Shown here: positions 1 to 64,000 of the stretch, piece by piece | How positions within the stretch are numbered: position 1 is the stretch's first letter | Layout of the letters: every line of letters starts with the position of its first letter | From: an uncultured bacterium | Lineage (GTDB): Bacteria; Acidobacteriota; Aminicenantia; Aminicenantales; Saccharicenantaceae | Reading direction: 5' to 3' | Length of the DNA stretch: 64,000 nucleotides | Assembly: GCA_937920515.1 (NCBI GenBank) | Contig: CALEUG010000015.1 | Location: 71,382 to 135,381, forward strand | The notes under the pieces: generated by a model | What the model was told of the DNA's origin: nothing | Databases searched by the model: none | Seen by the model: the letters and a program-made list of their open reading frames with translations, nothing else | Made by a program: the position numbers and the translations under genes

Positions 1-1029
1 CTCCAGACCCAAAGAAGTGTTATTAATATCGGCCACCATTTCCGGGCTCCAGTTCTTGAAATTCTGCATGCGGCCAGCGATAATTTCAGGAGAATGGATG
101 TAAACCCAGTTATCAGGAAAAAGATGTGGTTTCTTTATTATCAGGCATACCGTAAAAAAATCTCTATATTTGAGAGAGCTGGCTGCTCTTTGAACGGGCT
201 CAGGTGCTTGAGGATCAAGAGCCGATATAGTTTCTGAAAGGGGAGCCGAGGTTATGACTCTATCGCCGGTCAGTTCTATCAGCTGACCTTGATGTTCAGT
301 TATAACCGTGATTGAAGAATTGTTATACTTTATCTTCTTCGCCTCTGCCCTAAGAATTACCTCCCCGCCCCTTCTGGAAATTATCTCAGCCATCGTTTCC
401 CAGAATTGACCCGGTCCGCGTCTCGGGTAAAGGAACTCGTCTATTAAAGTCCTGATTTTATTTTTTTCGGTAAGACCAAAAGCGTTAAGAATAGCCCGGC
501 TCAGCGACAGCCCTCTTATTCTCTGGGCAGCCCAGTCGGCACTTATCTGACTGCAAGGAATTCCCCAGACCTTTTCGGTATAAGTCTTAAAAAAGGTTTC
601 ATAGAGCTTTCGGCCGAATTGGTTCACGACCCACTGTTCGAAGGTGACAGGGTGTTTATATGGCTTGATTCTGGCTCTTAAGTAGCTAAGGAGGGCCGAG
701 CTGGCTTTGAGCGGTCCGAGGTTGATCAGCGCATTAAAGGGCTTAAGCGGATAATAGAAGAATTTGCCATTATAATAGATCCTGGAGAGCCGGGGGCGTT
801 TCAGAAAATCATCTGGCAGGATCTCCTTCCAGACCTTTTCCACTTCCGGGTATTTGGTAAAGAAGCGGTGACCGCCGAGGTCGAAATGGTAGCCGCTGTG
901 ATTAACCGTCCTGGAAATCCCACCGAATTGGGAATCTTTTTCAACTACTATTACCTCCTGGCCATTCTTGATAAGCTCATAGGCTGCCGTTAATCCAGCC
1001 GGGCCCCCACCGATAATAATAATCTTCAT
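1..1029 (-). CDS. FAD/NAD(P)-dependent oxidoreductase (amine-oxidase / UDP-galactopyranose-mutase-like superfamily); N-terminus at 1029, C-terminus runs off the window
   Basis: Reverse-strand reading from the ATG at 1029-1027 gives MKIIIIGGGPAGLTAAYELIKNGQEVIVVEKD...GGISRT...HFDLGGHRFF, a classic GxGxxG dinucleotide-binding N-terminus. It is absent from the ORF track only because no stop falls inside the window. Confidence 0.7.
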   Translation of the reverse strand, partial: MKIIIIGGGPAGLTAAYELIKNGQEVIVVEKDSQFGGISRTVNHSGYHFDLGGHRFFTKYPEVEKVWKEILPDDFLKRPRLSRIYYNGKFFYYPLKPFNALINLGPLKASSALLSYLRARIKPYKHPVTFEQWVVNQFGRKLYETFFKTYTEKVWGIPCSQISADWAAQRIRGLSLSRAILNAFGLTEKNKIRTLIDEFLYPRRGPGQFWETMAEIISRRGGEVILRAEAKKIKYNNSSITVITEHQGQLIELTGDRVITSAPLSETISALDPQAPEPVQRAASSLKYRDFFTVCLIIKKPHLFPDNWVYIHSPEIIAGRMQNFKNWSPEMVADINNTSLGLE

Positions 1030-1074
1030 GGTTATTCTTCTCGACGGTATTTATCAAAATGTCTAATTCGCATC

Positions 1075-3030
1075 TTAGAATCCTTTATCCGGGAAAGCAG
1101 ATTTAATCTTGAAAGTTTTGTTTTCATGAAGGAACCAGATAATCTGTTTGACCCGGTCAGTTTTCTTTAGCTTAAAATAGCAAAACTGAAGCCTTTTATA
1201 CATATTTATCCTGTTTTCGAGATATGGCTCTAACTGGAGAATTGCCTCATAAATTAAAGCCGCCTGGCCGAAATCGCCGCTTCTTTCTTTATCGCTGGCC
1301 AGGTCGGCAAGATATTTTAAGTCGAAATCGAGATACGGGATTTTATCGAATCTCCCTATGAATTCCTGGAATTCAGGCGAATATGGCTGAAAAAAGTCGC
1401 TTGGCTTGTCTATTAGCGCTATCTCATTTTTATCAAGATTGCCTTGAGTTAAGGGTGGGCCCAAGGAGACAGAATTGTTTATCCGGGAGATTTCGAATAG
1501 CATTCCATTTTTTACGGTATAAACGAACAGGAAAAATCTCTTCTCCGGATAGCAGCGGAAGAGCTCCAAAAGATTATCTCTTTTGAAATGCCCATAAATA
1601 ATTTTATTTCTGAACAAGGGATGGTTTTGAACGAATCCCGCCGTCCAGCCGCCGTCGGGGAAAAATCTTCTTGGCAAGTACAATGGCTTGATAAGAACGA
1701 CCGAGTTGTCGATGGGCAAATTCTCAATAGTTTTTTCAAACCCTTTATTAAAATAAAGGAAGTCAGGATAAGTTAGCTCTGGTATATAAAATTCAAAGGA
1801 AAGTTTCTGATAATTAGGAAGCCGGATCAGTGCTGAGTAGGTCACGAAGGCGGCTGAAATTAAGGTCAATGATATGATTGTAAACATCCTGGGCAAACGA
1901 GATTCAACCAAAATCTCAATGGTCTTAATTAAACCCGCTGCAGTTAAAATCGCCAAAATCCCGATCAACTGAAAGTACATTCTGGCCCCGAGAAGAGCGA
2001 AAGAGCCCCAATATATTATCAGCCCGCAGCAGGTCAATAATATGATAAAAAGCTGAAGAAATTCGAGCGGCCTGTTTATTTGTTCCGAACGCCCCCTGAT
2101 AAAGAAAAAAAGATAAATCAGCACTCCCAAGAGAGAAGAAATCGGCCAGCCAAAAAGATGCAGGTGAAGCTGCTCAATATTTTTACCGACATATTGTGCG
2201 CCTTTCATGAAAGTGTGCGGGATGCCGGTGTAGCCTTTTCTGCCAAAGCCTAAACCATGGTCAGGCCCATACCTTTCTATGTAACCCATCTTTAAAGGGT
2301 TGCCTGTTGTCCCGTAGTTATAAACCATCAGGACCGCCACCGCCAGGAAGGCCATTATAGCCATAGCCATGGTGGCTTTAAGGTACTTTTTTGGCTCCTT
2401 TAAGAACTTGAAAAGAATGTATATTGCTGGAGCGATGGCAAAAAGCACAGATTCATATGGTCGGATTAGAAAAGCCATGAAGAAAGCAAAACCGGCGATA
2501 AACCCGTTTTTGAGATCTGGGGTTTTGATTGACCTGATGAAAAAAAGAAGGAATAGAGTGCAGAAAAACAGATGGGCAGTATGGGACATCAGAGTGGAAG
2601 AAAGGATGAGAAACCAGTATGAAAGCGAAGTTAACAGGGCGGCCAGAAAGCCTGTTTTTTCGTTGAACAATTCTTTGCCCAGAAAGAAGACCAGGATTAT
2701 GAACAGCGCGGCGAAAACGGGATTGATTATCCATGGCGCTTTGAAGATGTGGCCGGCTGCCAGAAGCGCCGGAAATCCAGGCGGATACTGGGAATACCAG
2801 CGCCCGTTATTGATAACATGCGGGAAATCAAAAAATTCTTTAGCGCAGGGTGAAGTAACATAAAGACGCCCGAGAAGAAAAATCTTTGCCTGGAAATCAT
2901 AGGCGGCTTCGTCGTGGATGTGAGGACTGCGGTGGAATATGAAGAGCGATATTAAATTAGTTCCGATGAAGACAATTAAGGCCAGCCAATAGATATAGGT
3001 ATGATATTTTTTCTGCCTGCCTTCTGCCAT
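1075..3030 (-). CDS. GT-C fold membrane glycosyltransferase (ArnT/PMT-like, family 39/83-like) with C-terminal TPR-like repeats
   Basis: 651 aa. About 10 predicted TM helices in the N-terminal two-thirds, first-loop motif HIHDEAAYDFQAKIFLLGRL...YPPGFPALL (DE motif of ArnT/PMT-type GT-C enzymes), and a soluble TPR-like C-terminal tail. Confidence 0.55.
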   Translation of the reverse strand: MAEGRQKKYHTYIYWLALIVFIGTNLISLFIFHRSPHIHDEAAYDFQAKIFLLGRLYVTSPCAKEFFDFPHVINNGRWYSQYPPGFPALLAAGHIFKAPWIINPVFAALFIILVFFLGKELFNEKTGFLAALLTSLSYWFLILSSTLMSHTAHLFFCTLFLLFFIRSIKTPDLKNGFIAGFAFFMAFLIRPYESVLFAIAPAIYILFKFLKEPKKYLKATMAMAIMAFLAVAVLMVYNYGTTGNPLKMGYIERYGPDHGLGFGRKGYTGIPHTFMKGAQYVGKNIEQLHLHLFGWPISSLLGVLIYLFFFIRGRSEQINRPLEFLQLFIILLTCCGLIIYWGSFALLGARMYFQLIGILAILTAAGLIKTIEILVESRLPRMFTIISLTLISAAFVTYSALIRLPNYQKLSFEFYIPELTYPDFLYFNKGFEKTIENLPIDNSVVLIKPLYLPRRFFPDGGWTAGFVQNHPLFRNKIIYGHFKRDNLLELFRCYPEKRFFLFVYTVKNGMLFEISRINNSVSLGPPLTQGNLDKNEIALIDKPSDFFQPYSPEFQEFIGRFDKIPYLDFDLKYLADLASDKERSGDFGQAALIYEAILQLEPYLENRINMYKRLQFCYFKLKKTDRVKQIIWFLHENKTFKIKSAFPDKGF

Positions 3031-3504
3031 CGATTTAGTATTTTAAGCCAAAAACTGATTGGCAGGCAAATTATTATTTCTCTCCTGAATCACCGGTAAT
3101 AATTCGATTTGCCGATATAATAATCTTCTAACGATCCGGATTTATGGTTCTAATTATACAGCTGCAGATAACGTTGCATGTCCTCTTTTTAAGAAGTTTT
3201 TCTTATTATTTGGCAAAGTATTGCCTCATAGACTTTCTTGATTTTTTTATTTTGCTTTAATTATCCGATTCCTTCGGCAAGGGTCATTGTTTCAATTATA
3301 GGGAAAAACGCTGGGCTAGAGGTAGTAAAATCTTATATCGTTCTGCCATTTATTTTATATTATTAAAAATGCATGAGATTCATACAGATTTTGAGCGAAT
3401 CTGATGCCAGATATTATGGGGAGTACCTCTCAACAATCATTGAGGTCATTGGCGCTCAAAAACCAATCATGCATTAAGAATTATACGCGCATTTGCTATG
3501 GATC

Positions 3505-4139
3505 TCATATTCGAATTTTTTCTTTCTCTATCCTTTTTTGAACAACTTGATAAGATACGCCGAATTTGGCACAAATAATCCTGGAAATTGCTTCTATTAA
3601 GTCTGGCTTCTCGGGAAAATATTTCTTGAAATCTTCGATTTTCATCCTCAGAGAATTAATTTCGGTGATCAGGGCATTCTTTGGGACCAATAATCTTCCA
3701 GCAAATTCATTTGCCTGACTTTCAAACCAGAGGAGATCTTCTTCGAGAAAATCTTCTCTGAAGTGAATCCAATCTTCCTCATTACAGAAGATGCACTGCT
3801 GTATCTCATTTTTATGCAGAATAAGATGTCCAACTTCATGGGCCAAAGTAAATCTTAAGCGGCCAGCTCGGCGGTCATCTTTGTAAAGATCACATCATCA
3901 ACGCAGATGCTTGATAGATCGTTAGTTAAAAATGAATCTATATCTACTTTTTCCTGGAGACCTTTAATGAGTATAATTTTAAGTTTTAACTTAAGCTCGA
4001 TTATCTCTTCCATAGGAACCGGAATAAGATTGACTGGCCTGACATATTTTGCTCTGAATAGTTCAGCTTGCGTTCTAATAAAATCGAATCTTATCCTCGG
4101 GGGTTCAATAAATATAGGTTTTCTTTTTTGACGGGGCAA
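3505..4139 (-). pseudogene. ImmA/IrrE-family Zn-metallopeptidase (COG2856) split by a -1 frame change between 3858 and 3894
   Basis: ORF 3855..4139 encodes the N-terminal part (...SSICVDDVIFTK). The frame of ORF 3505..3846 stays open upstream to 3894 and reads DLYKDDRRAGRLRFTLAHEVGHLILH, i.e. the HEXXH core of ImmA/IrrE. The two frames overlap at 3858-3894 and differ by one nucleotide, in a region with TTT/AAA runs. Confidence 0.6.
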
Positions 4140-4502
4140 TTATTTCTCTCGCAATATTTTAATCAGATCTTCGAGCTCTTTTCTGGTGGGCTTTTCGCCT
4201 CTAATCGTTCTGAAGAAAACTGGTAGTTTTTCCATAACTCGAGGACTGGAAACTAAATGGCTGGGTATCTGACCGATAGCTGCCAGGTCGAATAACGTTC
4301 TATAATCCTCGGATTCTTCGCTAAGCCTGAGCGCTTTGGCGATTTCATTAAGGACCGCCTTACTATTTGGAGGCGGCAATAAGCCCCTTTCTGTTTTGCT
4401 CCAATTACTCGGGTCGAAACCCGTCAGCATGCAGAATCTTCGCAGCGTCAATCCAGCTTTTAATCTTAATTCACGCACGAATTCTCCAAAATTCATCATT
4501 TT
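4140..4502 (-). CDS. XRE-family helix-turn-helix transcriptional regulator (ImmR/Cro-C1-like)
   Basis: Contains FGEFVRELRLKAGLTLRRFCMLTGFDPSNWSKTERG, a typical HTH_XRE. The preferred start is the ATG at 4502, preceded by AAGGAGA. The gene lies immediately upstream of, and is co-oriented with, the ImmA-like gene. Confidence 0.8.
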   Translation of the reverse strand, partial: KMMNFGEFVRELRLKAGLTLRRFCMLTGFDPSNWSKTERGLLPPPNSKAVLNEIAKALRLSEESEDYRTLFDLAAIGQIPSHLVSSPRVMEKLPVFFRTIRGEKPTRKELEDLIKILREK

Positions 4503-4510
4503 TTTCTCCT

Positions 4511-4546
4511 TGTGGTAAATATATACCACATTCTAAGAGTTGTCAA
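4511..4546 (-). promoter_or_regulatory. Putative sigma70 promoter (TTGACA-17-TATATT) with an overlapping perfect palindrome TGTGGTAtATATaTACCACA just upstream of the XRE gene's SD
   Basis: The minus strand reads cTTGACAactcttagaatgtggtaTATATTtaccacaAGGAGAaaaaaATG. The 20-bp palindrome at 4511-4530 overlaps the -10, as expected for an autoregulatory operator. Confidence 0.45.
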
Positions 4547-4742
4547 GAACAGGTCGTCCTTCGATTGAAAGATGCTTATTAAATTTGCTTTATGGTCATC
4601 CTTTTGCCGTCATTAAATTTCTAATCATTAATCAAGGACGCATTATATACTAATAATTTCTCGCGGAGTAAGCATCTCTTCTTTAGAGTCAAAGAGCGGA
4701 TTTAGCTAAATTTTACTGCGAATATGGTAAAATCTTAAAGCT

Positions 4743-5444
4743 ATGGCGGTGATCCGGACGATAATCCTGCTGATGTTTTATCTGGTGCTGGTGGTGTTGC
4801 TGACGCCGGTGCTGCTTCTTTTCTGGCCGCTGGGGATAAGGGACCCGCTGCTGGATGTGGGCAAATGGGCCATGGCCGTAAGCCGCAGGATTCTGGGGCT
4901 CCGGATTGAGGTCGAAGGGCTGGAAAATGTCGACCCGTCCAGGAGCTATGTTTTTATGGCCAACCACCTGAGCTTTCTGGACGGGCCTTTGCTTTTTTAC
5001 GTTATCCCGCAGCGGGTGCGGGTCATCCTCAAGAAAAGCATCTTCAGGATTCCGGTCGTCGGGCCCGGCATGCGCTTTGTCGGATTTGTCCCGGTTGACC
5101 GCAAGCGAGCCAGCGGCGGCAAGCGCAGCATCGACGAAGCCGCCCGGATGATGAAACAAAAAGGCTATTCCTTCCTGATTTTCCCCGAGGGCACCAGGAG
5201 CCGCACCGGCCAGCTTCAGTCTTTCAAGCGCGGCGGCTTTTTCCTGGCCGTGGCCGCCCGGGCGGCCATCATCCCCATTACCATCAGGGGCACCTTTGAG
5301 CTGATGCCCAAAGGCCGGCTTTTTCCCCGCCGCGGGAAAATTAAGGTAATATTCCACAAACCGGTGGAGACCGCGAACGAGACCACCGCCGATATCCCCG
5401 CTCTTATTGACCGGGTTTACCGGGCAATTGCCATGGGAGCCTGA
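4743..5444 (+). CDS. plsC: 1-acyl-sn-glycerol-3-phosphate acyltransferase (LPLAT family)
   Basis: N-terminal TM segment, the acyltransferase motifs NHLSFLD (HX4D) and FPEGTRS, 233 aa. Confidence 0.85.
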   Translation: MAVIRTIILLMFYLVLVVLLTPVLLLFWPLGIRDPLLDVGKWAMAVSRRILGLRIEVEGLENVDPSRSYVFMANHLSFLDGPLLFYVIPQRVRVILKKSIFRIPVVGPGMRFVGFVPVDRKRASGGKRSIDEAARMMKQKGYSFLIFPEGTRSRTGQLQSFKRGGFFLAVAARAAIIPITIRGTFELMPKGRLFPRRGKIKVIFHKPVETANETTADIPALIDRVYRAIAMGA

Positions 5445-5751
5445 GAAATTCTGGTCCGCTTGACCTTTTTAGTATGGTAGGGCAGGGAAAGGAAACCCAT
5501 AGAAATGGCTTTTTGTAATTCTAGAAGGGATATAACAACGCTAAAGAGACTGCGCGGATTGGTTTGCAAATTCAACTTAGGTGAAGATTTATGTCATGCT
5601 ACCCAAAAATGATTAATAAAGCCAAAAGCGGTCCGCATAAAGTTCTCTTCAACGGGGGATTTCCTTCTATTCCCCGGTACGGATTTTATTTTTTTTAGGC
5701 ATGATAATTTAGTAGAATTCAACCTTATGAAATTAGTATAAGGGAGTGAAA

Positions 5752-7140
5752 ATGAGTAGCCTCTATTTCCGGGAAAATATTCAAAGCCGGTTAAGGTTTT
5801 CTGCACCAAGCGGCCTGAGGGGCCGTTGGTTCGGGGCCAAGACCAAACCGGCTGTGATTTTATTTCTTATGTTTCTTTTGCTTTCCAGCCCACTTTTGCA
5901 GAGCCTGACCTTGAAGGCGATAGCCGGCGAATTGCCGAAGGCAACGGGTCCTGAAGTGATAGCCATTACCGGGGCCCGGATACTGACCGCCGCCGGTCAG
6001 AATTATGACCGGGGAACGATACTCATCAAGGACGGAAAAATTGTGGATATCGGCGAGAACATCAGAATTCCCGCTGAAGTTAGGGTCATAGATGCTTCAG
6101 GCTGCCTGGTTACGCCCGGCCTGATTGACGCCCACTCTCACCTGGGGCTCGGGCCGAGTGGCGGCGTAACCGAGGACAACGAAATGACCGACCCGGTGAC
6201 GCCCCAGCTCCGGATTATTGACTCCATCCACCCCGAGGGACTGGGACCCGACCGGAACCAGTTTCTGAACGCCGTGGCTGAAGGGGTCACCGCGGCCCTG
6301 ATTCATCCCGGCTCAGGCAACGTCATCGGCGGGCAGTCGGCGGTGTTGAAGCTTCGCGGGAAAACGGTTGACGAGATGTGCCTGCTGTTCCCGGCCGCAA
6401 TGAAGATGGCCCTCGGCCGCAAAGGGGCCTACGCCCAGAAGGGCCAGATGCCCATGACCAAGATGGGAACCGCTTATCTGGTGCGCCAGGCCATGCTGGA
6501 GGCCGCCGACTATAAAAAGTCGCTTGAAAATTATGAGAAGGAAAAGAAGAAGAACCCGGCAGCCGGTCCGCCGCCCCGCGACCTCAAGAGGGAAGCGATG
6601 CTTCTGGTCCTTGACCGGAAAATTCCGGTTCATATCCACGTCGGCCCGGCCGATGACATCATGACTGCGGTCCGCCTGGCCAGGGAATTCGGCTTCAAGC
6701 AGCTTTCACTGGCTCATGCCGAGGAGGCTTACAGGGTAGCCGATGAACTGGCCCGCAACAGGGTGACCGTGGTGGTCGGGCCGCGGATGATAACCTACGA
6801 CGACCAGAATCGGCCGGTCAACTTAGCTGATTATCTCTACCGCCATGGCGTGGAGGTCTGCATCATGACTGATGCCGATGTGGTCCAGCAGCCTTTCCTG
6901 CGAGCCCAGGCCGCAATTGCGGTCAAGTACGGGCTGGACCCGGAAATGGCCCTCAAGGCCATTACCATCAACCCGGCCAGGCTGGTCGGACTGGAAAGCC
7001 GGCTCGGCAGCCTGGAGAAAGGCAAGGATGCCGACCTGGTGGTCTGGAGCGGAGACCTGTTCGATGTCCGGCAGCAGGCCCTGCGGGTTTTTATAGACGG
7101 CAGGGAAGTCTTCCGGAGTCCGCAGCTTTCAGGAAATTAG
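5752..7140 (+). CDS. Amidohydrolase-family metal-dependent hydrolase (COG1228-like) with signal peptide/TM anchor
   Basis: Start taken at the ATG at 5752, after AAGGGAG. Carries a hydrophobic N-terminus, the metal-binding GLIDAHSHLGL signature and a C-terminal GKDADLVVW motif. Confidence 0.8.
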   Translation: MSSLYFRENIQSRLRFSAPSGLRGRWFGAKTKPAVILFLMFLLLSSPLLQSLTLKAIAGELPKATGPEVIAITGARILTAAGQNYDRGTILIKDGKIVDIGENIRIPAEVRVIDASGCLVTPGLIDAHSHLGLGPSGGVTEDNEMTDPVTPQLRIIDSIHPEGLGPDRNQFLNAVAEGVTAALIHPGSGNVIGGQSAVLKLRGKTVDEMCLLFPAAMKMALGRKGAYAQKGQMPMTKMGTAYLVRQAMLEAADYKKSLENYEKEKKKNPAAGPPPRDLKREAMLLVLDRKIPVHIHVGPADDIMTAVRLAREFGFKQLSLAHAEEAYRVADELARNRVTVVVGPRMITYDDQNRPVNLADYLYRHGVEVCIMTDADVVQQPFLRAQAAIAVKYGLDPEMALKAITINPARLVGLESRLGSLEKGKDADLVVWSGDLFDVRQQALRVFIDGREVFRSPQLSGN

Positions 7141-7425
7141 GGACGGAAAGATGCGCCAGCAAAGTCGACATGTCAGTGAAGCGCTATTTCGCTGGAGGGC
7201 GCGGTGTTCTGGTTAAGGAGAGGAAAGCGGGAAAGCGAGAACTCGTCGGGCTTAAAGTCAGCGGACCCGGTCATGGGGTCAGCTATTGATGGAGCGAGGT
7301 TCAACCTGTTAAATTTATCCAGGCGTCAGTCGAGAGGCGAAATGAGAGTAATAAAAGTCAGCGCGATAAAAAGGCGAGAGAGATATAAAGGGAGAAAATT
7401 GCATTTGGGGACAGGAGAACGAGTC

Positions 7426-8772
7426 ATGGAACAAAATAAAATGAGCGGCGGGAAAAATTTTTCAGGAATTCTCGGGACAAGAGTGGCGGCGGTCCTGGGA
7501 GCAGTGATAATTTGCGGCTTTTGGTTTATGAATACAGCCGGAAGGGCTCTGGCTATGGCCGGAGCGGAAAGGCAGGACGAGAAAGCTGCCGCCCGCATCG
7601 TGGTGATTAAAGCGGGGAAGGTTGTGACCATGGCCGGCCCGTTCCTGGAGAACGGTCTTGTCTTAATCGAGAACGGGAAGATTAAAGCGGTTGGCAGGGA
7701 TATTAAGATTCCGGAGGGAGCCGTGGTCATCGAAGAGCCGGAAGGCTGGGTGCTACCCGGCCTGGTGGATGCTCATTCTTCGCTGGGGCTGGTCGATGAA
7801 ACCGGCCGCAGCGAGAATGAAGAGCTTTCCGACCCGAACGTGGCCCAGCTGAGCGTTGTCGACGGCCTGAATCCGTTTGATAAAAGGATTGCCCAGGCCC
7901 GGGCCGCGGGAATCACGGCAGCCCTGGTAACGCCCGGCCGCCGGTCGGTCATAGGCGGGCAGATGGCTGTGGTCAGGCTCCGCGGCCAGACCGCCGACCA
8001 GATGGTCCTGCTGTCGCCGGCCGGGCTGAAGTTTTCAATCGGCGAAGGGCCGAAGCAGGCTTTCGGCGAAAAGGGAAGGCTACCTTCGACCAGGATGGGC
8101 AACGTCTATGTCATCCGCCAGGCACTGCTGGAAGCCAGGGAATATGCCGGGAAGTGGTCTGCTTATGAAAAGCAGCTGGCTGAGGCTAAAAAAGCCAGAA
8201 AAGACCCGGCTGATGTTCAGGCACCAAAGAGGGATTTGAGACTGGAAGCCCTGGCCCGGGTGGTCAAAGGCGAATTAACGGCCTTTATAGAATGTTACCG
8301 GATGGATGATATCGGCGCGGCCTTAAGGCTGGTTGACGAATTCGGCTTAAAGGCGGTTCTGGTGGGGTGCGCAGAGGGCTATCTCCTGGCCGGAGAAATT
8401 GCCAGGAGGAAAATACCGGTAATAGTCGGTCCTTTCGGCATCGGGCCCAAGAGGACTGAAACCGAACGGGTTGAAATCAGTAACGCGGCCAGGCTGCACG
8501 GGGCAGGAGTTAAGGTTGTGCTGCAAAGCGAAGTGCAGTACGGACTGGGAACCCTTGAAGAACTCCCGCTGATAGCAGCCCTGGCGGTCAGGGGAGGGTT
8601 GCCCGAGGAAGAAGCCTTAAAAGCCATTACCATCAACGCCGCTGAGGTGATGGGAGTGGCGCGAAGAATCGGCAGCCTGGAACCGGGGAAAGACGCCGAC
8701 CTGGTGATATTCAGCGGCCATCCTTTTGATTATCGCAGCCGGGTTAAAAGGGTTCTTATAGCGGGTGAATAA
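7426..8772 (+). CDS. Amidohydrolase-family metal-dependent hydrolase, paralog of the upstream gene, N-terminal TM anchor
   Basis: Start at the ATG at 7426, after GGAGAA. Carries GLVDAHSSLGL and GKDADLVIFSG, is co-linear in sequence with the 5752..7140 product, and has a hydrophobic N-terminus (VAAVLGAVIICGFWF). Confidence 0.8.
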   Translation: MEQNKMSGGKNFSGILGTRVAAVLGAVIICGFWFMNTAGRALAMAGAERQDEKAAARIVVIKAGKVVTMAGPFLENGLVLIENGKIKAVGRDIKIPEGAVVIEEPEGWVLPGLVDAHSSLGLVDETGRSENEELSDPNVAQLSVVDGLNPFDKRIAQARAAGITAALVTPGRRSVIGGQMAVVRLRGQTADQMVLLSPAGLKFSIGEGPKQAFGEKGRLPSTRMGNVYVIRQALLEAREYAGKWSAYEKQLAEAKKARKDPADVQAPKRDLRLEALARVVKGELTAFIECYRMDDIGAALRLVDEFGLKAVLVGCAEGYLLAGEIARRKIPVIVGPFGIGPKRTETERVEISNAARLHGAGVKVVLQSEVQYGLGTLEELPLIAALAVRGGLPEEEALKAITINAAEVMGVARRIGSLEPGKDADLVIFSGHPFDYRSRVKRVLIAGE

Positions 8773-8773
8773 A

Positions 8774-9325
8774 AAACGGGGGACACAATACTCATTCCCC
8801 AATTTTCAGGAATTGACTTTTGTAATTTATTGAGGCAGGTGCTTATTCACCAGGACAAAAGGAATCTGAAATGGATATTGCCGCCTTGTAATTCTCTCTT
8901 TTCAGCCGGTTCCTTCTCATTGTTAATATCAGGTTTCAGGGAAAATAAAGAAAATAAAAAGGCTCATCAGACATTTTTGCGGGTAAAAACAGGATTTTTT
9001 AAGGCACCGGGTGAGGCCTGAAGCTAAAACAAACAGAAAAGAACCCGGCTGGTCAATTATACGATTGATAAAGCAATTCAGAAGAGCCGGGCTGGATTGC
9101 CTCCGAGAAGCGTTCAGCGCCGGCAGTTTGAACTGGACTGTGAGAATAACAATTATCCAGGTTTGCCCATTAAAATCCTGTAAGCCCCGACAAAAATTTA
9201 CTCTGTGGCACAAGTTTACGTTTCCAGTTCAGCCGGGGCAGAAACTTGTTCAGGTGGAATGGAAATCGAAAAATATGACATTTTTTGATAAAAAAATTGG
9301 GGAATGAGTATTGTGTCCCCCGTTT
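8774..9325. repeat. Perfect 33-bp inverted repeats (8774-8806 / 9293-9325) flanking a ~486-bp AT-rich spacer; MITE-like or long-stem structured element
   Basis: Arm 1 is aaacgggggacacaatactcattccccaatttt; arm 2 (aaaattggggaatgagtattgtgtcccccgttt) is its exact reverse complement. The interior is AT-rich and only weak short ORFs overlap it. The element sits between the amidohydrolase stop and the SAM riboswitch. Confidence 0.6.
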
Positions 9326-9363
9326 CTATGTTCTATAATTGGGGTGGCGCTGGCGTTCTCATC

Positions 9364-9480
9364 CTCTCATCCAGAGAGGCAGAGGGTTAACGCGCCCGAA
9401 GAAGCCCGGCAACCTGCCCCCGGTGGGGCAAGGTGCCAAAAGCGTTGAGTCCTGGCTCCGGTCGGGACGAAAGATGAGAG
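9364..9480 (+). promoter_or_regulatory. SAM-I (S-box) riboswitch aptamer
   Basis: CTCTCATCcAGAGAGGCAGAGGG...GCCCGAAGAAGCCCGGCAACC...AAGGTGCCAAAAGCG...GAAAGATGAGAG matches the S-box consensus: the P1 stem CTCTCATC/GATGAGAG, the kink-turn GA, and the CCCGGCAACC and GGUGCCAA boxes. It lies 190 nt upstream of the MAT start codon. The downstream CUCCUCUC could pair with the 3' strand of P1, suggesting translational control, as there is no U-tract. Confidence 0.85.
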
Positions 9481-9669
9481 GAGTGGGGCGAAAGCGAGCA
9501 TCGCCACCAGGTCCCGCTCCTCTCGAGCAGAAGAGAGGCGCCTCGCCAGAGACAGCGGAGCGGAGACCGCGGTGGGAAGGCTGATCGTAAAGCCGGAATC
9601 ATATTACCTGCCCGAAAACTCCCGCCTGGTATCCGTCCCTGTCAATTCATGGTCTGACTGGAGGTAAGA

Positions 9670-10869
9670 ATGTCTGGATACTATTTTGAGGTCCGCGAGG
9701 GACGGGATTTTCTGGCCGAAGAGATGCCCGTGGAAATCGTGGAGCGCAAGGGCAAGGGGCATCCGGATTCGCTGTGCGACGGCGCGGCCGAAGAACTTTC
9801 GGTGGCTCTGTCTGAAATCTACCGGCAGAAGACAGGTAGAATTCTGCATCATAACGTGGACAAGGCGGTTCTGGTCGGCGGAAGTTCCAGCGCCGGGTTC
9901 GGTGGCGGAAAGGTGATTGAGCCGGCCCTGCTCTACATTGTCGGGCGGGCCACCTGCGAATACAACGGCAAAAGAATAATAGACGACGAGTCTATGAAAT
10001 ACCTTGAAACCAGGATTGCCGGCTGGATGATGGGGCAGGTGCCCCATCTGAGACAGGAACATTTCCAGGTAAAGCTCTTAATCAGGCAGGGCAGCGAGGA
10101 TTTAACCGCAATTTTCGCTGATGACGAAAAAGCGCCGCGGGCTAACGACACTTCCCTGGCCGTTGGCTACTCCCCCCTCAGCCAGCTGGAAACCCTGGTG
10201 CTGGAAACCGAGAAATTCTTGAACAGCCCGGAGGGCAAGCGCAAGTTCCCGGCCCTGGGCGAGGATATAAAGGTCATGGGTGTCCGCAAGGGCCAGTCCA
10301 TAAATCTAACCGTGGCCGCAGCCTTTGTGGCCTCGCTGGTCAAGGACAGGCCGGCTTACGACCTGATGAAAAAGGAAATAGCCGATTTTTTGCGGGCTGA
10401 ATTTGTCCGGCGTTATACATCCCGGCCGGTTGAGGTAATAATAAATAATGCCGATACTCCTGATTCGCAGTATCTAACCGTTACCGGCACCAGCGCCGAG
10501 GCCGGCGACGACGGCCAGGTGGGCCGGGGCAACCGGGCCAACGGGCTGATCACCCCCTACCGGCCGATGAGCCTGGAAGCCGTGGCCGGAAAGAACCCGG
10601 TCAGCCACGTCGGAAAGATTTACAGCATCATGAGCCAGCTGATTGCCGATAGAATAGTTCAGGCCATGCCAGAAGCCAGACAGGTCTATGTCTATATGGT
10701 CAGCCAGATAAACGAACCGATCGACGAGCCGCAGGCCCTCAACGTTGAGCTGTGGGGTCTGGAGGCGGACAGGGTCAGGGCCGAGGTCCGGAAAATTGCC
10801 GACGAAGTGCTGGGAAGCTGGCGTGAAATTCGCGATGGCTTCATGACCCACCGCTGGCCCATCTATTAA
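9670..10869 (+). CDS. Archaeal-type S-adenosylmethionine synthetase (methionine adenosyltransferase, PF01941 type)
   Basis: [53 protein letters not shown] and [51 protein letters not shown] are near-identical to the archaeal MAT signature blocks. A GGAGGT SD precedes the start. Confidence 0.9.
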
Positions 10870-13193
10870 ATAAAGAGGGATTTGAGGGCTTCCACGCCGG
10901 CCAGGCCGCTGTTTACCAGGTAACACCTTACCAGGTCCAGCAGGCGGCTGAAAAACATCCGCTGCATGGCCAGTTTGTCCTCGTTCACCACCAGAAGGTG
11001 CGGGTTAAAAAACGGCTGGGTCCTGGCCGAAAGCGACCTGACCGCGCCCGAAGGCTCCCCGCTTTCCAGGATTCTTAGGGCCTCTTCCTTGCCGAGCTCC
11101 ACCACCGCCGGCGAGACCCGGTCGTTTCGCAGAATCACCAGGCTCTTGAGGTGAGTTCTCCTGGTATAGCCCTGTGGTCCGGCCAGCCAGTTAGGGTCGA
11201 GCATGGCCCGGGCTTCCCCCGAGGCCCGGAAGCAATAGGGCGCGCCCTTGTCCAGCCGGCATTCATCCTGAATCGGGCAGGTGGGGTCGGTGCAGTCCTC
11301 GCGCCTGGTAACCACATTCTCGCACTTGCTGTGGTCAAAAAGCCTGGCCAGCTTATCGTGAAGTTCAACGGTGCTGGTCGGGATGTAGAATTTTCTCTCG
11401 ACGGCGTCGGCCACTGCCCGGTTGCCCGAAAAGCGAACGAATACGATCTCGTTGCTCTGGGCCTGGACTTTCGGCAGCCTGAGCAGGTCAAAAAACAGCT
11501 CGGTCTTTTTCGTCCCGGGTTGCCCCACTAAGAACAGACCGTTTCCGTCCAGCCCGACGGCCATGCCCCGCACTGCATTTATGCCCAGGTGCTCCGAGGA
11601 ATCAAGAACCATGCCCAGGGCCAGTTTCCTCAAAGGCCCGTAATTGTCGGTGTTGACCAGGATGCCCGTCCGGGTCTCCGGGTGGTAATAAGCCCGCGGT
11701 TCTCTGCCCGGCACGTTGTCCACCGCGTAAATCACGGCGTGCGGTTCGAGCCCTGCTTCAATCTGGCCCGGGAACCAGTTTTCCACCCAGAAATCGTAAA
11801 GATGGCCGACGTTGGTCCTGAGCTGGACGATGGTTCCGTTGATGTTGGCGTTCCACTCGTAGTAGTTGTCGTAACCCAGGTGGGCTTCCATCTCGGCCAC
11901 CAGGGCGTCTCTCAGCTTGCCCTCGGCCACCACTTCCACCGGCACCGATTTTTTGACCTTCGTCACGTAATTTTGCAGATAGATTTTCTTAACCTTTTTG
12001 GCCGTCTTAAGCCGGCTCATGGCCTCGGCTATCCGGTCCATTCCCTTTTCCAGGTTTTCCATGGAGGTGGCGTAGGAAATCCGGATGTAATTGTCAGCCC
12101 CGAAAGCGTCTCCGGGAACGATGGCCACCCGGGCTTCCCGCAGCAGGTAATAGGCCAGCCCGTAGGAATTCCTGATCTGAATGCCTCCGGCCTCTTTGCC
12201 GTAGTAGGAACTCACGTTTGGGAACAGGTAAAAAGCGCCCTGGGGCTTGAAGCAGGAAATTCCCGGAATTTGCTGCAGCCTCATCAGCACGTAGTTCCGC
12301 CTTCTCTGGAACTCGGCGGCCATGCGGTTAACTTCATACTGCGGCCCGGCCAGGGCTTCGACGCTGGCTTTCTGCGATATGGAGCAGGCGTTGGAAGTGG
12401 TGTGGCTCTGGATCTTGCTCATGGCGCTGATGATCTCGGCCGGCCCGGCCGCATAGCCTATTCTCCAGCCGGTCATGGAGTAGCTCTTGGAAACGCCGTT
12501 GACAATGATGGTCTTCTTTTTCAGGTCTTCGCCCAGGGAGGCAAAGCTCACAAACTGAAACCCGTCGTAGACCAGGCGGCTGTAGATCTCGTCGGCAATG
12601 ATGTAAATATCTTCTTTGCGGAGGACCTCGGCCAGGGCCAGAAGCTGCTCCCTGGTGTATGTGGCCCCGGTCGGGTTGCTGGGATTGTTCAGAACCAGAG
12701 CCCGGGTCGACGGGGAGATTGCGGCCTTCAGCTGCTCGGGAGTGAGCAAGAAGCCGTCCTCCTCCCGCGTGTCCACTATAACCGGCTTGCCCTTGGCCAG
12801 GTTCACGCACTCGGGATAGGTTACCCAGTATGGGGCCGGGATGATGACCTCGTCGCCTTCGTTGACGATGGCCTGAACCAGGTGGTAAAGGGAGCTCTTG
12901 GCCCCGCTGGAGACCAGGACTTCGTTGGGCTTGTAGTCCAGCCCGTAATCTTCCTTGAGCCTTTTACAGACCGCTTTTCTCAGCTCCGGGATACCGTCGT
13001 TTTCGGTGTACTTGGTGAAATTCTGCTCAATGGCTTTGACCGCCGCCGCCTTGACGTTTTCCGGAGTCGGGAAATCGGGTTCGCCCACGCTTAAATCAAT
13101 AACATCGATGCCCTCGGCCTTCATGGACCTGGCCTTGGCCGAAATCTTTAAGGTGGGAGAAGCTCCTATTTTGATTACTCTTTCTGAAACCAT
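10866..13193 (-). CDS. Fusion protein: class-I PLP aspartate/aromatic aminotransferase (aa 1-~395) plus a ~380-aa C-terminal domain with an HprK/PSRP-like P-loop and a Cys cluster
   Basis: The N-terminal half has SKSYSMTGWRIGY (Lys-PLP region) and the typical AspC layout. The C-terminal half contains RGMAVGLDGNGLFLVGQPGTKKTELFFDLL, which parallels the HprK core ...GVGVLITGDSGxGKSExxLEL, with the second Gly replaced by Lys. It also carries CENVVTRREDCTDPTCPIQDECRLDKGAPYC. The 3' end overlaps the convergent MAT gene by 4 nt. Confidence 0.75.
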   Translation of the reverse strand: MVSERVIKIGASPTLKISAKARSMKAEGIDVIDLSVGEPDFPTPENVKAAAVKAIEQNFTKYTENDGIPELRKAVCKRLKEDYGLDYKPNEVLVSSGAKSSLYHLVQAIVNEGDEVIIPAPYWVTYPECVNLAKGKPVIVDTREEDGFLLTPEQLKAAISPSTRALVLNNPSNPTGATYTREQLLALAEVLRKEDIYIIADEIYSRLVYDGFQFVSFASLGEDLKKKTIIVNGVSKSYSMTGWRIGYAAGPAEIISAMSKIQSHTTSNACSISQKASVEALAGPQYEVNRMAAEFQRRRNYVLMRLQQIPGISCFKPQGAFYLFPNVSSYYGKEAGGIQIRNSYGLAYYLLREARVAIVPGDAFGADNYIRISYATSMENLEKGMDRIAEAMSRLKTAKKVKKIYLQNYVTKVKKSVPVEVVAEGKLRDALVAEMEAHLGYDNYYEWNANINGTIVQLRTNVGHLYDFWVENWFPGQIEAGLEPHAVIYAVDNVPGREPRAYYHPETRTGILVNTDNYGPLRKLALGMVLDSSEHLGINAVRGMAVGLDGNGLFLVGQPGTKKTELFFDLLRLPKVQAQSNEIVFVRFSGNRAVADAVERKFYIPTSTVELHDKLARLFDHSKCENVVTRREDCTDPTCPIQDECRLDKGAPYCFRASGEARAMLDPNWLAGPQGYTRRTHLKSLVILRNDRVSPAVVELGKEEALRILESGEPSGAVRSLSARTQPFFNPHLLVVNEDKLAMQRMFFSRLLDLVRCYLVNSGLAGVEALKSLFI

Positions 13194-13223
13194 GGCTTGC
13201 CTGCTTTTCCGGGATTATTTATT

Positions 13224-14651
13224 CTAGGATTTCTTTTCCTGAGGCTCGGGCCTGGCTTCGGTGGCAGAACCCAGTTTATCCCTCAGAAACCTGGTCAGGT
13301 CGGCCCCGGTCAGGGCCTTGAGCACTTCTGGCATCTGGGCCAGGACCTGGGTTACCTGGCCGGTAATCTGGTTGGTGCCCAGCCCCTTATCGCCTCCAAT
13401 GACCACGATTTTGTCCACCCTGGCCAGCGGTTCAGCCACGGCCCGGGCCAGCTCGGGCAGCACCTTGATGAAGCTTTCCAGCAGGGCGGCTTCGTTGTAC
13501 CTTTCCCAGGCCTGGGCTTTTTTCAGCATGGCCTCGGCCTCGGCCAGTCCGCGCAGCTTTATTTCATCTGCCTTGACCATGGCTTCAAGCTTCATGGCTT
13601 CGGCCTTGCCCTTGCCTTCGGCCATCAGCCGGATTTCTTCGGCCTCGGCTTCGGCCTGGATCTGGTACCTGCGGGCATCAGCCGGCTTCAGGACGTTGGC
13701 TTCCAGTTCTTTTTCCTTGCGTTTGATTTCCAGCTCTTCAATCTTGATGGCCTCTTCCTTTTCAATCTGTTTAACCCTGGCTTCTTCTTTCTTTATCTCC
13801 TGGCTGACCCGGGTGCGTTCCAGCTCATAGGAAAAATCGGCCTGGGCTTTTTTCTGGTTAACGAAGGTCTGGGACTCGGCTTTCTTGGCTTCGTTTTCCC
13901 ACTGGGCCCTGGCAATCTGGGCTTCCGCCTGCAGCCTGGCCACTTCGGCTTCTTTCCTGGCCTGGGACGACTTGATGATGGCTTCTTTCTCGGTTTCGGC
14001 CTGGGCGATGGCCGCATCCCTCTTGGCCGCGGCGATGACCGGCTTGCTCAGGGCGTCGATGTAGCCCTGGGTGTCGCTGATGTCTTTAAGAGAAAAGCTC
14101 AGAAGCACCAGGCCCATGCTGGCAAAATCTTCCTTGGCTGCCTGGACTACCCGTCTGGAAAATTCCTGCCGGCCGCGGTAGATTTCCTCGACCGTCATGG
14201 TCCCGATAACTTCCCGGACCTTGCCCTCCAGGACATTCATGGCCACGTCCCGGATACCTTCCTTGCCAGTGCCCAGGAATTGTTCGGCGGCCAGCCTTAT
14301 GGCCAGGTCGGTGGAATCCACCTTGACCTGGGCCGAGGCTTCGGCCAGGATGGGGATACCGCCGTGGGTCAGGACTTCCGGCGTCTTGATGTAAATGGTA
14401 ATGACTTCGAGGGGCAGGGTGTAGACTTTTTCTATGAACGGCCAGACAAAGGTACCGCCGCCCAGTTTATATCTATAGCCAACTTTCTTTTTCGTGCCGT
14501 CGGGCAGGGTTATGGTTCTCTTACGGCCTCCGGCGATGATCAGGGCTTCGTTCGGCCCGACCTTCCGGTATTGAGTGGCAAGGACCACTCCGATTATGGC
14601 CAGAAAAACGACTACGGCGCCGATAATTATTAGCCAGGTGGTTAAAGGCAT
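13224..14651 (-). CDS. Flotillin / SPFH (band-7) domain protein
   Basis: N-terminal TM segment, an SPFH core, and a long Ala/Glu-rich coiled-coil (EA repeats) characteristic of FloT/YqiK flotillins. Confidence 0.8.
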   Translation of the reverse strand: MPLTTWLIIIGAVVVFLAIIGVVLATQYRKVGPNEALIIAGGRKRTITLPDGTKKKVGYRYKLGGGTFVWPFIEKVYTLPLEVITIYIKTPEVLTHGGIPILAEASAQVKVDSTDLAIRLAAEQFLGTGKEGIRDVAMNVLEGKVREVIGTMTVEEIYRGRQEFSRRVVQAAKEDFASMGLVLLSFSLKDISDTQGYIDALSKPVIAAAKRDAAIAQAETEKEAIIKSSQARKEAEVARLQAEAQIARAQWENEAKKAESQTFVNQKKAQADFSYELERTRVSQEIKKEEARVKQIEKEEAIKIEELEIKRKEKELEANVLKPADARRYQIQAEAEAEEIRLMAEGKGKAEAMKLEAMVKADEIKLRGLAEAEAMLKKAQAWERYNEAALLESFIKVLPELARAVAEPLARVDKIVVIGGDKGLGTNQITGQVTQVLAQMPEVLKALTGADLTRFLRDKLGSATEARPEPQEKKS

Positions 14652-15309
14652 GATAACCTCCCTACAGTTATGATTATTTTATTAAAAATTCGGGGACGGG
14701 CCTGAGACAGGGCATAACCCGACCGGAGAAAAAAGAAACACCTGCACTTCCGGTCATGGTCTTCTGACTTACCCTTCTCAGGTTATCTTGAAAGGTCTTT
14801 TTTTTCAAGGAAAGATATTAATTCTTCCCATAATTAAAGTCAAGACAAATTTGGCTCGTGTCCGTAGCCCGTTCTTTCGGCAAGATTGCCGGAACGACCC
14901 GGGTCGACCTGGGTATCAGTGAGGTCGATAGCTGGTCCCCGGCTTTTTTGAAGGGTGGGCAGGTTGTCCGCAGGCCTGGCCAGGATTCTTCTGAAATCTT
15001 TAGACAGGATAAATCCGGTTGTGGGGCTTGTAAGAATTTAGGCGACAGAAGAAAGACATCAAACTTAATTTCTTCTTCGGCCTTTTATTTCCCAAAAAAT
15101 TATCGTGACAACAAATGTACATTTTTATACGAATTTTAAACGAAAACCGCTTGATTTTATCTGTATTTTTTTTAATAATCAGCAAAAATAGCCCGGCCTG
15201 GACTGTATAGGGCCAGGTCGGTCATTGAGAAGAATAGAAGAATTTCGGTAGACTGGCATCGTTTGGCCGGGCCAGGCACCGGCAGAAATAGCGAGGGCTG
15301 AGGAGAAAA

Positions 15310-16704
15310 TTGAAAGAACGAAACAAAATCAGCGAGAGAAAAATACTATTCGAGCTCAAAGAAGACCTGTGCCGGCTGCTGGTGGAAGAGTCGGCAGATG
15401 GGGTCTGTGTGCTGACGGGTGGAAAGGTTGAGTATTGCAACTCTGCTTTTCTTGACCTTCTGGGTTTTAAAGAGGAAGAAATCAGGGCCGAGGGAGCGGA
15501 AATCCTGTGGCGAGACCTGCAGCCGGCAGACCGGAAGAGGATTGAAGACTGGAACAGTAATAAAAGAGATTTTCAGGCCCCTCTTTCCCCGGGACCATTC
15601 GGGCTTATCTCCAGGTCCGGCCGGAGCCTTGCCCTGAGTCTGAATGCAGTTCGGGGCAATAATAAACGCACAATTATCCTGGCCCGGGATATAACCGAGC
15701 TTACCAATTATCATCTCCGCCTTCGGGAGAAGGAAAAAATTCTGGCAGGCATGATTGATGAGGCCAGTACCCCGGTCTTTGTCGTTCAGGATGGCATAAT
15801 TCGGTTTGCGAATAAAGTTGTGTTCGATGTTTTTGGCTACAGTCCGGAAGAACTGATCGGAACAGGTATTGACCGGTACCTGACAGAAGAAGAAAGAGAA
15901 GAGATACTGGAACTCTATCGGGAAAGGCTTTCCGAAAAACCGATCAAGAAAAGATTGGAAATGGCCCTGAAGCACAGGAATGGACGCACGGTTGTGGTGG
16001 AACTTGAGGTTAACCTGGTCTCTTATGATGGATCTCCGGCCGAGATAGTTATCATGCATGATATTACCGCCAGAAAAGAAATGGAAACCTTTCAGGTCCA
16101 GGCCCTGGACAAAATCAGGGCGGCCTTCGGCGCCACCATCCGGATTCTGAATAAACTGGTCGAGGCCAAGGATCCCTACACCGGCGGACATCAGAAGAGG
16201 GTGGCCGACCTGGCGAGGGCTATCGCCACGGAAATGAAATTATCACCAGAACAGGTGGACGGGCTAAGGCTGGCCGCCGAGATTCATGACATCGGGAAGA
16301 TAATCGTGCCATCGGAAATACTCAGCAAGCCGGGCCTGATCAGTGAAAGCGAGTGGGGGCTGGTGAAGAATCACGTTAATATTGGCTATGAATTACTCAG
16401 GGATATAGAATTTCCCTGGCCGGTGGCCGAGATAATTTACCAGCATCATGAAAGGTTGAATGGCTCGGGTTACCCCCGGGGACTTAAAGGCGAACAGATA
16501 GTCATCGAAGCCCGCATACTGGCCGTGGCCGATGTGGTGGAGGCCATGTCTTCCCATCGTCCTTACCGGGAAGCTCATTCCATTGAAGATACAATGGCCG
16601 AAATTGAAAAGAATAAGGGAATTCTATACGACGAAAAAGTGGTGGAAGTATGCCTCGAATTGTTCAGAAAAAAGGCCTATAACTTTAACTTTAATAGGCG
16701 ATAA
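15310..16704 (+). CDS. PAS-domain HD-GYP phosphodiesterase (c-di-GMP)
   Basis: Two PAS-like segments, then an HD domain (HDIGKIIVP, HHERLNGSGYPRGL = HD...GYP). Confidence 0.8.
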   Translation: MKERNKISERKILFELKEDLCRLLVEESADGVCVLTGGKVEYCNSAFLDLLGFKEEEIRAEGAEILWRDLQPADRKRIEDWNSNKRDFQAPLSPGPFGLISRSGRSLALSLNAVRGNNKRTIILARDITELTNYHLRLREKEKILAGMIDEASTPVFVVQDGIIRFANKVVFDVFGYSPEELIGTGIDRYLTEEEREEILELYRERLSEKPIKKRLEMALKHRNGRTVVVELEVNLVSYDGSPAEIVIMHDITARKEMETFQVQALDKIRAAFGATIRILNKLVEAKDPYTGGHQKRVADLARAIATEMKLSPEQVDGLRLAAEIHDIGKIIVPSEILSKPGLISESEWGLVKNHVNIGYELLRDIEFPWPVAEIIYQHHERLNGSGYPRGLKGEQIVIEARILAVADVVEAMSSHRPYREAHSIEDTMAEIEKNKGILYDEKVVEVCLELFRKKAYNFNFNRR

Positions 16705-17479
16705 AGACGGGGTGGATTTTCTTGAGAACAGCCCGCTGAGCGGCCAGAATTTCTTTCAGTCCCCTGTCGGCCAGTTTCAGAAGCTGATTTAGCTCCTGCC
16801 GCGAAAAGGCGATTTTCTCGGCCGCGGCCTGCACCTCCACCAGGCGGCCGTCGTCGGTCTGGATGACGTTCATGTCAACCTCGGCCTGAGAGTCTTCCAG
16901 GTAATCCAGGTCAAGGAGTCGCTGGCCTTCGACCAGCCCGACGCTGACCGCGGCCACCAGGTGACGGAGTGGAAAAGTCTGAAGAAAGCCCTCGTCCAGC
17001 AGCTTCTTGAAGCACATGGCCAGGGCGATACAGCCGGCGTTGACTGAAGCTGTCCTGGTCCCGCCGTCAGCCTGGATGACGTCGCAATCTATGATGATGG
17101 TCCTTTCACCGATGAGGGTCAGGTCGGTGGTCATCCTCAGGGCCCGGCCGATAAGGCGCTGGATTTCCTGGGTACGGCCGGAAATTTTTCCCTGGGTTCT
17201 TTCCCTGGGAGTTCTTTTTTCGGTCGACCTGGGAAGCATGGAATATTCGGCTGTTATCCAGCCGGAACCGGTACCCTTCAGGAACTGCGGCACTTTTTCT
17301 TCTATGGTAGCGGTAGCCACCACCCTGGTTTTACCCATTTCCAGGTAGGCCGAGCCTTCGGCAAACTCCATGTAGTCAGGCTTGATGACTAAGGCCCGTA
17401 GCTCGTCGCAGGCCCGGCCGGAAGGCCTCTTGAAAAGCTGCTTCTTAACGGGCTCCTTGCCGGCTTTCTTTCTGCTCAC
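16691..17479 (-). CDS. rph: Ribonuclease PH
   Basis: RPRERTQGKISGRTQEIQRLIGRALR...IIDCDVIQADGGTRTASVNAG is diagnostic for RNase PH. Confidence 0.9.
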   Translation of the reverse strand: MSRKKAGKEPVKKQLFKRPSGRACDELRALVIKPDYMEFAEGSAYLEMGKTRVVATATIEEKVPQFLKGTGSGWITAEYSMLPRSTEKRTPRERTQGKISGRTQEIQRLIGRALRMTTDLTLIGERTIIIDCDVIQADGGTRTASVNAGCIALAMCFKKLLDEGFLQTFPLRHLVAAVSVGLVEGQRLLDLDYLEDSQAEVDMNVIQTDDGRLVEVQAAAEKIAFSRQELNQLLKLADRGLKEILAAQRAVLKKIHPVFIAY

Positions 17480-17895
17480 CTTTTACTCCTTAAAACCTTA
17501 AAACGAGGGAATTCTGTTATTCTAATGATATGCTATAAAGGCTGGCTTTTCAACGGCCGGCTTTATGCCGGGCTGGAACTTTAAGTCTTTAAGTATCGAC
17601 GATGAATGTGTTGTCTGCTGATTCCATTTCAGAATTAATTAGAGCTGGAATCATTGAGATATCCGGTGGAGACGGCAAAAATGGCCTGGGCAGTGGTTTG
17701 CGCACCCGACCGGTTCCCGGGTTGGAGTCAGGGAGTCGGCCCGGAGCTGAACCGGTATGCTCCGTTTGAGGGACTACTGCTATGTCCGTTACATTTAACT
17801 AATTTTTTTCACGAGATGCTCTCTGTTGACCCGGATGCCTGGAGTCCTGACCCTAAAAGGGTCGTCTTTGATAAAGAAACTATCTTCAATTATAA

Positions 17896-18801
17896 TTGTT
17901 AATTAAATCGCGGACCGCTGAGATGAAGCATATTATTATCAGGGATCAATCCTATTTTTTCCCCGCCTCTCTGCTGGTAGTTTTTCTATTTCTCTTGCTG
18001 CCTGGTTGTATCGAGAGGCAGCCGGTCAGAGGGCTGGCGATAAATGCCATTTTTTCAGACCGCGTGCTGACCGATGACCTGGTGACCGGTTTAAAGGTCA
18101 AGTATATCACCACCGCTCATTTCCAGCCTTTCGACCGGAACTACCGGGTTGTGGCCGAGGCGGCCTGGCAGGACAGGATCCTTTTCAGAGAAAACCTTGA
18201 ACCTGAGACGCCCCCTCTTAAATGGCAGGCCAGCCGGGTCTACGAGGTTGAAGAATATATCTACATCCCATCGGTCATAGACCCGTTTGACCGACGGCAG
18301 GCTTCCGGTCTGAGGATAGAATTCAGGATAATTCTGGAAAGTGACCGGGGGAGCGAACCGATTACACTCTATTCCAGGAAAATCAGGTTGCTGCCCCGTC
18401 CGGCTGACTCACCTGATGTCGTTTTCTGGGACGGCTGGAGAAGGGTTATCAGGCTGGCTGCCGGCTCGGGAAGGCCTTTGAGCGAATACTGGACCGGGGA
18501 GAGGGCCGTCTGTCTCCTGAAAAATACGGGTCGGCCGGCCATTCTGATGATAAAAGGAAAAAATTATTCAGACCGGGTCACCGTTTCTCTGTACCTGGAT
18601 GACGGCCTGTTTAACGAGTTCAATCTGGGGCCCGGGGAATTTCGGAAAATATTCACGGCTGGACCTTTCCCGCTGGCCTCCGACCCGGAGTTGCGTTTAA
18701 CAATTGCAGTGGATAAAACCATTCCCCTGAACCAGGTCTACCCGGAGGCCGGGGAAAATCCACAGGTCGGACTTAATATTGAAAAAGTATATTTTCGCTG
18801 A
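17896..18801 (+). CDS. Hypothetical exported/lipoprotein-like protein
   Basis: 301 aa with a hydrophobic N-terminus (LLVVFLFLLLPGC) and no recognisable catalytic motifs. Confidence 0.4.
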   Translation: MLIKSRTAEMKHIIIRDQSYFFPASLLVVFLFLLLPGCIERQPVRGLAINAIFSDRVLTDDLVTGLKVKYITTAHFQPFDRNYRVVAEAAWQDRILFRENLEPETPPLKWQASRVYEVEEYIYIPSVIDPFDRRQASGLRIEFRIILESDRGSEPITLYSRKIRLLPRPADSPDVVFWDGWRRVIRLAAGSGRPLSEYWTGERAVCLLKNTGRPAILMIKGKNYSDRVTVSLYLDDGLFNEFNLGPGEFRKIFTAGPFPLASDPELRLTIAVDKTIPLNQVYPEAGENPQVGLNIEKVYFR

Positions 18802-18810
18802 AGGCAGGTC

Positions 18811-19434
18811 TTACTTAATCCAGATGGGCGAAGCTGATTCGCTCTTCTTGCGGTTGATCTGGTTCTCGTATTGCTGCCGCAGGCGGGTCTCTTCTTCCTG
18901 GGCCCTGGTGAGTTTTTCGTAGGTTTCGCTGATTTGCATCTGGATGTAGTCCTTGGATTTCATGTCGGTCTGGCCGTAGAACTCGGCCCAGAGGGAATTC
19001 AGCTTCAGGGTCAGCAACTCCACGTATTCTTTGGCTTTCTTCCAGGCTTCTTCCAGTGAACCACCGCTCGCATCCTGCTCTCCTGCAGTCCCGGGGAAGA
19101 CACCCCCCGAGCCCTGAGGTGGATTTTCCACGTTAACCCTGTGAACGGTGACGGGAGTGGCTGGCTGTGAACCGGTTACAGGTTGAGAGGCCTGACGGTA
19201 AGTTGTTCCGGCTCCGGTTGTTTCCACGGTTTGAAGGGACAGGGTCAGCGCTTCGGTTTTGGTCAGTTTCTCCAGGTCTTTATTGGTTACGACCCTGACT
19301 TTCTTACCTTTAAGACTTTCCCGCCTTTCCCGCTCTTTCCTGGCCAGCTCGGCCAGGTTTTCCTCCTGCGCCAAAAGCGGGGTTAGTCCCGCGAAGCTTA
19401 AGGACAGAAAAATAGACAATACCTTTTTAAGCAC
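18811..19434 (-). CDS. Hypothetical secreted coiled-coil protein
   Basis: Signal peptide MLKKVLSIFLSLSFAGLTPLLAQEE, a charged coiled-coil N-terminal part and a Pro/Gly/Thr-rich middle. Function unknown. Confidence 0.4.
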   Translation of the reverse strand: MLKKVLSIFLSLSFAGLTPLLAQEENLAELARKERERRESLKGKKVRVVTNKDLEKLTKTEALTLSLQTVETTGAGTTYRQASQPVTGSQPATPVTVHRVNVENPPQGSGGVFPGTAGEQDASGGSLEEAWKKAKEYVELLTLKLNSLWAEFYGQTDMKSKDYIQMQISETYEKLTRAQEEETRLRQQYENQINRKKSESASPIWIK

Positions 19435-19861
19435 TTAAATCCCTCAATTTAATAATACAATTCCGGATTACATCTGTCAAACCGGCTGTTCTTTCCGGCT
19501 GAGACATAGTATCCAGTCTAAGGGGTCTGGATGGCAGCGGCCGGGTGGGATTCCGGCGAAAGGCGGGTATTAATGTTGAAGAAGCCAGTCCAGTGATCAA
19601 ATTGTTCCTCGAAAAAGCAGGCCGGTGTAAAAGAAGAGCGCTCTTTTTCTCAGCACCGGGCCTTTTCTGGCAGGAGATAATGGGCCTGAACTTTTTTCAG
19701 GGTATCTGTTTTATTTTGAAATACAGGCGGGGCTATGAACAAATGAACAAATGCAAAAAATAAAAGCACCCCGGGCCAGGGTAAGGTTAATCCATTGTCA
19801 AAACAAATTGTGGGGAAGAATAAAAAAAGAAAATTCATCAGGCAGGAAAAACCGGAAGAGC

Positions 19862-22246
19862 TCAATTAGGTCCGATGGCAGCTGTCCTGATGATAAAACC
19901 GGATAGGCTCTGCTCAAACCTGACCGCCCCGTCCCGGTCAATTCTCAGAATCCCGGCTCCGGCCGCTTCCAGCCTTTCCAGGACCTGCCGGTCGGGGAAG
20001 CCATAGACGTTGTTTCTTCCAGCTGTGATCACCGCCCAGCGCGGGGCCACCGCTTTTAGGAAGCCGGGGGTGGTGGAAGTGCGACTGCCGTGATGGGGAA
20101 CTTTGAGGACAGTGGCCTTTAATTTTTCTGGCTGCAGGCGAACCAGGTAATCTTCCACCGGGGCGGTGATGTCAGCTGCAAAAAGAAACGATTGCTGGCC
20201 GCAATCAAGTCTAAGGACAGCCGACAGGTCATTACCGGGGCGGAAAATGGTCTTGGCTTTGGCATCGGGATAGAGCACTTCAACCCGGCAGCCTCCTGTA
20301 GACTGGCTAAGGCCGGCCAGCAGAGGTCTTTTCCTGGTTCTGGGGGAGAGAGCCCGGTTGATTTCCTCTGACAGCCGGTTCTTTTCTTTTTCCAGGTACC
20401 AGAACTCTCCGACCCGGAAATTTCTGGCCAGGGCTGGCAGCCCGCCGGCATGGTCGGGATGAAAATGACTGCAGACCAGGTAATCTATTCTTTTGTAGCC
20501 GCGGTGCCAGAGATAGGGCGAGACCAGACTTTCACCCGGGTCAAAGTTGCCCTGAATAAAACCGCCGGCGTCGATGACCATCACCCGGCGGCCCGGAAAT
20601 TCCACCACCAGCGAATCTCCCTGCCCCACGTCCATGAAAGTTACGGTCAGCCTGTCGTTTCGGGGCTGAAAGGGATAGATAATCATTATGAAGAAAAATA
20701 TGGCCAGCCCGGCTGACGTTAAAAGTTTCTGAAGGCGGAAACGTGATTTTACCAGGAGCAAAAGCAGGAACAGGTAAAACCCGATGACCACCACCGTCGG
20801 AGGCGACGGAAGGCGGTAGGAAAGCGAGTTCAGGGGTTCGAGCCAGGTGGCCACCCATGAAAAAAGTTTTATCAGATATTTAAGGGCGAATGACAGGAGA
20901 TGGCCGGCGGCCGGCAGCAGAGAATTCACTGCCAGATAAACATAGCCAGCAGCCATAACCAGCCCCATTAGCGGAGCTTCCAGCAGGTTAAGAACCAGGG
21001 AGGCGAAGGTCACCCGGTTAAAATTGCTGATTATGACCGGCATGGTGCCGGCCACGGCCGCCAGGGACAGGGCGGTCATCTCCGAAATCCGGAAAGGCAA
21101 CTTCGGTAATACTCTGAAAATCGGCTTAAAAAACAGCACCAGGCTCAGGGTGGCCAGGAAGGTCAGCTGGAAGCCGACGTCTTCCAGACTGAATGGGTTT
21201 ATCACCAGGAGCACCAGGGCCGAGAGGGCCAGGGTGTTGAGCAGGTTGGTATCGGCCGAAATCAGTTTGCCCAGCAGGAAGAGAGAAGCCATGATAACCG
21301 CCCTGAAGACCGAGGGCTGACCCTCGACCAGGAAGGCATAAAAAATAAGTGCGGCCAGCAACATGAGCTGAATGGTTCTTTTCCTGGTGATGAACAGGCC
21401 AAGAAAAGAGTAAAACAGGAAGCTGACCACAGCCACGTGAGCGCCGGAGATGGCCAGCAGGTGGTAGAGCCCGGTTTTCTGGAATTGCCGGTCGGTCTCC
21501 GGGTCGAGTCTTCCGTCGGCTCCCAGGAGCAGGGCTTCCAGCATCGCTCCTTCGGCTGACAGGGTAAAACGGTCCGCCCCGGGAAAGTCTCTTTCTATCC
21601 CCTTTTGCAGTTTTCTTCTCAAGCCGGAGAAAATACCGGCAGGCGTCCGGTTTTTCTGATTTAACTTCTGGATGAGTAGCGGGCTCTTGGAAAAGGCCCG
21701 GGCCTGCACTCTCTGGCTGCGCAGGTAACGTGGCATAAAATCCGGGAAAAAATTCCTGAAGCTCTCTTCCGGACTTAAGGTGGCCGAAAATTCTACCCGG
21801 TCGCCGGCCAGAAGCTCGAGCGGCTGCTGGCTGGTAGTGGAGTGAGCCACCGTCAGTCGCAGATTGCCGTTTATCGTTTTCTTAACCCCGGCCAGCCTTA
21901 CTTCTTCAACCCTGATGGTCAGGATATCCCGGTCGGCCCGGCGCTCGGGTGAGCGGAGAACCCGGCCCTTGAAATCAATATAACCCTCTGACCTGAGCCG
22001 CCGCAGTTCGTTGTTCTGGTGCCGGCTGAATTCCAGGCTGTAAAGGCTGAAACCGGTTAGGAAAAAGCCCGCCAGTATCAACCAGAAAGCAACGCGATCC
22101 TTTTTGAAGCCATATCCAAACCAGCCGGCGGTCAGGATAATTCCAGCAAGTAGTACCAGTTGCCAGGAGAAACCGGACTTCAGGACAAGAGAAAATATAA
22201 TCCCGGAAATGAAACTCGCAGCGGGCAGCAGCAGGGGGGCGGGCAT
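19862..22246 (-). CDS. comEC: DNA internalization competence protein ComEC/Rec2 with C-terminal metallo-beta-lactamase domain
   Basis: A polytopic membrane core followed by a C-terminal MBL fold with HFHPDHAGG. 794 aa. Confidence 0.85.
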   Translation of the reverse strand: MPAPLLLPAASFISGIIFSLVLKSGFSWQLVLLAGIILTAGWFGYGFKKDRVAFWLILAGFFLTGFSLYSLEFSRHQNNELRRLRSEGYIDFKGRVLRSPERRADRDILTIRVEEVRLAGVKKTINGNLRLTVAHSTTSQQPLELLAGDRVEFSATLSPEESFRNFFPDFMPRYLRSQRVQARAFSKSPLLIQKLNQKNRTPAGIFSGLRRKLQKGIERDFPGADRFTLSAEGAMLEALLLGADGRLDPETDRQFQKTGLYHLLAISGAHVAVVSFLFYSFLGLFITRKRTIQLMLLAALIFYAFLVEGQPSVFRAVIMASLFLLGKLISADTNLLNTLALSALVLLVINPFSLEDVGFQLTFLATLSLVLFFKPIFRVLPKLPFRISEMTALSLAAVAGTMPVIISNFNRVTFASLVLNLLEAPLMGLVMAAGYVYLAVNSLLPAAGHLLSFALKYLIKLFSWVATWLEPLNSLSYRLPSPPTVVVIGFYLFLLLLLVKSRFRLQKLLTSAGLAIFFFIMIIYPFQPRNDRLTVTFMDVGQGDSLVVEFPGRRVMVIDAGGFIQGNFDPGESLVSPYLWHRGYKRIDYLVCSHFHPDHAGGLPALARNFRVGEFWYLEKEKNRLSEEINRALSPRTRKRPLLAGLSQSTGGCRVEVLYPDAKAKTIFRPGNDLSAVLRLDCGQQSFLFAADITAPVEDYLVRLQPEKLKATVLKVPHHGSRTSTTPGFLKAVAPRWAVITAGRNNVYGFPDRQVLERLEAAGAGILRIDRDGAVRFEQSLSGFIIRTAAIGPN

Positions 22247-22249
22247 TTA

Positions 22250-23590
22250 CTATCTGGTGATGGCCGGGCTGTTCGTGCCTTTCAATGATGCCTGTTGCTC
22301 CAGGGCGCTTAAAACCAGGTGACACATGGCCCTGATGCCCACCGGGATGGCTCTTTCATCCGGGTTAAAATACGGGCTGTGAAGCGGCGCGGCACTAACC
22401 TGGCCCGGGCTCCTGACCCCGAGAAGGTACATGAAGGCCGGAACCCTTTCGGCCAGCAGGGCAAAATCCTCAGCCACCATCTGGGGTTTAACCGGCACCA
22501 CCTGGCCAGGGCCGAGAGCCTTTTCCAGGACCGGCACCATGGCCTGGACCAGGTCCGGGTGGTTATAAACGGGGGGAGTGCCCTTTTCATACTTGAAGCT
22601 GTAGCTGGCGCCGTAGCTGCCGCACAGGCCCCTGATGATATTCTCCATGAGGACCGGCATCCTTTCCCGGACTCTGTCGCTCAGGGTGCGGACAGTTCCC
22701 TCCATTTCCACTTTCTCGGCGATTATGTTGGCCCTGGTGCCACCCTGGATTTTTCCGATGGTGATGACGGCCGGTTCGGTCGGGTCGATGGCCCGGCTGA
22801 CGATGGTCTGAAGGCTGTTGATGACTCCGGCTGCCAGCACGACTGAATCAATTCCTTCCTGGGGCCTGGCCGCATGAGCGCTCTTGCCTTCAATCGTTAT
22901 GATGAAGTTGTCTGAACTGGCCATGAGATAACCGGCAGCGTAACCGATTTCGCCTACTTTAAGTTCCGGCCAGACGTGTAGAGCAAAGATGGCCCTGACG
23001 GGTGGGTTGTCCAGAGCGCCTTCCTTTATCATCAGTGCCGCTCCGCCTTCCTCCCCGGGGGGAAGCCCTTCTTCGGCCGGCTGGAAGATGAACTTGACAT
23101 TGCCCCGGATTCTATCTTTGACCGCGGATAAAACGGTGGCCGCGCCCAGGGCGATGGTGGTGTGAAAATCGTGTCCGCAGGCGTGCATCACTCCCGGGTT
23201 TAGCGAGCGGTAGGGAAAGGTGTTGAGTTCCTGGATGGGCAGGGCATCCATATCGGCCCGTATGGCCACGGTGGGCCCGGGCAGGGTTCCCCGCAGCAAA
23301 CCGACCACTCCGGTCCCGGCCACCCCGGTTTTAACTTCCAGGCCGAGAGAGGTCAACTTGCCGGCCACCAGCCTGGCAGTTTCGAACTCGCGGTTGCCGA
23401 GCTCAGGGTTCATGTGCAGAAAGCGCCGGACCTTGACCATTTCGGCCCGGTTCTTCTCAATTTCCTGGTCGATGGCCTGGGCCAGTTTCTGGTCGATGAC
23501 GGCCCTGTCCTGAGCCGGCAGCGGCCAGAGAGTCAAGGCCAGCAGACAAAAACCTGATATAAATCTTGCGGTCCAGCTCCTCATTAACAC
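22250..23590 (-). CDS. M20D-family amidohydrolase (aminoacylase/hippurate-hydrolase-like) with signal peptide
   Basis: MHACGHDFHT and the surrounding M20 peptidase/aminoacylase layout, plus an N-terminal signal sequence. Confidence 0.8.
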   Translation of the reverse strand: MLMRSWTARFISGFCLLALTLWPLPAQDRAVIDQKLAQAIDQEIEKNRAEMVKVRRFLHMNPELGNREFETARLVAGKLTSLGLEVKTGVAGTGVVGLLRGTLPGPTVAIRADMDALPIQELNTFPYRSLNPGVMHACGHDFHTTIALGAATVLSAVKDRIRGNVKFIFQPAEEGLPPGEEGGAALMIKEGALDNPPVRAIFALHVWPELKVGEIGYAAGYLMASSDNFIITIEGKSAHAARPQEGIDSVVLAAGVINSLQTIVSRAIDPTEPAVITIGKIQGGTRANIIAEKVEMEGTVRTLSDRVRERMPVLMENIIRGLCGSYGASYSFKYEKGTPPVYNHPDLVQAMVPVLEKALGPGQVVPVKPQMVAEDFALLAERVPAFMYLLGVRSPGQVSAAPLHSPYFNPDERAIPVGIRAMCHLVLSALEQQASLKGTNSPAITR

Positions 23591-23635
23591 CCGACCCCTT
23601 TGATGATACAGTAAGGTTAAGAAAATTTATTTTTT

Positions 23636-23965
23636 TTATTTTTCCGTGTCCAGGTCTTCCGGGAACTCGGGTTCCTTTCTGACATATTCACCCTTTTTCT
23701 TTTCGATAAACTCTTTTATGGCCTCAATTCCCTCTTCGGCTTTTTCCCTGGCTATCTTCACACCCTTTTCTGCTTCGCGGGCCACTTTCTGGTAACCCTC
23801 GGCCGCCAGTTGCTGGCCTTTTCTGGCCTGCTCTTTAATTTTCTGCCTGGTCTCCTTGCCGCTGGCCGGGGCAAAAAGGATTCCCAGGATAAAGCCGGTG
23901 GCTGCTCCGGCCATGAAAGTCAGCAAGTAGTCGACGAAAGAGGACCCTTTGTTGTTATCTGACAT
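23636..23965 (-). CDS. YtxH-domain protein
   Basis: TM segment GAATGFILGILFAPASGKETRQK followed by a charged helix, which is YtxH-like. Confidence 0.55.
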   Translation of the reverse strand: MSDNNKGSSFVDYLLTFMAGAATGFILGILFAPASGKETRQKIKEQARKGQQLAAEGYQKVAREAEKGVKIAREKAEEGIEAIKEFIEKKKGEYVRKEPEFPEDLDTEK

Positions 23966-24326
23966 TTTTCTTCTCCTTTCTTTTTTTCATTAGCTGCCAA
24001 CCGAAGCGCAGCAGGGGAAAGACAACCGGCCAGAAGCGCGAGGCCGGCCTGACCAGCCTGGTGGTCATGAACAGCGAAAGTTCCGATAGCCCGGCCAGGG
24101 TCTTCCTGGTAGAGTCGATTATGACTCCAGCCTCATCCAGGCTGCGGTCGAGCTTGTCTTCAATTCTTTCCAGCTTATGCAAAACCAGCTGCAGGTCCTG
24201 GAAGGATTTTTCCGCTTCCCTGGCCGTCCGCCTGAGCTGGGCCAGAAACATAACCAGGAACACTACCAGCACCGCCGCAGATACGGTCAGGATCAGGAAT
24301 AGAACCTGGTTAAAAGTCAGCAGCAT
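23955..24326 (-). CDS. DUF948-domain membrane protein
   Basis: N-terminal TM segment plus a coiled region, typical DUF948 architecture. It forms the usual DUF948-YtxH gene pair. Confidence 0.5.
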   Translation of the reverse strand: MLLTFNQVLFLILTVSAAVLVVFLVMFLAQLRRTAREAEKSFQDLQLVLHKLERIEDKLDRSLDEAGVIIDSTRKTLAGLSELSLFMTTRLVRPASRFWPVVFPLLRFGWQLMKKRKEKKNVR

Positions 24327-24388
24327 GATATCTTTACATTAAGGCAAAACCGAGGCGATTGTCAATCTGAAAGAATATACTTGCGGGC

Positions 24389-25387
24389 TCAGGAAGAGCG
24401 TGGCCTGTTTAACAGGTAGATAAAAAAGGGAGCTCCGAAAGCGGCGGTCACCACCCCGACCGGAAGTTCCGAAGGAGCCAGGACCGTCCTGGCCATCAGG
24501 TCGGAGATGAGCAGGAACAGTCCTCCGGCCAGGGCCGAATGCAGAAATAGCCGCCGGTGATCAGGACCGATTATCAGCCTGACCGCGTGGGGCACGATCA
24601 GGCCGACAAATCCTATTATTCCCGCCACCGAAACCGAGAAGGAAGCGAGCAGCGTGGCCAGAAGAAGGAATATTCTTCTAACCGTCCTGACGGGACAGCC
24701 CAGCGACCTTGCGGTTTCGTCCCCCAGGCTGAGTAAATTCATATCCCGGGCCAGGTACTGGGCGATAAAGGTGGCCAGGACCAGGGTCCCGAGTATCAGC
24801 CAGACCTGCCGCCAGTCGGCCAGGGAAAAACTCCCTAAGAGCCAGAAGACAGCCTGTTCGTAAGCGTCGGCCCGGCGGAAAAGAAGGAAAGAAGTCAGGG
24901 CCGAGGCCAGGGCCCCGGCGGCAATCCCCGTCAGCAGCAGGGACTCGGTTGTCTGGAAAGGCCGCCTTTCTGAAACCAGATAAACGCCGCTTACCAGGAG
25001 CAGGCTGGAAAGAAGGGCCAGCAGACTCTGGGCCGGGAGTCCGGCCAGGTTTAGGGCCAGACCCAGCTGCAGGCTAAGAACCGCGCCCAGGGAAGCACCC
25101 GAGGAAACCCCCAGGATGAAGGGGTCGGCTAAGGGATTCCGAAAGTAACCCTGGAGTATGGCGCCCGAAAGAGAGAGACAGGCCCCGACCAGGTAGGCGA
25201 GAAGAGCCCGGGGAAAGCGAAGACTCAAGATGATATCAGACAGTTCGTTTTCCCCGGATAGAAGGGCCCGAAAAACTTCATCAAGAGAAGTTTTAACAGG
25301 ACCAAGCTTGAGCGATAACAGGAACGCCAGGAGCGTCAACAGCAGCAGCCCGAGCTGCAACGTCCTCAAACGCGATTCTGGCCTCAT
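24389..25387 (-). CDS. ABC transporter permease, FecCD/BtuC family (iron-siderophore/cobalamin type)
   Basis: 332 aa, about 9 TM helices, conserved FecCD glycine-rich segments. Confidence 0.85.
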   Translation of the reverse strand: MRPESRLRTLQLGLLLLTLLAFLLSLKLGPVKTSLDEVFRALLSGENELSDIILSLRFPRALLAYLVGACLSLSGAILQGYFRNPLADPFILGVSSGASLGAVLSLQLGLALNLAGLPAQSLLALLSSLLLVSGVYLVSERRPFQTTESLLLTGIAAGALASALTSFLLFRRADAYEQAVFWLLGSFSLADWRQVWLILGTLVLATFIAQYLARDMNLLSLGDETARSLGCPVRTVRRIFLLLATLLASFSVSVAGIIGFVGLIVPHAVRLIIGPDHRRLFLHSALAGGLFLLISDLMARTVLAPSELPVGVVTAAFGAPFFIYLLNRPRSS

Positions 25388-26442
25388 GGTCTTTCAACCT
25401 TCAGGTCCGGATAAAGGGTTGCCACCAGCTGCCGATAAGCTTCTACCAGTCGAGGGGCAAAACGGCTGAACAGGTCTTCGTCCAGAAAGCAGAAACGACC
25501 GTTCCGAACCGCTGATATTTTCTGGAGTGCTGACTGGGCAGCAAACCAGTCCTTAGCCCGGTCAAAATCTTCCCGGCTCCGTCCCAGGATGAGAATCACT
25601 TCGGGATTATCCTTAATGAGAGTCTCACGGTTGTAGACCAGCCAGTTTCCTCTTTGTTTGCTGGTTATGTTTTCGGCCCGGGCTCTTTCCAGCAGGTGGT
25701 TGAGATAGCTGTCGCGGCCGCAGGTCCACAGGCCCGAGCCCTGGCCGTAAATGGTCAGGAAGACTTTTTTCCCGGGCCCGGACAGGGGCAGGTTTTGTTC
25801 AACTGACATGATCTTTTGTTTCAGGCTGGAGATAAGCCCGGAGGCCTCTTCCTGCCGGCAGGTGATCTGGCCAACCCTGGAGATCAGAGTGAACAGGTCT
25901 TCGAAAGTCCGCCCGGTGTCGAAAACAAAGACCGGAACTCGCTGATGGTAGAGCCGGTCTATCACCCGCCGTGGGTTTCCTCGGAATCCCAGCACCAGCT
26001 CCGGCTTGAGGCCGCGAATCTTTTCCAGATTAAGGTCAACCAGGCCACCGACGATTTCCCTGGTTCTGGCTTCTTCCGGGTAATCGCAATACCTGGTAAC
26101 CCCGATGATTTCCCGCGAAAGACCGAGGGCAAAAAGTATTTCGGTAAGGTTCGGGGCCAGGGAAACGATTTTTTGCGGACAGGAAGCCAGGCGGATTTTA
26201 TGGCCGAGGTCGTCGCGGAATTCCAGGGTCTGGGAACTAAGAACCGTGGTCAAAAACAGGGGCATGGTCACCTGCCGGAAAATCCATGAAAAAAACCGGG
26301 TTCGGTGGCCGGCTTTCAGGGAGAATTTATTTTGCCTGTCGTTTAGTTCAGGCACCCGGTGCCGGCCTGGATGTCTGTTAACAAGGCTTCGAGCCATTAT
26401 GATAAAAAATTTATTGCTGGCCAGGGCGCGCTTTTCCTTCAT
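25384..26442 (-). CDS. ABC transporter periplasmic substrate-binding protein, class III (BtuF/FhuD-like)
   Basis: IVSLAPNLTEILFALG...VTRYCDYP is a BtuF-like signature. The N-terminus of the ORF is atypical and the real start may be an internal Met. 4-nt overlaps with both neighbours. Confidence 0.7.
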   Translation of the reverse strand: MKEKRALASNKFFIIMARSLVNRHPGRHRVPELNDRQNKFSLKAGHRTRFFSWIFRQVTMPLFLTTVLSSQTLEFRDDLGHKIRLASCPQKIVSLAPNLTEILFALGLSREIIGVTRYCDYPEEARTREIVGGLVDLNLEKIRGLKPELVLGFRGNPRRVIDRLYHQRVPVFVFDTGRTFEDLFTLISRVGQITCRQEEASGLISSLKQKIMSVEQNLPLSGPGKKVFLTIYGQGSGLWTCGRDSYLNHLLERARAENITSKQRGNWLVYNRETLIKDNPEVILILGRSREDFDRAKDWFAAQSALQKISAVRNGRFCFLDEDLFSRFAPRLVEAYRQLVATLYPDLKVERP

Positions 26443-27284
26443 GTCACTTTCTCCCCGCCACTCCCGGCCGGGGTCCTGGCTGGAATTAAGCCGCTACCCG
26501 GACCCGGGTGAACGAGCGAAATTTCTGGAAGGCCGGTGGAAAGATTCGTCCTGACTTCGACTTCTACCCCGAAGGTCTGCCTGACGAGCTCTTTTTCCAG
26601 CAGGTTCTCCGGCCGGCCCCGGGCCACGATTTTCCCCTCCTTTATAAAAATCAGGCTGGAGCAATAGGCGGCCGCCAGGTTGAGATTGTGCTCGGCTACC
26701 AGGATGGCTTTACCCCGTTCTTTTTGCAGTTCCCTTAATAACCGGTAGACCTGAAGCTGGAAATTAAGGTCCAGGTGGGAGCTTGGTTCATCCAGAAGGA
26801 GTCCGGGGGTGTCCTGGGCCAGGGCCCTGGCAATCAGAACCCGCTGCCTCTCGCCTCCGCTCAATTCATTGAGCTTTTTTCCCCTGAGGTTAAAGACTTC
26901 GCTGAGCTTCATTGCTTCTTCTACCGCCGCCCGGTCCCTTTCTGAAAGTCCGGCGAAACGCCCCGTCAGCCTGTAGTAGCGGGCCATGGCCACGGTTTCT
27001 TCCACGCTGAAATCAAAGACAGGCTCAAACACCTGGGGGACGTAGGCCAGAAGCGAAGCAATCTGACGGGTTTTGAGCTCGAACAGGTTCCGGTTGTTTA
27101 CCAGGACTTTTCCCCGGAGCCAGGGAATCAGCTTCTGCACGGCTTTAACCAGGGTGCTCTTGCCCGAACCGTTGGGCCCGCAGACGGCCAGGAATTCGCC
27201 CGACTCCAGTTCCAGGGAAATGCCGGAAATGACCGGGCTGGGGCCGTAACCTGCCTCCAGGTTTTCTACCGACAGAAATTTCAT
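26439..27284 (-). CDS. ABC transporter ATP-binding protein (BtuD/FepC-like)
   Basis: Walker A GPNGSGKST, the signature LSGGERQR, and Walker B LLLDEP. Confidence 0.85.
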   Translation of the reverse strand: MKFLSVENLEAGYGPSPVISGISLELESGEFLAVCGPNGSGKSTLVKAVQKLIPWLRGKVLVNNRNLFELKTRQIASLLAYVPQVFEPVFDFSVEETVAMARYYRLTGRFAGLSERDRAAVEEAMKLSEVFNLRGKKLNELSGGERQRVLIARALAQDTPGLLLDEPSSHLDLNFQLQVYRLLRELQKERGKAILVAEHNLNLAAAYCSSLIFIKEGKIVARGRPENLLEKELVRQTFGVEVEVRTNLSTGLPEISLVHPGPGSGLIPARTPAGSGGEKVT

Positions 27285-27387
27285 CTGAGCGACTGCCTTG
27301 TTCTCTGGCTGAATAGCCTATATTATAGATTTATTCACTCTGATAAGCTAATCGGTTAGAGGGAGCCAGGCCCTTTCCGGCTTCAAG

Positions 27388-27416
27388 TTGACTTTTAGGG
27401 CAGGGGAAATTAATAT
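27388..27416 (+). promoter_or_regulatory. Candidate sigma70 promoter for leuS (TTGACT-17-TAATAT)
   Basis: TTGACT at 27388-27393, a 17-nt spacer, TAATAT at 27411-27416, about 60 nt upstream of the leuS ATG. Confidence 0.3.
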
Positions 27417-27478
27417 TATAAACTGATTTTTGTGAATAATTTACCCGGGTAGTTTTTCCCCGATCCGAGGATTAGACC

Positions 27479-29959
27479 ATGAAAGAAGCCTATAATTTTG
27501 AACACATCGAGAAGAAGTGGCAGAAAATCTGGGAGGAAAGGCAGGTCTTCGAGGTCAGCGAGGATTCTGACCGCCCCAAGTATTATCTCCTGGAAATGTA
27601 TCCTTATCCCTCCGGACGGATTCACATGGGACACGTCCGGAACTATTCTATCGGTGATGTCCTGGCCCGCTTCAAGAAGATGAAGGGTTTTAACGTCCTT
27701 CATCCCATTGGCTGGGATGCCCTGGGTATGCCGGCTGAGAACGCGGCCATCAAGCACGGCATCCATCCCCGGAAGTGGACCCTGAACAACATAGACTACA
27801 TGCGCTCCCAGCTCAAAAAAATGGGGTTCAGCTATTGCTGGAGCCGGGAAGTTAACACCTGCCTTCCCGAGTACTACAAATGGAACCAGTGGATTTTCCT
27901 GAAGATGTTCGAGCAGGGCCTGGCCTACCGCCGGATGAGCTGGGTCAACTGGTGTCCCCAGTGCCGGACGGTCCTGGCCAACGAACAGGTGATAGCCGGA
28001 AAGTGCTGGCGCTGCGATAGCCAGGTAACCCAGAAAAATATGGAGCAGTGGTTCCTGAAAATTACGGCTTATGCCGAAGAGCTGCTCAGCGGGCATGAGC
28101 AGCTCAGCCGCTGGCCGGAGCACGTCCTCCAGATGCAGAAGAACTGGATCGGCCGGAGCACCGGGGCGCTGGTAAACTTTCCTGTGCCTTCTCTCAATAA
28201 ATCCATTGAAGTCTTTACCACCAGGATTGACACCATCTACGGCGCCACCTTCCTGGTGCTGAGCCCCGAGCATCCGCTGGCGGCAGAGCTGGTGGCCAAC
28301 CATCCGGACAGGGAAACCATTAAAGAATGGATGGCCAGGACCGTTGCTGAATCCAGGCTGAGAAGGGAAGAGCGAGACGAAGAAAAGGTTGGTTATGATA
28401 CCGGTGTCCGGGCTCTGAATCCCTTCAGCGGCGAGCCGGTGCCTGTCTTCCTGGCCAACTACGTTTTGATGGATTACGGCACCGGAGCCATAATGGCCGT
28501 GCCGGCTCACGACCAGCGCGACTACGAGTTTGCCGTGAAATACAACCTGCCCGTCAGGACAGTCATTGCTCCGGCTTCGCCGGACATCAAGCCTGAAGAA
28601 GGAAAGGCCTTCGAGAGCTACGGGGTGCTGGTTAACTCCGGGCCCTTTAACGGGCTGTCGTCGGAAGAGGCCATGGAGAAAATGGCTGCTTACGCCAGGG
28701 AAAAAGGTTTCGGCCAGGCCAGCGTTACCTACCGCTTGAGAGACTGGGGAATTTCCCGGCAGCGTTACTGGGGTACTCCGATACCGATAATCTACTGCGA
28801 CCGCTGCGGGGTGCAGCCGGTTCCCTACGACCGGCTTCCGGTGGAAATTCCCCCCGAGGCCAGGTTCACCGGGGAAGAAGGCTCTCCGCTGGAAAAGGTG
28901 CCGCATTTTGTCCAGACCACCTGTCCGAAATGCAGCGGTCCGGCCCGACGGGAAACTGACACCATGGATACCTTTGTCGATTCTTCCTGGTACTTCTTCC
29001 GCTACTGTTCGCCACACGAAGACAGGATTCCTTTCGTTCCGGAAAAGGCTAAATACTGGATGCCCGTGGACCTTTACATAGGCGGGGTGGAGCATGCCAT
29101 CCTGCATCTTATCTATTCCAGGTTCTTCACCAAGTACCTGCGCGACCTCGGCCTGACCGGGGTTGACGAACCCTTTCCGCATTACCTGGCCCAGGGGATG
29201 GTGACCAAGGACGGCTCGGCCATGTCCAAGTCGCGAGGCAACGTGGTGGACCCGGACGATATGATCAAGAGATACGGGGCCGATGCCCTGAGGGTCTTCA
29301 TCCTGTTCGCCTCGCCGCCGGAAAAAGAATTCGCCTGGTCGGAAGAAGGCCTGGAAGGTTGCTACCGGTTCATCCTGAGAATCTGGAACCTGTTCGAAGA
29401 GGACAGAGACCTGTTTTCAGACCAGGAGCCATCCGCCCCGGAGAAGCATGATGAGCATGGCTACCAGCGCCTGCTCAAAAAATTGCACCAGACAATAAAG
29501 AAGGTAAGCGAGGACATTGAGCTCCGCTTCCACCTCAACACGGCCATCAGCGCCCTGATGGAGCTGGTCAACACCCTGAAGAAAGAAAGGGATCTGCTGC
29601 GCTCCAGCCGGAAAGGCCGGGAGCTGCTGCGCCAGGCCCTGGAAGCCTTAAACCTGATGCTGGCCCCCTTTGCTCCCCACGTGGCCGAGGAACTCTGGGA
29701 GAAGACCGGTCACCGGACCCTGGTGGCGGAAAGCACCTGGCCGGCTTACGACCCCGAACTGGCCAGGGAAGAAATGGTGACCATCGTCGTCCAGGTTAAC
29801 GGCAAGCTCCGGGACAAGTTCGAAGTGCCGCTTGATACCGAAGATGAAATCCTGAAGAAAAAAGCTCTGGCCCTGCCCCGGATCCAGGAAATTCTGGCCG
29901 GGAAACAGCCCCGAAAGGTGGTCTGTGTCAGGAACAAGCTGGTCAGCCTGGTGGTCTGA
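27479..29959 (+). CDS. leuS: Leucyl-tRNA synthetase
   Basis: HMGH motif (PSGRIHMGHVRNY), KMSKS (AMSKSRGN), CP1 editing domain, 826 aa. Confidence 0.95.
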   Translation: MKEAYNFEHIEKKWQKIWEERQVFEVSEDSDRPKYYLLEMYPYPSGRIHMGHVRNYSIGDVLARFKKMKGFNVLHPIGWDALGMPAENAAIKHGIHPRKWTLNNIDYMRSQLKKMGFSYCWSREVNTCLPEYYKWNQWIFLKMFEQGLAYRRMSWVNWCPQCRTVLANEQVIAGKCWRCDSQVTQKNMEQWFLKITAYAEELLSGHEQLSRWPEHVLQMQKNWIGRSTGALVNFPVPSLNKSIEVFTTRIDTIYGATFLVLSPEHPLAAELVANHPDRETIKEWMARTVAESRLRREERDEEKVGYDTGVRALNPFSGEPVPVFLANYVLMDYGTGAIMAVPAHDQRDYEFAVKYNLPVRTVIAPASPDIKPEEGKAFESYGVLVNSGPFNGLSSEEAMEKMAAYAREKGFGQASVTYRLRDWGISRQRYWGTPIPIIYCDRCGVQPVPYDRLPVEIPPEARFTGEEGSPLEKVPHFVQTTCPKCSGPARRETDTMDTFVDSSWYFFRYCSPHEDRIPFVPEKAKYWMPVDLYIGGVEHAILHLIYSRFFTKYLRDLGLTGVDEPFPHYLAQGMVTKDGSAMSKSRGNVVDPDDMIKRYGADALRVFILFASPPEKEFAWSEEGLEGCYRFILRIWNLFEEDRDLFSDQEPSAPEKHDEHGYQRLLKKLHQTIKKVSEDIELRFHLNTAISALMELVNTLKKERDLLRSSRKGRELLRQALEALNLMLAPFAPHVAEELWEKTGHRTLVAESTWPAYDPELAREEMVTIVVQVNGKLRDKFEVPLDTEDEILKKKALALPRIQEILAGKQPRKVVCVRNKLVSLVV

Positions 29960-29965
29960 GCTGGA

Positions 29966-30487
29966 TTGATGAAATTCTGGCCGAAATACACAGCCTGCTG
30001 CCTGCTCCTGATTCTCCTGGTTGCCTGTGGCTATCAACTGAGGGGCAAGGGCGGCTTCTGGCCCCCGCAGATGAAGAAAATCCAGGTTCCGGTTTTCAAG
30101 AATTCTTCCGGGCGGTTTGAGCTGGACCTCAAACTCACCAGGAGTGTTATCAACGAACTGGTGGCCAGGATGGGGGTGGTAATCGTCAGCGAGCACAGCC
30201 AGGCCGACGGGCTGCTGAGCGGCGAGGTCCGGTCTTTTGAGGTCCGGCCTATTGCTTTCTCGCCGGCCGGGGCCGCCACCCGATTCAAAATAACCATCAC
30301 CACCAGCGTGGTTTTTTCCGACCTGATCAACCAGAAGGTCCTGTTTTCCGACGACAATTTCGTTTACACCGAAGAATACGAAATCCCGGAGGGAATGGAT
30401 TACGAAACGATGGAAACCAGGGCCATTGACCGGGCCGCCGAAAAGTATGCCAGACAGCTGGTGGTCAGCCTGGTAGAGGGATTTTAA
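29966..30487 (+). CDS. lptE: LPS-assembly lipoprotein LptE
   Basis: Lipobox LLVAC followed by GYQLRG, as at the LptE N-terminus. Conserved leuS-lptE-holA gene order. Confidence 0.7.
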   Translation: MMKFWPKYTACCLLLILLVACGYQLRGKGGFWPPQMKKIQVPVFKNSSGRFELDLKLTRSVINELVARMGVVIVSEHSQADGLLSGEVRSFEVRPIAFSPAGAATRFKITITTSVVFSDLINQKVLFSDDNFVYTEEYEIPEGMDYETMETRAIDRAAEKYARQLVVSLVEGF

Positions 30488-31633
30488 ATGTCAACCCGCG
30501 AACCTTTCTACCGGCTTTGGGAAAAGGAAATTTCTCCTGAAAATCCTGGCCCCGGTCTTTTCGTTTACGGAGAACAGGCGCCTTACCTGAGGACGCTTCT
30601 GCATAAAGTTGTCGGAAAAGCCCTGGGAAGCGGAGAGCAGCTTCAGCTAAAACCTTATTTCCTTTTTGATAAAGACTGGGCAGAAATTCTGGAGGAAGCC
30701 CGGAGCCCTGACATGTTTCTTTTCGCCACCAGGAAAATCCTGGTGGTGAATTTTCCGGAACCTGAGGAAGATGACCCCCAGTTAGCCGAAAGGGCCTGCC
30801 GCCAGCTGGTGGACCCGTTCGAGAAAGAAATAGAGAGGTATTTTGACTGGCCGCCAGATGGAGTCAATTTGATAATTGTCTACCCGGGACGGCTGAAAAA
30901 GGGCAACAGGCTTTTTGATTTTTTTAGCCGGCTGGCTGCCGGCCCGGGCGGAAAACTGCGGTTGCTGGAGATGAAGACGCCGCGCCCGGCCGAACTTACC
31001 GACTGGATTTACCAGGAGCTAAGGAAGCGGGGAAAAAAGACAAGCCCCCAGGTCGTCAACCGCCTGCTGGAGGCGGTCGGGCCCGACCTGCTGCTCCTTG
31101 AACAGGAAGTGGAAAAACTGAGCCTTTACTCCGGAGACCGGGCGGTAATCACCGAAGAGGACGTCCTGGCCGTCTGCGCCTTTCAGAAGACTTATGACCG
31201 CTTTGCCCTGGAGGAAGCGCTGGAGTCTGGAAGCCTGCAGGAAGCCCTGAACATCACCTCCAGGTTCCTGGCCAAAAATCCGGATGCCTCGGAGATCATA
31301 AACTACTTTACCAATCTCAGCCGGTATGTTTTATCGCTGGCCCGGGCTAAGGTGGAAGTTGAGGAGAAGAGAGTTCCGGTCAAAGAGGTCTTCAAAAAAA
31401 TGAGACCACAGTTGAGCGAGGGCTGGAGCCTGTTTGACCGCAAGCTGGAGGCTTTTTCCGTCTGCCTCAGGGCCTTCAGCCAGGAAGAGCTCAACGACCT
31501 GGTGAGAGAGCTGGGCCGGATTGACCTCAGGCTGAAATCGAGCGACCTGGACGCCGGCATAATGATAGAGACTTTTCTGGTCAGGTTTTTTCAGCTGCGG
31601 GATAGAAAAGGTCGGGACTCAAAGCTTAAATAG
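30488..31633 (+). CDS. holA: DNA polymerase III delta subunit
   Basis: 381 aa. Position directly after lptE, and helical clamp-loader delta-like composition. Confidence 0.6.
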   Translation: MSTREPFYRLWEKEISPENPGPGLFVYGEQAPYLRTLLHKVVGKALGSGEQLQLKPYFLFDKDWAEILEEARSPDMFLFATRKILVVNFPEPEEDDPQLAERACRQLVDPFEKEIERYFDWPPDGVNLIIVYPGRLKKGNRLFDFFSRLAAGPGGKLRLLEMKTPRPAELTDWIYQELRKRGKKTSPQVVNRLLEAVGPDLLLLEQEVEKLSLYSGDRAVITEEDVLAVCAFQKTYDRFALEEALESGSLQEALNITSRFLAKNPDASEIINYFTNLSRYVLSLARAKVEVEEKRVPVKEVFKKMRPQLSEGWSLFDRKLEAFSVCLRAFSQEELNDLVRELGRIDLRLKSSDLDAGIMIETFLVRFFQLRDRKGRDSKLK

Positions 31634-31904
31634 CCTTGACCGGCAGGCTCTGGGCTTGCCTTGACAGTCGGGACTTGTAGCGGGCGCCGGTATTCTTCTT
31701 GATGGTTCCCTTGGCCACGGCTTTGTCTATGGCCTTGAAAACCGCCGGCAAAAGAGACAGAGCGGCTTCCCGGTCTTCAGCTTCTATCTTTTCTCTGAGC
31801 TTCTTGATCATGGTTTTCATCAGGGATTTATTTCTCTGGTTTACGGCCCGTCTCCGCAGGCTGCGACGGTGCTGTCTGATAGCCGATTTGTGTCTGAGAG
31901 CCAT
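31626..31904 (-). CDS. rpsT: 30S ribosomal protein S20
   Basis: MALRHKSAIRQHRRSLRRRAVNQRNKS... is the canonical bS20 N-terminus. Confidence 0.9.
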   Translation of the reverse strand: MALRHKSAIRQHRRSLRRRAVNQRNKSLMKTMIKKLREKIEAEDREAALSLLPAVFKAIDKAVAKGTIKKNTGARYKSRLSRQAQSLPVKAI

Positions 31905-31996
31905 CTCTATCTCCTTTTGAGTGCCATATGATAGAATAACTTCAACTTAAAGTCAACACTCCGGGGAGAGTCCCGGGTGGCTTCGGGAGAACCAGG

Positions 31997-32449
31997 ATGA
32001 AAATAGTGCTGCAGAGAGTAAAAGAAGCCAGGGTTACTGTGGAGGGTCAGGTGGCGGGGAGCATCGGCCGGGGCCTGTGCCTTCTGGTCGGGGTGGAAAA
32101 GGGAGACAGGGAAGTTGAGGCCGACTGGCTGGCTGCCAAGGTGGCCGAGCTCCGCATCTTCCCCGATGAAAACGGCAAAATGAATCTGTCGGTCAAAGAA
32201 GCAGGAGGGAGTGTCCTGGCAGTTTCCCAGTTTACCCTGACCAGCTCTATCAGGAAGGGGCGTCGACCGAGCTTTGACAGGGCCGAAACCCCGGACCGGG
32301 CGGCCGAACTTTTTGACTGCTTCGTCAGGAAACTTCGGGAACAGAGTCTTGAGGTCCAGACCGGGGTTTTCCAGGCCATGATGGAAGTTCATTTGATAAA
32401 CGACGGGCCAGTGACTTTCATCCTGGATTCGCGCTTGAAGCAGCTCTGA
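31997..32449 (+). CDS. dtd: D-aminoacyl-tRNA deacylase
   Basis: MKIVLQRV...VSQFTL...NDGPVTF, 150 aa. Confidence 0.9.
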
Positions 32450-32455
32450 GCGGCT

Positions 32456-33663
32456 TCAGATAATGTCCAGCAGGTGGCCCATCTTTTCTTTCTTGGCCCT
32501 CAGGTATTCCAGGTTTTCTTCGGTCGGGGGAATCTGGATCGGTACCCTTTCCACAATTTCCAGGCCGTAGCCGCTCAGCCCGCGGAATTTCCTGGGGTTA
32601 TTGGTGATCAGGCGAATTTTCTTTATTCCCAGGGCGGCCAGGATCTGGGCCCCGATTCCGTAATCCCGCTGGTCGGGCTTGAACCCCAGCCGGCAGTTGG
32701 CTTCCACCGTGTCGCAGCCCTCGTCCTGCAGCCCGTAGGCCTTGATCTTGTTGGCCAGGCCGATGCCCCGGCCCTCGTGGTTGAGCATGTAAAGGATGAC
32801 CCCGGCTCCTTCGTGCTCTATCATCTGCATGGCCGTGTGGAGCTGCTCTCCGCAGTCGCAGCGCAGGGAAGCAAAAGCATCGCCGGTCAGGCACTGGGAA
32901 TGAGCCCGGACCAGGACGGGGCTGTCTGAAGAGATTTGTCCCTTGACCAGGGCCACGTGGTGTTCCCCGTGAATTATGTCTTCGAAAACCGCTATCTGGA
33001 AGTGGCCATACCTGGTGGGCAGGTCAGCCTCTGAAATCTTTCGCACCAGGGTTTCGGTGCGCATCCGGTAGGATATCAGGTCGGCTATGGTCAGGATGGG
33101 AATGCTGTGTTCCCTGCTGAATTTCTCAAGGTCGGGCATCCGGGCCATGGTCCCGTCTTCTTTCATTATTTCACAGATGACCCCGGCCGGGTAGAGACCG
33201 GCCAGCCTGGCCAGGTCGACTGAGGCTTCGGTCTGCCCGGCACGGGCCAGCACGCCACCCTCCCTCGCTTCCAGGGGAAAAATGTGTCCTGGCCTGGCCA
33301 GGTCTTCCGGCCTGGTAGCCGGGTTGATAGCCGTCAGGATGGTCCGGGCCCGGTCGTAAGCCGAGATACCGGTGGTGACGCCTTCCCTGGCATCGATGGA
33401 GACGGTAAAGGCAGTTCCAAACCTGGTCGTGTTTTCCTGGACCATCGGCGGAAGCTGGAGTTCTTCCACCCTTTTTTTGGTGAGGGACAGACAGATGAGT
33501 CCCCGACCGAATTTAGCCATGAAATTAATTATTTCCGGGGTAACTTTTTCCGCGGCCACCATCAGGTCGCCCTCGTTTTCGCGGTCTTCGTCATCCACGA
33601 TGATGATCAGGCGGCCGGCGCGAACCGCTTCCAGAGCTTGTTCAACACTTATGGTTTCTGGTT
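32456..33663 (-). CDS. ribBA: Bifunctional 3,4-dihydroxy-2-butanone-4-phosphate synthase / GTP cyclohydrolase II
   Basis: DHBP synthase block ([13 protein letters not shown]) plus a GCH-II block with a Cys cluster (CDCGEQL). Start chosen at the ATG at 33663 (MDKKPET), which leaves a 30-nt gap to the ribE stop; the longer ORF to 33799 would overlap ribE by more than 100 nt. Confidence 0.9.
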
Positions 33664-33692
33664 TTTTGTCCATTTTTAGAGAACCAATCGGA

Positions 33693-34286
33693 TCAGTACC
33701 TGAGTCCGGAGATAAAATTATACACGTATTTGCCGATGATGTCACATTCGAGGTTGACCCGGTCCCCCGGCCGGAGAAGGTCGAGGTTTGTTTCCTCAAG
33801 GGTGGCCGGGATCAGTTCCACTTCAAAATAACCGGCTCCCAGGGCCGCCACCGTCAGGCTGACCCCGTTAACGGCCACCGAGCCCTTGGCCACCAGGAAT
33901 TTTCTCAGTTCCCGTCCCATGCGGATTTTCAGGCGTTTTCCCGGCCTCCGGGGTTTGACTTCCAGCACCTGGCCCAGGCCGTCTGTGTGACCTGTAACCA
34001 GGTGGCCGCCCAGCAGGGTTTCCGGGGTCACCGGCGGCTCTAAGTTCAATTCCTGCCCTGGACGCAACCGGCCGAGGGTGGTCTTCTCCAGGGTTTCCCT
34101 GGACAGGTTAAAGACAAGAGAATCATTCTCCTTTGAGGCCACAGTCAGGCAGACTCCGTCAACGGCCAGGCTCTGGCCTTTTTCCAGCTTCCGGTTCAGC
34201 TCGCCCGGAACTTCGACCACCAGTTCCGCCCGGCTCCGGCGGAACTCCCGGAAACGCCCCCGGTAGGAAATCAGCCCCGTAAACAT
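33693..34286 (-). CDS. ribE: Riboflavin synthase alpha subunit
   Basis: MFTGLI...VDGVCLTV repeated in two lumazine-binding half-domains. Confidence 0.9.
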
Positions 34287-35389
34287 CAGAAGTATCCTTC
34301 AATTATTATATCGTTTCTTATGGTAAAATGTCGCAGCTTTTTCAACTCCAGGGAATCGGCCACGGTTTCTGCGCCCGGGCCCTCGAAGGGAGTCGGCGAT
34401 TTTTCGCCCCCGATGAACCGGGGAGAAATGAAGAAATAGACCTTATCGGCCAGTTTCTGCTGGATAAAAGAGGTAAGGACCATGGCCCCGCCTTCCACCA
34501 GGACCGAGGCAATTTCCCGGCGCCTTAGTTCTTCCAGAACCACTCTTAAATCCAGCTGACCGTTAAAGGCGGGCGCCTGAATTATTTCCGCGCCCTTCTG
34601 CTTGAGCCGGGCCGCTCTGTCCTCCGGTACCGCTGCCCCGGCAAAAATAATCACTTTTCCTCCCCTTAAATCTTTCAGCAGCCTGGCCCCGGGCGGAAAA
34701 CGCAAGAAGGTATCCAGGACCACCCGGTGCCATTTTTTACCGGATGTCTCTTCCAGCCGCACGGTCAGCTCCGGGTCGTCTTTAAGCACAGTGTTGATGC
34801 CCACCAGGATGGCATCATTTTCGGCCCTGAGGTTCTGGACAAAGTACCTGGATTCCGGGCAGGAAATCCACCTGGAGTCGCCGGAAGAGGCGGCCATTTT
34901 GCCGTCGAGGCTGAGGGCTGCCTTGAGGGTGACGAAAGGAATGCGGCTGGTGATGTATTTTATATAAGATTCATTCAGCTGCAGGTTTAATTGGCTCAGC
35001 AACCCGGTTTCGACTTTAATTCCGGCCTGGAGCAGGCGGGCCACGCCCTTTTTGTGGACCAGGGGGTTGGGGTCGTAGGCGGACACCACCACCCGCTTCA
35101 ACCCGGTCTCCAGAAGGCGGTCAACGCAGGGCGGGGTCCGCCCCTGGTGAACACAGGGTTCGAGCGTGAGGTAGAGGGTGGCTCCCCTGGCCCGCAGTCC
35201 GGCCCTTTCCAGGGCCACTATTTCGGCATGCGGTTGCCCGGCCTCCTGATGATAGCCCCAGCCGACTATCCTTCCGTCTTTGACCACGACTGCCCCCACA
35301 CAGGGGTTGGGGCTGGTCCGGCCTTTGGCCTTTTCAGCCAGGGAATAGGCCATTTCCATGAATTCCAGGTCTTCCCTCAAGCTGCTCAT
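34286..35389 (-). CDS. ribD: Bifunctional diaminohydroxyphosphoribosylaminopyrimidine deaminase / 5-amino-6-(5-phosphoribosylamino)uracil reductase
   Basis: CMP/dCMP-type deaminase motif HAEIVAL...PCVHQGRTPPC, followed by a reductase domain. Confidence 0.9.
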   Translation of the reverse strand: MSSLREDLEFMEMAYSLAEKAKGRTSPNPCVGAVVVKDGRIVGWGYHQEAGQPHAEIVALERAGLRARGATLYLTLEPCVHQGRTPPCVDRLLETGLKRVVVSAYDPNPLVHKKGVARLLQAGIKVETGLLSQLNLQLNESYIKYITSRIPFVTLKAALSLDGKMAASSGDSRWISCPESRYFVQNLRAENDAILVGINTVLKDDPELTVRLEETSGKKWHRVVLDTFLRFPPGARLLKDLRGGKVIIFAGAAVPEDRAARLKQKGAEIIQAPAFNGQLDLRVVLEELRRREIASVLVEGGAMVLTSFIQQKLADKVYFFISPRFIGGEKSPTPFEGPGAETVADSLELKKLRHFTIRNDIIIEGYF

Positions 35390-36372
35390 GACAGCAAAGC
35401 CTCGACGAAGGATTCCGGCGAAAACTCCAGCAGGTCTTTCTCGCTTTCACCGATGCCGATAAATTTTATCGGGAGATGCAGCTCTTCAGTTACAGCCAGC
35501 ACGCTGCCTCCCCGGGCCGTCCCGTCGAGCTTGGTCAGGAAAATCCCGGTTATCCCGGAGAAACGGTTGAACTCGCGGGCCTGAACGATGGCATTCTGAC
35601 CGATGGTGGAGTCCAGCACCAGCAGGATCTCCTGCGGGGCACCGGCAATTTCGCGACTGATGATTCTTTTAATCTTTTCCAGTTCGGCCATCAGGTTGGA
35701 GTAGGTGTGAAGTCGCCCGGCCGTGTCCACCAGCAGCAGGTCATAGTTCCTGGCTTTGAAAGATTGAATGGCGTCATAGACGACAGAAGCCGGGTCGGCT
35801 CCGCTCTGACCCTGAACCACAGGCAGGTTGAGTCTTTTGCCCCAGAGTTGAAGCTGCTCCTGAGCGGCTGCCCGGAAAGTATCGGCAGCTGCCAGCATTA
35901 CCTTTTTGCCCAGAGCCTGGTATCGGTGAGCCAGCTTGGCGGCCGAGGTGGTCTTGCCGCCGCCGTTAACCCCGACCAGCATCCAGACCGCGGGCCAGGA
36001 ATCACTTGTAGCTGCCGGCGGGGAGGAAAAAAGGGCAACCAGTTCCTGCTTGAGCAGAGCCTTGAGGTCGGCCGAGCCTTGCTTTCTGGCCCGGTCACGA
36101 AGACCTGAAATAATCCGGTCAGTGGTGCTGACCCCGACATCTGCCAGAATCAGGAGCTCGTACAGTTCTTCCAGCAGTTCTTCCCGGGGCCGGCTGCCCT
36201 GAAAAAGCTGTTCTATGCGGCTGAAGATTTCCCTGGTCTTGCTGAGCTTCTGCTTTAATTTATCGAACACGGCCTTTGAATTATATTTTCGGCTGCCGGC
36301 GATGTCAAACGACCGCGGACGGGACGGCGGTCGGTTGTGTAAGAGGTTTTCTTGTGTTAAATTGAAAAACAT
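35386..36372 (-). CDS. ftsY: Signal recognition particle receptor FtsY
   Basis: NG domain with the GTPase motifs GVNGGGKTTSAAKLA, DTAGR and TKLDGTARGG. The real start may be the internal GTG (VFDKLKQKLSKT), because the annotated ATG overlaps the divergent recJ ATG (CATG). Confidence 0.85.
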   Translation of the reverse strand: MFFNLTQENLLHNRPPSRPRSFDIAGSRKYNSKAVFDKLKQKLSKTREIFSRIEQLFQGSRPREELLEELYELLILADVGVSTTDRIISGLRDRARKQGSADLKALLKQELVALFSSPPAATSDSWPAVWMLVGVNGGGKTTSAAKLAHRYQALGKKVMLAAADTFRAAAQEQLQLWGKRLNLPVVQGQSGADPASVVYDAIQSFKARNYDLLLVDTAGRLHTYSNLMAELEKIKRIISREIAGAPQEILLVLDSTIGQNAIVQAREFNRFSGITGIFLTKLDGTARGGSVLAVTEELHLPIKFIGIGESEKDLLEFSPESFVEALLS

Positions 36373-38074
36373 GGAGGCCCGTTACAGATGGCAGATTGTC
36401 CCGCCCGACCCCGAGGCCTGGATTCTGGCCCAGGAGCTCAACCTGCCCCACGAAATTGCCACTATCCTGGTCAACCGTGGCCTGCGCTCGACTGCCGAAG
36501 CGGCCTTTTTCCTATACGGCGGGCTGAATGAACTGCACGACCCTTTCCTGATGAAGGGCATGAAAGAGGCCGTGGACCGGATTCGCCGGGCTATCGAAAA
36601 AAAAGAAAAAATAGTAATCTTTGGCGATTATGATGTCGACGGCATCCTGTCGGTGGTTATGATGGTCAAGGCCCTCGGCCTGCTGGGCGGACGGGTTGAA
36701 TATTTCATCCCCGAAAGGATGAAAGACGGCTACGGTCTCAAACTCCATCACCTGGAACATATTCTTCAGATGAAGGCCAACCTGCTAATCAGCGTCGACT
36801 GCGGCATTAAAGCGGTTGATTTTGTTCGAGAGGCCAGAAACCACGGGCTGGAGGTGATAATAACCGATCATCATCATCCCGGCGAAAAGCTGCCGGAAGC
36901 GGTGGCCATCCTTAATCCAGTCCTGGAAAGTTCCGGTTACCCTGACCGGAACCTGGCCGGGGTGGGAGTCGTCTTCAAGCTGATTCAGGCCATTTTCTTT
37001 CGTTTCGGGATCAATCAGGACCTTAACCATTTCTTAAAGCTGGTCAGCATCGGCACGGTGGCCGACGTGGCCGAGCTGAAGGGTGAAAACCGCATCCTGG
37101 TCCGGGAGGGCCTTAAGAAATTAAAAGAAGCCCGAACTCCTGGACTCAGAAGCTTGCTTGACGGTTCCGGGTTGAACAACCGGAAGCTGAACGAGGTGGA
37201 CCTTGGTTTCCGGCTGGGGCCGCGGATAAACGCCGCTGGCCGGCTGGGAATGACCGAGATTGCCCTGCAGCTTTTTTTCTCCGATTCGCCTGAGGAATGC
37301 AACTCCCTGGTCAAAAAGTTAAACGAGCTCAATTCGGCCCGGCAGAGGATTGAAGAGAAAATCTTGAGGGAAGCGGTGGAAAAAATAGAGTCCCGCCAGC
37401 TTCATCAAAAATACCGTTTGCTGGTCCTGGGCAGTGAAAACTGGCACCGCGGGGTCATCGGTATCGTTGCTTCCCGGCTGAAAGAAATCTTCTACCGCCC
37501 GGTGATTCTGTTCTCCTACGAAAACGGTCAGGCCTACGGTTCCGGCCGGAGTGTGCCGGAGCTGTCTCTGATTGACCTGGTCAACGAGTGCGCCGACCTC
37601 TGCCAGAATTTCGGCGGCCATAAACAGGCGGTGGGATGCACCCTGAGTTATGACCGGTTACCAGATTTCAAAGAGCGATTGAACAGCCTGGCCCGGGTCA
37701 GGATTACCGAAGAGATCCTGGAGAGAAAATTGCAGATTGACTCCAGACTGAATTTTTCTTCCATCACCCCGTCTTTCCTGGAATTTTATTCCAGGTTGCT
37801 GCCCTTTGGAGTCGGCAATCCGCGACCGGTGTTCGTGGCCGAAGAGGCCGATGTCCTGAGCGAACCCTCGGTTGTTCAGAACCGCCACCTGAAGTTCTGG
37901 GCCAGGCAGTCGGGTCGGGTGTTTGAGGTTATGGCCTGGGAAAAGGCCAGGTTCTGGCCGGGCCTGCGCCGGGGAGCCTCGCTGGACCTGGCTTATTCTT
38001 TGCAATTTTCCGATTACCGCGGAAAAAGACAGATCACCCTGACCCTGGAAGACCTGAGGGTCCATCGGGCCTGA
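36371..38074 (+). CDS. recJ: Single-stranded-DNA-specific exonuclease RecJ
   Basis: DHH motifs (IFGDYDVDG, ITDHHHP), a DHHA1 domain and a C-terminal OB-like region. Start chosen at MEARYRW (36371) inside the longer ORF 36215..38074. Confidence 0.85.
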   Translation: MEARYRWQIVPPDPEAWILAQELNLPHEIATILVNRGLRSTAEAAFFLYGGLNELHDPFLMKGMKEAVDRIRRAIEKKEKIVIFGDYDVDGILSVVMMVKALGLLGGRVEYFIPERMKDGYGLKLHHLEHILQMKANLLISVDCGIKAVDFVREARNHGLEVIITDHHHPGEKLPEAVAILNPVLESSGYPDRNLAGVGVVFKLIQAIFFRFGINQDLNHFLKLVSIGTVADVAELKGENRILVREGLKKLKEARTPGLRSLLDGSGLNNRKLNEVDLGFRLGPRINAAGRLGMTEIALQLFFSDSPEECNSLVKKLNELNSARQRIEEKILREAVEKIESRQLHQKYRLLVLGSENWHRGVIGIVASRLKEIFYRPVILFSYENGQAYGSGRSVPELSLIDLVNECADLCQNFGGHKQAVGCTLSYDRLPDFKERLNSLARVRITEEILERKLQIDSRLNFSSITPSFLEFYSRLLPFGVGNPRPVFVAEEADVLSEPSVVQNRHLKFWARQSGRVFEVMAWEKARFWPGLRRGASLDLAYSLQFSDYRGKRQITLTLEDLRVHRA

Positions 38075-39897
38075 TGCCAGTGAAAATTAAACATAAAGGG
38101 TTGCCTGCCGTCCTAAAGCGGGCCGCTATCCTGTTGTTTTTTCTGCTGGTCATCTTCATCGCCGGCTCTGTGGTTTATAACCTGAGGCCCAGGCACCGCC
38201 AGCCCGGAGCCATCGACCCTTCGCCTTCATCTGCCAGGACCTACCATGAGAAGTTCCGGGCTCTGGATTTTACCGGCGGGAAAATGCGTCTCAGGCTTAA
38301 AGCCGACCAGTTTTCGGTCGATGGTAGCGGAAGGCAGCACCTGGAAGGCAACGTGGAAATTACTGACGAGGAACCGGCCGGTGGAGTCAGCATCAGGGCA
38401 GCCAGAATGGTGCTCTATGAGGAGAAGAAGCTGGTCAGATCCGAAGGAGAAGTCACCCTGGTTGCGGGAACCCTGCAGCTAACGGCCGGGGAGTTTGAGT
38501 ATGACCTTCAGAATAAAGTGGCCGGGGCCGGTGAGGTCAGGCTCAAGCGGGGAAGCCTGAGCCTAAGCGCTGGCAGGCTGGTCTACCGGGCGGGGGACAG
38601 GCGCCTGGAATTAGAAGAAGGTTTTGCCGGAGAAATCAAACAATCGGGGGAATCTATTTACCTTTCAGGCGACCGTCTCATCATTGAACCCGACGGCCTG
38701 AGCTTTCTGGGAAAAGATTTGAAGCTTACTGCCGGCCTGTTAGCCCTGGCCGCCGTGGAGGCCCGGTTCCGATTGAAAGAGAACGGCTCTGCCCTTGATT
38801 CGGTCAGCCTGGAAGGCAGGGCACAGGTCAGGTGCAATTTCCGGGCAGGAAAATCTGAATTTCAGGAAGTCAGATTATTCTCTGACCGGATGTTTCTTAA
38901 GACCGGAGGCGAGGGATCGGTGATAAGAGCTCCGGGGGCTTTTGAGCTTGATGGTTCTGGAAGTGAATGGAGCCTGAATGGCAGAGGCGAAGAGCTGGAG
39001 TTCTATACTGAGAACGCAGGGGTGAACGCAGAGGCGGCCCGACGCTTGAAAGCCGGCCGCTTCAGGTCAAAACTGACGGAGGCTGCCGGCGAAGAATTCC
39101 AGCTGGCTGGCCAGAAAGCGGATTATGATCTGGCTTCTGGCCTGCTCCAGCTTGGCGGCCAGGCTGAAGCCCGGCACCGGCATTTTACCCTGAAGTCCGA
39201 CCGTCTTGAATTCAGGCTTGAGGACAGGAGCTGGTCGGCCTCAGGTTTTAATCTGGAAATCCGCCCCGGATTTTTTGAATTGCCAGCCCTGTTTTTTAAT
39301 GCTGGAAAATCCGTTTATCTTTCCGGTGAGCATCTGACCGGCCGGCCGGGTTTTTTTGACCTTAACGGCCGGCTCAGAATCTGGCAGGCAGAAGAGTTCT
39401 GCCGGGCAGACAGGGCCGGCCTGGAAGGAAGAACCGGGCGGATTTTCCTGGAAAAGCTGGCTGAATCCGGCTGGCTGGTGGAGCAGACAGATGGTCGCAG
39501 GGGAAGGCTTGAATTGCGGGCCGACCTGGCCGGTCTTCAGCCTGAGGAAAACCGGGCGGTTCTGAGCGGAAAGGTGGAGCTCAAGCTTGGCAATTTAGGT
39601 CTGTCTTCCAACGAGCTTATCCTGGTTTTTTCTGCAGAACCTCCGGGGCGGCTTTCGGAGCTTGAGGGCCGGGGCCGGGTTGTTCTCTCCTGGAAGGGCT
39701 ATCGAGCTTACGGGAGGCAGGCCGAGGTTGACCTTTTGGCTGAAAAGATTACCCTGGCCGGGGCTCCGCAGCTCATAACAGCCAGCGGGGAAAGGCTGGA
39801 AGCTGACAAATTGACTTTGTTTTTAGCGGATGATAGAATCCGCCTTGAGAACCAGAAGAGAGAGAGGTCGTTGACCATCCTTGTCAGGGGCAGATGA
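38074..39897 (+). CDS. LptC/LptA-like (OstA-type beta-jellyroll) protein, apparently fused/expanded, with N-terminal TM anchor
   Basis: 607 aa with an N-terminal TM helix (AAILLFFLLVIFIAG), followed by repeated modules of the type LEGNVEITDEE...GEVTLVAGTLQLTAGEFEYDL...GEVRLKRGSLSLSAGRLVY, typical of LptA/LptC. It occupies the lptC-lptA slot directly upstream of lptB-rpoN. Confidence 0.5.
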   Translation: MPVKIKHKGLPAVLKRAAILLFFLLVIFIAGSVVYNLRPRHRQPGAIDPSPSSARTYHEKFRALDFTGGKMRLRLKADQFSVDGSGRQHLEGNVEITDEEPAGGVSIRAARMVLYEEKKLVRSEGEVTLVAGTLQLTAGEFEYDLQNKVAGAGEVRLKRGSLSLSAGRLVYRAGDRRLELEEGFAGEIKQSGESIYLSGDRLIIEPDGLSFLGKDLKLTAGLLALAAVEARFRLKENGSALDSVSLEGRAQVRCNFRAGKSEFQEVRLFSDRMFLKTGGEGSVIRAPGAFELDGSGSEWSLNGRGEELEFYTENAGVNAEAARRLKAGRFRSKLTEAAGEEFQLAGQKADYDLASGLLQLGGQAEARHRHFTLKSDRLEFRLEDRSWSASGFNLEIRPGFFELPALFFNAGKSVYLSGEHLTGRPGFFDLNGRLRIWQAEEFCRADRAGLEGRTGRIFLEKLAESGWLVEQTDGRRGRLELRADLAGLQPEENRAVLSGKVELKLGNLGLSSNELILVFSAEPPGRLSELEGRGRVVLSWKGYRAYGRQAEVDLLAEKITLAGAPQLITASGERLEADKLTLFLADDRIRLENQKRERSLTILVRGR

Positions 39898-40622
39898 GAT
39901 TCCTGAAAGCCGTAAATCTGAACAAAAGGTATGGTCAGCGCCGGGTCGTCGATAATCTCAGCCTGGAAGTCAGGTCGGGAGAGGCCGTCGGACTTCTCGG
40001 TCCCAACGGGGCCGGCAAAACCACCGCTTTTTCCATAATCGTTGGCCTGTTAGAAACCGATAACGGCCAGGTCTGGCTGGACAGGGAAGAATTGACCTTT
40101 CTTCCTGCCTATGTCCGGGCCCGGAAAGGATTGGGCTTCCTGCCCCAGGAACCATCGGTTTTCCGCGGGCTGAGCGTCGAAGAAAACCTGATGCTGGTGC
40201 TCCAGCACCGTTCCGTCACCGCTCCCCGGGAAAGCCTTAAAGAAACAGCGGCCGCCCTGCTGGAGGATTTCGGGCTGGCCTCGCTGGCCCGAAGCCGGGC
40301 TGACCGTCTTTCGGGGGGTGAGCGCCGCAAGCTGGAAATTGCCCGGGCGATGGCCGGCCGTCCGGTTTTCCTGTTGCTGGACGAACCTTTCAGCGAACTC
40401 GACCCCCTGGCTGTGGCCGACCTTCAGGCAATTATCCGGAAACTAAAAGAGCGAGGGCTGGGTGTCCTGTTAACCGACCACAGGCTCAGGGAGGCCCTGG
40501 GCGTCATGGATAGAATTTGCATAATGAATGGTGGTAAAATTATTGCTGAAGGAAGGCCGGAGGAGGTCCTGGAAAAAAAAGAGGTGCGCGAGATATACCT
40601 GGGCCCTGACTTCCGTCTATGA
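39894..40622 (+). CDS. lptB: LPS export ABC transporter ATP-binding protein LptB
   Basis: Walker A GPNGAGKTT, signature LSGGERRKLEIARA, Walker B LLLDEPF. Sits upstream of rpoN. Confidence 0.85.
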   Translation: MRFLKAVNLNKRYGQRRVVDNLSLEVRSGEAVGLLGPNGAGKTTAFSIIVGLLETDNGQVWLDREELTFLPAYVRARKGLGFLPQEPSVFRGLSVEENLMLVLQHRSVTAPRESLKETAAALLEDFGLASLARSRADRLSGGERRKLEIARAMAGRPVFLLLDEPFSELDPLAVADLQAIIRKLKERGLGVLLTDHRLREALGVMDRICIMNGGKIIAEGRPEEVLEKKEVREIYLGPDFRL

Positions 40623-40636
40623 TTTAAGCAGCCACA

Positions 40637-42085
40637 ATGAAGCAAAAGCTTGACCAGAAACAGGTGCAGAAGCTGGTGATGGCTCCCGCCCTCCAGCAGG
40701 CCATCCGTCTGCTCCAGCTGACCAACCTGGAATTGCAGGAAGTTATCAACCAGGAGCTCGAAGAAAACCCTTTGCTTGAGACTGAAGACGAAGTGTCGCA
40801 GGAAACGGTTGCCTCCCTTCAAGCGGGCGAAGAAGCGAAAGACGAGGAGGAGCTGGAGCAGGGCGGCACTGCCCCCGATGAGTTCGACGAAATAATTTTT
40901 GCTGCCGGTTTCCAGGATTATTTTGACGAAGAAATTCCATATTCCGGGCATGGAGATAAGGACCTGGTGCCTTTTGAAAACCTGGTTTCCCGGAGGCCGT
41001 CGCTCTGGGACCACCTGAGCTGGCAGGCCGGCCTGACTTTTTTTGGAGAGGAGGAGCTGGAAATAGCCGAATTCATCATCGGCAACCTGAACGACGATGG
41101 TTACCTGACCATAAGCCCGGAAGAGATTGCTTCCCGCCTGCAGAAACCGCTGGAAAAGGTGGAAGCGGTCAGGGAAAAAATAAAGATGTTTGACCCCCCG
41201 GGCTGCGGTAGCCTGGTCCTGAGCGAAGCCCTGCTGGCCCAGATGGATTCGCTCAACCTGCAGGACGAGGTGGCCCGCAGGATTATCAGCGATTACCTTC
41301 CTTACCTGCAGAAATCTGACCATCAGGAACTGGCCCGCCTGCTCAATTTGAGCCTGATTGAGTTGAAACTTCACCTTGACCTGATCAAGAACCTGGATCC
41401 GGCCCCCGGGCACAAGTACAGCGAGGACCGCGACCTCTACGTGGTGCCCGATATCTTCGTGGTCAAGGAAGACGGGGAGTGGAAGATATACCTGAACGAA
41501 GAAGGCCTGCCCCGTCTGCGCCTTAACCAGTATTACCGCCAGCTTATCGAGTCCGGGCTCAAGGAAGACCGGGAGACCACCCGCTTTCTCAAGGATAAGA
41601 TGAAAAGGGCACTGTGGTTCATCCGCAGCCTGGACCAGAGAAACCGGACGATTTACCGGGTGGCCAGGTACATAGTGGACCGCCAGAAGGATTTTTTGGA
41701 GCAGGGCCTGGACCACATCAAACCGATGACCCTGCTGGAGGTGGCCCGGGAACTCGGGCTGCACGAATCGACCGTCGGGCGGGTGGTGGCCAACAAGTAC
41801 ATGATGACACCCCTGGGTCTCTATCCCCTGAAGTTCTTCTTCCACAAATCGCTCAGCGGGACCTACGGGGAGGAAGTCTCTTCGCTCCGCATCAAGGAGA
41901 GGATAAGGAAATTAATTGAGAACGAGGACCGCAGCAACCCCTTGAGCGACGACGAAATTGTTGATATATTATCCAGAGAAAACATTCAGATTGCCCGGAG
42001 GACCGTGGCCAAGTACCGGGGGCAGCTTGACATTCCGCCTTCTCATATAAGAAAGAAGAAATTTATGATGGAGGAAGCAACATGA
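40637..42085 (+). CDS. rpoN: RNA polymerase sigma-54 factor
   Basis: Gln/Leu-rich region I, a core-binding region, and the C-terminal RpoN box ARRTVAKYR. Confidence 0.95.
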   Translation: MKQKLDQKQVQKLVMAPALQQAIRLLQLTNLELQEVINQELEENPLLETEDEVSQETVASLQAGEEAKDEEELEQGGTAPDEFDEIIFAAGFQDYFDEEIPYSGHGDKDLVPFENLVSRRPSLWDHLSWQAGLTFFGEEELEIAEFIIGNLNDDGYLTISPEEIASRLQKPLEKVEAVREKIKMFDPPGCGSLVLSEALLAQMDSLNLQDEVARRIISDYLPYLQKSDHQELARLLNLSLIELKLHLDLIKNLDPAPGHKYSEDRDLYVVPDIFVVKEDGEWKIYLNEEGLPRLRLNQYYRQLIESGLKEDRETTRFLKDKMKRALWFIRSLDQRNRTIYRVARYIVDRQKDFLEQGLDHIKPMTLLEVARELGLHESTVGRVVANKYMMTPLGLYPLKFFFHKSLSGTYGEEVSSLRIKERIRKLIENEDRSNPLSDDEIVDILSRENIQIARRTVAKYRGQLDIPPSHIRKKKFMMEEAT

Positions 42086-42606
42086 TCGTCAATTTTACTG
42101 CCCGGCGTACCGAGCTGACGGAAGAAATTAAAGAATACTGCCAGAAAAGGCTGGACAGAATGGAGAAGATTTTAAGAGACATTCTTCAGATCGATATAAT
42201 TCTGAGCGAGCAACGCAGCCGGAAAAAAGTTGACCTGCAGGTCAAGCGACGCGGTGAGGATTTTGTCATCTCTGTGGAAACCAACGATGTCTTCAATTCC
42301 CTGAACCAGGCCTTCGACAGCCTGGAGAAAAAAATAGTCAAGGAAAGAAGCAAAATGATACAGAGAAGGCGGAGGGCGGCCGGTCGGGAAGAGTCGCTGA
42401 CCGGGCTGGAGACGGTTGAACCTGCTCCGCGTCTGCTGCGCCTTCCGTATTACTCGGACAAGCCGATCAGCATCCAGGAAGCTCTGCTGCAGCTGGAAGA
42501 GGGCAAGAAAGAAGTTTTTCTGTTTCGCAAGGAAGGCAGCGAAAGCTGGGCTGCCGTTTTCCGCAGAAAAGACGGCCAGGTTGCCCTGGTTGATCCAGAA
42601 GCATAA
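42082..42606 (+). CDS. hpf: Ribosome hibernation-promoting factor (long form)
   Basis: MIVNFTARRTELTEEIKEYCQKRLDRMEKI... is a RaiA/HPF fold, plus a C-terminal extension. Classic position after rpoN. Confidence 0.85.
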   Translation: MIVNFTARRTELTEEIKEYCQKRLDRMEKILRDILQIDIILSEQRSRKKVDLQVKRRGEDFVISVETNDVFNSLNQAFDSLEKKIVKERSKMIQRRRRAAGREESLTGLETVEPAPRLLRLPYYSDKPISIQEALLQLEEGKKEVFLFRKEGSESWAAVFRRKDGQVALVDPEA

Positions 42607-42649
42607 CATATAGAGGAATTGAGTAAAAATAGAAAACTGAGCGAAGGAG

Positions 42650-43123
42650 TTGGCCGCGGTGAGATTGTCGAACATCATCAAGGAAAAAAACATTCTGCTG
42701 GAAATGAAGGCCCAGAAAAAGGATGAGGCCCTGGCTGAACTGGCCACCCATCTGAAGAAGCAGAAGCTAATCAATCACGAGAAAGAAATAATAGAAAAAC
42801 TTTTGCAGCGGGAGGCGCTGGGCAGCACCGCCCTGGGTGAAGGTATAGCCATTCCTCACTGCAAGGCCAGGGGAATCAAGAGCCCCATCCTGATGGTGGG
42901 CATCTCCCGCAACGGGGTTAATTTCGAATCTCCCGACGGGCAACCGGTCAAAGTTTTTTTCCTGCTGATCACTTCACCCGATGACCCCAGCCTTAATCTT
43001 CAGATCCTGGCCCTGATCGCCCAGCTGGTTAAAAAGTCTCCCGGGCTCAAATCAAGGCTGCTGGCAGCTGAGGATGTCGGGGAAGTCCTGGAAATTATAA
43101 GAGAGCAGGAAGAAAAAGCCTGA
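42650..43123 (+). CDS. ptsN: PTS IIA-Ntr nitrogen regulatory protein
   Basis: EIIA(Fru/Ntr) fold with the phosphorylatable His in GEGIAIPHCK. Confidence 0.8.
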   Translation: MAAVRLSNIIKEKNILLEMKAQKKDEALAELATHLKKQKLINHEKEIIEKLLQREALGSTALGEGIAIPHCKARGIKSPILMVGISRNGVNFESPDGQPVKVFFLLITSPDDPSLNLQILALIAQLVKKSPGLKSRLLAAEDVGEVLEIIREQEEKA

Positions 43124-43764
43124 TGGCCGCCGGCAAAACTGGAAAATCCAGGGGGCAGCCCGGGAAGGGCAGGCCGAACCGACCCGGGACTAATGCTGCT
43201 TTTTCAGGCGCGGGGAGTTCGCCTCAGGTGGTTATTTCCGCCGGCCTGCTGAAAATATTCGGGGTGGGCACCCTGATCATCGGCGACAGCGGTGTGGGCA
43301 AGAGCGAGAGCTCGCTGGAACTAATCGCCCGCGGTCATAAATTTGTCTCCGACGACGTGGTGGAAATTTTCCGGGACGAAAAAGGCCTTCTCCACGGCCG
43401 TTCTCCCCGGCTGACCAGGAATTTCATGGAAATAAGGGGGCTGGGGATTATCAACATCAAGGAGATTTTTGGAGCCAGGGCCATCCTGGAAGAGACCCCG
43501 GTCGACCTGGTTATCAGGCTCAAAAAGTGGAGCAAAAGGATGGAAATTGACCGGCTCGGCCTGAAATTCCCCGAGGACTTTCGGCTGGCCGGGATGAGCA
43601 TTCCCCAGTTACATATCCCGGTGGCACCCGGCCGTAATATCGCCACCCTGATTGAAGTGGCCTGTCGGGTATTTTCTCTGAGGAAAAAAGGTTACGAAGC
43701 CGCCCAGGACATCGTCCGGCGGCTGGACAGGAAACTGGCCAGGAAGAATGAACAATCATCGTAA
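43123..43764 (+). CDS. hprK: HPr kinase/phosphorylase, short form (kinase domain only)
   Basis: GVGTLIIGDSGVGKSESSLELIARGHKFVSDD is the HprK P-loop and core. No N-terminal regulatory domain; the N-terminal ~40 aa of the ORF are low-complexity, so the start may lie further downstream. Confidence 0.8.
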   Translation: MAAGKTGKSRGQPGKGRPNRPGTNAAFSGAGSSPQVVISAGLLKIFGVGTLIIGDSGVGKSESSLELIARGHKFVSDDVVEIFRDEKGLLHGRSPRLTRNFMEIRGLGIINIKEIFGARAILEETPVDLVIRLKKWSKRMEIDRLGLKFPEDFRLAGMSIPQLHIPVAPGRNIATLIEVACRVFSLRKKGYEAAQDIVRRLDRKLARKNEQSS

Positions 43765-44611
43765 AAGCACAGACTTTATCGTGGTCACCGGCCTGTCCGG
43801 TTCCGGCAAGACCGTGGTCAGCCGGTTTCTGGAAGATATGGGCTATTACTGCGTAGATAACCTGCCGGCCAAGTTAATACCCGAGCTGGTTGACCTGTGG
43901 CTCAGAAAAAAAGTGGAAATCGACCGGATGGCTCTGGTGATTGATATCCGGGAGCCCAGGTTCCTGACCGAATTCCCGGACATAGTCAGGCAGCTAAAGG
44001 TCAAGCCGTTTCTCATCTTTCTGGAAGCGACGGATGAAGCCCTGGTCAAAAGGTTCAGCGAAAGCCGCCGCCCGCATCCCCTGGCCAGAAACAAGTCGGT
44101 CCTCTCCGGGGTCAGGCTGGAGAGAAGAAAACTGGCCCCGATCAAGGATATGGCCGATGAGGTCATAGATACCACCGGCCTGACCATCTCCCGGCTCAAG
44201 GAGCAGGTATTTGAACGGATTTTAAGGAAAAAGCAGCATCGGCTTCAGGTCTACGTTATCAGCTTTGGCTATAAGCACGGTTTGCCGCTGGATTCCGACC
44301 TTGTTTTTGACACCAGGTTTCTGCCCAATCCTTATTACCTGGACAGCCTGCGCCAGCTCGATGGCCGGAACAAGAAGGTCCGGGACTTTGTCCTGAACTC
44401 GAATGAGACCAGGGCTTTTCTGGACAGGCTCTACGATTTCGTTGATTACCTTCTGCCCGGGTTTCTGAAGGAGGGCAAGAGCAGTTTGACCATATCCGTG
44501 GGCTGCACCGGCGGCCGGCACCGCTCGGTGGTCATTGCCGAAGCTCTTAAGAACCATCTGAAGACCAGGAAAGTGGCGGTAAAAATAATTCACCGGGATA
44601 TTTATAAGTAA
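43748..44611 (+). CDS. rapZ: RNase adapter protein RapZ (YhbJ)
   Basis: P-loop VVTGLSGSGKT and the C-terminal RapZ region (SVGCTGGRHRSV). Confidence 0.85.
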   Translation: MNNHRKSTDFIVVTGLSGSGKTVVSRFLEDMGYYCVDNLPAKLIPELVDLWLRKKVEIDRMALVIDIREPRFLTEFPDIVRQLKVKPFLIFLEATDEALVKRFSESRRPHPLARNKSVLSGVRLERRKLAPIKDMADEVIDTTGLTISRLKEQVFERILRKKQHRLQVYVISFGYKHGLPLDSDLVFDTRFLPNPYYLDSLRQLDGRNKKVRDFVLNSNETRAFLDRLYDFVDYLLPGFLKEGKSSLTISVGCTGGRHRSVVIAEALKNHLKTRKVAVKIIHRDIYK

Positions 44612-44652
44612 AGCCGGATCGGTTAAAATATACAGGAAATTTCTTTCGGGCG

Positions 44653-45066
44653 GTGTTTATGATCGGCGGAGTTATAGTATCCCACGGACGGCTGGCCGAA
44701 GAGTTGCTCAATGCCCTGACCATCATCCTGGGTGAGGCCCCGAACATCGAACCCATTTCCATCGGCTGGTATGATGACGTGGAAGAATCCAAGAAAAAGA
44801 TCAGCCAGAGCCTGAAAAAAGTCGACCAGAAAAACGGCGTGATTATCTTTACCGACATGTTCGGGGGTACACCCTCCAACCTGAGCTTCAGCTTTCTGGC
44901 CGAAAACAAGATTGAAATCATCACCGGGGTGAACCTGCCGATGTTGATCAAGTTTGTTTCCCTGCAGCGGAGCAACAACCTGAAAGATGTGGCCAGGAAG
45001 GTGGCCGAGCAGGGCAAGAAGAATATTCACCTGGCCAGCGCTCTCCTCAGCTCCAGGTCAAAATAA
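44653..45066 (+). CDS. PTS EIIA component, mannose/sorbose family
   Basis: IGGVIVSHGRLAEELLNALTIILGE (phospho-His) and ...FTDMFGGTPSN are hallmarks of EIIA-Man. Confidence 0.7.
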   Translation: MFMIGGVIVSHGRLAEELLNALTIILGEAPNIEPISIGWYDDVEESKKKISQSLKKVDQKNGVIIFTDMFGGTPSNLSFSFLAENKIEIITGVNLPMLIKFVSLQRSNNLKDVARKVAEQGKKNIHLASALLSSRSK

Positions 45067-45078
45067 AATCGAACAGCC

Positions 45079-45348
45079 ATGATTGAAAAGAAGATTATCA
45101 TAAAAAATAAGTTAGGCCTGCACGCCAGAGCGGCCGTCAAGTTTGTCAACCTGGCCAACCGCTACAGCGCCTCGGTGAAAATCGTCAAGGACAGCAACGA
45201 GGTGGACGGCAAGAGCATCCTGGGCATTCTGACCCTGGCCGCTTCCCAGGGGACGCCGATCAAGCTGGTGGTCAACGGCCGCGACGAAGTCCAGGCCATG
45301 AAAGCTCTCTGCGACCTCATCAACAACAGGTTTGGCGAAGAAGAATAG
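45079..45348 (+). CDS. ptsH: HPr-family phosphocarrier protein (HPr/NPr)
   Basis: LGLHARAA with His15, and the GKSILGILTLAA region. 89 aa. Confidence 0.85.
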   Translation: MIEKKIIIKNKLGLHARAAVKFVNLANRYSASVKIVKDSNEVDGKSILGILTLAASQGTPIKLVVNGRDEVQAMKALCDLINNRFGEEE

Positions 45349-45349
45349 T

Positions 45350-47116
45350 ATGGAAATCATCCGGCTGCGCGGTCTCGGGGTTTCGCCCGGCATTGCCATG
45401 GGAGAAGCCTTCATTTCGGAACGGGTGGTTTTTACCTCCAGGCGAGAATCCATCAGCGAACGTCAGGTGGAAGAAGAACTCAAGAGACTGCAGCGAGCGC
45501 TGGAGCGGACCAGGCAGGAACTGACTGAACTGAAGGAGCACGTGCGGGAGCGAATCGGCAATGAGCAGGCTTTCATTTTTGATGCTCACCTGATGATGAT
45601 CGACGACCAGATGCTGCTGAGCAGCCTGGAAAAAATCATCCGGGAAGAGAAGGTCCGGTCGGAATGGGCTATTTCCCGGGTCAATGCCCACTTTGAAACT
45701 CTGTTTGATTCCCTGACCGATGAATATTTCCAGCAGAGGAAGACCGACCTGTCGGACGTCCTGGCCAGAATCTACCGCAACCTGGAAAGGAAGAGGAACA
45801 AAAAAGAGGACTCTGACAAGCCCACCATCCTGGTGGCTCATGAACTCCTGCCTTCCGAAGTGGCCCTGAATATAAGTCGCAAGAAGGTCATCGGAATTGC
45901 CCTGGACATGGGCGGTCAGACCTCGCACACGGCCATCCTGGCCAGGTCGCTGGGCATACCGGCCGTGGTTGGCCTGCACGATATCAGCCTACAGTTAAAG
46001 AGCGGAGATTTTATTATCGTGGACGGGACAGATGGCGAGGTCATCGTCAACCCCACCCCGGCTGTGAGGAGAGAATTTCAGAGCAAGAAGGAAAGATACG
46101 AAGTCTACCAGCGAGAGCTCAAGAAGATCGCCAGACTCAAGCCGGAAACTCTGGACGGGGTCAGGTTTAAACCCCTGGCCAACATAGAGCTACCGGAGGA
46201 AGTGAAGGCGGCCTTTTCTTACGGGGCCGAGGGAATCGGGCTTTTCCGGTCTGAGTTTATTTACCTGCAGCGGCTTAGCCTGCCCTCGGAGGGAGACCAT
46301 CTGGCCATATACCAGAAAATGGCCAGCAGAACTTACCCCCGGCCGGTCTACATCAGGACCATTGATATTGGCGGAGAAAAAAGCCTGCCCCAGCTCAACA
46401 TCAAAAAAGAACCCAACCCGGCCCTGGGCCTGCGGGCCATTCGCTTTTCCCTGAAAAACCGGGAGCTCTTTCGCACCCAGATCCGGGCCATCCTCAAGGC
46501 CAGCGCCAGGAAGAACGTCAGGCTGATGGTGCCGATGATCACCGAGGTGGAAGAGGTCATCGAGTTAAAGTTAATCGTCGAGGAGCTCAAGGCCGAATTG
46601 AAAGAGGAGAAGGTGCCCTTTGACGAGAATCTTCCTATCGGTGTGATGATAGAGGTTCCGGCCGCGGCCGTGCTGATTGAGAGCATAATCAAGGAAGTGG
46701 ATTACGTCAGCATCGGGACCAACGATTTGATTCAATACTACCTGGCGGTTGACCGGGGAAATGAATCGGTTTCTTATCTTTTCAAGCCTCACCACCCGGC
46801 TGTCCTCAGGCTGCTGGACCGGGTCATCAAGGTCGTTAACCGCGAGGGAAAGGAAGTGACGGTTTGCGGCGAGATGGCTGCCGACCCGCTGTCGGCCATC
46901 ATTCTGCTGGGCCTGGGGCTCAGAACCTTCAGCATGAACCCGATTTTTATCCCCAAAGTAAAAAAAGCCCTGAGGGCGGTTGAACTTAAAACCGCGGAAA
47001 AGGCGGTGGCCGAAGCCCTGAAGCTTAAAACGGCCAGGGAAATAGAAGAATTCATGATAGAGGCCATTTTGCGCCGGCACCCTGAAGCTTTCCTGATGAG
47101 CCAGATTGTAAGCTGA
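45350..47116 (+). CDS. ptsI: Phosphoenolpyruvate-protein phosphotransferase (Enzyme I)
   Basis: Phospho-His region GGQTSHTAILARSLGIPAVVG, PEP-utilising C-terminal domain (GTNDLIQY). Start at the ATG at 45350, just after the HPr stop. Confidence 0.9.
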   Translation: MEIIRLRGLGVSPGIAMGEAFISERVVFTSRRESISERQVEEELKRLQRALERTRQELTELKEHVRERIGNEQAFIFDAHLMMIDDQMLLSSLEKIIREEKVRSEWAISRVNAHFETLFDSLTDEYFQQRKTDLSDVLARIYRNLERKRNKKEDSDKPTILVAHELLPSEVALNISRKKVIGIALDMGGQTSHTAILARSLGIPAVVGLHDISLQLKSGDFIIVDGTDGEVIVNPTPAVRREFQSKKERYEVYQRELKKIARLKPETLDGVRFKPLANIELPEEVKAAFSYGAEGIGLFRSEFIYLQRLSLPSEGDHLAIYQKMASRTYPRPVYIRTIDIGGEKSLPQLNIKKEPNPALGLRAIRFSLKNRELFRTQIRAILKASARKNVRLMVPMITEVEEVIELKLIVEELKAELKEEKVPFDENLPIGVMIEVPAAAVLIESIIKEVDYVSIGTNDLIQYYLAVDRGNESVSYLFKPHHPAVLRLLDRVIKVVNREGKEVTVCGEMAADPLSAIILLGLGLRTFSMNPIFIPKVKKALRAVELKTAEKAVAEALKLKTAREIEEFMIEAILRRHPEAFLMSQIVS

Positions 47117-47120
47117 TTTT

Positions 47121-47498
47121 CTAATCCCGCCCGTAAACGTCTTCCAGCCGGACGATGTCATCCTCGTCTGAATCACCCAGCCACAGTTCCATCACCCGGG
47201 CCGGCTGCGGGCCGAGACCTTTCAGGCGGTGGGGAGTCCCGGCTGGAATAAATATTTCTTCTCCAGGTTGCGGTTGCCAGCTCTTTTCCCCCAGGTTTAT
47301 CTCCAGACCGCTGTCCAGGACCACCCAGTATTCGCTGCGCCGGCGGTGGTATTGAAGAGACAGCAGGCCTCCCGGGTTAACGGTGATTATTTTCAGGCTG
47401 GAAGCCAGCTGGTGGGGATAGCTGCGGAACTTTCCCCAGGGTCGGTCTTCCTCGTAGATGAGCCGGCGGATTTTTTCAGCCTCAGGAATATCAGTCAC
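47121..47498 (-). CDS. Cupin-domain protein (mannose-6-phosphate-isomerase-type cupin)
   Basis: PWGKFRSY...LQYHRRRSEYWVVLDSG...IPAGTPHRL is the two-motif cupin signature. Confidence 0.6.
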   Translation of the reverse strand: MTDIPEAEKIRRLIYEEDRPWGKFRSYPHQLASSLKIITVNPGGLLSLQYHRRRSEYWVVLDSGLEINLGEKSWQPQPGEEIFIPAGTPHRLKGLGPQPARVMELWLGDSDEDDIVRLEDVYGRD

Positions 47499-47524
47499 GT
47501 TCTGTCTCCGGTCTGGCCGTGTAA

Positions 47525-47998
47525 CTAAAACGGGATTTCGTCGTCCCCCTCGGTCGGGGGGGGTTCCTCTGGAAAATCCTCGACGGGTGGCTCGGAAATT
47601 TCGGGGAAGTCCTCCACGGCGCCGGCCTCAACCCGGGCTTCAGCCTGGGGCGGGACTTTCTTGCCCAGGGGGACAACGTTGACCGCTTCCACCTCGGTGC
47701 TGTTGCGGCGGTTGCCGTCGCGGTCTTCCCAGGAGCGCCAGCGCAACCGACCCTCGACCATAACCTGTCTCCCGGCCTCCAGGAACCTGTCGCAGAACTC
47801 GGCCAGCGGACCCCAGGCCACGATGCGGTGGTACTCGGTCCGCTCCGTGGCCTGCCTGGTGTCACGGTTATAGGCCTGTTCGTTGGTGGCCACCTGGAAC
47901 CTGGCCACCGCCCGACCTGATGGAATATGCCGGATTTCGGGTTTCTTTACCAGGTGGCCGACAAGAATGACTCTGTTCAAACTGTTTCTGTCTCTCAT
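47525..47998 (-). CDS. ssb: Single-stranded DNA-binding protein
   Basis: OB-fold NRVILVGHLVKKPEIR...ARFQVATNE, and the acidic C-terminal tip DDEIPF. Confidence 0.9.
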   Translation of the reverse strand: MRDRNSLNRVILVGHLVKKPEIRHIPSGRAVARFQVATNEQAYNRDTRQATERTEYHRIVAWGPLAEFCDRFLEAGRQVMVEGRLRWRSWEDRDGNRRNSTEVEAVNVVPLGKKVPPQAEARVEAGAVEDFPEISEPPVEDFPEEPPPTEGDDEIPF

Positions 47999-48855
47999 TT
48001 GATTCCCAGTTCGTTGATTTTTTGCTGGGCCAGACGTGCCTCTTCCTGCGCCGGGTACTTGGCCACCAGCAGCTTGAAGGTGGCCAGAGCCTCGTCTTTC
48101 CGGCCCAGCTGGACCAGGCTCATGCCTTTCTTCAGGTAGGCGGCGGGAACCTTGTCCCCGGCCGGGTAGCTGAGGAGGAGTTCGCTAAAGGCGTCAATGG
48201 CCTGCTGGTACTGTTCCTGGCTGTAGTAACACTCGCCGATCCAGTAAAGGGCGTTGTCGGAGAGGGGAGTGTTGGGATACTGTTGCAGGAAGAGTTTGAA
48301 ACTATCTATGGCCAGGGAATAGTTGCCTTTCAGGTAATCGCCGTAAGCGTTGTTGTACATTTCCTGGGCCGGGATGTTGACCGTAGCCGGTTTCCTGGTT
48401 TCGGCCGGCGGGGGCTCGCTCTTGCCGGCTGGAGGCCTGGTTGTCTTTCCGGTCTTTTCGTCTGTCCTGGCCGGGGGGGTCAGGTTCTGGATGGCCTGGA
48501 GGATGTCGTTCAGGATGGCTGTCTGAAACTGGACCTCTTCCAGCTTGTTGTTCATGAGCTGGAACTGCACCGGGATGCTGCGAAAATCTTCTTTCAGCGA
48601 AGCCTGCTCGGCCTGAGTTTTTCTGATGAGGTCTCCCAGGAGCTTGACCTGGTCTTTGAGTTCCTGCAGGTCAGCCTGATTCTTCTTGAGCAGGGCGCTG
48701 AGTTCCTGGACCTGCAGCTTGAGGGCCTGTATATCCTCATACATCAACTCGTAGGTCTTCTTGGTCTGGCCGGCGGCCGGGGTCAGGGCTATAAGCCCCA
48801 GCATCCCCCAGCAGATAAGAGTAAGAGAAAGATAAATTCTGTAAGTTTTTAACAA
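47995..48855 (-). CDS. cpoB: Tol-Pal system protein YbgF/CpoB
   Basis: Signal peptide, an N-terminal coiled-coil and C-terminal TPR repeats (NALYWIGECYYSQEQYQQAIDAF). Located directly after pal. Confidence 0.8.
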   Translation of the reverse strand: MLKTYRIYLSLTLICWGMLGLIALTPAAGQTKKTYELMYEDIQALKLQVQELSALLKKNQADLQELKDQVKLLGDLIRKTQAEQASLKEDFRSIPVQFQLMNNKLEEVQFQTAILNDILQAIQNLTPPARTDEKTGKTTRPPAGKSEPPPAETRKPATVNIPAQEMYNNAYGDYLKGNYSLAIDSFKLFLQQYPNTPLSDNALYWIGECYYSQEQYQQAIDAFSELLLSYPAGDKVPAAYLKKGMSLVQLGRKDEALATFKLLVAKYPAQEEARLAQQKINELGIK

Positions 48856-48856
48856 T

Positions 48857-49408
48857 TTATTTCCCGATTATCAGGAATTGGGCTCTCCTGTTCTTGGCCC
48901 AGGCCGTTTCGTCATGACCGGGGTCCAGGGGCTGGCTCTTGCCGTAGGAAATGATTCTTATTCTGTCAGCTGAAATGCCGAGGCTGACCAGGTAATCCAT
49001 GGTGCTCTTGGCTCTCTTCTCGCCCAGGGCCAGGTTGTACTCCTCGGTTCCTCGCTCGTCGCAGTGGCCTTCGATCAGGATTTTTACCGTCGGGTATTTC
49101 TTCAGCCAGCTGGCGTTGGCTTCCAGGACCGGAACGGCATCGGGCCGGATGTTGTACCGGTCATAGTCAAAATGGATCATGGCCAGTGGTTTCTCCTGGT
49201 TGAGTTCTTCCAGGGTCTTTTTCATGAAGATTTCTTCTTCTGTCAGAACGGGCTCTTTTATAACCGATTCTTCAACCCTCTCAACCTTCGGCTGTTCCTG
49301 GGCTTGTGGCGGCGGCGGGGGCGGAACGTCCTTGGCTTTCTTCTTGCAGGAAGCGGCGAAGGACAGGACCAGTATTCCAGTCAGAAAAATCACCAGAAAT
49401 TTTTTCAT
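48857..49408 (-). CDS. pal: Peptidoglycan-associated lipoprotein Pal
   Basis: Lipobox FAASC, and an OmpA-like C-terminal domain (HFDYDRYNIRP...EGHCDERGTEEYNLALGEKRA). Confidence 0.9.
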   Translation of the reverse strand: MKKFLVIFLTGILVLSFAASCKKKAKDVPPPPPPQAQEQPKVERVEESVIKEPVLTEEEIFMKKTLEELNQEKPLAMIHFDYDRYNIRPDAVPVLEANASWLKKYPTVKILIEGHCDERGTEEYNLALGEKRAKSTMDYLVSLGISADRIRIISYGKSQPLDPGHDETAWAKNRRAQFLIIGK

Positions 49409-49504
49409 AATTCCTCCTCTTCTTCAGGTTACGGCTCAGAATCGGGCTTCAGAGCCACTAAATTTATACAATGAAGATTTCAGGCTGTCAACATAATAAC
49501 GGGC

Positions 49505-50791
49505 TTAATTGGTCCAGTTGGGCAGCTTGTTTTCTCCCTGGGAGGTCAGGCAGCGCAGATTGCTGGCGTCATAGTCAATGGAATATATCTGAATGGTTCC
49601 AGACATGTTGGAAGAAAAGATAACATGGCGGCCGTCAGGCGACCAGCTGGGGGATTCGTTCCGGGCCCTGGTTTCGGTGAGCTTGGTGATTTTGTTGGTC
49701 TTGAGGTTCAGGATGTAGATATCAAAGAAGTTGTCGACGCGGGAAACAAATGCAATCCTTTCACCATCGGGCGACCAGGCCGGGGCATCAAGATAGTTCC
49801 CGCCAAAACTGACCTTGCGGACATTGCCCCCCTCGGCATCCATGATGTAGATCTGCGGCGTTCCGGTCCGGTCAGAGGTAAAAGCAATTTCCCGGCCGGT
49901 GGGTGACCAGGTGGGAGCGGTATCTATGGCGCTGTTAAAAGTTATCCGCCGGATGTTGCTGCCGTCGGCATTGGCCACATAGATTTCGGCATTGCCATCC
50001 CTGGTAGAGCAGAAAGCCAGCTTTTTCCCGTCGGGCGAAAAGGCCCCGGAAAAGTTAGTGCCTTTGGTCGAGACCGGGACCAGCTTGCCTTCATAGGGAT
50101 AAAGAATGTATAGGTCTGGATTCCCGGACCGGTAGGAGGTAAAGACTATGGCCCGCTGGTCGGGCGACCAGGCCGGCATATAGTCGCGCCACTTATTGAA
50201 GGTCAGCCGGGTCTGGTTGGCCCCGTCATAATCCATCATGTAGAGCTCGTCGTTTCCGTCGCGGTTGGAAACAAAAACTATCTTGGTGGTGAAATAAGGC
50301 TTTTCCCCGTAGAGCTTCATCAGCTCGTCGGCCACCCGGTGAGCCACCAGCCGGAAGACGCTCGGGTCCGCCTGGTATCTTTTGCCCAGGATCATTTTTT
50401 CGCTTTTTACGTCGTAGATTTTAGCTTCAAAAATTATCCGGTTCTGGGACTGGCTGACCTCGCCCACCACCAGGATTCTGGTCTGGATTGATTCCCAGTC
50501 CTTGAAGAATATTTCTTTAGGATTCAGCGGCCGGATGTAGTTCAGATGCTCCCGCGGCACCAGCGAAAACACCCGGCTGTAGCGCAGATCATCAGAGAGA
50601 ACCTGGTGGATGGTTTCGGCCGCTTCCCGGGCCTCGGCCGAGGATGCCTCAGAAATGAACGGCGGCAGGGCCAGCGAAATGGCCGGGACGCCTTCCCTGA
50701 TGGTCAGGACGACTTCCTGCTGGGAGATAAGGGTTAAGCCGCCGGCAGCCATAATGATGACAAAGATGGTCCAGGTGATTGATTTTTTCAT
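49505..50791 (-). CDS. tolB: Tol-Pal system beta-propeller protein TolB
   Basis: Signal peptide, a TolB N-terminal domain and WD-like PD40 repeats (SPDG...AF.S.R.G...IY). Confidence 0.9.
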
Positions 50792-51621
50792 TTGCTCCGC
50801 TCGAAAATAAGATGGACTACCAGGTAGTCGTTCTCATAGTCCCTCGGTAGCGGAGGGAAAGGAGCGGCCAGCTCCACCGCCCTTCTGGCCGTCAGGTCCA
50901 GGACTGGAAGCTCCGAGGGCTGTTCTATCTTCAGGTCGGCAACCTGTCCGTTGCGCAGTATCTTAAAATAGATTACTGATTGGTACTCTCCGCTGTAATC
51001 AAGATGACCGGTGGCAGTGAACCAGTTGGAAGAAACCCGGTCGATTATGATCTGGAGATAATAAGTGAACGGAAAGGAAGATGTCCCCAGCGGGTCGCCA
51101 TAACCGCGGCCGAAACCGCCGGGTCCTTCACCCACGCCTATTCTGAGCCCTGAGCCACCGCCACCGCCACTGCCGGTCCCCGTGCCGCCCGCCTGGCCCG
51201 TCTCTGAGCCCCTGGCTCCGGCTGCCTGGGTCCCGGGTTGAGGGGCGGAAATTTCCGTCTTTTTGGCCGGGGCCGGTTTCTTGCCTGTGGGTCTGTCCGT
51301 TTCGACCGGATGGCGCAGTGTAGATTCGCTGCCCGCCGGGGTTTTTTGGGGAACAGTCAATTCTTTCATGGTTTCCTTTTGAGCCGCCGGGGCCGGTTGA
51401 CCCGGTTGCCCGCCGCCGGGCCCGGGTCCGCTCCCGCCCCCGCCTCCGCCCCCTCCGGGCAGGCCGACAAAATTCAGGTTGACGTAATGAACCATTCCGG
51501 TTTTCCCCGGTCCGGCCAGCTGGTTGGAAAAGCCAATCAGCGCAAACAGGACTATATGAGAGAAGGCTGATAGGACCACAGCTCGCTTGAAAGAATTGCT
51601 CATGAGAAGTGATGACTTCAT
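50788..51621 (-). CDS. tolA: TolA (TonB-family energy transducer, C-terminal TonB-like domain)
   Basis: N-terminal TM anchor, a Gly/Pro-rich spacer and a TonB_C-like C-terminal domain. Sits between tolR and tolB. Confidence 0.6.
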
Positions 51622-52079
51622 CGCCTGGACTGTTTCCTGGCTGGCGGTTTTTCCAGCGGCTCGGTCACCAGGCCGACTATTTCAATACCCGATTTCTTGA
51701 CGATATCCAGAACCTGGATGAGCTGGCCGTAATTCAGGTTGCGGTCAGCCCGGATGTAAACTATTTTCCTGGTTTTGTTGTAGAAGTATTCCTGCAGGCG
51801 CCTTTCCAGCAGGTTGACGTTGATCACCGATTCCCCGAGGTGGATGTAACCGTCGGCGGTGATGGTCAGAGTCAGGCCTTCTTCGGCCGGAGCCGATTCG
51901 GTTTCGGCCTGGGGCAGGTTGAGACCGATGCCGGATTGCATCATCGGCGCGGTCACCATGAAAATGATCAGCAACACCAGCATGACGTCAACCAGAGGGG
52001 TGACGTTGATTTCCGACATGGATGTTCCCAGCCGCCTCCGGCCGCCGGAGACCGGGGCCTGGTTCAGGTTAACCGCCAT
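51618..52079 (-). CDS. tolR: TolR/ExbD biopolymer transport protein
   Basis: INVTPLVDVMLVLLIIFMVTAP is the ExbD/TolR TM region. The start could be the internal ATG at 52019. Confidence 0.8.
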   Translation of the reverse strand: MAVNLNQAPVSGGRRRLGTSMSEINVTPLVDVMLVLLIIFMVTAPMMQSGIGLNLPQAETESAPAEEGLTLTITADGYIHLGESVINVNLLERRLQEYFYNKTRKIVYIRADRNLNYGQLIQVLDIVKKSGIEIVGLVTEPLEKPPARKQSRR

Positions 52080-52737
52080 AAGCCCTTTCTATAATATTTA
52101 AGAATTCAAGGCTGAAATCGTCCATCCTGGTTATCATCTCTTTAATGCGGCCCAGAAAATGGTTATAGGCAATGACCGCCGGGATGGCTGCGAATAAACC
52201 CAAGGCCGTGGCGATCAGGGCCTCGGCGATGCCGGGAGCCACCGTTACCAGGCTGGCCGAGCGCACCACCCCGATCTTATGAAAAGAATCCATGATTCCC
52301 CAGACGGTACCGAGCAGCCCGATGAACGGGGTGACACTGCCGCAGGTGGCCAGGAAGCTCATCATTTTTTCCAGCCGGTTGATTTCAGCATTGGAGGCCC
52401 TGAGCAGCGAGCGGTTGATGCTTTCCAGCTTCTCCCTGTTGATGGACCCCTGGGGCTGCGGGTTGGACCTGGTCAGGTGCACCAGCTCCTTGAAACCTGC
52501 CTGAAACAGGCTGGCCAGGGGGCTGTTCTTGTACTTGCGAGCCGCTTCGTTGACTTCGTTCAGGGATTTGCTGCGCCGGAAAACTTCCAGGAAATTCTGT
52601 GAAGCCGTCTCGGCTGCCTTTATGCTGCGTCTTTTATAGATGATTATGGCCCAGGAAAAAACAGAGAAAATGACCAGAATCAGCAGGATAAACTTAACAA
52701 CGATGGTGGCTTGAGATATCAGGCTGAATACGTTCAT
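52069..52737 (-). CDS. tolQ: TolQ/ExbB proton-channel protein
   Basis: Three TM helices, MotA/TolQ/ExbB family layout (LATCGSVTPFIGLLGTVWGIM). Confidence 0.85.
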   Translation of the reverse strand: MNVFSLISQATIVVKFILLILVIFSVFSWAIIIYKRRSIKAAETASQNFLEVFRRSKSLNEVNEAARKYKNSPLASLFQAGFKELVHLTRSNPQPQGSINREKLESINRSLLRASNAEINRLEKMMSFLATCGSVTPFIGLLGTVWGIMDSFHKIGVVRSASLVTVAPGIAEALIATALGLFAAIPAVIAYNHFLGRIKEMITRMDDFSLEFLNIIERAYGG

Positions 52738-52858
52738 GACTTTTTCAAGTTAACATACAGAGGAAAGTCTGTCAATCAGACTGCAACCGGCCTGTATCCA
52801 GAGAGGCTTGACGAAGTGCCCCAAAAGCGGTTTAATTAAGGGCTTATAAGAGGGACAG

Positions 52859-54202
52859 TTGAATATTTTTAAGAAGAAACTGGTTCATCCTCCCCGCCTG
52901 TTGGCCCTGAGCTTTTTAGTGGCCATCATCGTCGGGACCATCATCATCTCTATGCCTTTTTCCACCCGCTCCGGTAGCATTCCTCTGATAGATGCCCTTT
53001 TTACCTCCGCCTCGGCCATCTGTGTTACCGGATTGATCGTGGTTGACACGCCGAATTACTTCAGTCCTTTGGGGCTTGGCATATTGCTGGCCCTGATCCA
53101 GCTGGGGGGGCTGGGCATCATGACCTTTTCCAGCTTTGTCCTGATTACCGCCGGCCGGCGGGTCAGCCTGTCTGATCAGCTGGCAGTTGAAGGTTCCTTT
53201 CGCCCGGCGGCCATTTCAGATTTCCGGGCTTTGCTCCGTGATGTCTTCCTGTTTACCTTGAGTTTTGAGCTGATCGGGGCTGCGGTCCTGATGCTTAAAT
53301 TTTCAGGGACCGCACCTTTTTCCCGGGCTCTGGCCCTCTCCGTTTTTCACTCCGTTTCGGCCTTCTGTAATGCCGGCTTTTCGCTTTTTTCCGATAGCCT
53401 GGTAGCCTTTCGAGGCGATATTCTGGTTAACCTGACCATAATCCTCCTGATAGTTTTTGGAGGCCTTGGCTTTTTTGTGCTGCAGGAAATAAAGCTGGCC
53501 CTCAGAAGCAGGCGTCGAAAGGAGAGGGTTAAGTTTTCGCTACATACCAAGTTCGTGGCTGCCATCACCCTGGGAATCATCCTGATCGGGGCCGCTTTGA
53601 TATTCCTGATGGAATTTAGCCGCGGTTTTTCCAGCCTGCCGCTCAAGGAAAAGGTCCTGGCCGCGCTTTTTCAGGTGGTTTCGGCCCGGACGGCCGGGTT
53701 CAACACGATTGACCTGAACAGTCTATCTGTGGCTTCTCTGCTATTGCTCATTTTGATAATGTTTGTCGGGGCTTCGCCCGGCTCAACCGGAGGCGGTGTT
53801 AAGACCACCACCTTCGGCGTGGTCTTTGCCTTCCTGCGGTCGCGCATCCATGGTCAGGAAGTGCCCCAGATTTTCTCCAGGGCCATAAAGAATGAAGATG
53901 TCATTAAGGCTTACACCCTGGTTTCGCTGGCCATGTCTCTTATTTTTGCTTCAACCATGTCACTGCTGATCATCCAGCCCCAGCTGGCCCTGAAAGAAGC
54001 CCTGTTTGAGGTGGTCTCTGCCTTCGGCACCGTTGGCCTGTCCCTGGGCATAACCCCAAACCTTCACCCGCTCAATAAACTGATTCTGGTCATAACCATG
54101 TATCTCGGCCGGATAGGCCCCCTGACCATGCTCTATGCTTTCAGCCGGGTCAAGCCGGCAGGCCATTACCAGTTTATTGAAGAAGGCCTTATGGTGGGCT
54201 AA
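52859..54202 (+). CDS. trkH: TrkH/KtrB-family potassium uptake membrane protein
   Basis: Polytopic membrane protein with a repeated pore-loop glycine motif; TTG start after AGAGGGA. Confidence 0.85.
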   Translation: MNIFKKKLVHPPRLLALSFLVAIIVGTIIISMPFSTRSGSIPLIDALFTSASAICVTGLIVVDTPNYFSPLGLGILLALIQLGGLGIMTFSSFVLITAGRRVSLSDQLAVEGSFRPAAISDFRALLRDVFLFTLSFELIGAAVLMLKFSGTAPFSRALALSVFHSVSAFCNAGFSLFSDSLVAFRGDILVNLTIILLIVFGGLGFFVLQEIKLALRSRRRKERVKFSLHTKFVAAITLGIILIGAALIFLMEFSRGFSSLPLKEKVLAALFQVVSARTAGFNTIDLNSLSVASLLLLILIMFVGASPGSTGGGVKTTTFGVVFAFLRSRIHGQEVPQIFSRAIKNEDVIKAYTLVSLAMSLIFASTMSLLIIQPQLALKEALFEVVSAFGTVGLSLGITPNLHPLNKLILVITMYLGRIGPLTMLYAFSRVKPAGHYQFIEEGLMVG

Positions 54203-54241
54203 GATAAAGGCAGGAACAGGCATTAATCCGGGAGAATTAAA

Positions 54242-54898
54242 ATGAGATTTACCGTTATCGGTCTTGGAAGCTTCGGCAGCTACCTGGCCAGAACCCTTTA
54301 CGAGAAAGGCCACGAAGTTCTGGTCATAGATAAGGATAAGGATAAGGTTGAGGAGGCCAAGGATTTTTCCAGTCAGGCAGTCTGGATGGATTCGGCTGAC
54401 AAAGAAAGCCTTAAGGCCCTGGGTGTTCAGGACATGGACGTGGTGGTGGTCAGCCTGGGGCCGGAAATGGAGCCTTCTATTCTGACGGTGCTCTATCTTC
54501 ATGAACTGGGGGTCAACCGCATCCTGGCCAAGGCTCTTAGCCCGGACCATGGCAAAATCCTGGAAGCCATCGGGGCCACCGAGGTCATCTATCCCGAGCG
54601 GGACATGGCTGTGAGGCTGGCCCTGCGCCTGAGCTCCAGGAACGTCCTGGAGTATCTACCTCTGGCAGAAAACATAAGCATCCAAGAGATTGTCCCGCCC
54701 GAGGCCTTCATCGGCAAGAAACTCCGGGAACTGGATCTGACCAACCGCTACCGGGTTCAGGTCATAGCCGTGCGGCAGCTGGTGCCCGACCGCCTGATTT
54801 TCATCCCCGGCGCCGATTTTGTGATCAAGGACAGCGATGTCCTGGTGGTGATGGGAGAGGAAGAAAACATCGCTGACCTATGCGCCTGCAAGAAGTAA
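54242..54898 (+). CDS. trkA: TrkA/KtrA potassium uptake regulatory subunit (RCK N- and C-domains)
   Basis: Rossmann VIGLGSFGSYLARTL, followed by an RCK_C domain. Confidence 0.8.
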   Translation: MRFTVIGLGSFGSYLARTLYEKGHEVLVIDKDKDKVEEAKDFSSQAVWMDSADKESLKALGVQDMDVVVVSLGPEMEPSILTVLYLHELGVNRILAKALSPDHGKILEAIGATEVIYPERDMAVRLALRLSSRNVLEYLPLAENISIQEIVPPEAFIGKKLRELDLTNRYRVQVIAVRQLVPDRLIFIPGADFVIKDSDVLVVMGEEENIADLCACKK

Positions 54899-57238
54899 TT
54901 TCAGCAGGATTTCCCTGGCCACCTGCTTGGCTTTTTCCCCGCTTTCTCTGACCGGTCCGACGCAGGAAGGGCAGCCCTCTTCGCAGGGGCAGGCTTCAAT
55001 CGTTCCCAGGCAGGCCTGGAGCAGGCTGGTCTTGAGTTCGAACAGGGCCGGGCTGAGACCAATCCCCCCTGGAAAGTTATCGTAGAGAAACAGGTTGGGC
55101 GAGAAGTCCGGGCTGAGAAAGACCCTGTTTTTTTCATCCTGAGGCAGGCGGTGGCGCGGCAGCTCCCGGGGCGGCAGGGACTGTCCCGAAAAGTTGTCGC
55201 CGATGGCCACGCCCAGGTCGTGCAGGTCGCACATCAGGAACAGCGGGGCCACGTGATGGAGGAGGTAGGACAGGCCGAAGAGGCCATTGGTTCTCTGCTC
55301 CGGAGTGAAGGGCAGGGTCTGGTAGATTTCGGCCGGAACTGTCAGCCAGAAACTGGTGGTGCTCATTTCGTTCTGGGGGAGCTGCAGTTCGCCGGCCCCC
55401 ACGTTTTCCATCGTGTGGAACTTTATTTTTTTGAAACCAACCACCTGGGTGGCCACGTGGACCTCCCCGTGAGACACCCAGCCCTGGGGAAGGTCCTTAC
55501 GGTCAAAAACGTCCAGGATCTTGACGTTGGTGTAATCTATGGCGTCGGTGAAGTAATCCACATCCGTCTTTTTAACGCAGGCTTTGCGTTGCTCGTAATC
55601 GAATTCTTCCACGAAGTACTGTTCACCCTCGCAGATGTAGATGGCTCTGGGATGCAGGGTGGTCAGAGCCGAAGAAAAGTCCACCTCGGCAATCACCCGG
55701 GGTTTTTCGGTGGTATCCACCACCACGAAATTATCGGAACTGATGCTGCGCAGGGAGATGGCGTCGGCCGGGTAGGCTTCCGAAGTCCAGAACCACCTGT
55801 TCTGGGTGTGGTGAAGCATCTCTTCTTCTTCCAGCAATTTCAGTATTTCGCCGATTTCCACCGTGCCGAAATTTTCCCCGTCTTCAAAGGGCAGCTCAAA
55901 GGCTGCACACTGAATGTGGTTAACCAGGATGGACGGGTTGTCCGGGTTGATCAGGGCCATTTCCGGCGGGCTGGAAAAGAAGTAATCAGGGTGGTTGACG
56001 ATGAACTGGTCCAGGGGGGCCGAAGAGGCCACCAGGACGGCCGCTGACATTCCGGTCTTGCGTCCGGCCCGCCCGGCCCGCTGCCAGGTACTGGCGATGG
56101 TTCCCGGGTAGCCGGCCAGAACGGCCACATCCAGAGTGCCGATGTCTATCCCCAGCTCCAGGGCGTTGGTGGAAACCACGCCCAGGATTTTTCCATCTCT
56201 CAAACCTTTTTCTATTTCCCGACGCCTGGTCGGCAGGTAACCGCCGCGGTAACCGCGGATGAGACCTTCGTCCTTGAGGCCCTTTTCCAGGTCGTTTTTA
56301 AGGTAAGTTACCAGGACCTCGGTCAGCAGCCGGCTCTGGGCAAAGACGATGGTCTGAAGCCGCTCTTTGAGGAAGATGGTGGCAATTCTGCGGGCCTCGT
56401 TGATGTAGGACCTCCTGATGCCCAGGTGAGGATTGACCACCGGCGGTGAGTAAAACACGAAGTATTTCTCTCCGGAAGGGGCTCCGTTCTGGTCGATGAG
56501 TTCCACCGGTTCTTCAATCATCTTCTGGGCCATGTCCCCGGGGTTGGCGATGGTGGCCGTGGACAGGATGAACTGCGGCCTGGCCCCGTAGAAGCTGGCA
56601 ATTCTCTTGAGGCGCCTGATGACGTTGGCCACGTGGCTTCCGAACACCCCGCGGTAATTATGCAGCTCGTCGATGATGATGTATTTCAGGTTTTCGAACA
56701 GCTTGATCCACTTGGTGTGGTGAGGCAGGATGCCGGAATGCAGCATGTCGGGGTTGGTGATGATGATGTGCCCCTGGCTGCGGATGGCCCGGCGGGCGTC
56801 CTGCGGGGTGTCCCCGTCGTAGGTGAATATTTTAATTTCCTCGCCCAGCAGTTCAATGATTGCATCCAGCTCGGCCCGCTGGTCCTGGCTCAGGGCCTTG
56901 GTCGGGAAGAGATAGATGGCCCGGCTGGAAGGTTCGCGGAGAAGGCAATCCAGCACCGGCAGGTTGTAGCAGAGAGTCTTGCCGGAGGCAGTCGGGGTGA
57001 CCACCACCAAGTTCTTCCCCTCCTTGAGTTTTTGCCAGGCTTCACTCTGATGGGAATAGAGCGAGCCGAATCCCTTCTTCTTCAGGGCTTCCACCAGACG
57101 GGGATGAACATCCGGGGGGTAATCGCTGAAAATTCCAGGCCGCGGCGGAAGGTACTTAATGGTGGTTATGGAGCCGTAGGGAGCGGCCAGGTCCCGGAGG
57201 GCGCTGATAGCCTGAAGCAGGCGTTCTTCCTTATTCAT
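54878..57238 (-). CDS. DEAD/DEAH-box helicase with C-terminal DUF1998 (MrfA/YprA-like)
   Basis: Walker A TPTASGKTL, IIDELH, QRAGRAGR, and the C-terminal 4-Cys DUF1998 signature (CPCEEGCPSCVGP). Confidence 0.8.
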   Translation of the reverse strand: MNKEERLLQAISALRDLAAPYGSITTIKYLPPRPGIFSDYPPDVHPRLVEALKKKGFGSLYSHQSEAWQKLKEGKNLVVVTPTASGKTLCYNLPVLDCLLREPSSRAIYLFPTKALSQDQRAELDAIIELLGEEIKIFTYDGDTPQDARRAIRSQGHIIITNPDMLHSGILPHHTKWIKLFENLKYIIIDELHNYRGVFGSHVANVIRRLKRIASFYGARPQFILSTATIANPGDMAQKMIEEPVELIDQNGAPSGEKYFVFYSPPVVNPHLGIRRSYINEARRIATIFLKERLQTIVFAQSRLLTEVLVTYLKNDLEKGLKDEGLIRGYRGGYLPTRRREIEKGLRDGKILGVVSTNALELGIDIGTLDVAVLAGYPGTIASTWQRAGRAGRKTGMSAAVLVASSAPLDQFIVNHPDYFFSSPPEMALINPDNPSILVNHIQCAAFELPFEDGENFGTVEIGEILKLLEEEEMLHHTQNRWFWTSEAYPADAISLRSISSDNFVVVDTTEKPRVIAEVDFSSALTTLHPRAIYICEGEQYFVEEFDYEQRKACVKKTDVDYFTDAIDYTNVKILDVFDRKDLPQGWVSHGEVHVATQVVGFKKIKFHTMENVGAGELQLPQNEMSTTSFWLTVPAEIYQTLPFTPEQRTNGLFGLSYLLHHVAPLFLMCDLHDLGVAIGDNFSGQSLPPRELPRHRLPQDEKNRVFLSPDFSPNLFLYDNFPGGIGLSPALFELKTSLLQACLGTIEACPCEEGCPSCVGPVRESGEKAKQVAREILLKLLLAGA

Positions 57239-57332
57239 GACGTTTATTCGCAGCTATTATAAAATAAAGGACAGGATTATTAAACCCGGTGCCTGCCCTC
57301 GGAAATCAACCCGAAAGTGCTAAAATATAGCC

Positions 57333-59858
57333 ATGCTTCAAGAAATAAGAGTGCGCAAGGCGGCCCAGCACAACCTCAAAAAAATTGACGTGAAGTTGCC
57401 CCGGAACCGCCTGGTCATCATCACCGGGCCCAGCGGCTCGGGCAAATCTTCGCTGGCTTTCGACACCCTGTTTGCCGAGGGACAGCGAAGATACATTGAG
57501 TGCCTGTCAGCCTACGCCAGGCAGTTTATAGAACAGCTGGAAAAGCCGGAAGTGGAATCCATCGAGGGCCTGTCCCCGGCCATTTCAGTGGACCAGAAAA
57601 CCATATCTTTCAACCCCCGGTCGACCGTTGGCACCATAACTGAAATTTACGACCTGATGCGCCTCCTTTATGCCCGGCTGGGAACCATCTGCTGTCCCGA
57701 CTGCGGGGTGCCGGTCACTGCCAGCAGCCGGGAGCAGATCCTGGAGATGATCGCTTCCAGGTTCTCCGGGCAGAATATAAAAATTCTGGCCCCCGTAATT
57801 CGCGGTCGGAAAGGCGAGTACCAGCAGTTGCTCGAGAAATTCAGAAAAAGGGGTTTCCTCAAGGCCCGCATTGACGGCAACCTGCGTGACCTGGAAGAGA
57901 AGATCAGCCTGGATAAGAACAGAAAACACAACATCGAAATTCTGGTGGACGAATTGAAAATGGAAACCCGGAACGAACCTCGCTTCCAGGAAGCCGTGGA
58001 GAAGAGCCTGGAGATGTCCGAAGGGGGTGTGCTGGTGCTGGAGTCCTCAGGCCAGGAATCTTATTTCTCCAGAAAGCTGGCCTGCCCCTCCTGCGGCCGC
58101 AGTTTCCAGCCGCTGGAACCCAGGAATTTTTCCTTCAACAGCCCGTACGGGGCCTGCTCCCGTTGCCACGGCCTGGGCTACCTGACCACTCTTAATGAGT
58201 GGGGCGAAGTGGAGTTGACGCCCGACCTGTGCCCGGATTGCCGGGGCCAGAGGCTGAAGAAGGAAAGCCTCTGGGTTAAAATTGATGGCCTTAACATCCA
58301 TGAGCTGGCCTCGCTCGATGTGGAACGCCTGCTGAAAAGAATTGAAAAGCTGAGCTTTCCCGGCCAGGTCCAGGCTGTGGCCGAGAGAATATTGAAGGAA
58401 GTTAAAGAGCGGCTGCTGGTGATGAAGGAACTCGGCCTGTCCTACCTTGATCTCAACCGGACAGGCTCCTCACTGTCGGGCGGGGAGGCCCAGAGAATCA
58501 GGCTGGCCGCCCAGGTTGGTTCCAGGCTTCGCGGTATTCTCTACGTGCTGGATGAACCGACCATCGGCCTGCACCAGCGTGATAATGGCCGGCTGATAAG
58601 GTTGCTGCAGCAACTCCGGGACGCCGGGAATTCCATAGTTGTGGTTGAGCACGACGAGCAGACCATCCGTTCGGCCGATTATCTGATTGACCTGGGCCCG
58701 GGAGCCGGGGAAAACGGCGGCCGGGTGGTGGCCTCCGGTCCCCTGCAGGTTATCCTGGAATCAAGAGACTCCCTGACCGCCCAGTATTTGCGCGGGGAAA
58801 AGTCTGTTCCGGTTCCGGCAGCGCGCCGGAACCCTTCGGGCTGGCTCACCATCCGCGGAGCGGCCGAGCACAACCTTAAGAACATCGATGTCAGTTTTCC
58901 CCTGGGGGTGATGACGGCCGTAACCGGGGTGTCCGGGTCCGGCAAGAGCAGCCTGGTTTACGATGTTCTTTACCGGGCCCTGTTGAAAAAATTTTACCGG
59001 GCCAAAGTACAGTCCGGAAAATACAGGGCTCTGGAAGGGCTGGAGAACATAGACAAGGTGGTCTCGGTTGACCAGAAACCAATAGGCCGGACACCGCGGT
59101 CCAACCCGGCCACCTATACCGGGATTTTCGGACATCTGCGCCAGCTTTTTTCCCTGACCACCGAGGCCCGCCGGAAGGGATACCGCCCCGGACGTTTCAG
59201 TTTCAACGTCCACGGCGGACGATGCGAGGATTGCCAGGGAGCCGGGGTGAAGAAGGTTGAAATGCATTTTCTGCCCGATGTTTATGTCACCTGCGACCGC
59301 TGCCACGGCCGCAGGTACAACAAGGAAACTCTGGCCGTAACTTACCGCGGGAAAAACATCGCCGATTTTCTGGACATGACGGTGGATGAAGCCTTTGAGC
59401 TGCTCAGGGCTCACCCCTCTCTACGGCGGAAGCTGGAACTGTTGAAGCAGGTGGGACTTGGCTATCTCAGGCTGGGCCAGCCGGCACCACAGCTGTCGGG
59501 CGGAGAAGCCCAGAGAATCAAGCTTACCCGGGAGCTCAGCCGCCGCGACACCGGAAAGACACTATATCTCCTGGATGAACCAACCACCGGTCTCCATTTC
59601 GACGACGTCAGCAAGCTGCTGAAAGTGCTGGAACGTCTGGTAGAAATGGGCAACACGGTGGTCATCATCGAGCATAACCTTGAAGTTATTAAGTATTGCG
59701 ATTACATTATTGACCTGGGACCGGAGGGCGGAGAAGCCGGCGGGGAGGTGGTTGCGACCGGGCGACCGGAAGAAGTGGCCCGGGTGGAAAAATCCCACAC
59801 CGGCCGTTATCTCCGCCAGGTGCTCTTTTCTGGTATTCACGACGGGTTGAGAGGATAG
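57333..59858 (+). CDS. uvrA: Excinuclease ABC subunit A (short form lacking the insertion domain)
   Basis: Two ABC cassettes (GPSGSGKSS / GVSGSGKSS), zinc modules and a UvrB-binding-like segment are present. Only about 15 residues separate CSRCHGLGY from CPDCRGQRL, where E. coli UvrA has its ~105-aa insertion domain. 841 aa, versus 940 aa for E. coli UvrA. Confidence 0.85.
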   Translation: MLQEIRVRKAAQHNLKKIDVKLPRNRLVIITGPSGSGKSSLAFDTLFAEGQRRYIECLSAYARQFIEQLEKPEVESIEGLSPAISVDQKTISFNPRSTVGTITEIYDLMRLLYARLGTICCPDCGVPVTASSREQILEMIASRFSGQNIKILAPVIRGRKGEYQQLLEKFRKRGFLKARIDGNLRDLEEKISLDKNRKHNIEILVDELKMETRNEPRFQEAVEKSLEMSEGGVLVLESSGQESYFSRKLACPSCGRSFQPLEPRNFSFNSPYGACSRCHGLGYLTTLNEWGEVELTPDLCPDCRGQRLKKESLWVKIDGLNIHELASLDVERLLKRIEKLSFPGQVQAVAERILKEVKERLLVMKELGLSYLDLNRTGSSLSGGEAQRIRLAAQVGSRLRGILYVLDEPTIGLHQRDNGRLIRLLQQLRDAGNSIVVVEHDEQTIRSADYLIDLGPGAGENGGRVVASGPLQVILESRDSLTAQYLRGEKSVPVPAARRNPSGWLTIRGAAEHNLKNIDVSFPLGVMTAVTGVSGSGKSSLVYDVLYRALLKKFYRAKVQSGKYRALEGLENIDKVVSVDQKPIGRTPRSNPATYTGIFGHLRQLFSLTTEARRKGYRPGRFSFNVHGGRCEDCQGAGVKKVEMHFLPDVYVTCDRCHGRRYNKETLAVTYRGKNIADFLDMTVDEAFELLRAHPSLRRKLELLKQVGLGYLRLGQPAPQLSGGEAQRIKLTRELSRRDTGKTLYLLDEPTTGLHFDDVSKLLKVLERLVEMGNTVVIIEHNLEVIKYCDYIIDLGPEGGEAGGEVVATGRPEEVARVEKSHTGRYLRQVLFSGIHDGLRG

Positions 59859-59864
59859 CGCTGG

Positions 59865-60860
59865 ATGAGTTTCAGGGACATCCGGGGTAACGACCAGGTA
59901 AAGCAGATCTTGAAGCTTGCCCTGAGCAAGGGCCGGTTGCCCAGCTCCCTGCTGTTCTTCGGGCCGGCCGGCACGGGTAAGCTGAAAACGGCCCTGACCG
60001 TGGCCAAGGCCTTGAACTGCCTGGAGAAGGCCGATGATTCCTGCGACCGCTGCGATTCCTGTTTGCGGATAGAACGGGGTCAGCACCCCAACGTCCGGGT
60101 TATTACCCGGGAAAAGAACCGCGAGCAGATTGTTAAAGAACAGATTGAAGAAGTAAATTACCTGGCCACTCTACGACCCTGGTCCCGGGGGCGCCTGGTC
60201 TTCATCATAGACGAAGCCGAGCGCATGAACGAAACCGTGGCCAACTCACTCCTGAAAACGCTGGAAGAGCCGCGGGCCTTTGCCTGTTTCATCCTGGTCA
60301 CCGAAGACCTGCAGCTCATCCTGCCGACCATCCGCTCCCGCTGTCAGGTGCTGAGATTCAATCCCCTCAGCCAGGAAGAGGTGGAAAGAGCACTGGTCGA
60401 CCGTGGTTTTCAGACCGAAAGGGCCAGGTTTCTGGCCCAGTCCTCAGAAGGAGACCTGGAGTCAGTGCTGGAAACAAACTGGGAAGAGTTTCTGTCCGAA
60501 AGAAACCGGGCCTGGCAGCTCTTCCAGCAACTCCTGGTGGGGCGCGAGTCCGAAGATTTCCTCGGCCTGCTGGCCGGAAGAGCCAGGAAGGATGCCCTGT
60601 CCGGGTTCCGGGCAACCCTGAAGTTTTTTTCTGTCTTTTTTCGAGACCTGCTGGTGATTAAGACAGGCCGGCCTGAACTTCTGCTTAACCCGGACCTCGG
60701 CCCGGAACTGGAAAAATTATCAGGGCTGGTTCCCGCCGATAAAGCCAGTCTGGCCATCTGTCAGGTGCAGGATTACCTCGGGCGCTTAAAGAATAATCCG
60801 AATTTGGCTATAATGGGTAATGAACTTGCAATTTTCTTTAGAGAGATCAGAAATGACTGA
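59865..60860 (+). CDS. holB: DNA polymerase III delta-prime subunit
   Basis: AAA+ P-loop GPAGTGK, a zinc module (CDRCDSC) and SRC. Confidence 0.85.
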   Translation: MSFRDIRGNDQVKQILKLALSKGRLPSSLLFFGPAGTGKLKTALTVAKALNCLEKADDSCDRCDSCLRIERGQHPNVRVITREKNREQIVKEQIEEVNYLATLRPWSRGRLVFIIDEAERMNETVANSLLKTLEEPRAFACFILVTEDLQLILPTIRSRCQVLRFNPLSQEEVERALVDRGFQTERARFLAQSSEGDLESVLETNWEEFLSERNRAWQLFQQLLVGRESEDFLGLLAGRARKDALSGFRATLKFFSVFFRDLLVIKTGRPELLLNPDLGPELEKLSGLVPADKASLAICQVQDYLGRLKNNPNLAIMGNELAIFFREIRND

Positions 60861-61539
60861 AACTGTGCTCTTGCTGTCGGAGTCCACCGGTAAGATAATC
60901 CGGGCCCTCAGGGGCGAGGAGCCCCTGGAGGTGGGAGATTACTGCCTGGTGGAGTCCGAGTACGGCGGCGACCTGGCCATGGTGATCGACCAGAACAGCG
61001 AACTGGCCCATTGCCCCAGGGCAGCCCGCAGGGCGGTAAGAATAATCAGGAAGGCCACCGAAGATGATATAAAAAAATTCAACTGGCTCAGGGACCGGGA
61101 AAAGAAGGCTTTTGAATTCTGTCTGAGCCGGATCAAGGCCCGCAACCTGCCCATGAAGCTGGTGGCGGTACGTTATTTCTTCAACGAGAAGAAAGGTATT
61201 TTTTATTATACGGCCGACGGCCGGATCGACTTCCGCCAGCTGGTCAAGGACCTGGCCAGGGAACTCAGGATGCGGATTGAGATGCGCCAGATCGGGGTCA
61301 GGGACGAAGCCAAGCTGGTGGGCGGGCTGGGTGTCTGCGGCCGCCCGCTGTGCTGTTTTTCTTTCATTAAAAACTTCGAACCCATCACCATCCAGAAAGC
61401 CAGGAAGCAGCAGATTGTGATCAACCCCACCAAGATTTCAGGTCTGTGCGGACGTCTGATGTGCTGTTTGGCTTTTGAAGAAGAAAGTAAAGGACGCCTT
61501 TACATAGAAGAACTTGATAGCGGTTTGATCGAAGATTAG
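60853..61539 (+). CDS. PSP1 C-terminal domain protein (RicT/YaaT-like)
   Basis: GVCGRPLCCFSF...GLCGRLMCCLAFE is PSP1 C-terminal. Conserved holB-ricT adjacency. Start at the ATG at 60853, after GAGAGA. Confidence 0.8.
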   Translation: MTETVLLLSESTGKIIRALRGEEPLEVGDYCLVESEYGGDLAMVIDQNSELAHCPRAARRAVRIIRKATEDDIKKFNWLRDREKKAFEFCLSRIKARNLPMKLVAVRYFFNEKKGIFYYTADGRIDFRQLVKDLARELRMRIEMRQIGVRDEAKLVGGLGVCGRPLCCFSFIKNFEPITIQKARKQQIVINPTKISGLCGRLMCCLAFEEESKGRLYIEELDSGLIED

Positions 61540-61553
61540 CTGCCCGCCCTTGC

Positions 61554-62201
61554 TTACTTAGCGGAAATTTTGAACTGCACCCGGCTGGAAACAGCGATCA
61601 GCGTTCCGTCAGGTCCGAAGGCTTTAACCTGCCAGGAATACTTTTCTCCGGGTATCATCCTAACCTTGACTTCTTCAGGGAGGGTTATCCGGTTCTCTCT
61701 GGTGGTGGCTTTCCACAGGAGCTGACCGTTGAAGATTGAAATCTGGTATTCGATATTTTCGCCCAGCTTTTTCCACTCGAACGAAGAAGGAACCTGGTTC
61801 ATGTCGATGACCGGAGAAATCAGGGTGATGGAAGAACCGCGGACTGTTTCTTCATCGGTCAGGAAGAAATTGGGGGCCGGAGCCTGTCCGCGGGGCAGGA
61901 CGGCAAAAACAATGATCATGACCAGCAGGGCGGTGACCCCGGCGAAAGCCAGCTGCCTGACGGTGAGGAAAGAAGCCAGTTCTCTCCGGATTCCGGACAG
62001 AACCGGGGTCCGTACCTCTTCTTTTTCTTCCAGCAGGGCCGGGTTGTTCTTGATGGTCCGGATGATGACATCTCTTTCCTGGAGCTTCTCGAAGCAGGAA
62101 GAACAGTTGAAGTAGTGTTCTTCGAACGCTTCTTTATCCCCTTCGCTAAGCCTGTTAAGCAGGTACCCATCAATCAGGTCTTCAAACTTGCATTTGCTCA
62201 T
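61554..62201 (-). CDS. Putative zinc-finger (HX3CX2C) anti-sigma factor with TM segment
   Basis: N-terminal EEHYFNCSSCFEK (zf-HC2), a central TM helix and a C-terminal extracytoplasmic domain. Immediately downstream of the ECF sigma gene. Confidence 0.6.
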   Translation of the reverse strand: MSKCKFEDLIDGYLLNRLSEGDKEAFEEHYFNCSSCFEKLQERDVIIRTIKNNPALLEEKEEVRTPVLSGIRRELASFLTVRQLAFAGVTALLVMIIVFAVLPRGQAPAPNFFLTDEETVRGSSITLISPVIDMNQVPSSFEWKKLGENIEYQISIFNGQLLWKATTRENRITLPEEVKVRMIPGEKYSWQVKAFGPDGTLIAVSSRVQFKISAK

Positions 62202-62267
62202 GTTAATATGCCTTCCCTTTTCTTCACCCTTTTAGTCGCCGGAATCAGCCAAAAAATGAAAAAAATT

Positions 62268-62765
62268 TCATGGTTTCAGCTCTTTTCTAATCAGTTTCAG
62301 GGCGTAATTTACCAGCTCGCTGACCTTTCTGGTGGACACCTTCATTCTTTCGGCCACTTCTTCCCGGCTAAGCTCTTGATAATAATATAGATATAGAACT
62401 TCCCGGTACTTGGGCTTAAGCCTGGCCAGGGCTCTTTTGACCTTTTCGGACATCTCGGCCGCCTCCAGGGTTTCCTGGGGGTCGGGGAAAGGAGCTGCCT
62501 CGGGGGCGTATTTCATGACTTTGGTCTTCTCTCTTATATAGTCGACTATCCGGCGCGATGTTATGGTATAAACGAAGGTTCCCAGAGAAGATTCTCCCCT
62601 GAATTCCCCGCTCTGGAGTTTCTCCAGCACCTGGGAAAGTATTTCCGATACCAGGTCTTCGCAATCGATGTTCTTGGCACCCAGGGCTTTACGCACCCGG
62701 AAGGAGATGATCGGCCGGTAGCGGACCATCAGCTCCTGAATATCTTCGTCTACCTTCGGTCGCAT
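62268..62765 (-). CDS. ECF-family RNA polymerase sigma-70 factor
   Basis: Sigma-2 and sigma-4 regions (…ELSREEVAERMKVSTRKV… HTH). Start chosen at MRPKVDED (62765) inside the longer ORF. Confidence 0.75.
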   Translation of the reverse strand: MRPKVDEDIQELMVRYRPIISFRVRKALGAKNIDCEDLVSEILSQVLEKLQSGEFRGESSLGTFVYTITSRRIVDYIREKTKVMKYAPEAAPFPDPQETLEAAEMSEKVKRALARLKPKYREVLYLYYYQELSREEVAERMKVSTRKVSELVNYALKLIRKELKP

Positions 62766-63093
62766 TTCTGAACCTGGCTGCTTTCTTTTAATATAAAATG
62801 AATATAAGTGGTTCTTTGGGAAAAATATCACATCTCCCGCCCCTTTTTCAATTTTTTCTTTTCCGGGGCGACTAATTTTTTGCCCCTTGAGGAAGCGGAG
62901 GGCGTATGACACCAGCAGCCAGAAATGAAAAAATGAAGTTTTTCCGGACAGAAAAATCATTCTGTCGTTACCTGGAGCTACTGGCTCGCAGCCGGGGATA
63001 TGTTCTGGTGGAAACCTCTCCTCTAATCAAGACCAGGACCGGGGCTGCCTCCAGCTCCAGCGGTCTCCAGGACAAGGCGGAAAGGGACAGGTG

Positions 63094-64000
63094 ATGAAAG
63101 AAGACCGCCTGAAGAAAACGGCCGTGGCCGAAACAGGTGAGAAAAAAAATAAGGACAGGTATCTGGCCGGAGTCCAGGGAAATTCCAGGGTAAAGGTCTT
63201 TGACCTGAGCTGGCTCAAGACCAACTGGAATATCCAGGGCTGGGGCCAGGGGGCCTTGGCCCTGTTGAACTCTCCGTACAATTCGCCCTACGCCCTGGCG
63301 AAAATTGAAGCTTTCCTGAAAGCCAGCCGGATACTGGACCGGCTGGAAAACGCTATTCGTCAGGAAGAATTTGTCCGCATCCCCGGGCTGAAACATTTCT
63401 TCTCTAAGGAAAGCCGGTTTTTCAACTCGGAGTTGATTTATTTCCTGGCTGCCACCGATAGCCGGGAGGAGAGCCTCGGCCATTCGCGGTTCGTGGCTGC
63501 CTATACCGTGATGCTGGCCCAGAGCGCCGGTGTCACCAGCCGCCAGGCCCTGCTGGATATCGAGCGGGGTGCCCTGCTCCATGACCTGGGGAAGGTCGGG
63601 ATTCCTGATGACATCCTGCAAAAGAAAGGGCCTCTGGCCTCCGAAGAAATGGAGATAATCAAGTACCATCCGCTGATCGGATTCGCCATGATCGAGGAAT
63701 TCGGCTTTCTGCAGGGGGCGGCGGAAATCGTCCTCTTCCATCATGAAAGGTTTGACGGAACAGGCTATCCCTTTGGCCTCCAGGGCGAGGAAATTCCGCT
63801 GAGCGCCAGGCTCTTTTCTCTGGCCGATACCATCGATGCCATTACCTCGGACCGTCCTTACCGCCGGAGCCGCAGCTTCGAAGAAGCCCTGGAAGAGGTC
63901 AAGCTCTGCAGCGGCACCCAGTTTGACCCGCGCCTGGTAGAGGCGGCCCTGGAAATCCCTCCCGAGAAATGGAGAAAGGTTAAAGAGAAAGTTCTTAAAT
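63094..64000 (+). CDS. HD-GYP domain protein with uncharacterised N-terminal domain; 3' end beyond the window
   Basis: A manual plus-strand translation from the ATG at 63094 gives ...LLHDLGKVGIPDDIL...HHERFDGTGYPFGL (HD...GYP). There is no stop before position 64000, so it is missing from the ORF track; the minus-strand ORF 62968..63744 is its shadow. Confidence 0.8.
   Translation, partial: MKEDRLKKTAVAETGEKKNKDRYLAGVQGNSRVKVFDLSWLKTNWNIQGWGQGALALLNSPYNSPYALAKIEAFLKASRILDRLENAIRQEEFVRIPGLKHFFSKESRFFNSELIYFLAATDSREESLGHSRFVAAYTVMLAQSAGVTSRQALLDIERGALLHDLGKVGIPDDILQKKGPLASEEMEIIKYHPLIGFAMIEEFGFLQGAAEIVLFHHERFDGTGYPFGLQGEEIPLSARLFSLADTIDAITSDRPYRRSRSFEEALEEVKLCSGTQFDPRLVEAALEIPPEKWRKVKEKVLK

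Follow-up and report, generated by a model that had tools for sequence, protein, structure and literature searches.

A perfect 33-nt inverted repeat upstream of a SAM riboswitch in an Aminicenantia genome: two probable copies of a REP-like, transposase-associated repeat

In the genome of an uncultured Aminicenantia bacterium, two 33-nt sequences that are exact reverse complements of each other enclose 486 nt of DNA between an amidohydrolase gene and a SAM riboswitch. This arrangement raises the question of whether the resulting 552-bp unit is a mobile element with terminal repeats, an RNA gene, or two independent repeats that happen to face each other across an intergenic region. A preliminary description of the locus had offered a MITE-like, non-autonomous element, a structured ncRNA and a very long hairpin as candidates. 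We analyzed the locus within a stretch of 64 kb (hereafter, the window) and compared it with related genomic and metagenomic loci, which are designated by L numbers where they must be told apart. We consider it likely that the arms are two REP-like or TIR-type copies belonging to a RAYT-like Y1 (HUH) transposase system, and that the interior is spacer, not cargo.

The locus and the dispersed motif

A repeat search of the window confirmed that the arms are complementary at 33 of 33 positions, as had been described. When up to three mismatches are allowed, the 33-mer occurs at only these two sites in the 64-kb window, and at none in 100 dinucleotide-preserving shuffles. The described placement between the amidohydrolase stop codon and the SAM riboswitch is also correct (Table 1): the left arm starts one base past the stop codon, and the riboswitch begins 38 nt past the end of the right arm, whose head is oriented toward the promoter of the riboswitch and metK. 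The preliminary description saw no clear target-site duplication, and we likewise found no direct repeat flanking the arms of this pair.

Table 1. Features of the window at and around the inverted repeat; the assignment of the two repeat units to the REP/TIR type is the probable one argued for in the text
Feature	Position	Strand	Remarks
Amidohydrolase ORF	7204-8772		TAA stop codon at 8770-8772
Left repeat unit, probably REP/TIR-type	8774..8806	+	head AAACG, core GGGGACACAATACTCATTCCCC, tail AATTTT
Non-coding AT-rich intergenic spacer	8807..9292	.	486 nt between the repeat units
Right repeat unit, probably REP/TIR-type	9293..9325	-	exact reverse complement of the left arm
Putative sigma-70-type promoter of the riboswitch-metK unit	9311..9339	+	read from the sequence
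SAM-I riboswitch aptamer	9364-9480	+	RF00162, 58.9 bits (gathering cutoff 44.4), E 4.5e-11; outside the repeat
Archaeal-type AdoMet synthetase gene (metK)	9670-10869		downstream of the riboswitch; PF01941, E 5.8e-137
Overlapping convergent stop codons of metK and aminotransferase gene, TTAA	10866..10869	.	no spacer here in the window

The arms are members of a dispersed motif. In a unit of this motif, which is ~33 nt long, the nearly invariant core (starting with GGGGACACAATAC) lies between an A-rich head, AAACG, and a T-rich tail. We scanned one genome per GTDB species for the exact 22-nt core, and obtained 67 loci or stretches, nearly all from Aminicenantes/Saccharicenans, in which the core is usually alone beside unrelated DNA. 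By our estimate, about 0.1 matches would be expected by chance for a 22-mer in about 1.2e12 positions. Between two and eight loci are present in each of 14 assemblies, and five more assemblies have a single locus. The hosts are Candidatus Saccharicenans, other Aminicenantes, and MAGs that are labelled Acidobacteria or, probably wrongly, Eubacteriales; the outlying matches are in one member of the Multivoradales, which also belong to the Acidobacteriota, and in one Elusimicrobia MAG. A phage attachment site or phage origin was rejected as a reading of the motif, given 0 matches to the core in viral contigs.

In an alignment of 73 copies, the core is conserved together with four preceding and about seven following bases (AAA[C/T][G/C]-core-AATTTT), and the sequence beyond is random. 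This conserved region coincides exactly with the 33-nt arms of the window, and the left arm is identical to the consensus of the 73 copies (nhmmer 48 bits). The inverted repeat is thus perfect because both of its arms are consensus copies of the dispersed motif, and its perfection is not a property specific to this pair. It is important to note that the conservation of the exact core across copies is in part an artefact of searching for an exact pattern. A profile search for the motif found 126 copies in the fetched loci, with the two arms as the only copies in the window. Copy number is low: the window has 2 copies in 64 kb, and genomes carry between a few and 8 exact cores. Separately, short-read assemblies break at the repeat: the contig designated L002 begins within the right arm.

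The motif is only weakly palindromic. Pairing within a unit is confined to GGGGA/TCCCC plus the A/T ends, which gives a stem of 5 bp and a loop of 12 nt, and the DNA folds of the two single units have energies of -3.9 and -3.3 kcal/mol (z -1.7 and -1.6). Degenerate copies vary in the 3' TCCCC half, with no compensatory changes, and keep the 5' 17 nt constant, so recognition of the motif seems to be sequence-specific rather than structural. The outer stem does co-vary between variants (AAATT..AATTT; AAAATCGG..CCGATTTT), and some variants are perfect hairpins. Neither of the REP tags GTAG/CTAC and CGTC/GACG is present in AAACGGGGGACACAATACTCATTCCCCAATTTT.

Several functional readings of a single unit were set aside. 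An intrinsic terminator or simple hairpin does not suit the arms, in that the terminator scanner calls neither of them, their fold is weak, and AA separates the stem from the T-run. Readings of the motif as a sigma-54, ECF or Bacteroidetes-type promoter, or of its reverse strand as a start codon with a Shine-Dalgarno sequence, were dropped for poor sequence fit.

Placement at gene ends and a bracketed Y1 transposase

Copies of the motif are extragenic, mostly between genes, with their head toward a gene. Among 86 strong copies, 44 follow a long co-directional ORF whose stop codon ends 3-10 nt ahead of the core, and in 40 the distance is 3-7 nt. The left arm of the window, with 7 nt between stop codon and core, conforms to this family-wide pattern. 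Most often, the A-run of the motif overlaps or directly follows a TAA stop codon, which was confirmed with non-overlapping (greedy) gene calls, and a TAA lies at most 9 nt upstream in 67 of 111 copies, as compared with 7% of random 9-mers. A minority of copies resemble the right arm, in that they are in reverse orientation and lie between a few and about 80 nt upstream of a gene start.

Where two copies lie less than 800 nt apart, their relative orientation is far from random: 27 adjacent pairs are plus then minus, one is minus then plus, and four have the same orientation. Pairs whose spacers measure 21-67 nt are located between convergent genes, each arm being next to the stop codon of its own gene, and longer spacers (130-750 nt) are AT-rich. 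The spacers of the short doublets are unrelated to one another; consequently, these doublets are not copies of one element, and replication as REPIN units is not seen.

Such regular placement might suggest that the motif is a host cis-element at gene boundaries (a 3'-end or terminator signal, an insulator, or the binding site of a conserved factor) that is maintained by selection, and that any link to a transposase is secondary. In addition to the fixed distance from stop codons and the shared orientation with the upstream gene, this reading could draw on the conservation of the 5' 17 nt far above the rest of the motif, and on a core that is 100% identical at orthologous sites where genes are about 78% identical. 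The A-run and T-run flanks are like those of a bidirectional terminator, some variants form a perfect hairpin with a T-run behind it, and the right arm extends over the -35 position of a conserved promoter. However, the conservation of the exact core is partly an ascertainment effect of the exact-match search, and orthologous copies that were not selected in this way decay or vanish (the left arm in L059, the right arm in L016, the left arm in L071, and both in L072 and L073). Moreover, a single unit folds no better than shuffled sequences, the terminator scan is silent, and the bracketing of a transposase gene and the co-divergence with it, which are presented next, are specific. Since there are only two copies for 64 kb of genes, the motif cannot be a general gene-end signal. 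We regard a selected host element as quite unlikely.

The association with a transposase is seen at L069. There, an ORF (positions 5548-6207 of that locus, minus strand) is enclosed by copies in the plus-then-minus arrangement: a single copy lies at the 3' end of the ORF, and upstream of it are two inverted copies in tandem. The ORF encodes a P0121-type Y1 transposase of 219-220 aa (PF01797, 45.5 bits, cutoff 23). Its sole NCBIfam match is NF047646, REP_Tyr_transpos, with an E-value of 4.5e-15 and a score of 55.8 bits that is below the cutoff of 80. When a profile of the family was compared with the PDB, E. coli TnpA-REP (4ER8) was the best match, with an E-value of 1.2e-6, and the IS200/IS605 (ISDra2) TnpA had 2e-3. 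The HUH histidines H60 and H62 and the tyrosine Y119 do not vary among 20 homologues, and correspond in alignment to the HMH and YIYINPV motifs of 4ER8. The protein also carries a C-terminal extension of roughly 80 aa. There are many homologues at 56-84% identity, which bear the name transposase or REP-associated tyrosine transposase, and the hosts that are named are Aminicenantes.

In L076-L080, the gene is always bracketed, with a plus copy of the motif upstream and a minus copy over the 3' end, in genome-specific variants that contain GGGGACACAATAC. These five loci and L069 have a common gene neighborhood (RlmN, GH42 and tRNA-U5-methyltransferase), which points to vertical inheritance of the transposase. 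We also considered 80 metagenome loci of the transposase family and counted a gene as bracketed if an exact inverted repeat of 11-33 nt surrounds it. At least 60 of the 80 loci qualify, and nearly all of their repeats are variants of the motif. As a control, 3 of 243 genes in motif-selected loci are bracketed in the same way, and as one of these is the transposase gene itself, two are other genes. As protein identity falls from 71% to 47%, the repeat variant drifts, from GGGGACACAATACC... to GGGGACACATCACTTAATT and then to GGTGACAGACAACT.... The exact head of the window type, AAACG, was not found around the transposase in any of the 80 metagenome loci, the closest being TAATTCGGGGACACAATACTCATTTCCGA in L090. 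Neither the 64-kb window nor any of the fetched Saccharicenans loci contains a homologue of the transposase.

Judged from these sequences, the motif is a transposase-associated extragenic repeat, and a RAYT-like Y1 system with this motif is widespread in the Aminicenantia. We assign the arms of the window to the REP/TIR-type repeats of this system because variants of the motif both bracket the Y1 transposase gene and co-diverge with it. The window pair has its heads outward, which is the polarity of the pairs around the transposase gene in related genomes. A reading of the motif as the terminal repeats of an IS that has its transposase between the arms at other loci was rejected, as L047 has only ordinary genes between copies.

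Y1 transposases of the IS200/IS605 type are described as inserting single-stranded DNA 3' of a short target without duplicating it (PMC6006769). A Y1 transposase might have placed the copies by a similar single-strand mechanism, 3' of a short A/T-rich target such as TAA. In a GC-rich genome, TAA-like targets would be concentrated at stop codons and in spacers. Insertion 3' of TAA would explain the fixed distance from stop codons, the shared orientation with the upstream gene and the lack of a target-site duplication. The copies in the window genome are probably old and largely immobile. In Saccharicenans, the copies may be relics, because they are few, mostly solo and conserved at orthologous sites, and the fetched DNA has no transposase.

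The spacer and its orthologous sites

The interior was described as AT-rich compared with its neighbors and as having only weak short ORFs, and both observations hold. Its GC content ranges from 0.36 to 0.47 along its length, versus about 0.53-0.60 in the flanking genes. However, over the whole interior GC content is 0.41, and the other intergenic gaps of the window have values of 0.33-0.45, so this AT-richness is normal and no sign of foreign DNA. The three ORFs of the interior are short and unconserved; they have stop codons in the close relatives L016 and L042, and substitutions are spread evenly over the three codon positions. A Pfam search of the interior found nothing credible, the sole match being a sub-threshold one to SOR (E 0.044, 13.1 bits vs a cutoff of 25). 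With ORFs broken in close relatives, no codon-position bias and no credible Pfam match, we rejected a protein-coding interior.

The suggestion of a structured ncRNA did not fare better. No Rfam family matches the interior at E-values up to 10, and the SAM riboswitch is the only match in this region of the window. The interior without arms folds with a z-score of -1.9 relative to shuffled sequences, which is marginal; the z-score of -9.1 for the whole unit with arms is due to the 33-bp terminal stem. In addition, the interior is not conserved between species. A structured RNA is thus unsupported, and the 486-nt interior is ordinary, fast-evolving, non-coding intergenic DNA.

We also considered that the pair could be what remains of a repeat-RAYT-repeat unit whose gene has decayed past recognition. 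The heads-out polarity is as in the transposase pairs, and the interiors of those pairs, at about 750 nt, are of comparable order to 486 nt. Nevertheless, neither tblastn nor profile searches of six-frame translations detected a transposase remnant in the window interior or transposase similarity in orthologous or analogous interiors; one interior fragment of L070 has an E-value of 3.7, which is not significant. The GC content of the interior, 0.41, also differs from the 0.52-0.59 of the transposase genes, and in relatives the transposase sits elsewhere, in the neighborhood of RlmN, GH42 and tRNA-U5-methyltransferase. A decayed transposase gene is therefore a highly improbable origin of the interior.

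The orthologous sites of relatives give the history of the pair. L016 (93% identity to the window) and L042 (90%) have both arms, with one mismatch in the right arm of L016, and interiors of 484-486 nt that are 95-96% identical to that of the window. L059 (about 78%) also has both arms, of which the left is degenerate, around an interior of 267 nt that aligns with the window's at its ends only. L070 (about 77%) has both arms, which have a common ACATAT variant, and an interior of about 420 nt. The spacer is present in L071 (about 72-77%) with the right arm only, and L072 and L073 (about 71-78%) have an AT-rich spacer of 310-360 nt and no arms. The interiors of L070-L073 are not alignable with that of the window, and these four loci keep the synteny of two amidohydrolase genes, riboswitch, metK and aminotransferase gene. 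The arms are thus co-located in species with flanking genes at only 71-79% identity to those of the window, and the interior differs in both length and sequence. The window pair is old, syntenic and stable. Many copies of the motif share a 100% identical core at orthologous sites, which might just as well reflect selection for a role in the host.

A second intergenic region of the same locus has a more dynamic history. At the junction of metK and the aminotransferase gene, the window has no spacer, and one of about 200-630 nt is found in each of the relatives. This spacer is bounded by family-A copies in L059 and L070 and by a distinct variant B (AAAATCGGGACACCCTAGATTTTTCCGATTTT) in L071 and L072; in L016 its arms are degenerate, and in L073 none are recognizable. 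To within 1-3 nt, the segment that the window lacks is a repeat-to-repeat unit. Neither at the window pair nor in comparing the filled sites of L059 and L070 with the empty site of the window did we find a consistent target-site duplication of TA or TTAA. Repeat-bounded spacers, as far as these alignments indicate, are gained, lost and replaced over time, and such turnover fits a transposase-linked origin of the repeats.

This junction also counts in favor of a MITE-like element of 552 bp that inserted once as a unit, with the arms as terminal inverted repeats and the interior as cargo: relatives have a repeat-bounded spacer that the window lacks, and its end points fall within 1-3 nt of the repeat ends. 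The arms of the window are, moreover, perfectly inverted, close pairs are almost always heads-out, the arms of a pair are often of the same variant (downstream in L059, upstream in L070, and variant B in L071 and L072), and an arm-bounded unit of ~280 nt recurs in L049 and L064. However, the interior of the window has no other copy in the fetched loci. It is absent from all other arm-containing loci, including six in the closest genome, and its only matches are at the syntenic site in close relatives. No target-site duplication is present, the arms of the family are mostly solo, and in the short doublets, whose spacers are unrelated, each arm adjoins the stop codon of its own gene. At the window's site, L072 and L073 retain an AT-rich spacer without arms, and the composition of the interior is ordinary. 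On balance, insertion as a single cargo-bearing unit seems improbable.

The MITE-like hypothesis of the preliminary description nonetheless captured part of the truth, as the arms are multi-copy, transposase-associated and non-autonomous; what is not repeated is the 552-bp unit. Its own criterion against mobility, a single-copy and syntenic element, likewise points away from a mobile composite, since the interior is single-copy and the arms are at the same site in relatives. Mobility of the composite is therefore unsupported, and it is the arms themselves that are multi-copy. In summary of these observations, the 552-bp unit does not represent a new insertion of a mobile element, and its arms are derived from mobile elements.

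Known repeat systems and possible effects

REPs, REPINs and RAYTs have been characterized in detail (PMC3116915, PMC3337134, PMC5581495). REP/RAYT systems are defined by a RAYT gene that is bracketed by inverted REPs (PMC3116915, PMC5581495), REP termini often supply stop codons, and head-to-head dimers predominate (PMC3733652). The system described here resembles the "REPtrons" of Proteobacteria such as E. coli and Pseudomonas fluorescens (PMC3116915, PMC5581495, PMC3479197) in having a short, dispersed, extragenic repeat that is mostly downstream of genes, in the predominance of inverted head-to-head pairs, in the lack of a target-site duplication, and in the co-divergence of repeat and transposase. 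Its Y1 HUH transposase, too, is syntenic and may be single-copy, and is bracketed by inverted copies of the repeat. However, the Aminicenantia motif has no GTAG, is a very weak palindrome and has a conserved 12-nt loop. Its copies number from units to tens rather than hundreds, and its core is kept across a class-level clade rather than just within one species. Furthermore, its doublets have no common spacers, and its transposase scores below the NCBIfam RAYT cutoff and has the C-terminal extension.

The missing GTAG tag also makes the motif compatible with the TIRtron variant. "TIRtrons" (also "TIRYT") were described by Di Nocera et al. (2013) as RAYT-like genes with non-GTAG inverted repeats that form moderately abundant families, and were reported, among others, in the acidobacterium K. 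versatilis (PMC3733652). At the level of description, the likeness lies in a Y1 gene with untagged inverted repeats of roughly 25-33 nt, in moderate abundance, and in the phylum Acidobacteriota. The Aminicenantia family differs in its solo copies at stop codons and in its spread across many genera. A REPIN (PMC3116915, PMC3337134) is similar to the window pair in consisting of two inverted REP-type units that are able to pair, over 33 bp in our case; however, the spacer is 486 nt long as opposed to about 70-110 nt in P. fluorescens and is not related to the spacers of other pairs, and the whole unit is present in a single copy. We found no literature on repeats in Aminicenantes or Saccharicenans.

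MITEs such as the Correia elements of Neisseria have terminal inverted repeats, are intergenic near gene ends and possibly contribute promoters. Relative to these, the window pair lacks a target-site duplication and a repeated interior, and the arms of its family are mostly alone. We conclude that this is most likely a known kind of repeat system, of the REP/RAYT or TIRtron type, in the little-studied Aminicenantia.

This conclusion accounts for a conspicuous perfect inverted repeat without a new element, and guards against labelling the interior a transposon or an RNA gene. In addition, it puts on record a REP/RAYT-type system for the Aminicenantia, which are an uncultured lineage within the Acidobacteriota, with the unusual traits of a barely palindromic and untagged repeat, a core shared across genera, placement at TAA stop codons, and co-divergence of repeat and transposase over metagenome loci. 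The system is a data point for the idea of a very long vertical persistence of REP-type repeats and their transposases (PMC5581495; bioRxiv 10.1101/2021.07.10.451892), and the repeat can be used as a lineage marker.

Whatever their origin, the copies may have acquired secondary effects on the adjacent genes. The left copy, which lies within 15 nt of the amidohydrolase stop codon, could be a 3'-end element of that gene's mRNA. In work by Liang, Rudd and Deutscher from 2015, REPs near stop codons reportedly lead to ribosome stalling, and a REP within 15 nt of the stop codon is said to be able to lower expression of the upstream gene in E. coli. A read-through transcript would close the 33-bp duplex, which would separate the two transcription units and be a plausible substrate of RNase III.

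A stronger version of such effects would be that the motif is, beyond a decaying by-product of the transposase, a domesticated gene-boundary signal, long kept across the Aminicenantia together with a single-copy Y1 enzyme. We think this unlikely. If it were true, copies at TAA stop codons would define mRNA 3' ends or modulate translation termination, the heads-out pair (as a 33-bp RNA duplex or a DNA cruciform) would insulate the riboswitch promoter from the upstream operon, and either the transposase-derived protein or some other host factor would recognize the conserved 17-nt head.

Finally, the right copy may supply a -35-like hexamer to the putative metK promoter. The hexamer, TTGTGT (9311-9316), lies inside the right arm and is followed by a 17-nt spacer and TATAAT (9334-9339). 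A consensus promoter scanner called a different site, TTGATA-18-TATTGT, at 9285-9314. The TATAAT and its register are kept in L016, L042, L059, L070 and L071, and the repeat-less L072 and L073 have TTGTTG-17 nt-TATAAT in unchanged register.

The metK-aminotransferase junction

In the window, metK and the aminotransferase gene meet without any spacer, their stop codons overlapping in the sequence TTAA. By contrast, all relatives have a spacer of 200-630 nt at this junction, and this includes L016, a relative that is 93% identical. In several species the ends of this spacer are copies of the repeat, and two different repeat variants occur among them. The junction in the window versus that in its relatives is a natural filled-versus-empty comparison.

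The second variant, AAAATCGGGACACCCTAGATTTTTCCGATTTT, is found at both ends of the spacer in L071 and L072, which are more distant loci with the same gene order, and its outer stem (AAAATCGG/CCGATTTT) is better. The L072 spacer also contains short GAAATTCG-like repeats in tandem.

Coordinates of the features discussed
Feature	Sequence	Positions	Strand	Length
Stretch between amidohydrolase genes	Window	7163-7411		
Amidohydrolase-region ORF	Window	7204-8772		
Riboswitch and AdoMet synthetase gene	Window	9364-10869		
Overlapping stop codons	Window	10866-10869		
Aminotransferase ORF	Window	10866-13193	minus	775 aa
Junction spacer	L071	5223-5850		
Junction spacer	L072	5217-5510		
Repeat-bounded unit	L049	285-615, 2395-2720		~280 nt
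Repeat-bounded unit	L064	1325-1645, 2705-3215		~280 nt
Inverted repeat	L069	6356-6400 / 6465-6508		45 nt
Hairpin variant	L028	~3389-3403		

Repeat copies at other loci

A repeat-bounded unit occurs two or three times in loci L049 and L064, and within it the block CGGTAAT.CAAGCTGGCAACGGAATAAAATT.GCCC is strongly conserved. It could represent a genuine mobile unit of small size or, alternatively, a duplicated upstream region of paralogous operons.

In the variant copy of locus L028, GGGGACAC-AAGAGT-GTGTCCCC-TTTTT, a T-run comes after a perfect hairpin of 8-9 bp; folded as DNA, it gives -10.5 kcal/mol with a z of -4.8. Some members of the repeat family therefore resemble canonical intrinsic terminators. 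In L069, an inverted repeat lies between repeat copies, immediately upstream of the transposase gene.

The short-read contig ERR9287621_227706 is 100% identical to the window and begins at window position 9296, within the right arm. This points to the repeat as a place where assemblers break.

Neighbouring genes

The AdoMet synthetase under the control of the bacterial SAM-I riboswitch is of the archaeal type (PF01941), not bacterial MetK. Its homologues in Aminicenantes and Armatimonadota/Fervidibacteria have 53-66% identity, and the remaining named homologues, at ~50%, are mainly from Asgard archaea.

Pfam families cover only residues 30-388 of the aminotransferase ORF, the ~380-aa C-terminal half being without a family match; a length of 774 aa is kept in L070-L073.

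Between the two amidohydrolase genes, one stretch does not align to L016, while both its flanks are ~93% identical. The long N-terminal portion of the amidohydrolase-region ORF is probably not translated. At the equivalent position to the unaligned stretch, L070 has an 87-aa ORF.

Follow-up and report, generated by a model that had tools for sequence, protein, structure and literature searches.

A 64-kb stretch of DNA (hereafter, the window) from a bacterium of the Aminicenantes, Candidatus Saccharicenans, contains a gene for an archaeal-type methionine adenosyltransferase (MAT, SAM synthetase) preceded by a bacterial SAM-I aptamer. This arrangement raises the question of how a SAM-sensing RNA of bacterial type might control an enzyme of an archaeal family, and by which route the signal would reach the gene from a leader that contains no canonical terminator. 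Judged from its sequence, this Aminicenantes bacterium controls its archaeal-type SAM synthetase gene with a bacterial SAM-sensing RNA that has a long, terminator-less expression platform. The features of the locus are listed in Table 1.

Table 1. Features of the MAT leader and gene; the pairings given are predicted
Feature	Position in the window	Strand	Remarks
Putative sigma-70 promoter	-35 TTGTGT, 9311-9316; -10 TATAAT, 9334-9339	+	17-nt spacer; from sequence
F, transcript 5' flank, UGGCGCUGGCGUUCUC	9345-9360	+	Pairs with S as helix P0 in the SAM-free fold; RNAalifold consensus
SAM-I (S-box) aptamer	9364-9480	+	RF00162, full model
X, P1 3' strand and extension, GAGAGGAGUGGGGC	9476-9489	+	Partner is the P1 5' strand or Y
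Y+, UCGCCACCAGGUCCCGCUCCUCUC	9501-9524	+	Last 14 nt: anti-P1 helix with X; 9501-9520: partner of Z+ when SAM is bound
S, GAGAGGCGCCUCGCCA	9533-9548	+	Forms P0 with F when SAM is absent
Z+, GGAGCGGAGACCGCGGUGGGA	9557-9577	+	Partner is Y+ (SAM-bound, 18 bp) or W (SAM-free)
Variable apical part of the Z+:W hairpin domain	9578-9619	+	Sequence not conserved
W, C-rich (UCCCGCC, 9620-9626; UCCGUCCC, 9632-9639)	9620-9643	+	Z+ partner in the absence of SAM, freed when SAM is bound
Shine-Dalgarno GGAGG and start codon ATG	9660-9664; 9670-9672	+	5-nt gap; from sequence
Archaeal-type MAT, 399 aa	9670-10869	+	PF01941, NF003366

A SAM-I aptamer upstream of an archaeal-type MAT gene

The preliminary description had placed a complete S-box aptamer upstream of the MAT gene. 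In an Rfam scan at gathering thresholds, SAM-I (RF00162) was the single match in the whole 64-kb window, covering model positions 1-108 of 108 with a score of 58.9 bits (gathering score, 44.4; E 4.5e-11); the scores at related loci range from 52.8 to 64.5 bits. The four-helix junction of P1 to P4 is present. P1 can be extended to 10 bp (9362-9371 with 9473-9482) and is paired in 96.6% of the alignment cells over 38 distinct sequences, and both P3 and P4 exhibit compensatory changes, such as UA/CG at columns 100:109 and CG/UA at columns 134:147 of the RNAalifold alignment. P2 and the pseudoknot are invariant and are therefore uninformative for covariation. The aptamer ends 189 nt upstream of the MAT start codon on the same (+) strand, and thus lies in the leader of a SAM-metabolism gene.

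The assignment of the downstream ORF to the archaeal family rather than to bacterial MetK was also borne out. The ORF matches PF01941 over residues 14-391 with 457.2 bits (cut-off, 27; E 5.8e-137), and in the Pfam search at E<=0.01 no other family was detected, including the bacterial MetK domains PF00438, PF02772, and PF02773. It also passes the NCBIfam model NF003366, 'methionine adenosyltransferase' (PRK04439 group; 447.7 bits against a cut-off of 435). Its relatives of solved structure at E<=0.001 are six chains only, all deposited as S-adenosylmethionine synthase, with E-values from 8.7e-99 (4l4q_A, the best) to 6.1e-92; no bacterial MetK chain is among these PDB matches, and the matching structures 4l4q, 6s81, 7p83, and 4hpv are of archaeal enzymes. 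The signature motifs quoted previously are found in the translation, where the GHPD and GTSAE.GDDG..GRGNR.NG blocks align with the solved chains. The ORF is thus, by family, an archaeal-type MAT, sharing with the archaeal enzymes a full-length match and the signature motifs, and is predicted to catalyse the formation of SAM from ATP and methionine. The protein is 96% identical to one encoded by a Ca. Saccharicenans MAG.

No canonical metK is present in these 64 kb, as had been stated. A PROSITE-type MetK motif was not found in the six frames of the window, and a tblastn search of the window with an E. coli MetK query yielded no MetK, the best match having an E-value of 0.1 over 17 residues.

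The combination of this aptamer with this enzyme, proposed from the single locus, is kept in relatives. A SAM-I aptamer lies 170-330 nt upstream of a PF01941 MAT gene in 20 of the 21 related genome loci and also at three loci from other bacterial lineages (L022, L024, and L026); MAGs with the combination include JANLFU01, QUAH01, JASEIU01, and BEHT01. In addition, all of the metagenome matches to the leader motif that carry enough downstream DNA (41 of 41) are followed by a MAT gene; because homologous leaders are related, however, these counts are not independent. In a literature search, we found no paper on the combination of an archaeal-type MAT with a riboswitch or on riboswitches of Aminicenantes. 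The leader is apparently a real variant of a known system that has not been described before. We consider it very probable that SAM feeds back on MAT through this leader, with SAM binding by the aptamer being predicted.

A conserved platform with alternative pairings

The transcript probably starts at approximately 9345-9347, as estimated from the position of the putative promoter. This promoter was missed by a consensus scan because its -35 element matches at only 3 of 6 positions. TATAAT is located 5-6 nt before (U/C)GGCG in all leaders of groups A and B and 8 nt before GGUG in L024.

As a rule, expression platforms show little conservation and evolve fast. In this leader family, a stretch of approximately 230 nt (9345-9577) scarcely changes even where MAT identity has dropped to 53-70%. 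Among the 21 Aminicenantes leaders, whose MATs are 69-96% identical, hardly any position varies in the 5' flank or in the approximately 95 nt that follow the aptamer, and X, Y, and the core of Z are invariant even between groups with 53% MAT identity; the MATs of the phyla that share these core strands are 53-65% identical. Further downstream, W forms conservation islands within an otherwise variable stretch. Each conserved platform segment has two alternative pairing partners, and the need for every strand to suit both of them is the likely reason for the near-invariance.

The first of these pairings had been noticed in part: a segment, CUCCUCUC (9517-9524, within Y+), had been suggested to pair with the 3' strand of P1, and it is indeed complementary to GAGAGGAG (9476-9483). 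This match makes up the 3' end of a helix of 14 bp between 9476-9489 (X) and 9511-9524 (Y), with a predicted energy of -27.2 kcal/mol. X:Y is paired in 99.6% of the cells over 38 distinct sequences, with 10 pairs that never vary and 4 that vary on one side only. The core of Y:Z comprises 11 bp and one bulged base, which varies among A, U, and C, and is paired in 98.3% of the cells; L024 carries a swap from U-A to A-U in this core. When the partner strand was slid by 1-3 columns, pairing amounted to only 40-62%, as compared with the values of 99.6, 98.3, and 96.6% for X:Y, Y:Z, and P1, respectively. Because there is so little variation in X, Y, and the Z core, true covariation in them is limited to one compensatory pair and one-sided changes, and the proposed exchange within the core rests on conserved complementarity, not on covariation statistics.

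The outer helices are more variable in sequence. The F:S duplex (-20.4 kcal/mol in the window) has cognates of -22 to -31 kcal/mol across all four lineage groups, with inner sequences that differ by group (UUCUC:GAGAG, CUCCC:GGGAG, CUGUC:GGCAG, and GCGCCCC:GGGGCGC); 84% of the cells are paired, and four pairs change on both sides. Similarly, full Y+:Z+ duplexes of 18-22 bp and -28 to -41 kcal/mol can be formed in all groups, and their distal parts covary between lineages (CCACC:GGUGG, GCCCGCAAG:CUUGUGAGGGC, GCCCUUACG:CGAAGGGC, and AUGCCC:GGGCAU).

Conservation of this strength is unusual for an expression platform and might indicate that the 95 nt after the aptamer act as a second sensor, either a tandem aptamer or an element that binds a tRNA or a protein. 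There is a precedent in the SAM-I riboswitch of Xanthomonas campestris, which is reported to sense initiator tRNA as well (PMC7270179). However, the two alternative pairings account for every conserved segment, and the loops GAAAGCGAGCAUC and GAGCAGAA differ between groups A and B. Moreover, a permissive Rfam scan (E<=10) of 9300-9700 gave nothing credible beyond SAM-I, the matches of the conserved extension to a second known RNA family (mir-3569, with 22.7 bits where the gathering score is 50, and SmY) being chance matches. We therefore regard a second sensor as extremely improbable.

The absence of a U-tract from the leader, another element of the preliminary description, was confirmed: a scan of 9000-11200 detected no terminator-like hairpin followed by a T run on the + strand, and Z+ is not followed by a U run in any of the lineages. 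An intrinsic terminator of the canonical type was thus rejected. The Y+:Z+ helix is very stable and matches the terminator of classic S-box leaders in position and logic (P1 3' strand, antiterminator, terminator), and one could imagine that it works as a non-canonical intrinsic terminator without a U-tract. We consider this very unlikely, because the loop closed by the helix measures 27-75 nt, the scan found no terminator-like site on the + strand, and in all groups Z+ is followed by G-rich sequence (GCGGUGGG in the helix, then AAGGCUG, UAGUUGU, or AUGGGUG) and never by a U run.

A predicted strand relay and its output

The pairings can be combined into a model in which the leader would be a SAM-responsive OFF switch that provides feedback on the SAM synthetase of the cell, with an ordinary SAM-I aptamer as the sensor and, as the output, a strand-exchange relay ending at the ribosome-binding site rather than at a terminator. 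In a transcript starting at approximately 9345 and in the absence of SAM, Y would capture X, the 5' end (F) would pair with S, and the G-rich Z+ would pair with the C-rich W in a long hairpin domain, leaving an A/U-rich stretch, GGAGG, and the AUG open, so that MAT is translated. With SAM bound, P1 would be locked and lengthened by the pairing of the 3' part of F with 9485-9496, and Y+ would be free as Z+ emerges, allowing the 18-bp Y+:Z+ helix to form; in this predicted fold, a small hairpin within the loop of Y+:Z+ joins the GAGA of S to UCUC (9521-9524). Left without a partner, W and the apical region would refold onto the Shine-Dalgarno region, and initiation would drop. Rho loading on the exposed C-rich RNA may be a secondary effect.

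The unconstrained minimum free energy (MFE) structure predicted for 9345-9690 consists exactly of F:S, X:Y, and Z+:W (-151.2 kcal/mol) and equals the RNAalifold consensus. With P1 locked, the MFE structure of transcripts ending at 9570-9630 is P1 plus Y+:Z+, and for transcripts ending at 9580-9600 the same structure is obtained even without the constraint. At full length with P1 locked, however, the MFE structure in the Turner model retains Z+:W together with some of F:S (-145.3 kcal/mol) over Y+:Z+ (-138.5 kcal/mol), and the SAM-bound fold would therefore require kinetic trapping. The 3' domain is predicted to be 7-15 kcal/mol more stable with Z free than with the 12-nt Z core blocked (37 leaders, alignment A2), and approximately 5-30 kcal/mol more stable than with the whole Z+ blocked (55 leaders). 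We regard the predicted exchange among X:Y, Y+:Z+, and Z+:W as likely.

Translational control, as suggested in the preliminary description, is plausible, but not by the simple route. The Shine-Dalgarno sequence, which is invariant across the leader alignments, lies 135 nt downstream of CUCCUCUC, and direct pairing of the two was rejected, the match being of only 4 bp (CUCC:GGAG) and Z+ being a far better partner of this segment (11-18 bp). The signal must pass two further exchanges, first Y+:Z+ and then Z+:W. When Z+ is blocked, the predicted accessibility of the Shine-Dalgarno sequence in the window drops from 0.35 to 0.05. In 55 homologues, blocking Z+ lowers this value in 38 and raises it in 3; with 40 nt of the ORF included, it is lowered in 27 and raised in 7, and the modelled result thus depends on the amount of coding sequence included. 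The difference in accessibility between the ON and OFF folds is 0.18 for the real leaders and 0.06 for composition-matched shuffles, the real value being the larger in 35 of 50 cases.

Several group B leaders contain an explicit CCUCC in the released strand, and in the window's group the best anti-Shine-Dalgarno match of W is only 4 bp. A candidate anti-Shine-Dalgarno element in the apical region, UUACCU (9604-9609), is complementary to AGGUAA (9662-9667) and is paired in the Z+-blocked fold of the window, and L004 has CUACC opposite GGUAG; this candidate is weak and lineage-specific. Blocking only the 12-nt Z core gave inconsistent changes, with none in the window, and the effect needs the whole Z+ to be blocked. 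The whole-leader MFE structures with P1 forced gave no clear difference at the Shine-Dalgarno sequence, because the full-length equilibrium fold keeps Z+:W. Two other candidates were discarded. Pairing of W with the early coding region (in the window, CCGUCCC with GGGACGG at +29; in group B, CCCGUCC with GGA(C/U)GGG) is not above background, with a mean z of -0.9 against shuffles and with other ORF windows often pairing equally well or better. The P4 loop and 3' strand (9446-9465, -17.4 kcal/mol), the best complement of the Shine-Dalgarno sequence in the window's leader, was set aside as a chance match, since by eye it is not kept in L004, the one homologue used for comparison.

Taken together, the absence of a U-tract terminator and the drop in accessibility in the predicted SAM-bound fold make translational repression via a strand relay the best model. 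We consider this model as a whole, including its translational output, to be evenly balanced between right and wrong, and occlusion of the Shine-Dalgarno sequence as the main output to be a tentative prediction.

The main rival is Rho-dependent transcription termination, reached through the same sensor and strand exchange. In this scenario, the SAM-bound fold would leave the C-rich, G-poor W and its neighbourhood (approximately 9595-9650) single-stranded as a Rho loading site, and transcription would stop before or early in the MAT gene. In nearly all of the 56 leaders, C exceeds G between Z+ and the Shine-Dalgarno sequence, the upstream half having more G than C, and in the best 40-nt window of most leaders C minus G is +10 to +19; the C-rich strand is sequestered by Z+ only in the SAM-free fold. 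The lack of an intrinsic terminator is also consistent with this explanation, as are the canonical terminator-like sites of the genome segment, which are barely enriched (27 versus 28.9 expected, 45 versus 31.1, and 41 versus 25.3), and in the E. coli thiC riboswitch, ligand binding uncovers a C-rich rut site within the platform (PMC5234074). However, the C-richness is equally explained by the complementarity of W to the G-rich Z+, the exposed stretch is short (approximately 45-65 nt), and no pause or termination site could be predicted. Rho-dependent termination is, in our judgement, unlikely to be the main output.

The signal might also act on mRNA stability, either through cleavage of the Y+:Z+ helix by RNase III or through a change in 5'-end pairing, in which the alternation of F between S and the extension of X would alter access for 5'-end-dependent RNases. 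The length and stability of Y+:Z+ in every group fit the former version. In favour of the latter, helix P0 of groups A-C begins only a few nucleotides from the predicted start of the transcript, and differing sequences preserve its pairing. F, however, has a predicted partner in either fold (S or 9485-9496), so that the 5' end of the transcript may never be free; the Y+:Z+ helix is bulged, and the idea is a structural speculation. We regard an output through mRNA decay as improbable, and translational repression through the relay remains our preferred reading.

Relation to known systems and possible origin

The closest counterparts are the S-box/SAM-I leaders (RF00162) of metK and methionine genes in Firmicutes, which have the same aptamer and regulate the same function, SAM synthesis. 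The first step is also alike, in that the 3' strand of P1 is common to the aptamer and to a competing downstream helix. In contrast to classic S-box leaders, the regulated protein belongs to PF01941 and not to the bacterial MetK family, the leader lacks a hairpin-plus-U-tract terminator, and the platform of approximately 190 nt includes a clamp at the 5' end (F:S) and two additional exchanges (Y+:Z+ and Z+:W) and is conserved across phyla.

For an anti-P1 stem combined with translational control, there are precedents in the E. coli thiC TPP riboswitch (PMC5234074) and the X. campestris SAM-I riboswitch (PMC7270179). Both reportedly use the anti-P1 stem likewise as the ligand-free ON state, have no intrinsic terminator, and place the output at the ribosome-binding site and/or at an exposed C-rich Rho site. 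In these two systems, the sequestering stem is reported to adjoin the ribosome-binding site directly, whereas in the leader described here 135 nt separate the ribosome-binding site from the anti-P1 strand, and a G-rich/C-rich hairpin domain would relay the signal. The ligand class also differs from that of thiC, and, in contrast to what is described of the Xanthomonas riboswitch, no second ligand input is indicated.

Unlike the archaeal MAT genes, the gene studied here lies in a bacterial genome, under a bacterial riboswitch and among bacterial neighbours (ComEC, RNase PH, an HD-domain PAS protein, and sigma-70-like promoters). The archaeal ancestry previously proposed stands as membership in the PF01941 family, and a transfer from archaea would be a further hypothesis: the bacterial proteins of the family are only approximately 50% identical to any archaeal MAT among the matches listed and form old bacterial clades in a rough neighbour-joining tree.

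The conserved leader also suggests that the gene was transferred together with its RNA regulator. In a broader reading, the promoter, the SAM-I aptamer, the five-strand relay, and the archaeal-type MAT gene would form one self-regulating cassette that moved as a unit between bacterial phyla and displaced the bacterial metK, and the platform would represent a distinct, deeply conserved class of SAM-I output. This reading, which covers Aminicenantes, Armatimonadota/Fervidibacteria, and others, is doubtful; if true, it would define an output class with a 5'-terminal clamp and a long ligand-dependent helix, acting on translation together with Rho or RNA decay and using no terminator.

Riboswitch regulons track function, not homology. 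In this leader, the textbook feedback from SAM to metK would be kept with an archaeal-type enzyme instead, the absence of metK being known within the 64-kb window, and the Aminicenantes MAT leader would be a natural example in which a non-orthologous enzyme took over while the RNA sensor stayed the same. Because its conserved segments each have two defined partners, the platform offers a tractable, well-defined model for a multi-step SAM-I signal relay without a terminator, taken from lineages that are uncultivated and partly thermophilic.

A SAM-I aptamer and an archaeal-type MAT gene

Scanned in full against Rfam, the window matched SAM-I (RF00162) over the full model (58.9 bits versus a gathering score of 44.4), exactly where the preliminary description had placed an aptamer, and no other family reached its gathering threshold. 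A permissive scan of 9300–9700 added chance matches only. The downstream ORF, encoding methionine adenosyltransferase (MAT), matched PF01941 (457 bits) and no second Pfam family, and it cleared NF003366, which is NCBIfam's model for methionine adenosyltransferase. The solved chains related to it at E ≤ 0.001 number only six; all come from archaea and were deposited as S-adenosylmethionine synthase, and the signature blocks align with them. The closest archaeal-labelled proteins (Asgard lineages) are only ∼50% identical to MAT. Therefore, the enzyme is securely of the archaeal type, a statement about family membership rather than about a specific, recent archaeal donor. No bacterial MetK is encoded within the 64-kb window, and the terminator scan detected no hairpin followed by a T run on the plus strand of the leader. 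These results together establish that the earlier finding, a SAM-I riboswitch without a U-tract terminator ahead of a PF01941-type rather than a MetK-type enzyme, was correct.

The linkage of SAM-I to MAT is conserved and exclusive. RF00162 lies 187–192 nt upstream of MAT in 20 of 21 related genome loci; the sole exception (L017) has just 197 nt of upstream DNA. SAM-I also precedes MAT in more distant bacterial loci (L022 from bacterium HR17, and L024 and L026 from Armatimonadota; MAT identity, 53–63%). A metagenome scan with the leader-specific pattern GATGAGAGGAGTGGG-N(15–45)-CCCGCTCCTCTC yielded 45 loci, and MAT is encoded 172–327 nt downstream in all 41 with enough downstream DNA. Six PF01941 loci lack SAM-I (L028 and L074–L078); some of these loci have neighbours that look bacterial, and an archaeal-type ThrRS editing domain is encoded at L076. 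A rough NJ tree places the MATs that have a riboswitch in one large clade (lineage groups A, B and C) and a more distant group D.

The aptamer belongs to SAM-I and the protein to PF01941, and the predicted first switching step, competition for the 3′ strand of the closing helix P1 by a downstream strand, is common to both this leader and classic SAM-I. The system differs from known SAM-I riboswitches in that it controls another enzyme family, lacks a terminator, has a predicted 5′-terminal clamp and two added, likewise predicted strand exchanges, and has a platform exceptionally conserved across phyla. The literature searched contained nothing on this combination; the leader and MAT sequences themselves are already present in public MAGs.

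Features of the MAT locus (paired strands are separated by a colon, repeat arms by a slash)
Feature	Position	Strand	Remarks
Inverted repeat	8774–8806 / 9293–9325		33 nt, perfect; AAACGGGGGACACAATACTCATTCCCCAATTTT and its complement; 486 nt between arms
Putative MAT promoter	TTGTGT 9311–9316; TATAAT 9334–9339	+	17-nt spacer; upstream of leader
SAM-I aptamer	9364–9480	+	RF00162
F:S	9345–9360 : 9533–9548	+	SAM-free fold; MFE and RNAalifold
X:Y	9476–9489 : 9511–9524	+	14-bp anti-P1, SAM-free fold; MFE and RNAalifold
Z+:W	9557–9577 : 9620–9643	+	SAM-free fold; MFE and RNAalifold
Y+:Z+	9501–9520 : 9557–9577	+	18-bp helix, SAM-bound fold; MFE with P1 locked
Shine-Dalgarno GGAGG	9660–9664	+	five bases before MAT ATG
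MAT ORF	9670–10869	+	ATG start; next same-strand ORF after aptamer
Aminotransferase fusion	10866–13193	−	775 aa; PF00155 class I/II aminotransferase at aa 30–388
ORF, 301 aa	17896–18801	+	no significant Pfam family (best E = 0.27, below cut-off)
ORF, 207 aa	18811–19434	−	no significant Pfam family (best E = 0.0037, below cut-off)

Conserved platform strands and two predicted alternative folds

The analysis of the expression platform is the part that extends past the preliminary description. In 21 Aminicenantes leaders, whose MATs are down to 69% identical, the 5′ flank (9345–9363) and ∼95 nt after the aptamer (9481–9577) are near-invariant, and the next ∼45 nt vary freely. Strands X (GAGAGGAGUGGG), Y (CCCGCUCCUCUC) and the Z core (GCGG..GAC) are invariant in 39 leaders from four lineage groups. 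This strong conservation probably reflects two alternative partners for every conserved strand. The unconstrained MFE structure of 9345–9690 (−151.2 kcal/mol) agrees with the RNAalifold consensus: without SAM, X would be taken by Y, F by S and Z+ by W. The CUCCUCUC segment, earlier suggested to pair with the P1 3′ strand, is indeed part of the X:Y helix. When P1 is locked and the transcript ends at 9570–9630, the MFE structure extends P1 by pairing F with 9485–9496 and also contains Y+:Z+; for ends at 9580–9600, this structure is the MFE even unconstrained. With SAM, P1 would thus be extended by F and Y+ would pair with Z+, so that W, which is rich in C, and the apical region would be left without a partner.

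Among 38 distinct sequences, 99.6% of cells are paired in X:Y (10 pairs invariant, 4 with one-sided variation only), 98.3% in core Y:Z (one U-A to A-U swap, in L024; otherwise a single bulged base alone varies) and 96.6% in P1 (7 invariant, 2 one-sided only); sliding the partner by 1–3 columns reduces this to 40–62%. With so little variation in these strands, the support comes from conserved complementarity and not from covariation. F:S does covary between lineage groups (UUCUC:GAGAG, CUCCC:GGGAG, CUGUC:GGCAG or GCGCCCC:GGGGCGC), as does distal Y+:Z+ (CCACC:GGUGG, GCCCGCAAG:CUUGUGAGGGC, GCCCUUACG:CGAAGGGC or AUGCCC:GGGCAU), and the whole Y+:Z+ duplex amounts to −28 to −41 kcal/mol in each group. 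The conserved extension might instead represent a second aptamer, but the platform loops differ from group to group, which argues against this.

Group D leaders (L026, L047, L048, L059 and L070), whose MATs stand apart from groups A–C in the NJ tree, retain F:S, X, Y and Z in a much longer leader, with Z 45–75 nt past Y and ∼180 nt from the start codon; their Shine-Dalgarno sequences are weaker (GAGAGG or GGGGGG).

Candidate output of the switch

The preliminary description favoured translational over terminator control. Its negative half stands, and a U run after Z+ is absent in every lineage compared; translational repression through the strand relay ranks first among the possible outputs, at somewhat short of an even chance. 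Blocking the whole of Z+ lowers the predicted Shine-Dalgarno accessibility from 0.35 to 0.05 in the window, and among 55 homologues lowers it in 38 and raises it in 3. The ON–OFF accessibility difference is 0.18 for real leaders versus 0.06 for shuffled ones. In several group B leaders, the released strand itself contains CCUCC, and in the window UUACCU (9604–9609) is predicted to pair with AGGUAA (9662–9667), a lineage-specific feature. The accessibility effect weakens with more coding sequence and disappears if the block is restricted to the Z core. In the folding model, Z+:W is favoured over Y+:Z+ by 7 kcal/mol at full-length equilibrium, so repression would need kinetic trapping of Y+:Z+. 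The second-ranked output is Rho-dependent termination at the C-rich stretch that would be exposed; between Z+ and the Shine-Dalgarno sequence, nearly all leaders have more C than G, and a precedent exists in the thiC riboswitch of E. coli (PMC5234074). Decay of the RNA and a terminator lacking a U-tract are ranked below both translational repression and Rho.

Host, promoter and neighbouring sequences

MAT is 96% identical to a protein of a Candidatus Saccharicenans MAG and 69–92% identical to other proteins labelled Saccharicenans or Aminicenantes. Its neighbours (an acyltransferase, two amidohydrolases, a flotillin-like protein, a PAS/HD-domain protein, RNase PH, ComEC and an M20 peptidase) are ordinary bacterial genes with no tie to sulfur metabolism, and MAT forms a unit by itself. 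Over its first 40 kb, the window is enriched in sigma-70-like promoters; at 40–60 kb, enrichment is not clear. TATAAT precedes (U/C)GGCG by a fixed 5–6 nt in all group A and B leaders, and GGUG by 8 nt in L024; because of this fixed spacing before the leader, the transcript probably starts at ∼9345.

The 3′ end of MAT overlaps the convergent aminotransferase-fusion gene by 4 nt. The 376-aa C-terminal region of the fusion matched no Pfam family even at E ≤ 1; within it are a Cys-rich stretch and the motif GQPGTKKT. In the 23 Aminicenantes-type loci with enough downstream DNA, the fusion adjoins MAT. Nucleotide identity to Ca. Saccharicenans subterraneus BY38 (L009) is 74–78% over the upstream genes and MAT and climbs to 94.7% across 10873–13565, covering the fusion; this jump may mark a recombination breakpoint where MAT meets the aminotransferase gene (∼10870).

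The two arms of the inverted repeat are the only copies of this sequence in the 64 kb of the window; chance alone predicts none. Its left arm starts 2 nt past the stop codon of the upstream amidohydrolase ORF, and its right arm overlies the −35 element of the MAT promoter. Either arm could fold as GGGGA-12 nt-UCCCC with flanking A and U runs, resembling a bidirectional terminator. Among related loci, L003 has two exact copies in an identical layout and L001 an exact upstream copy, and L009 and L010 instead have a left-arm-like copy directly after the MAT stop codon.
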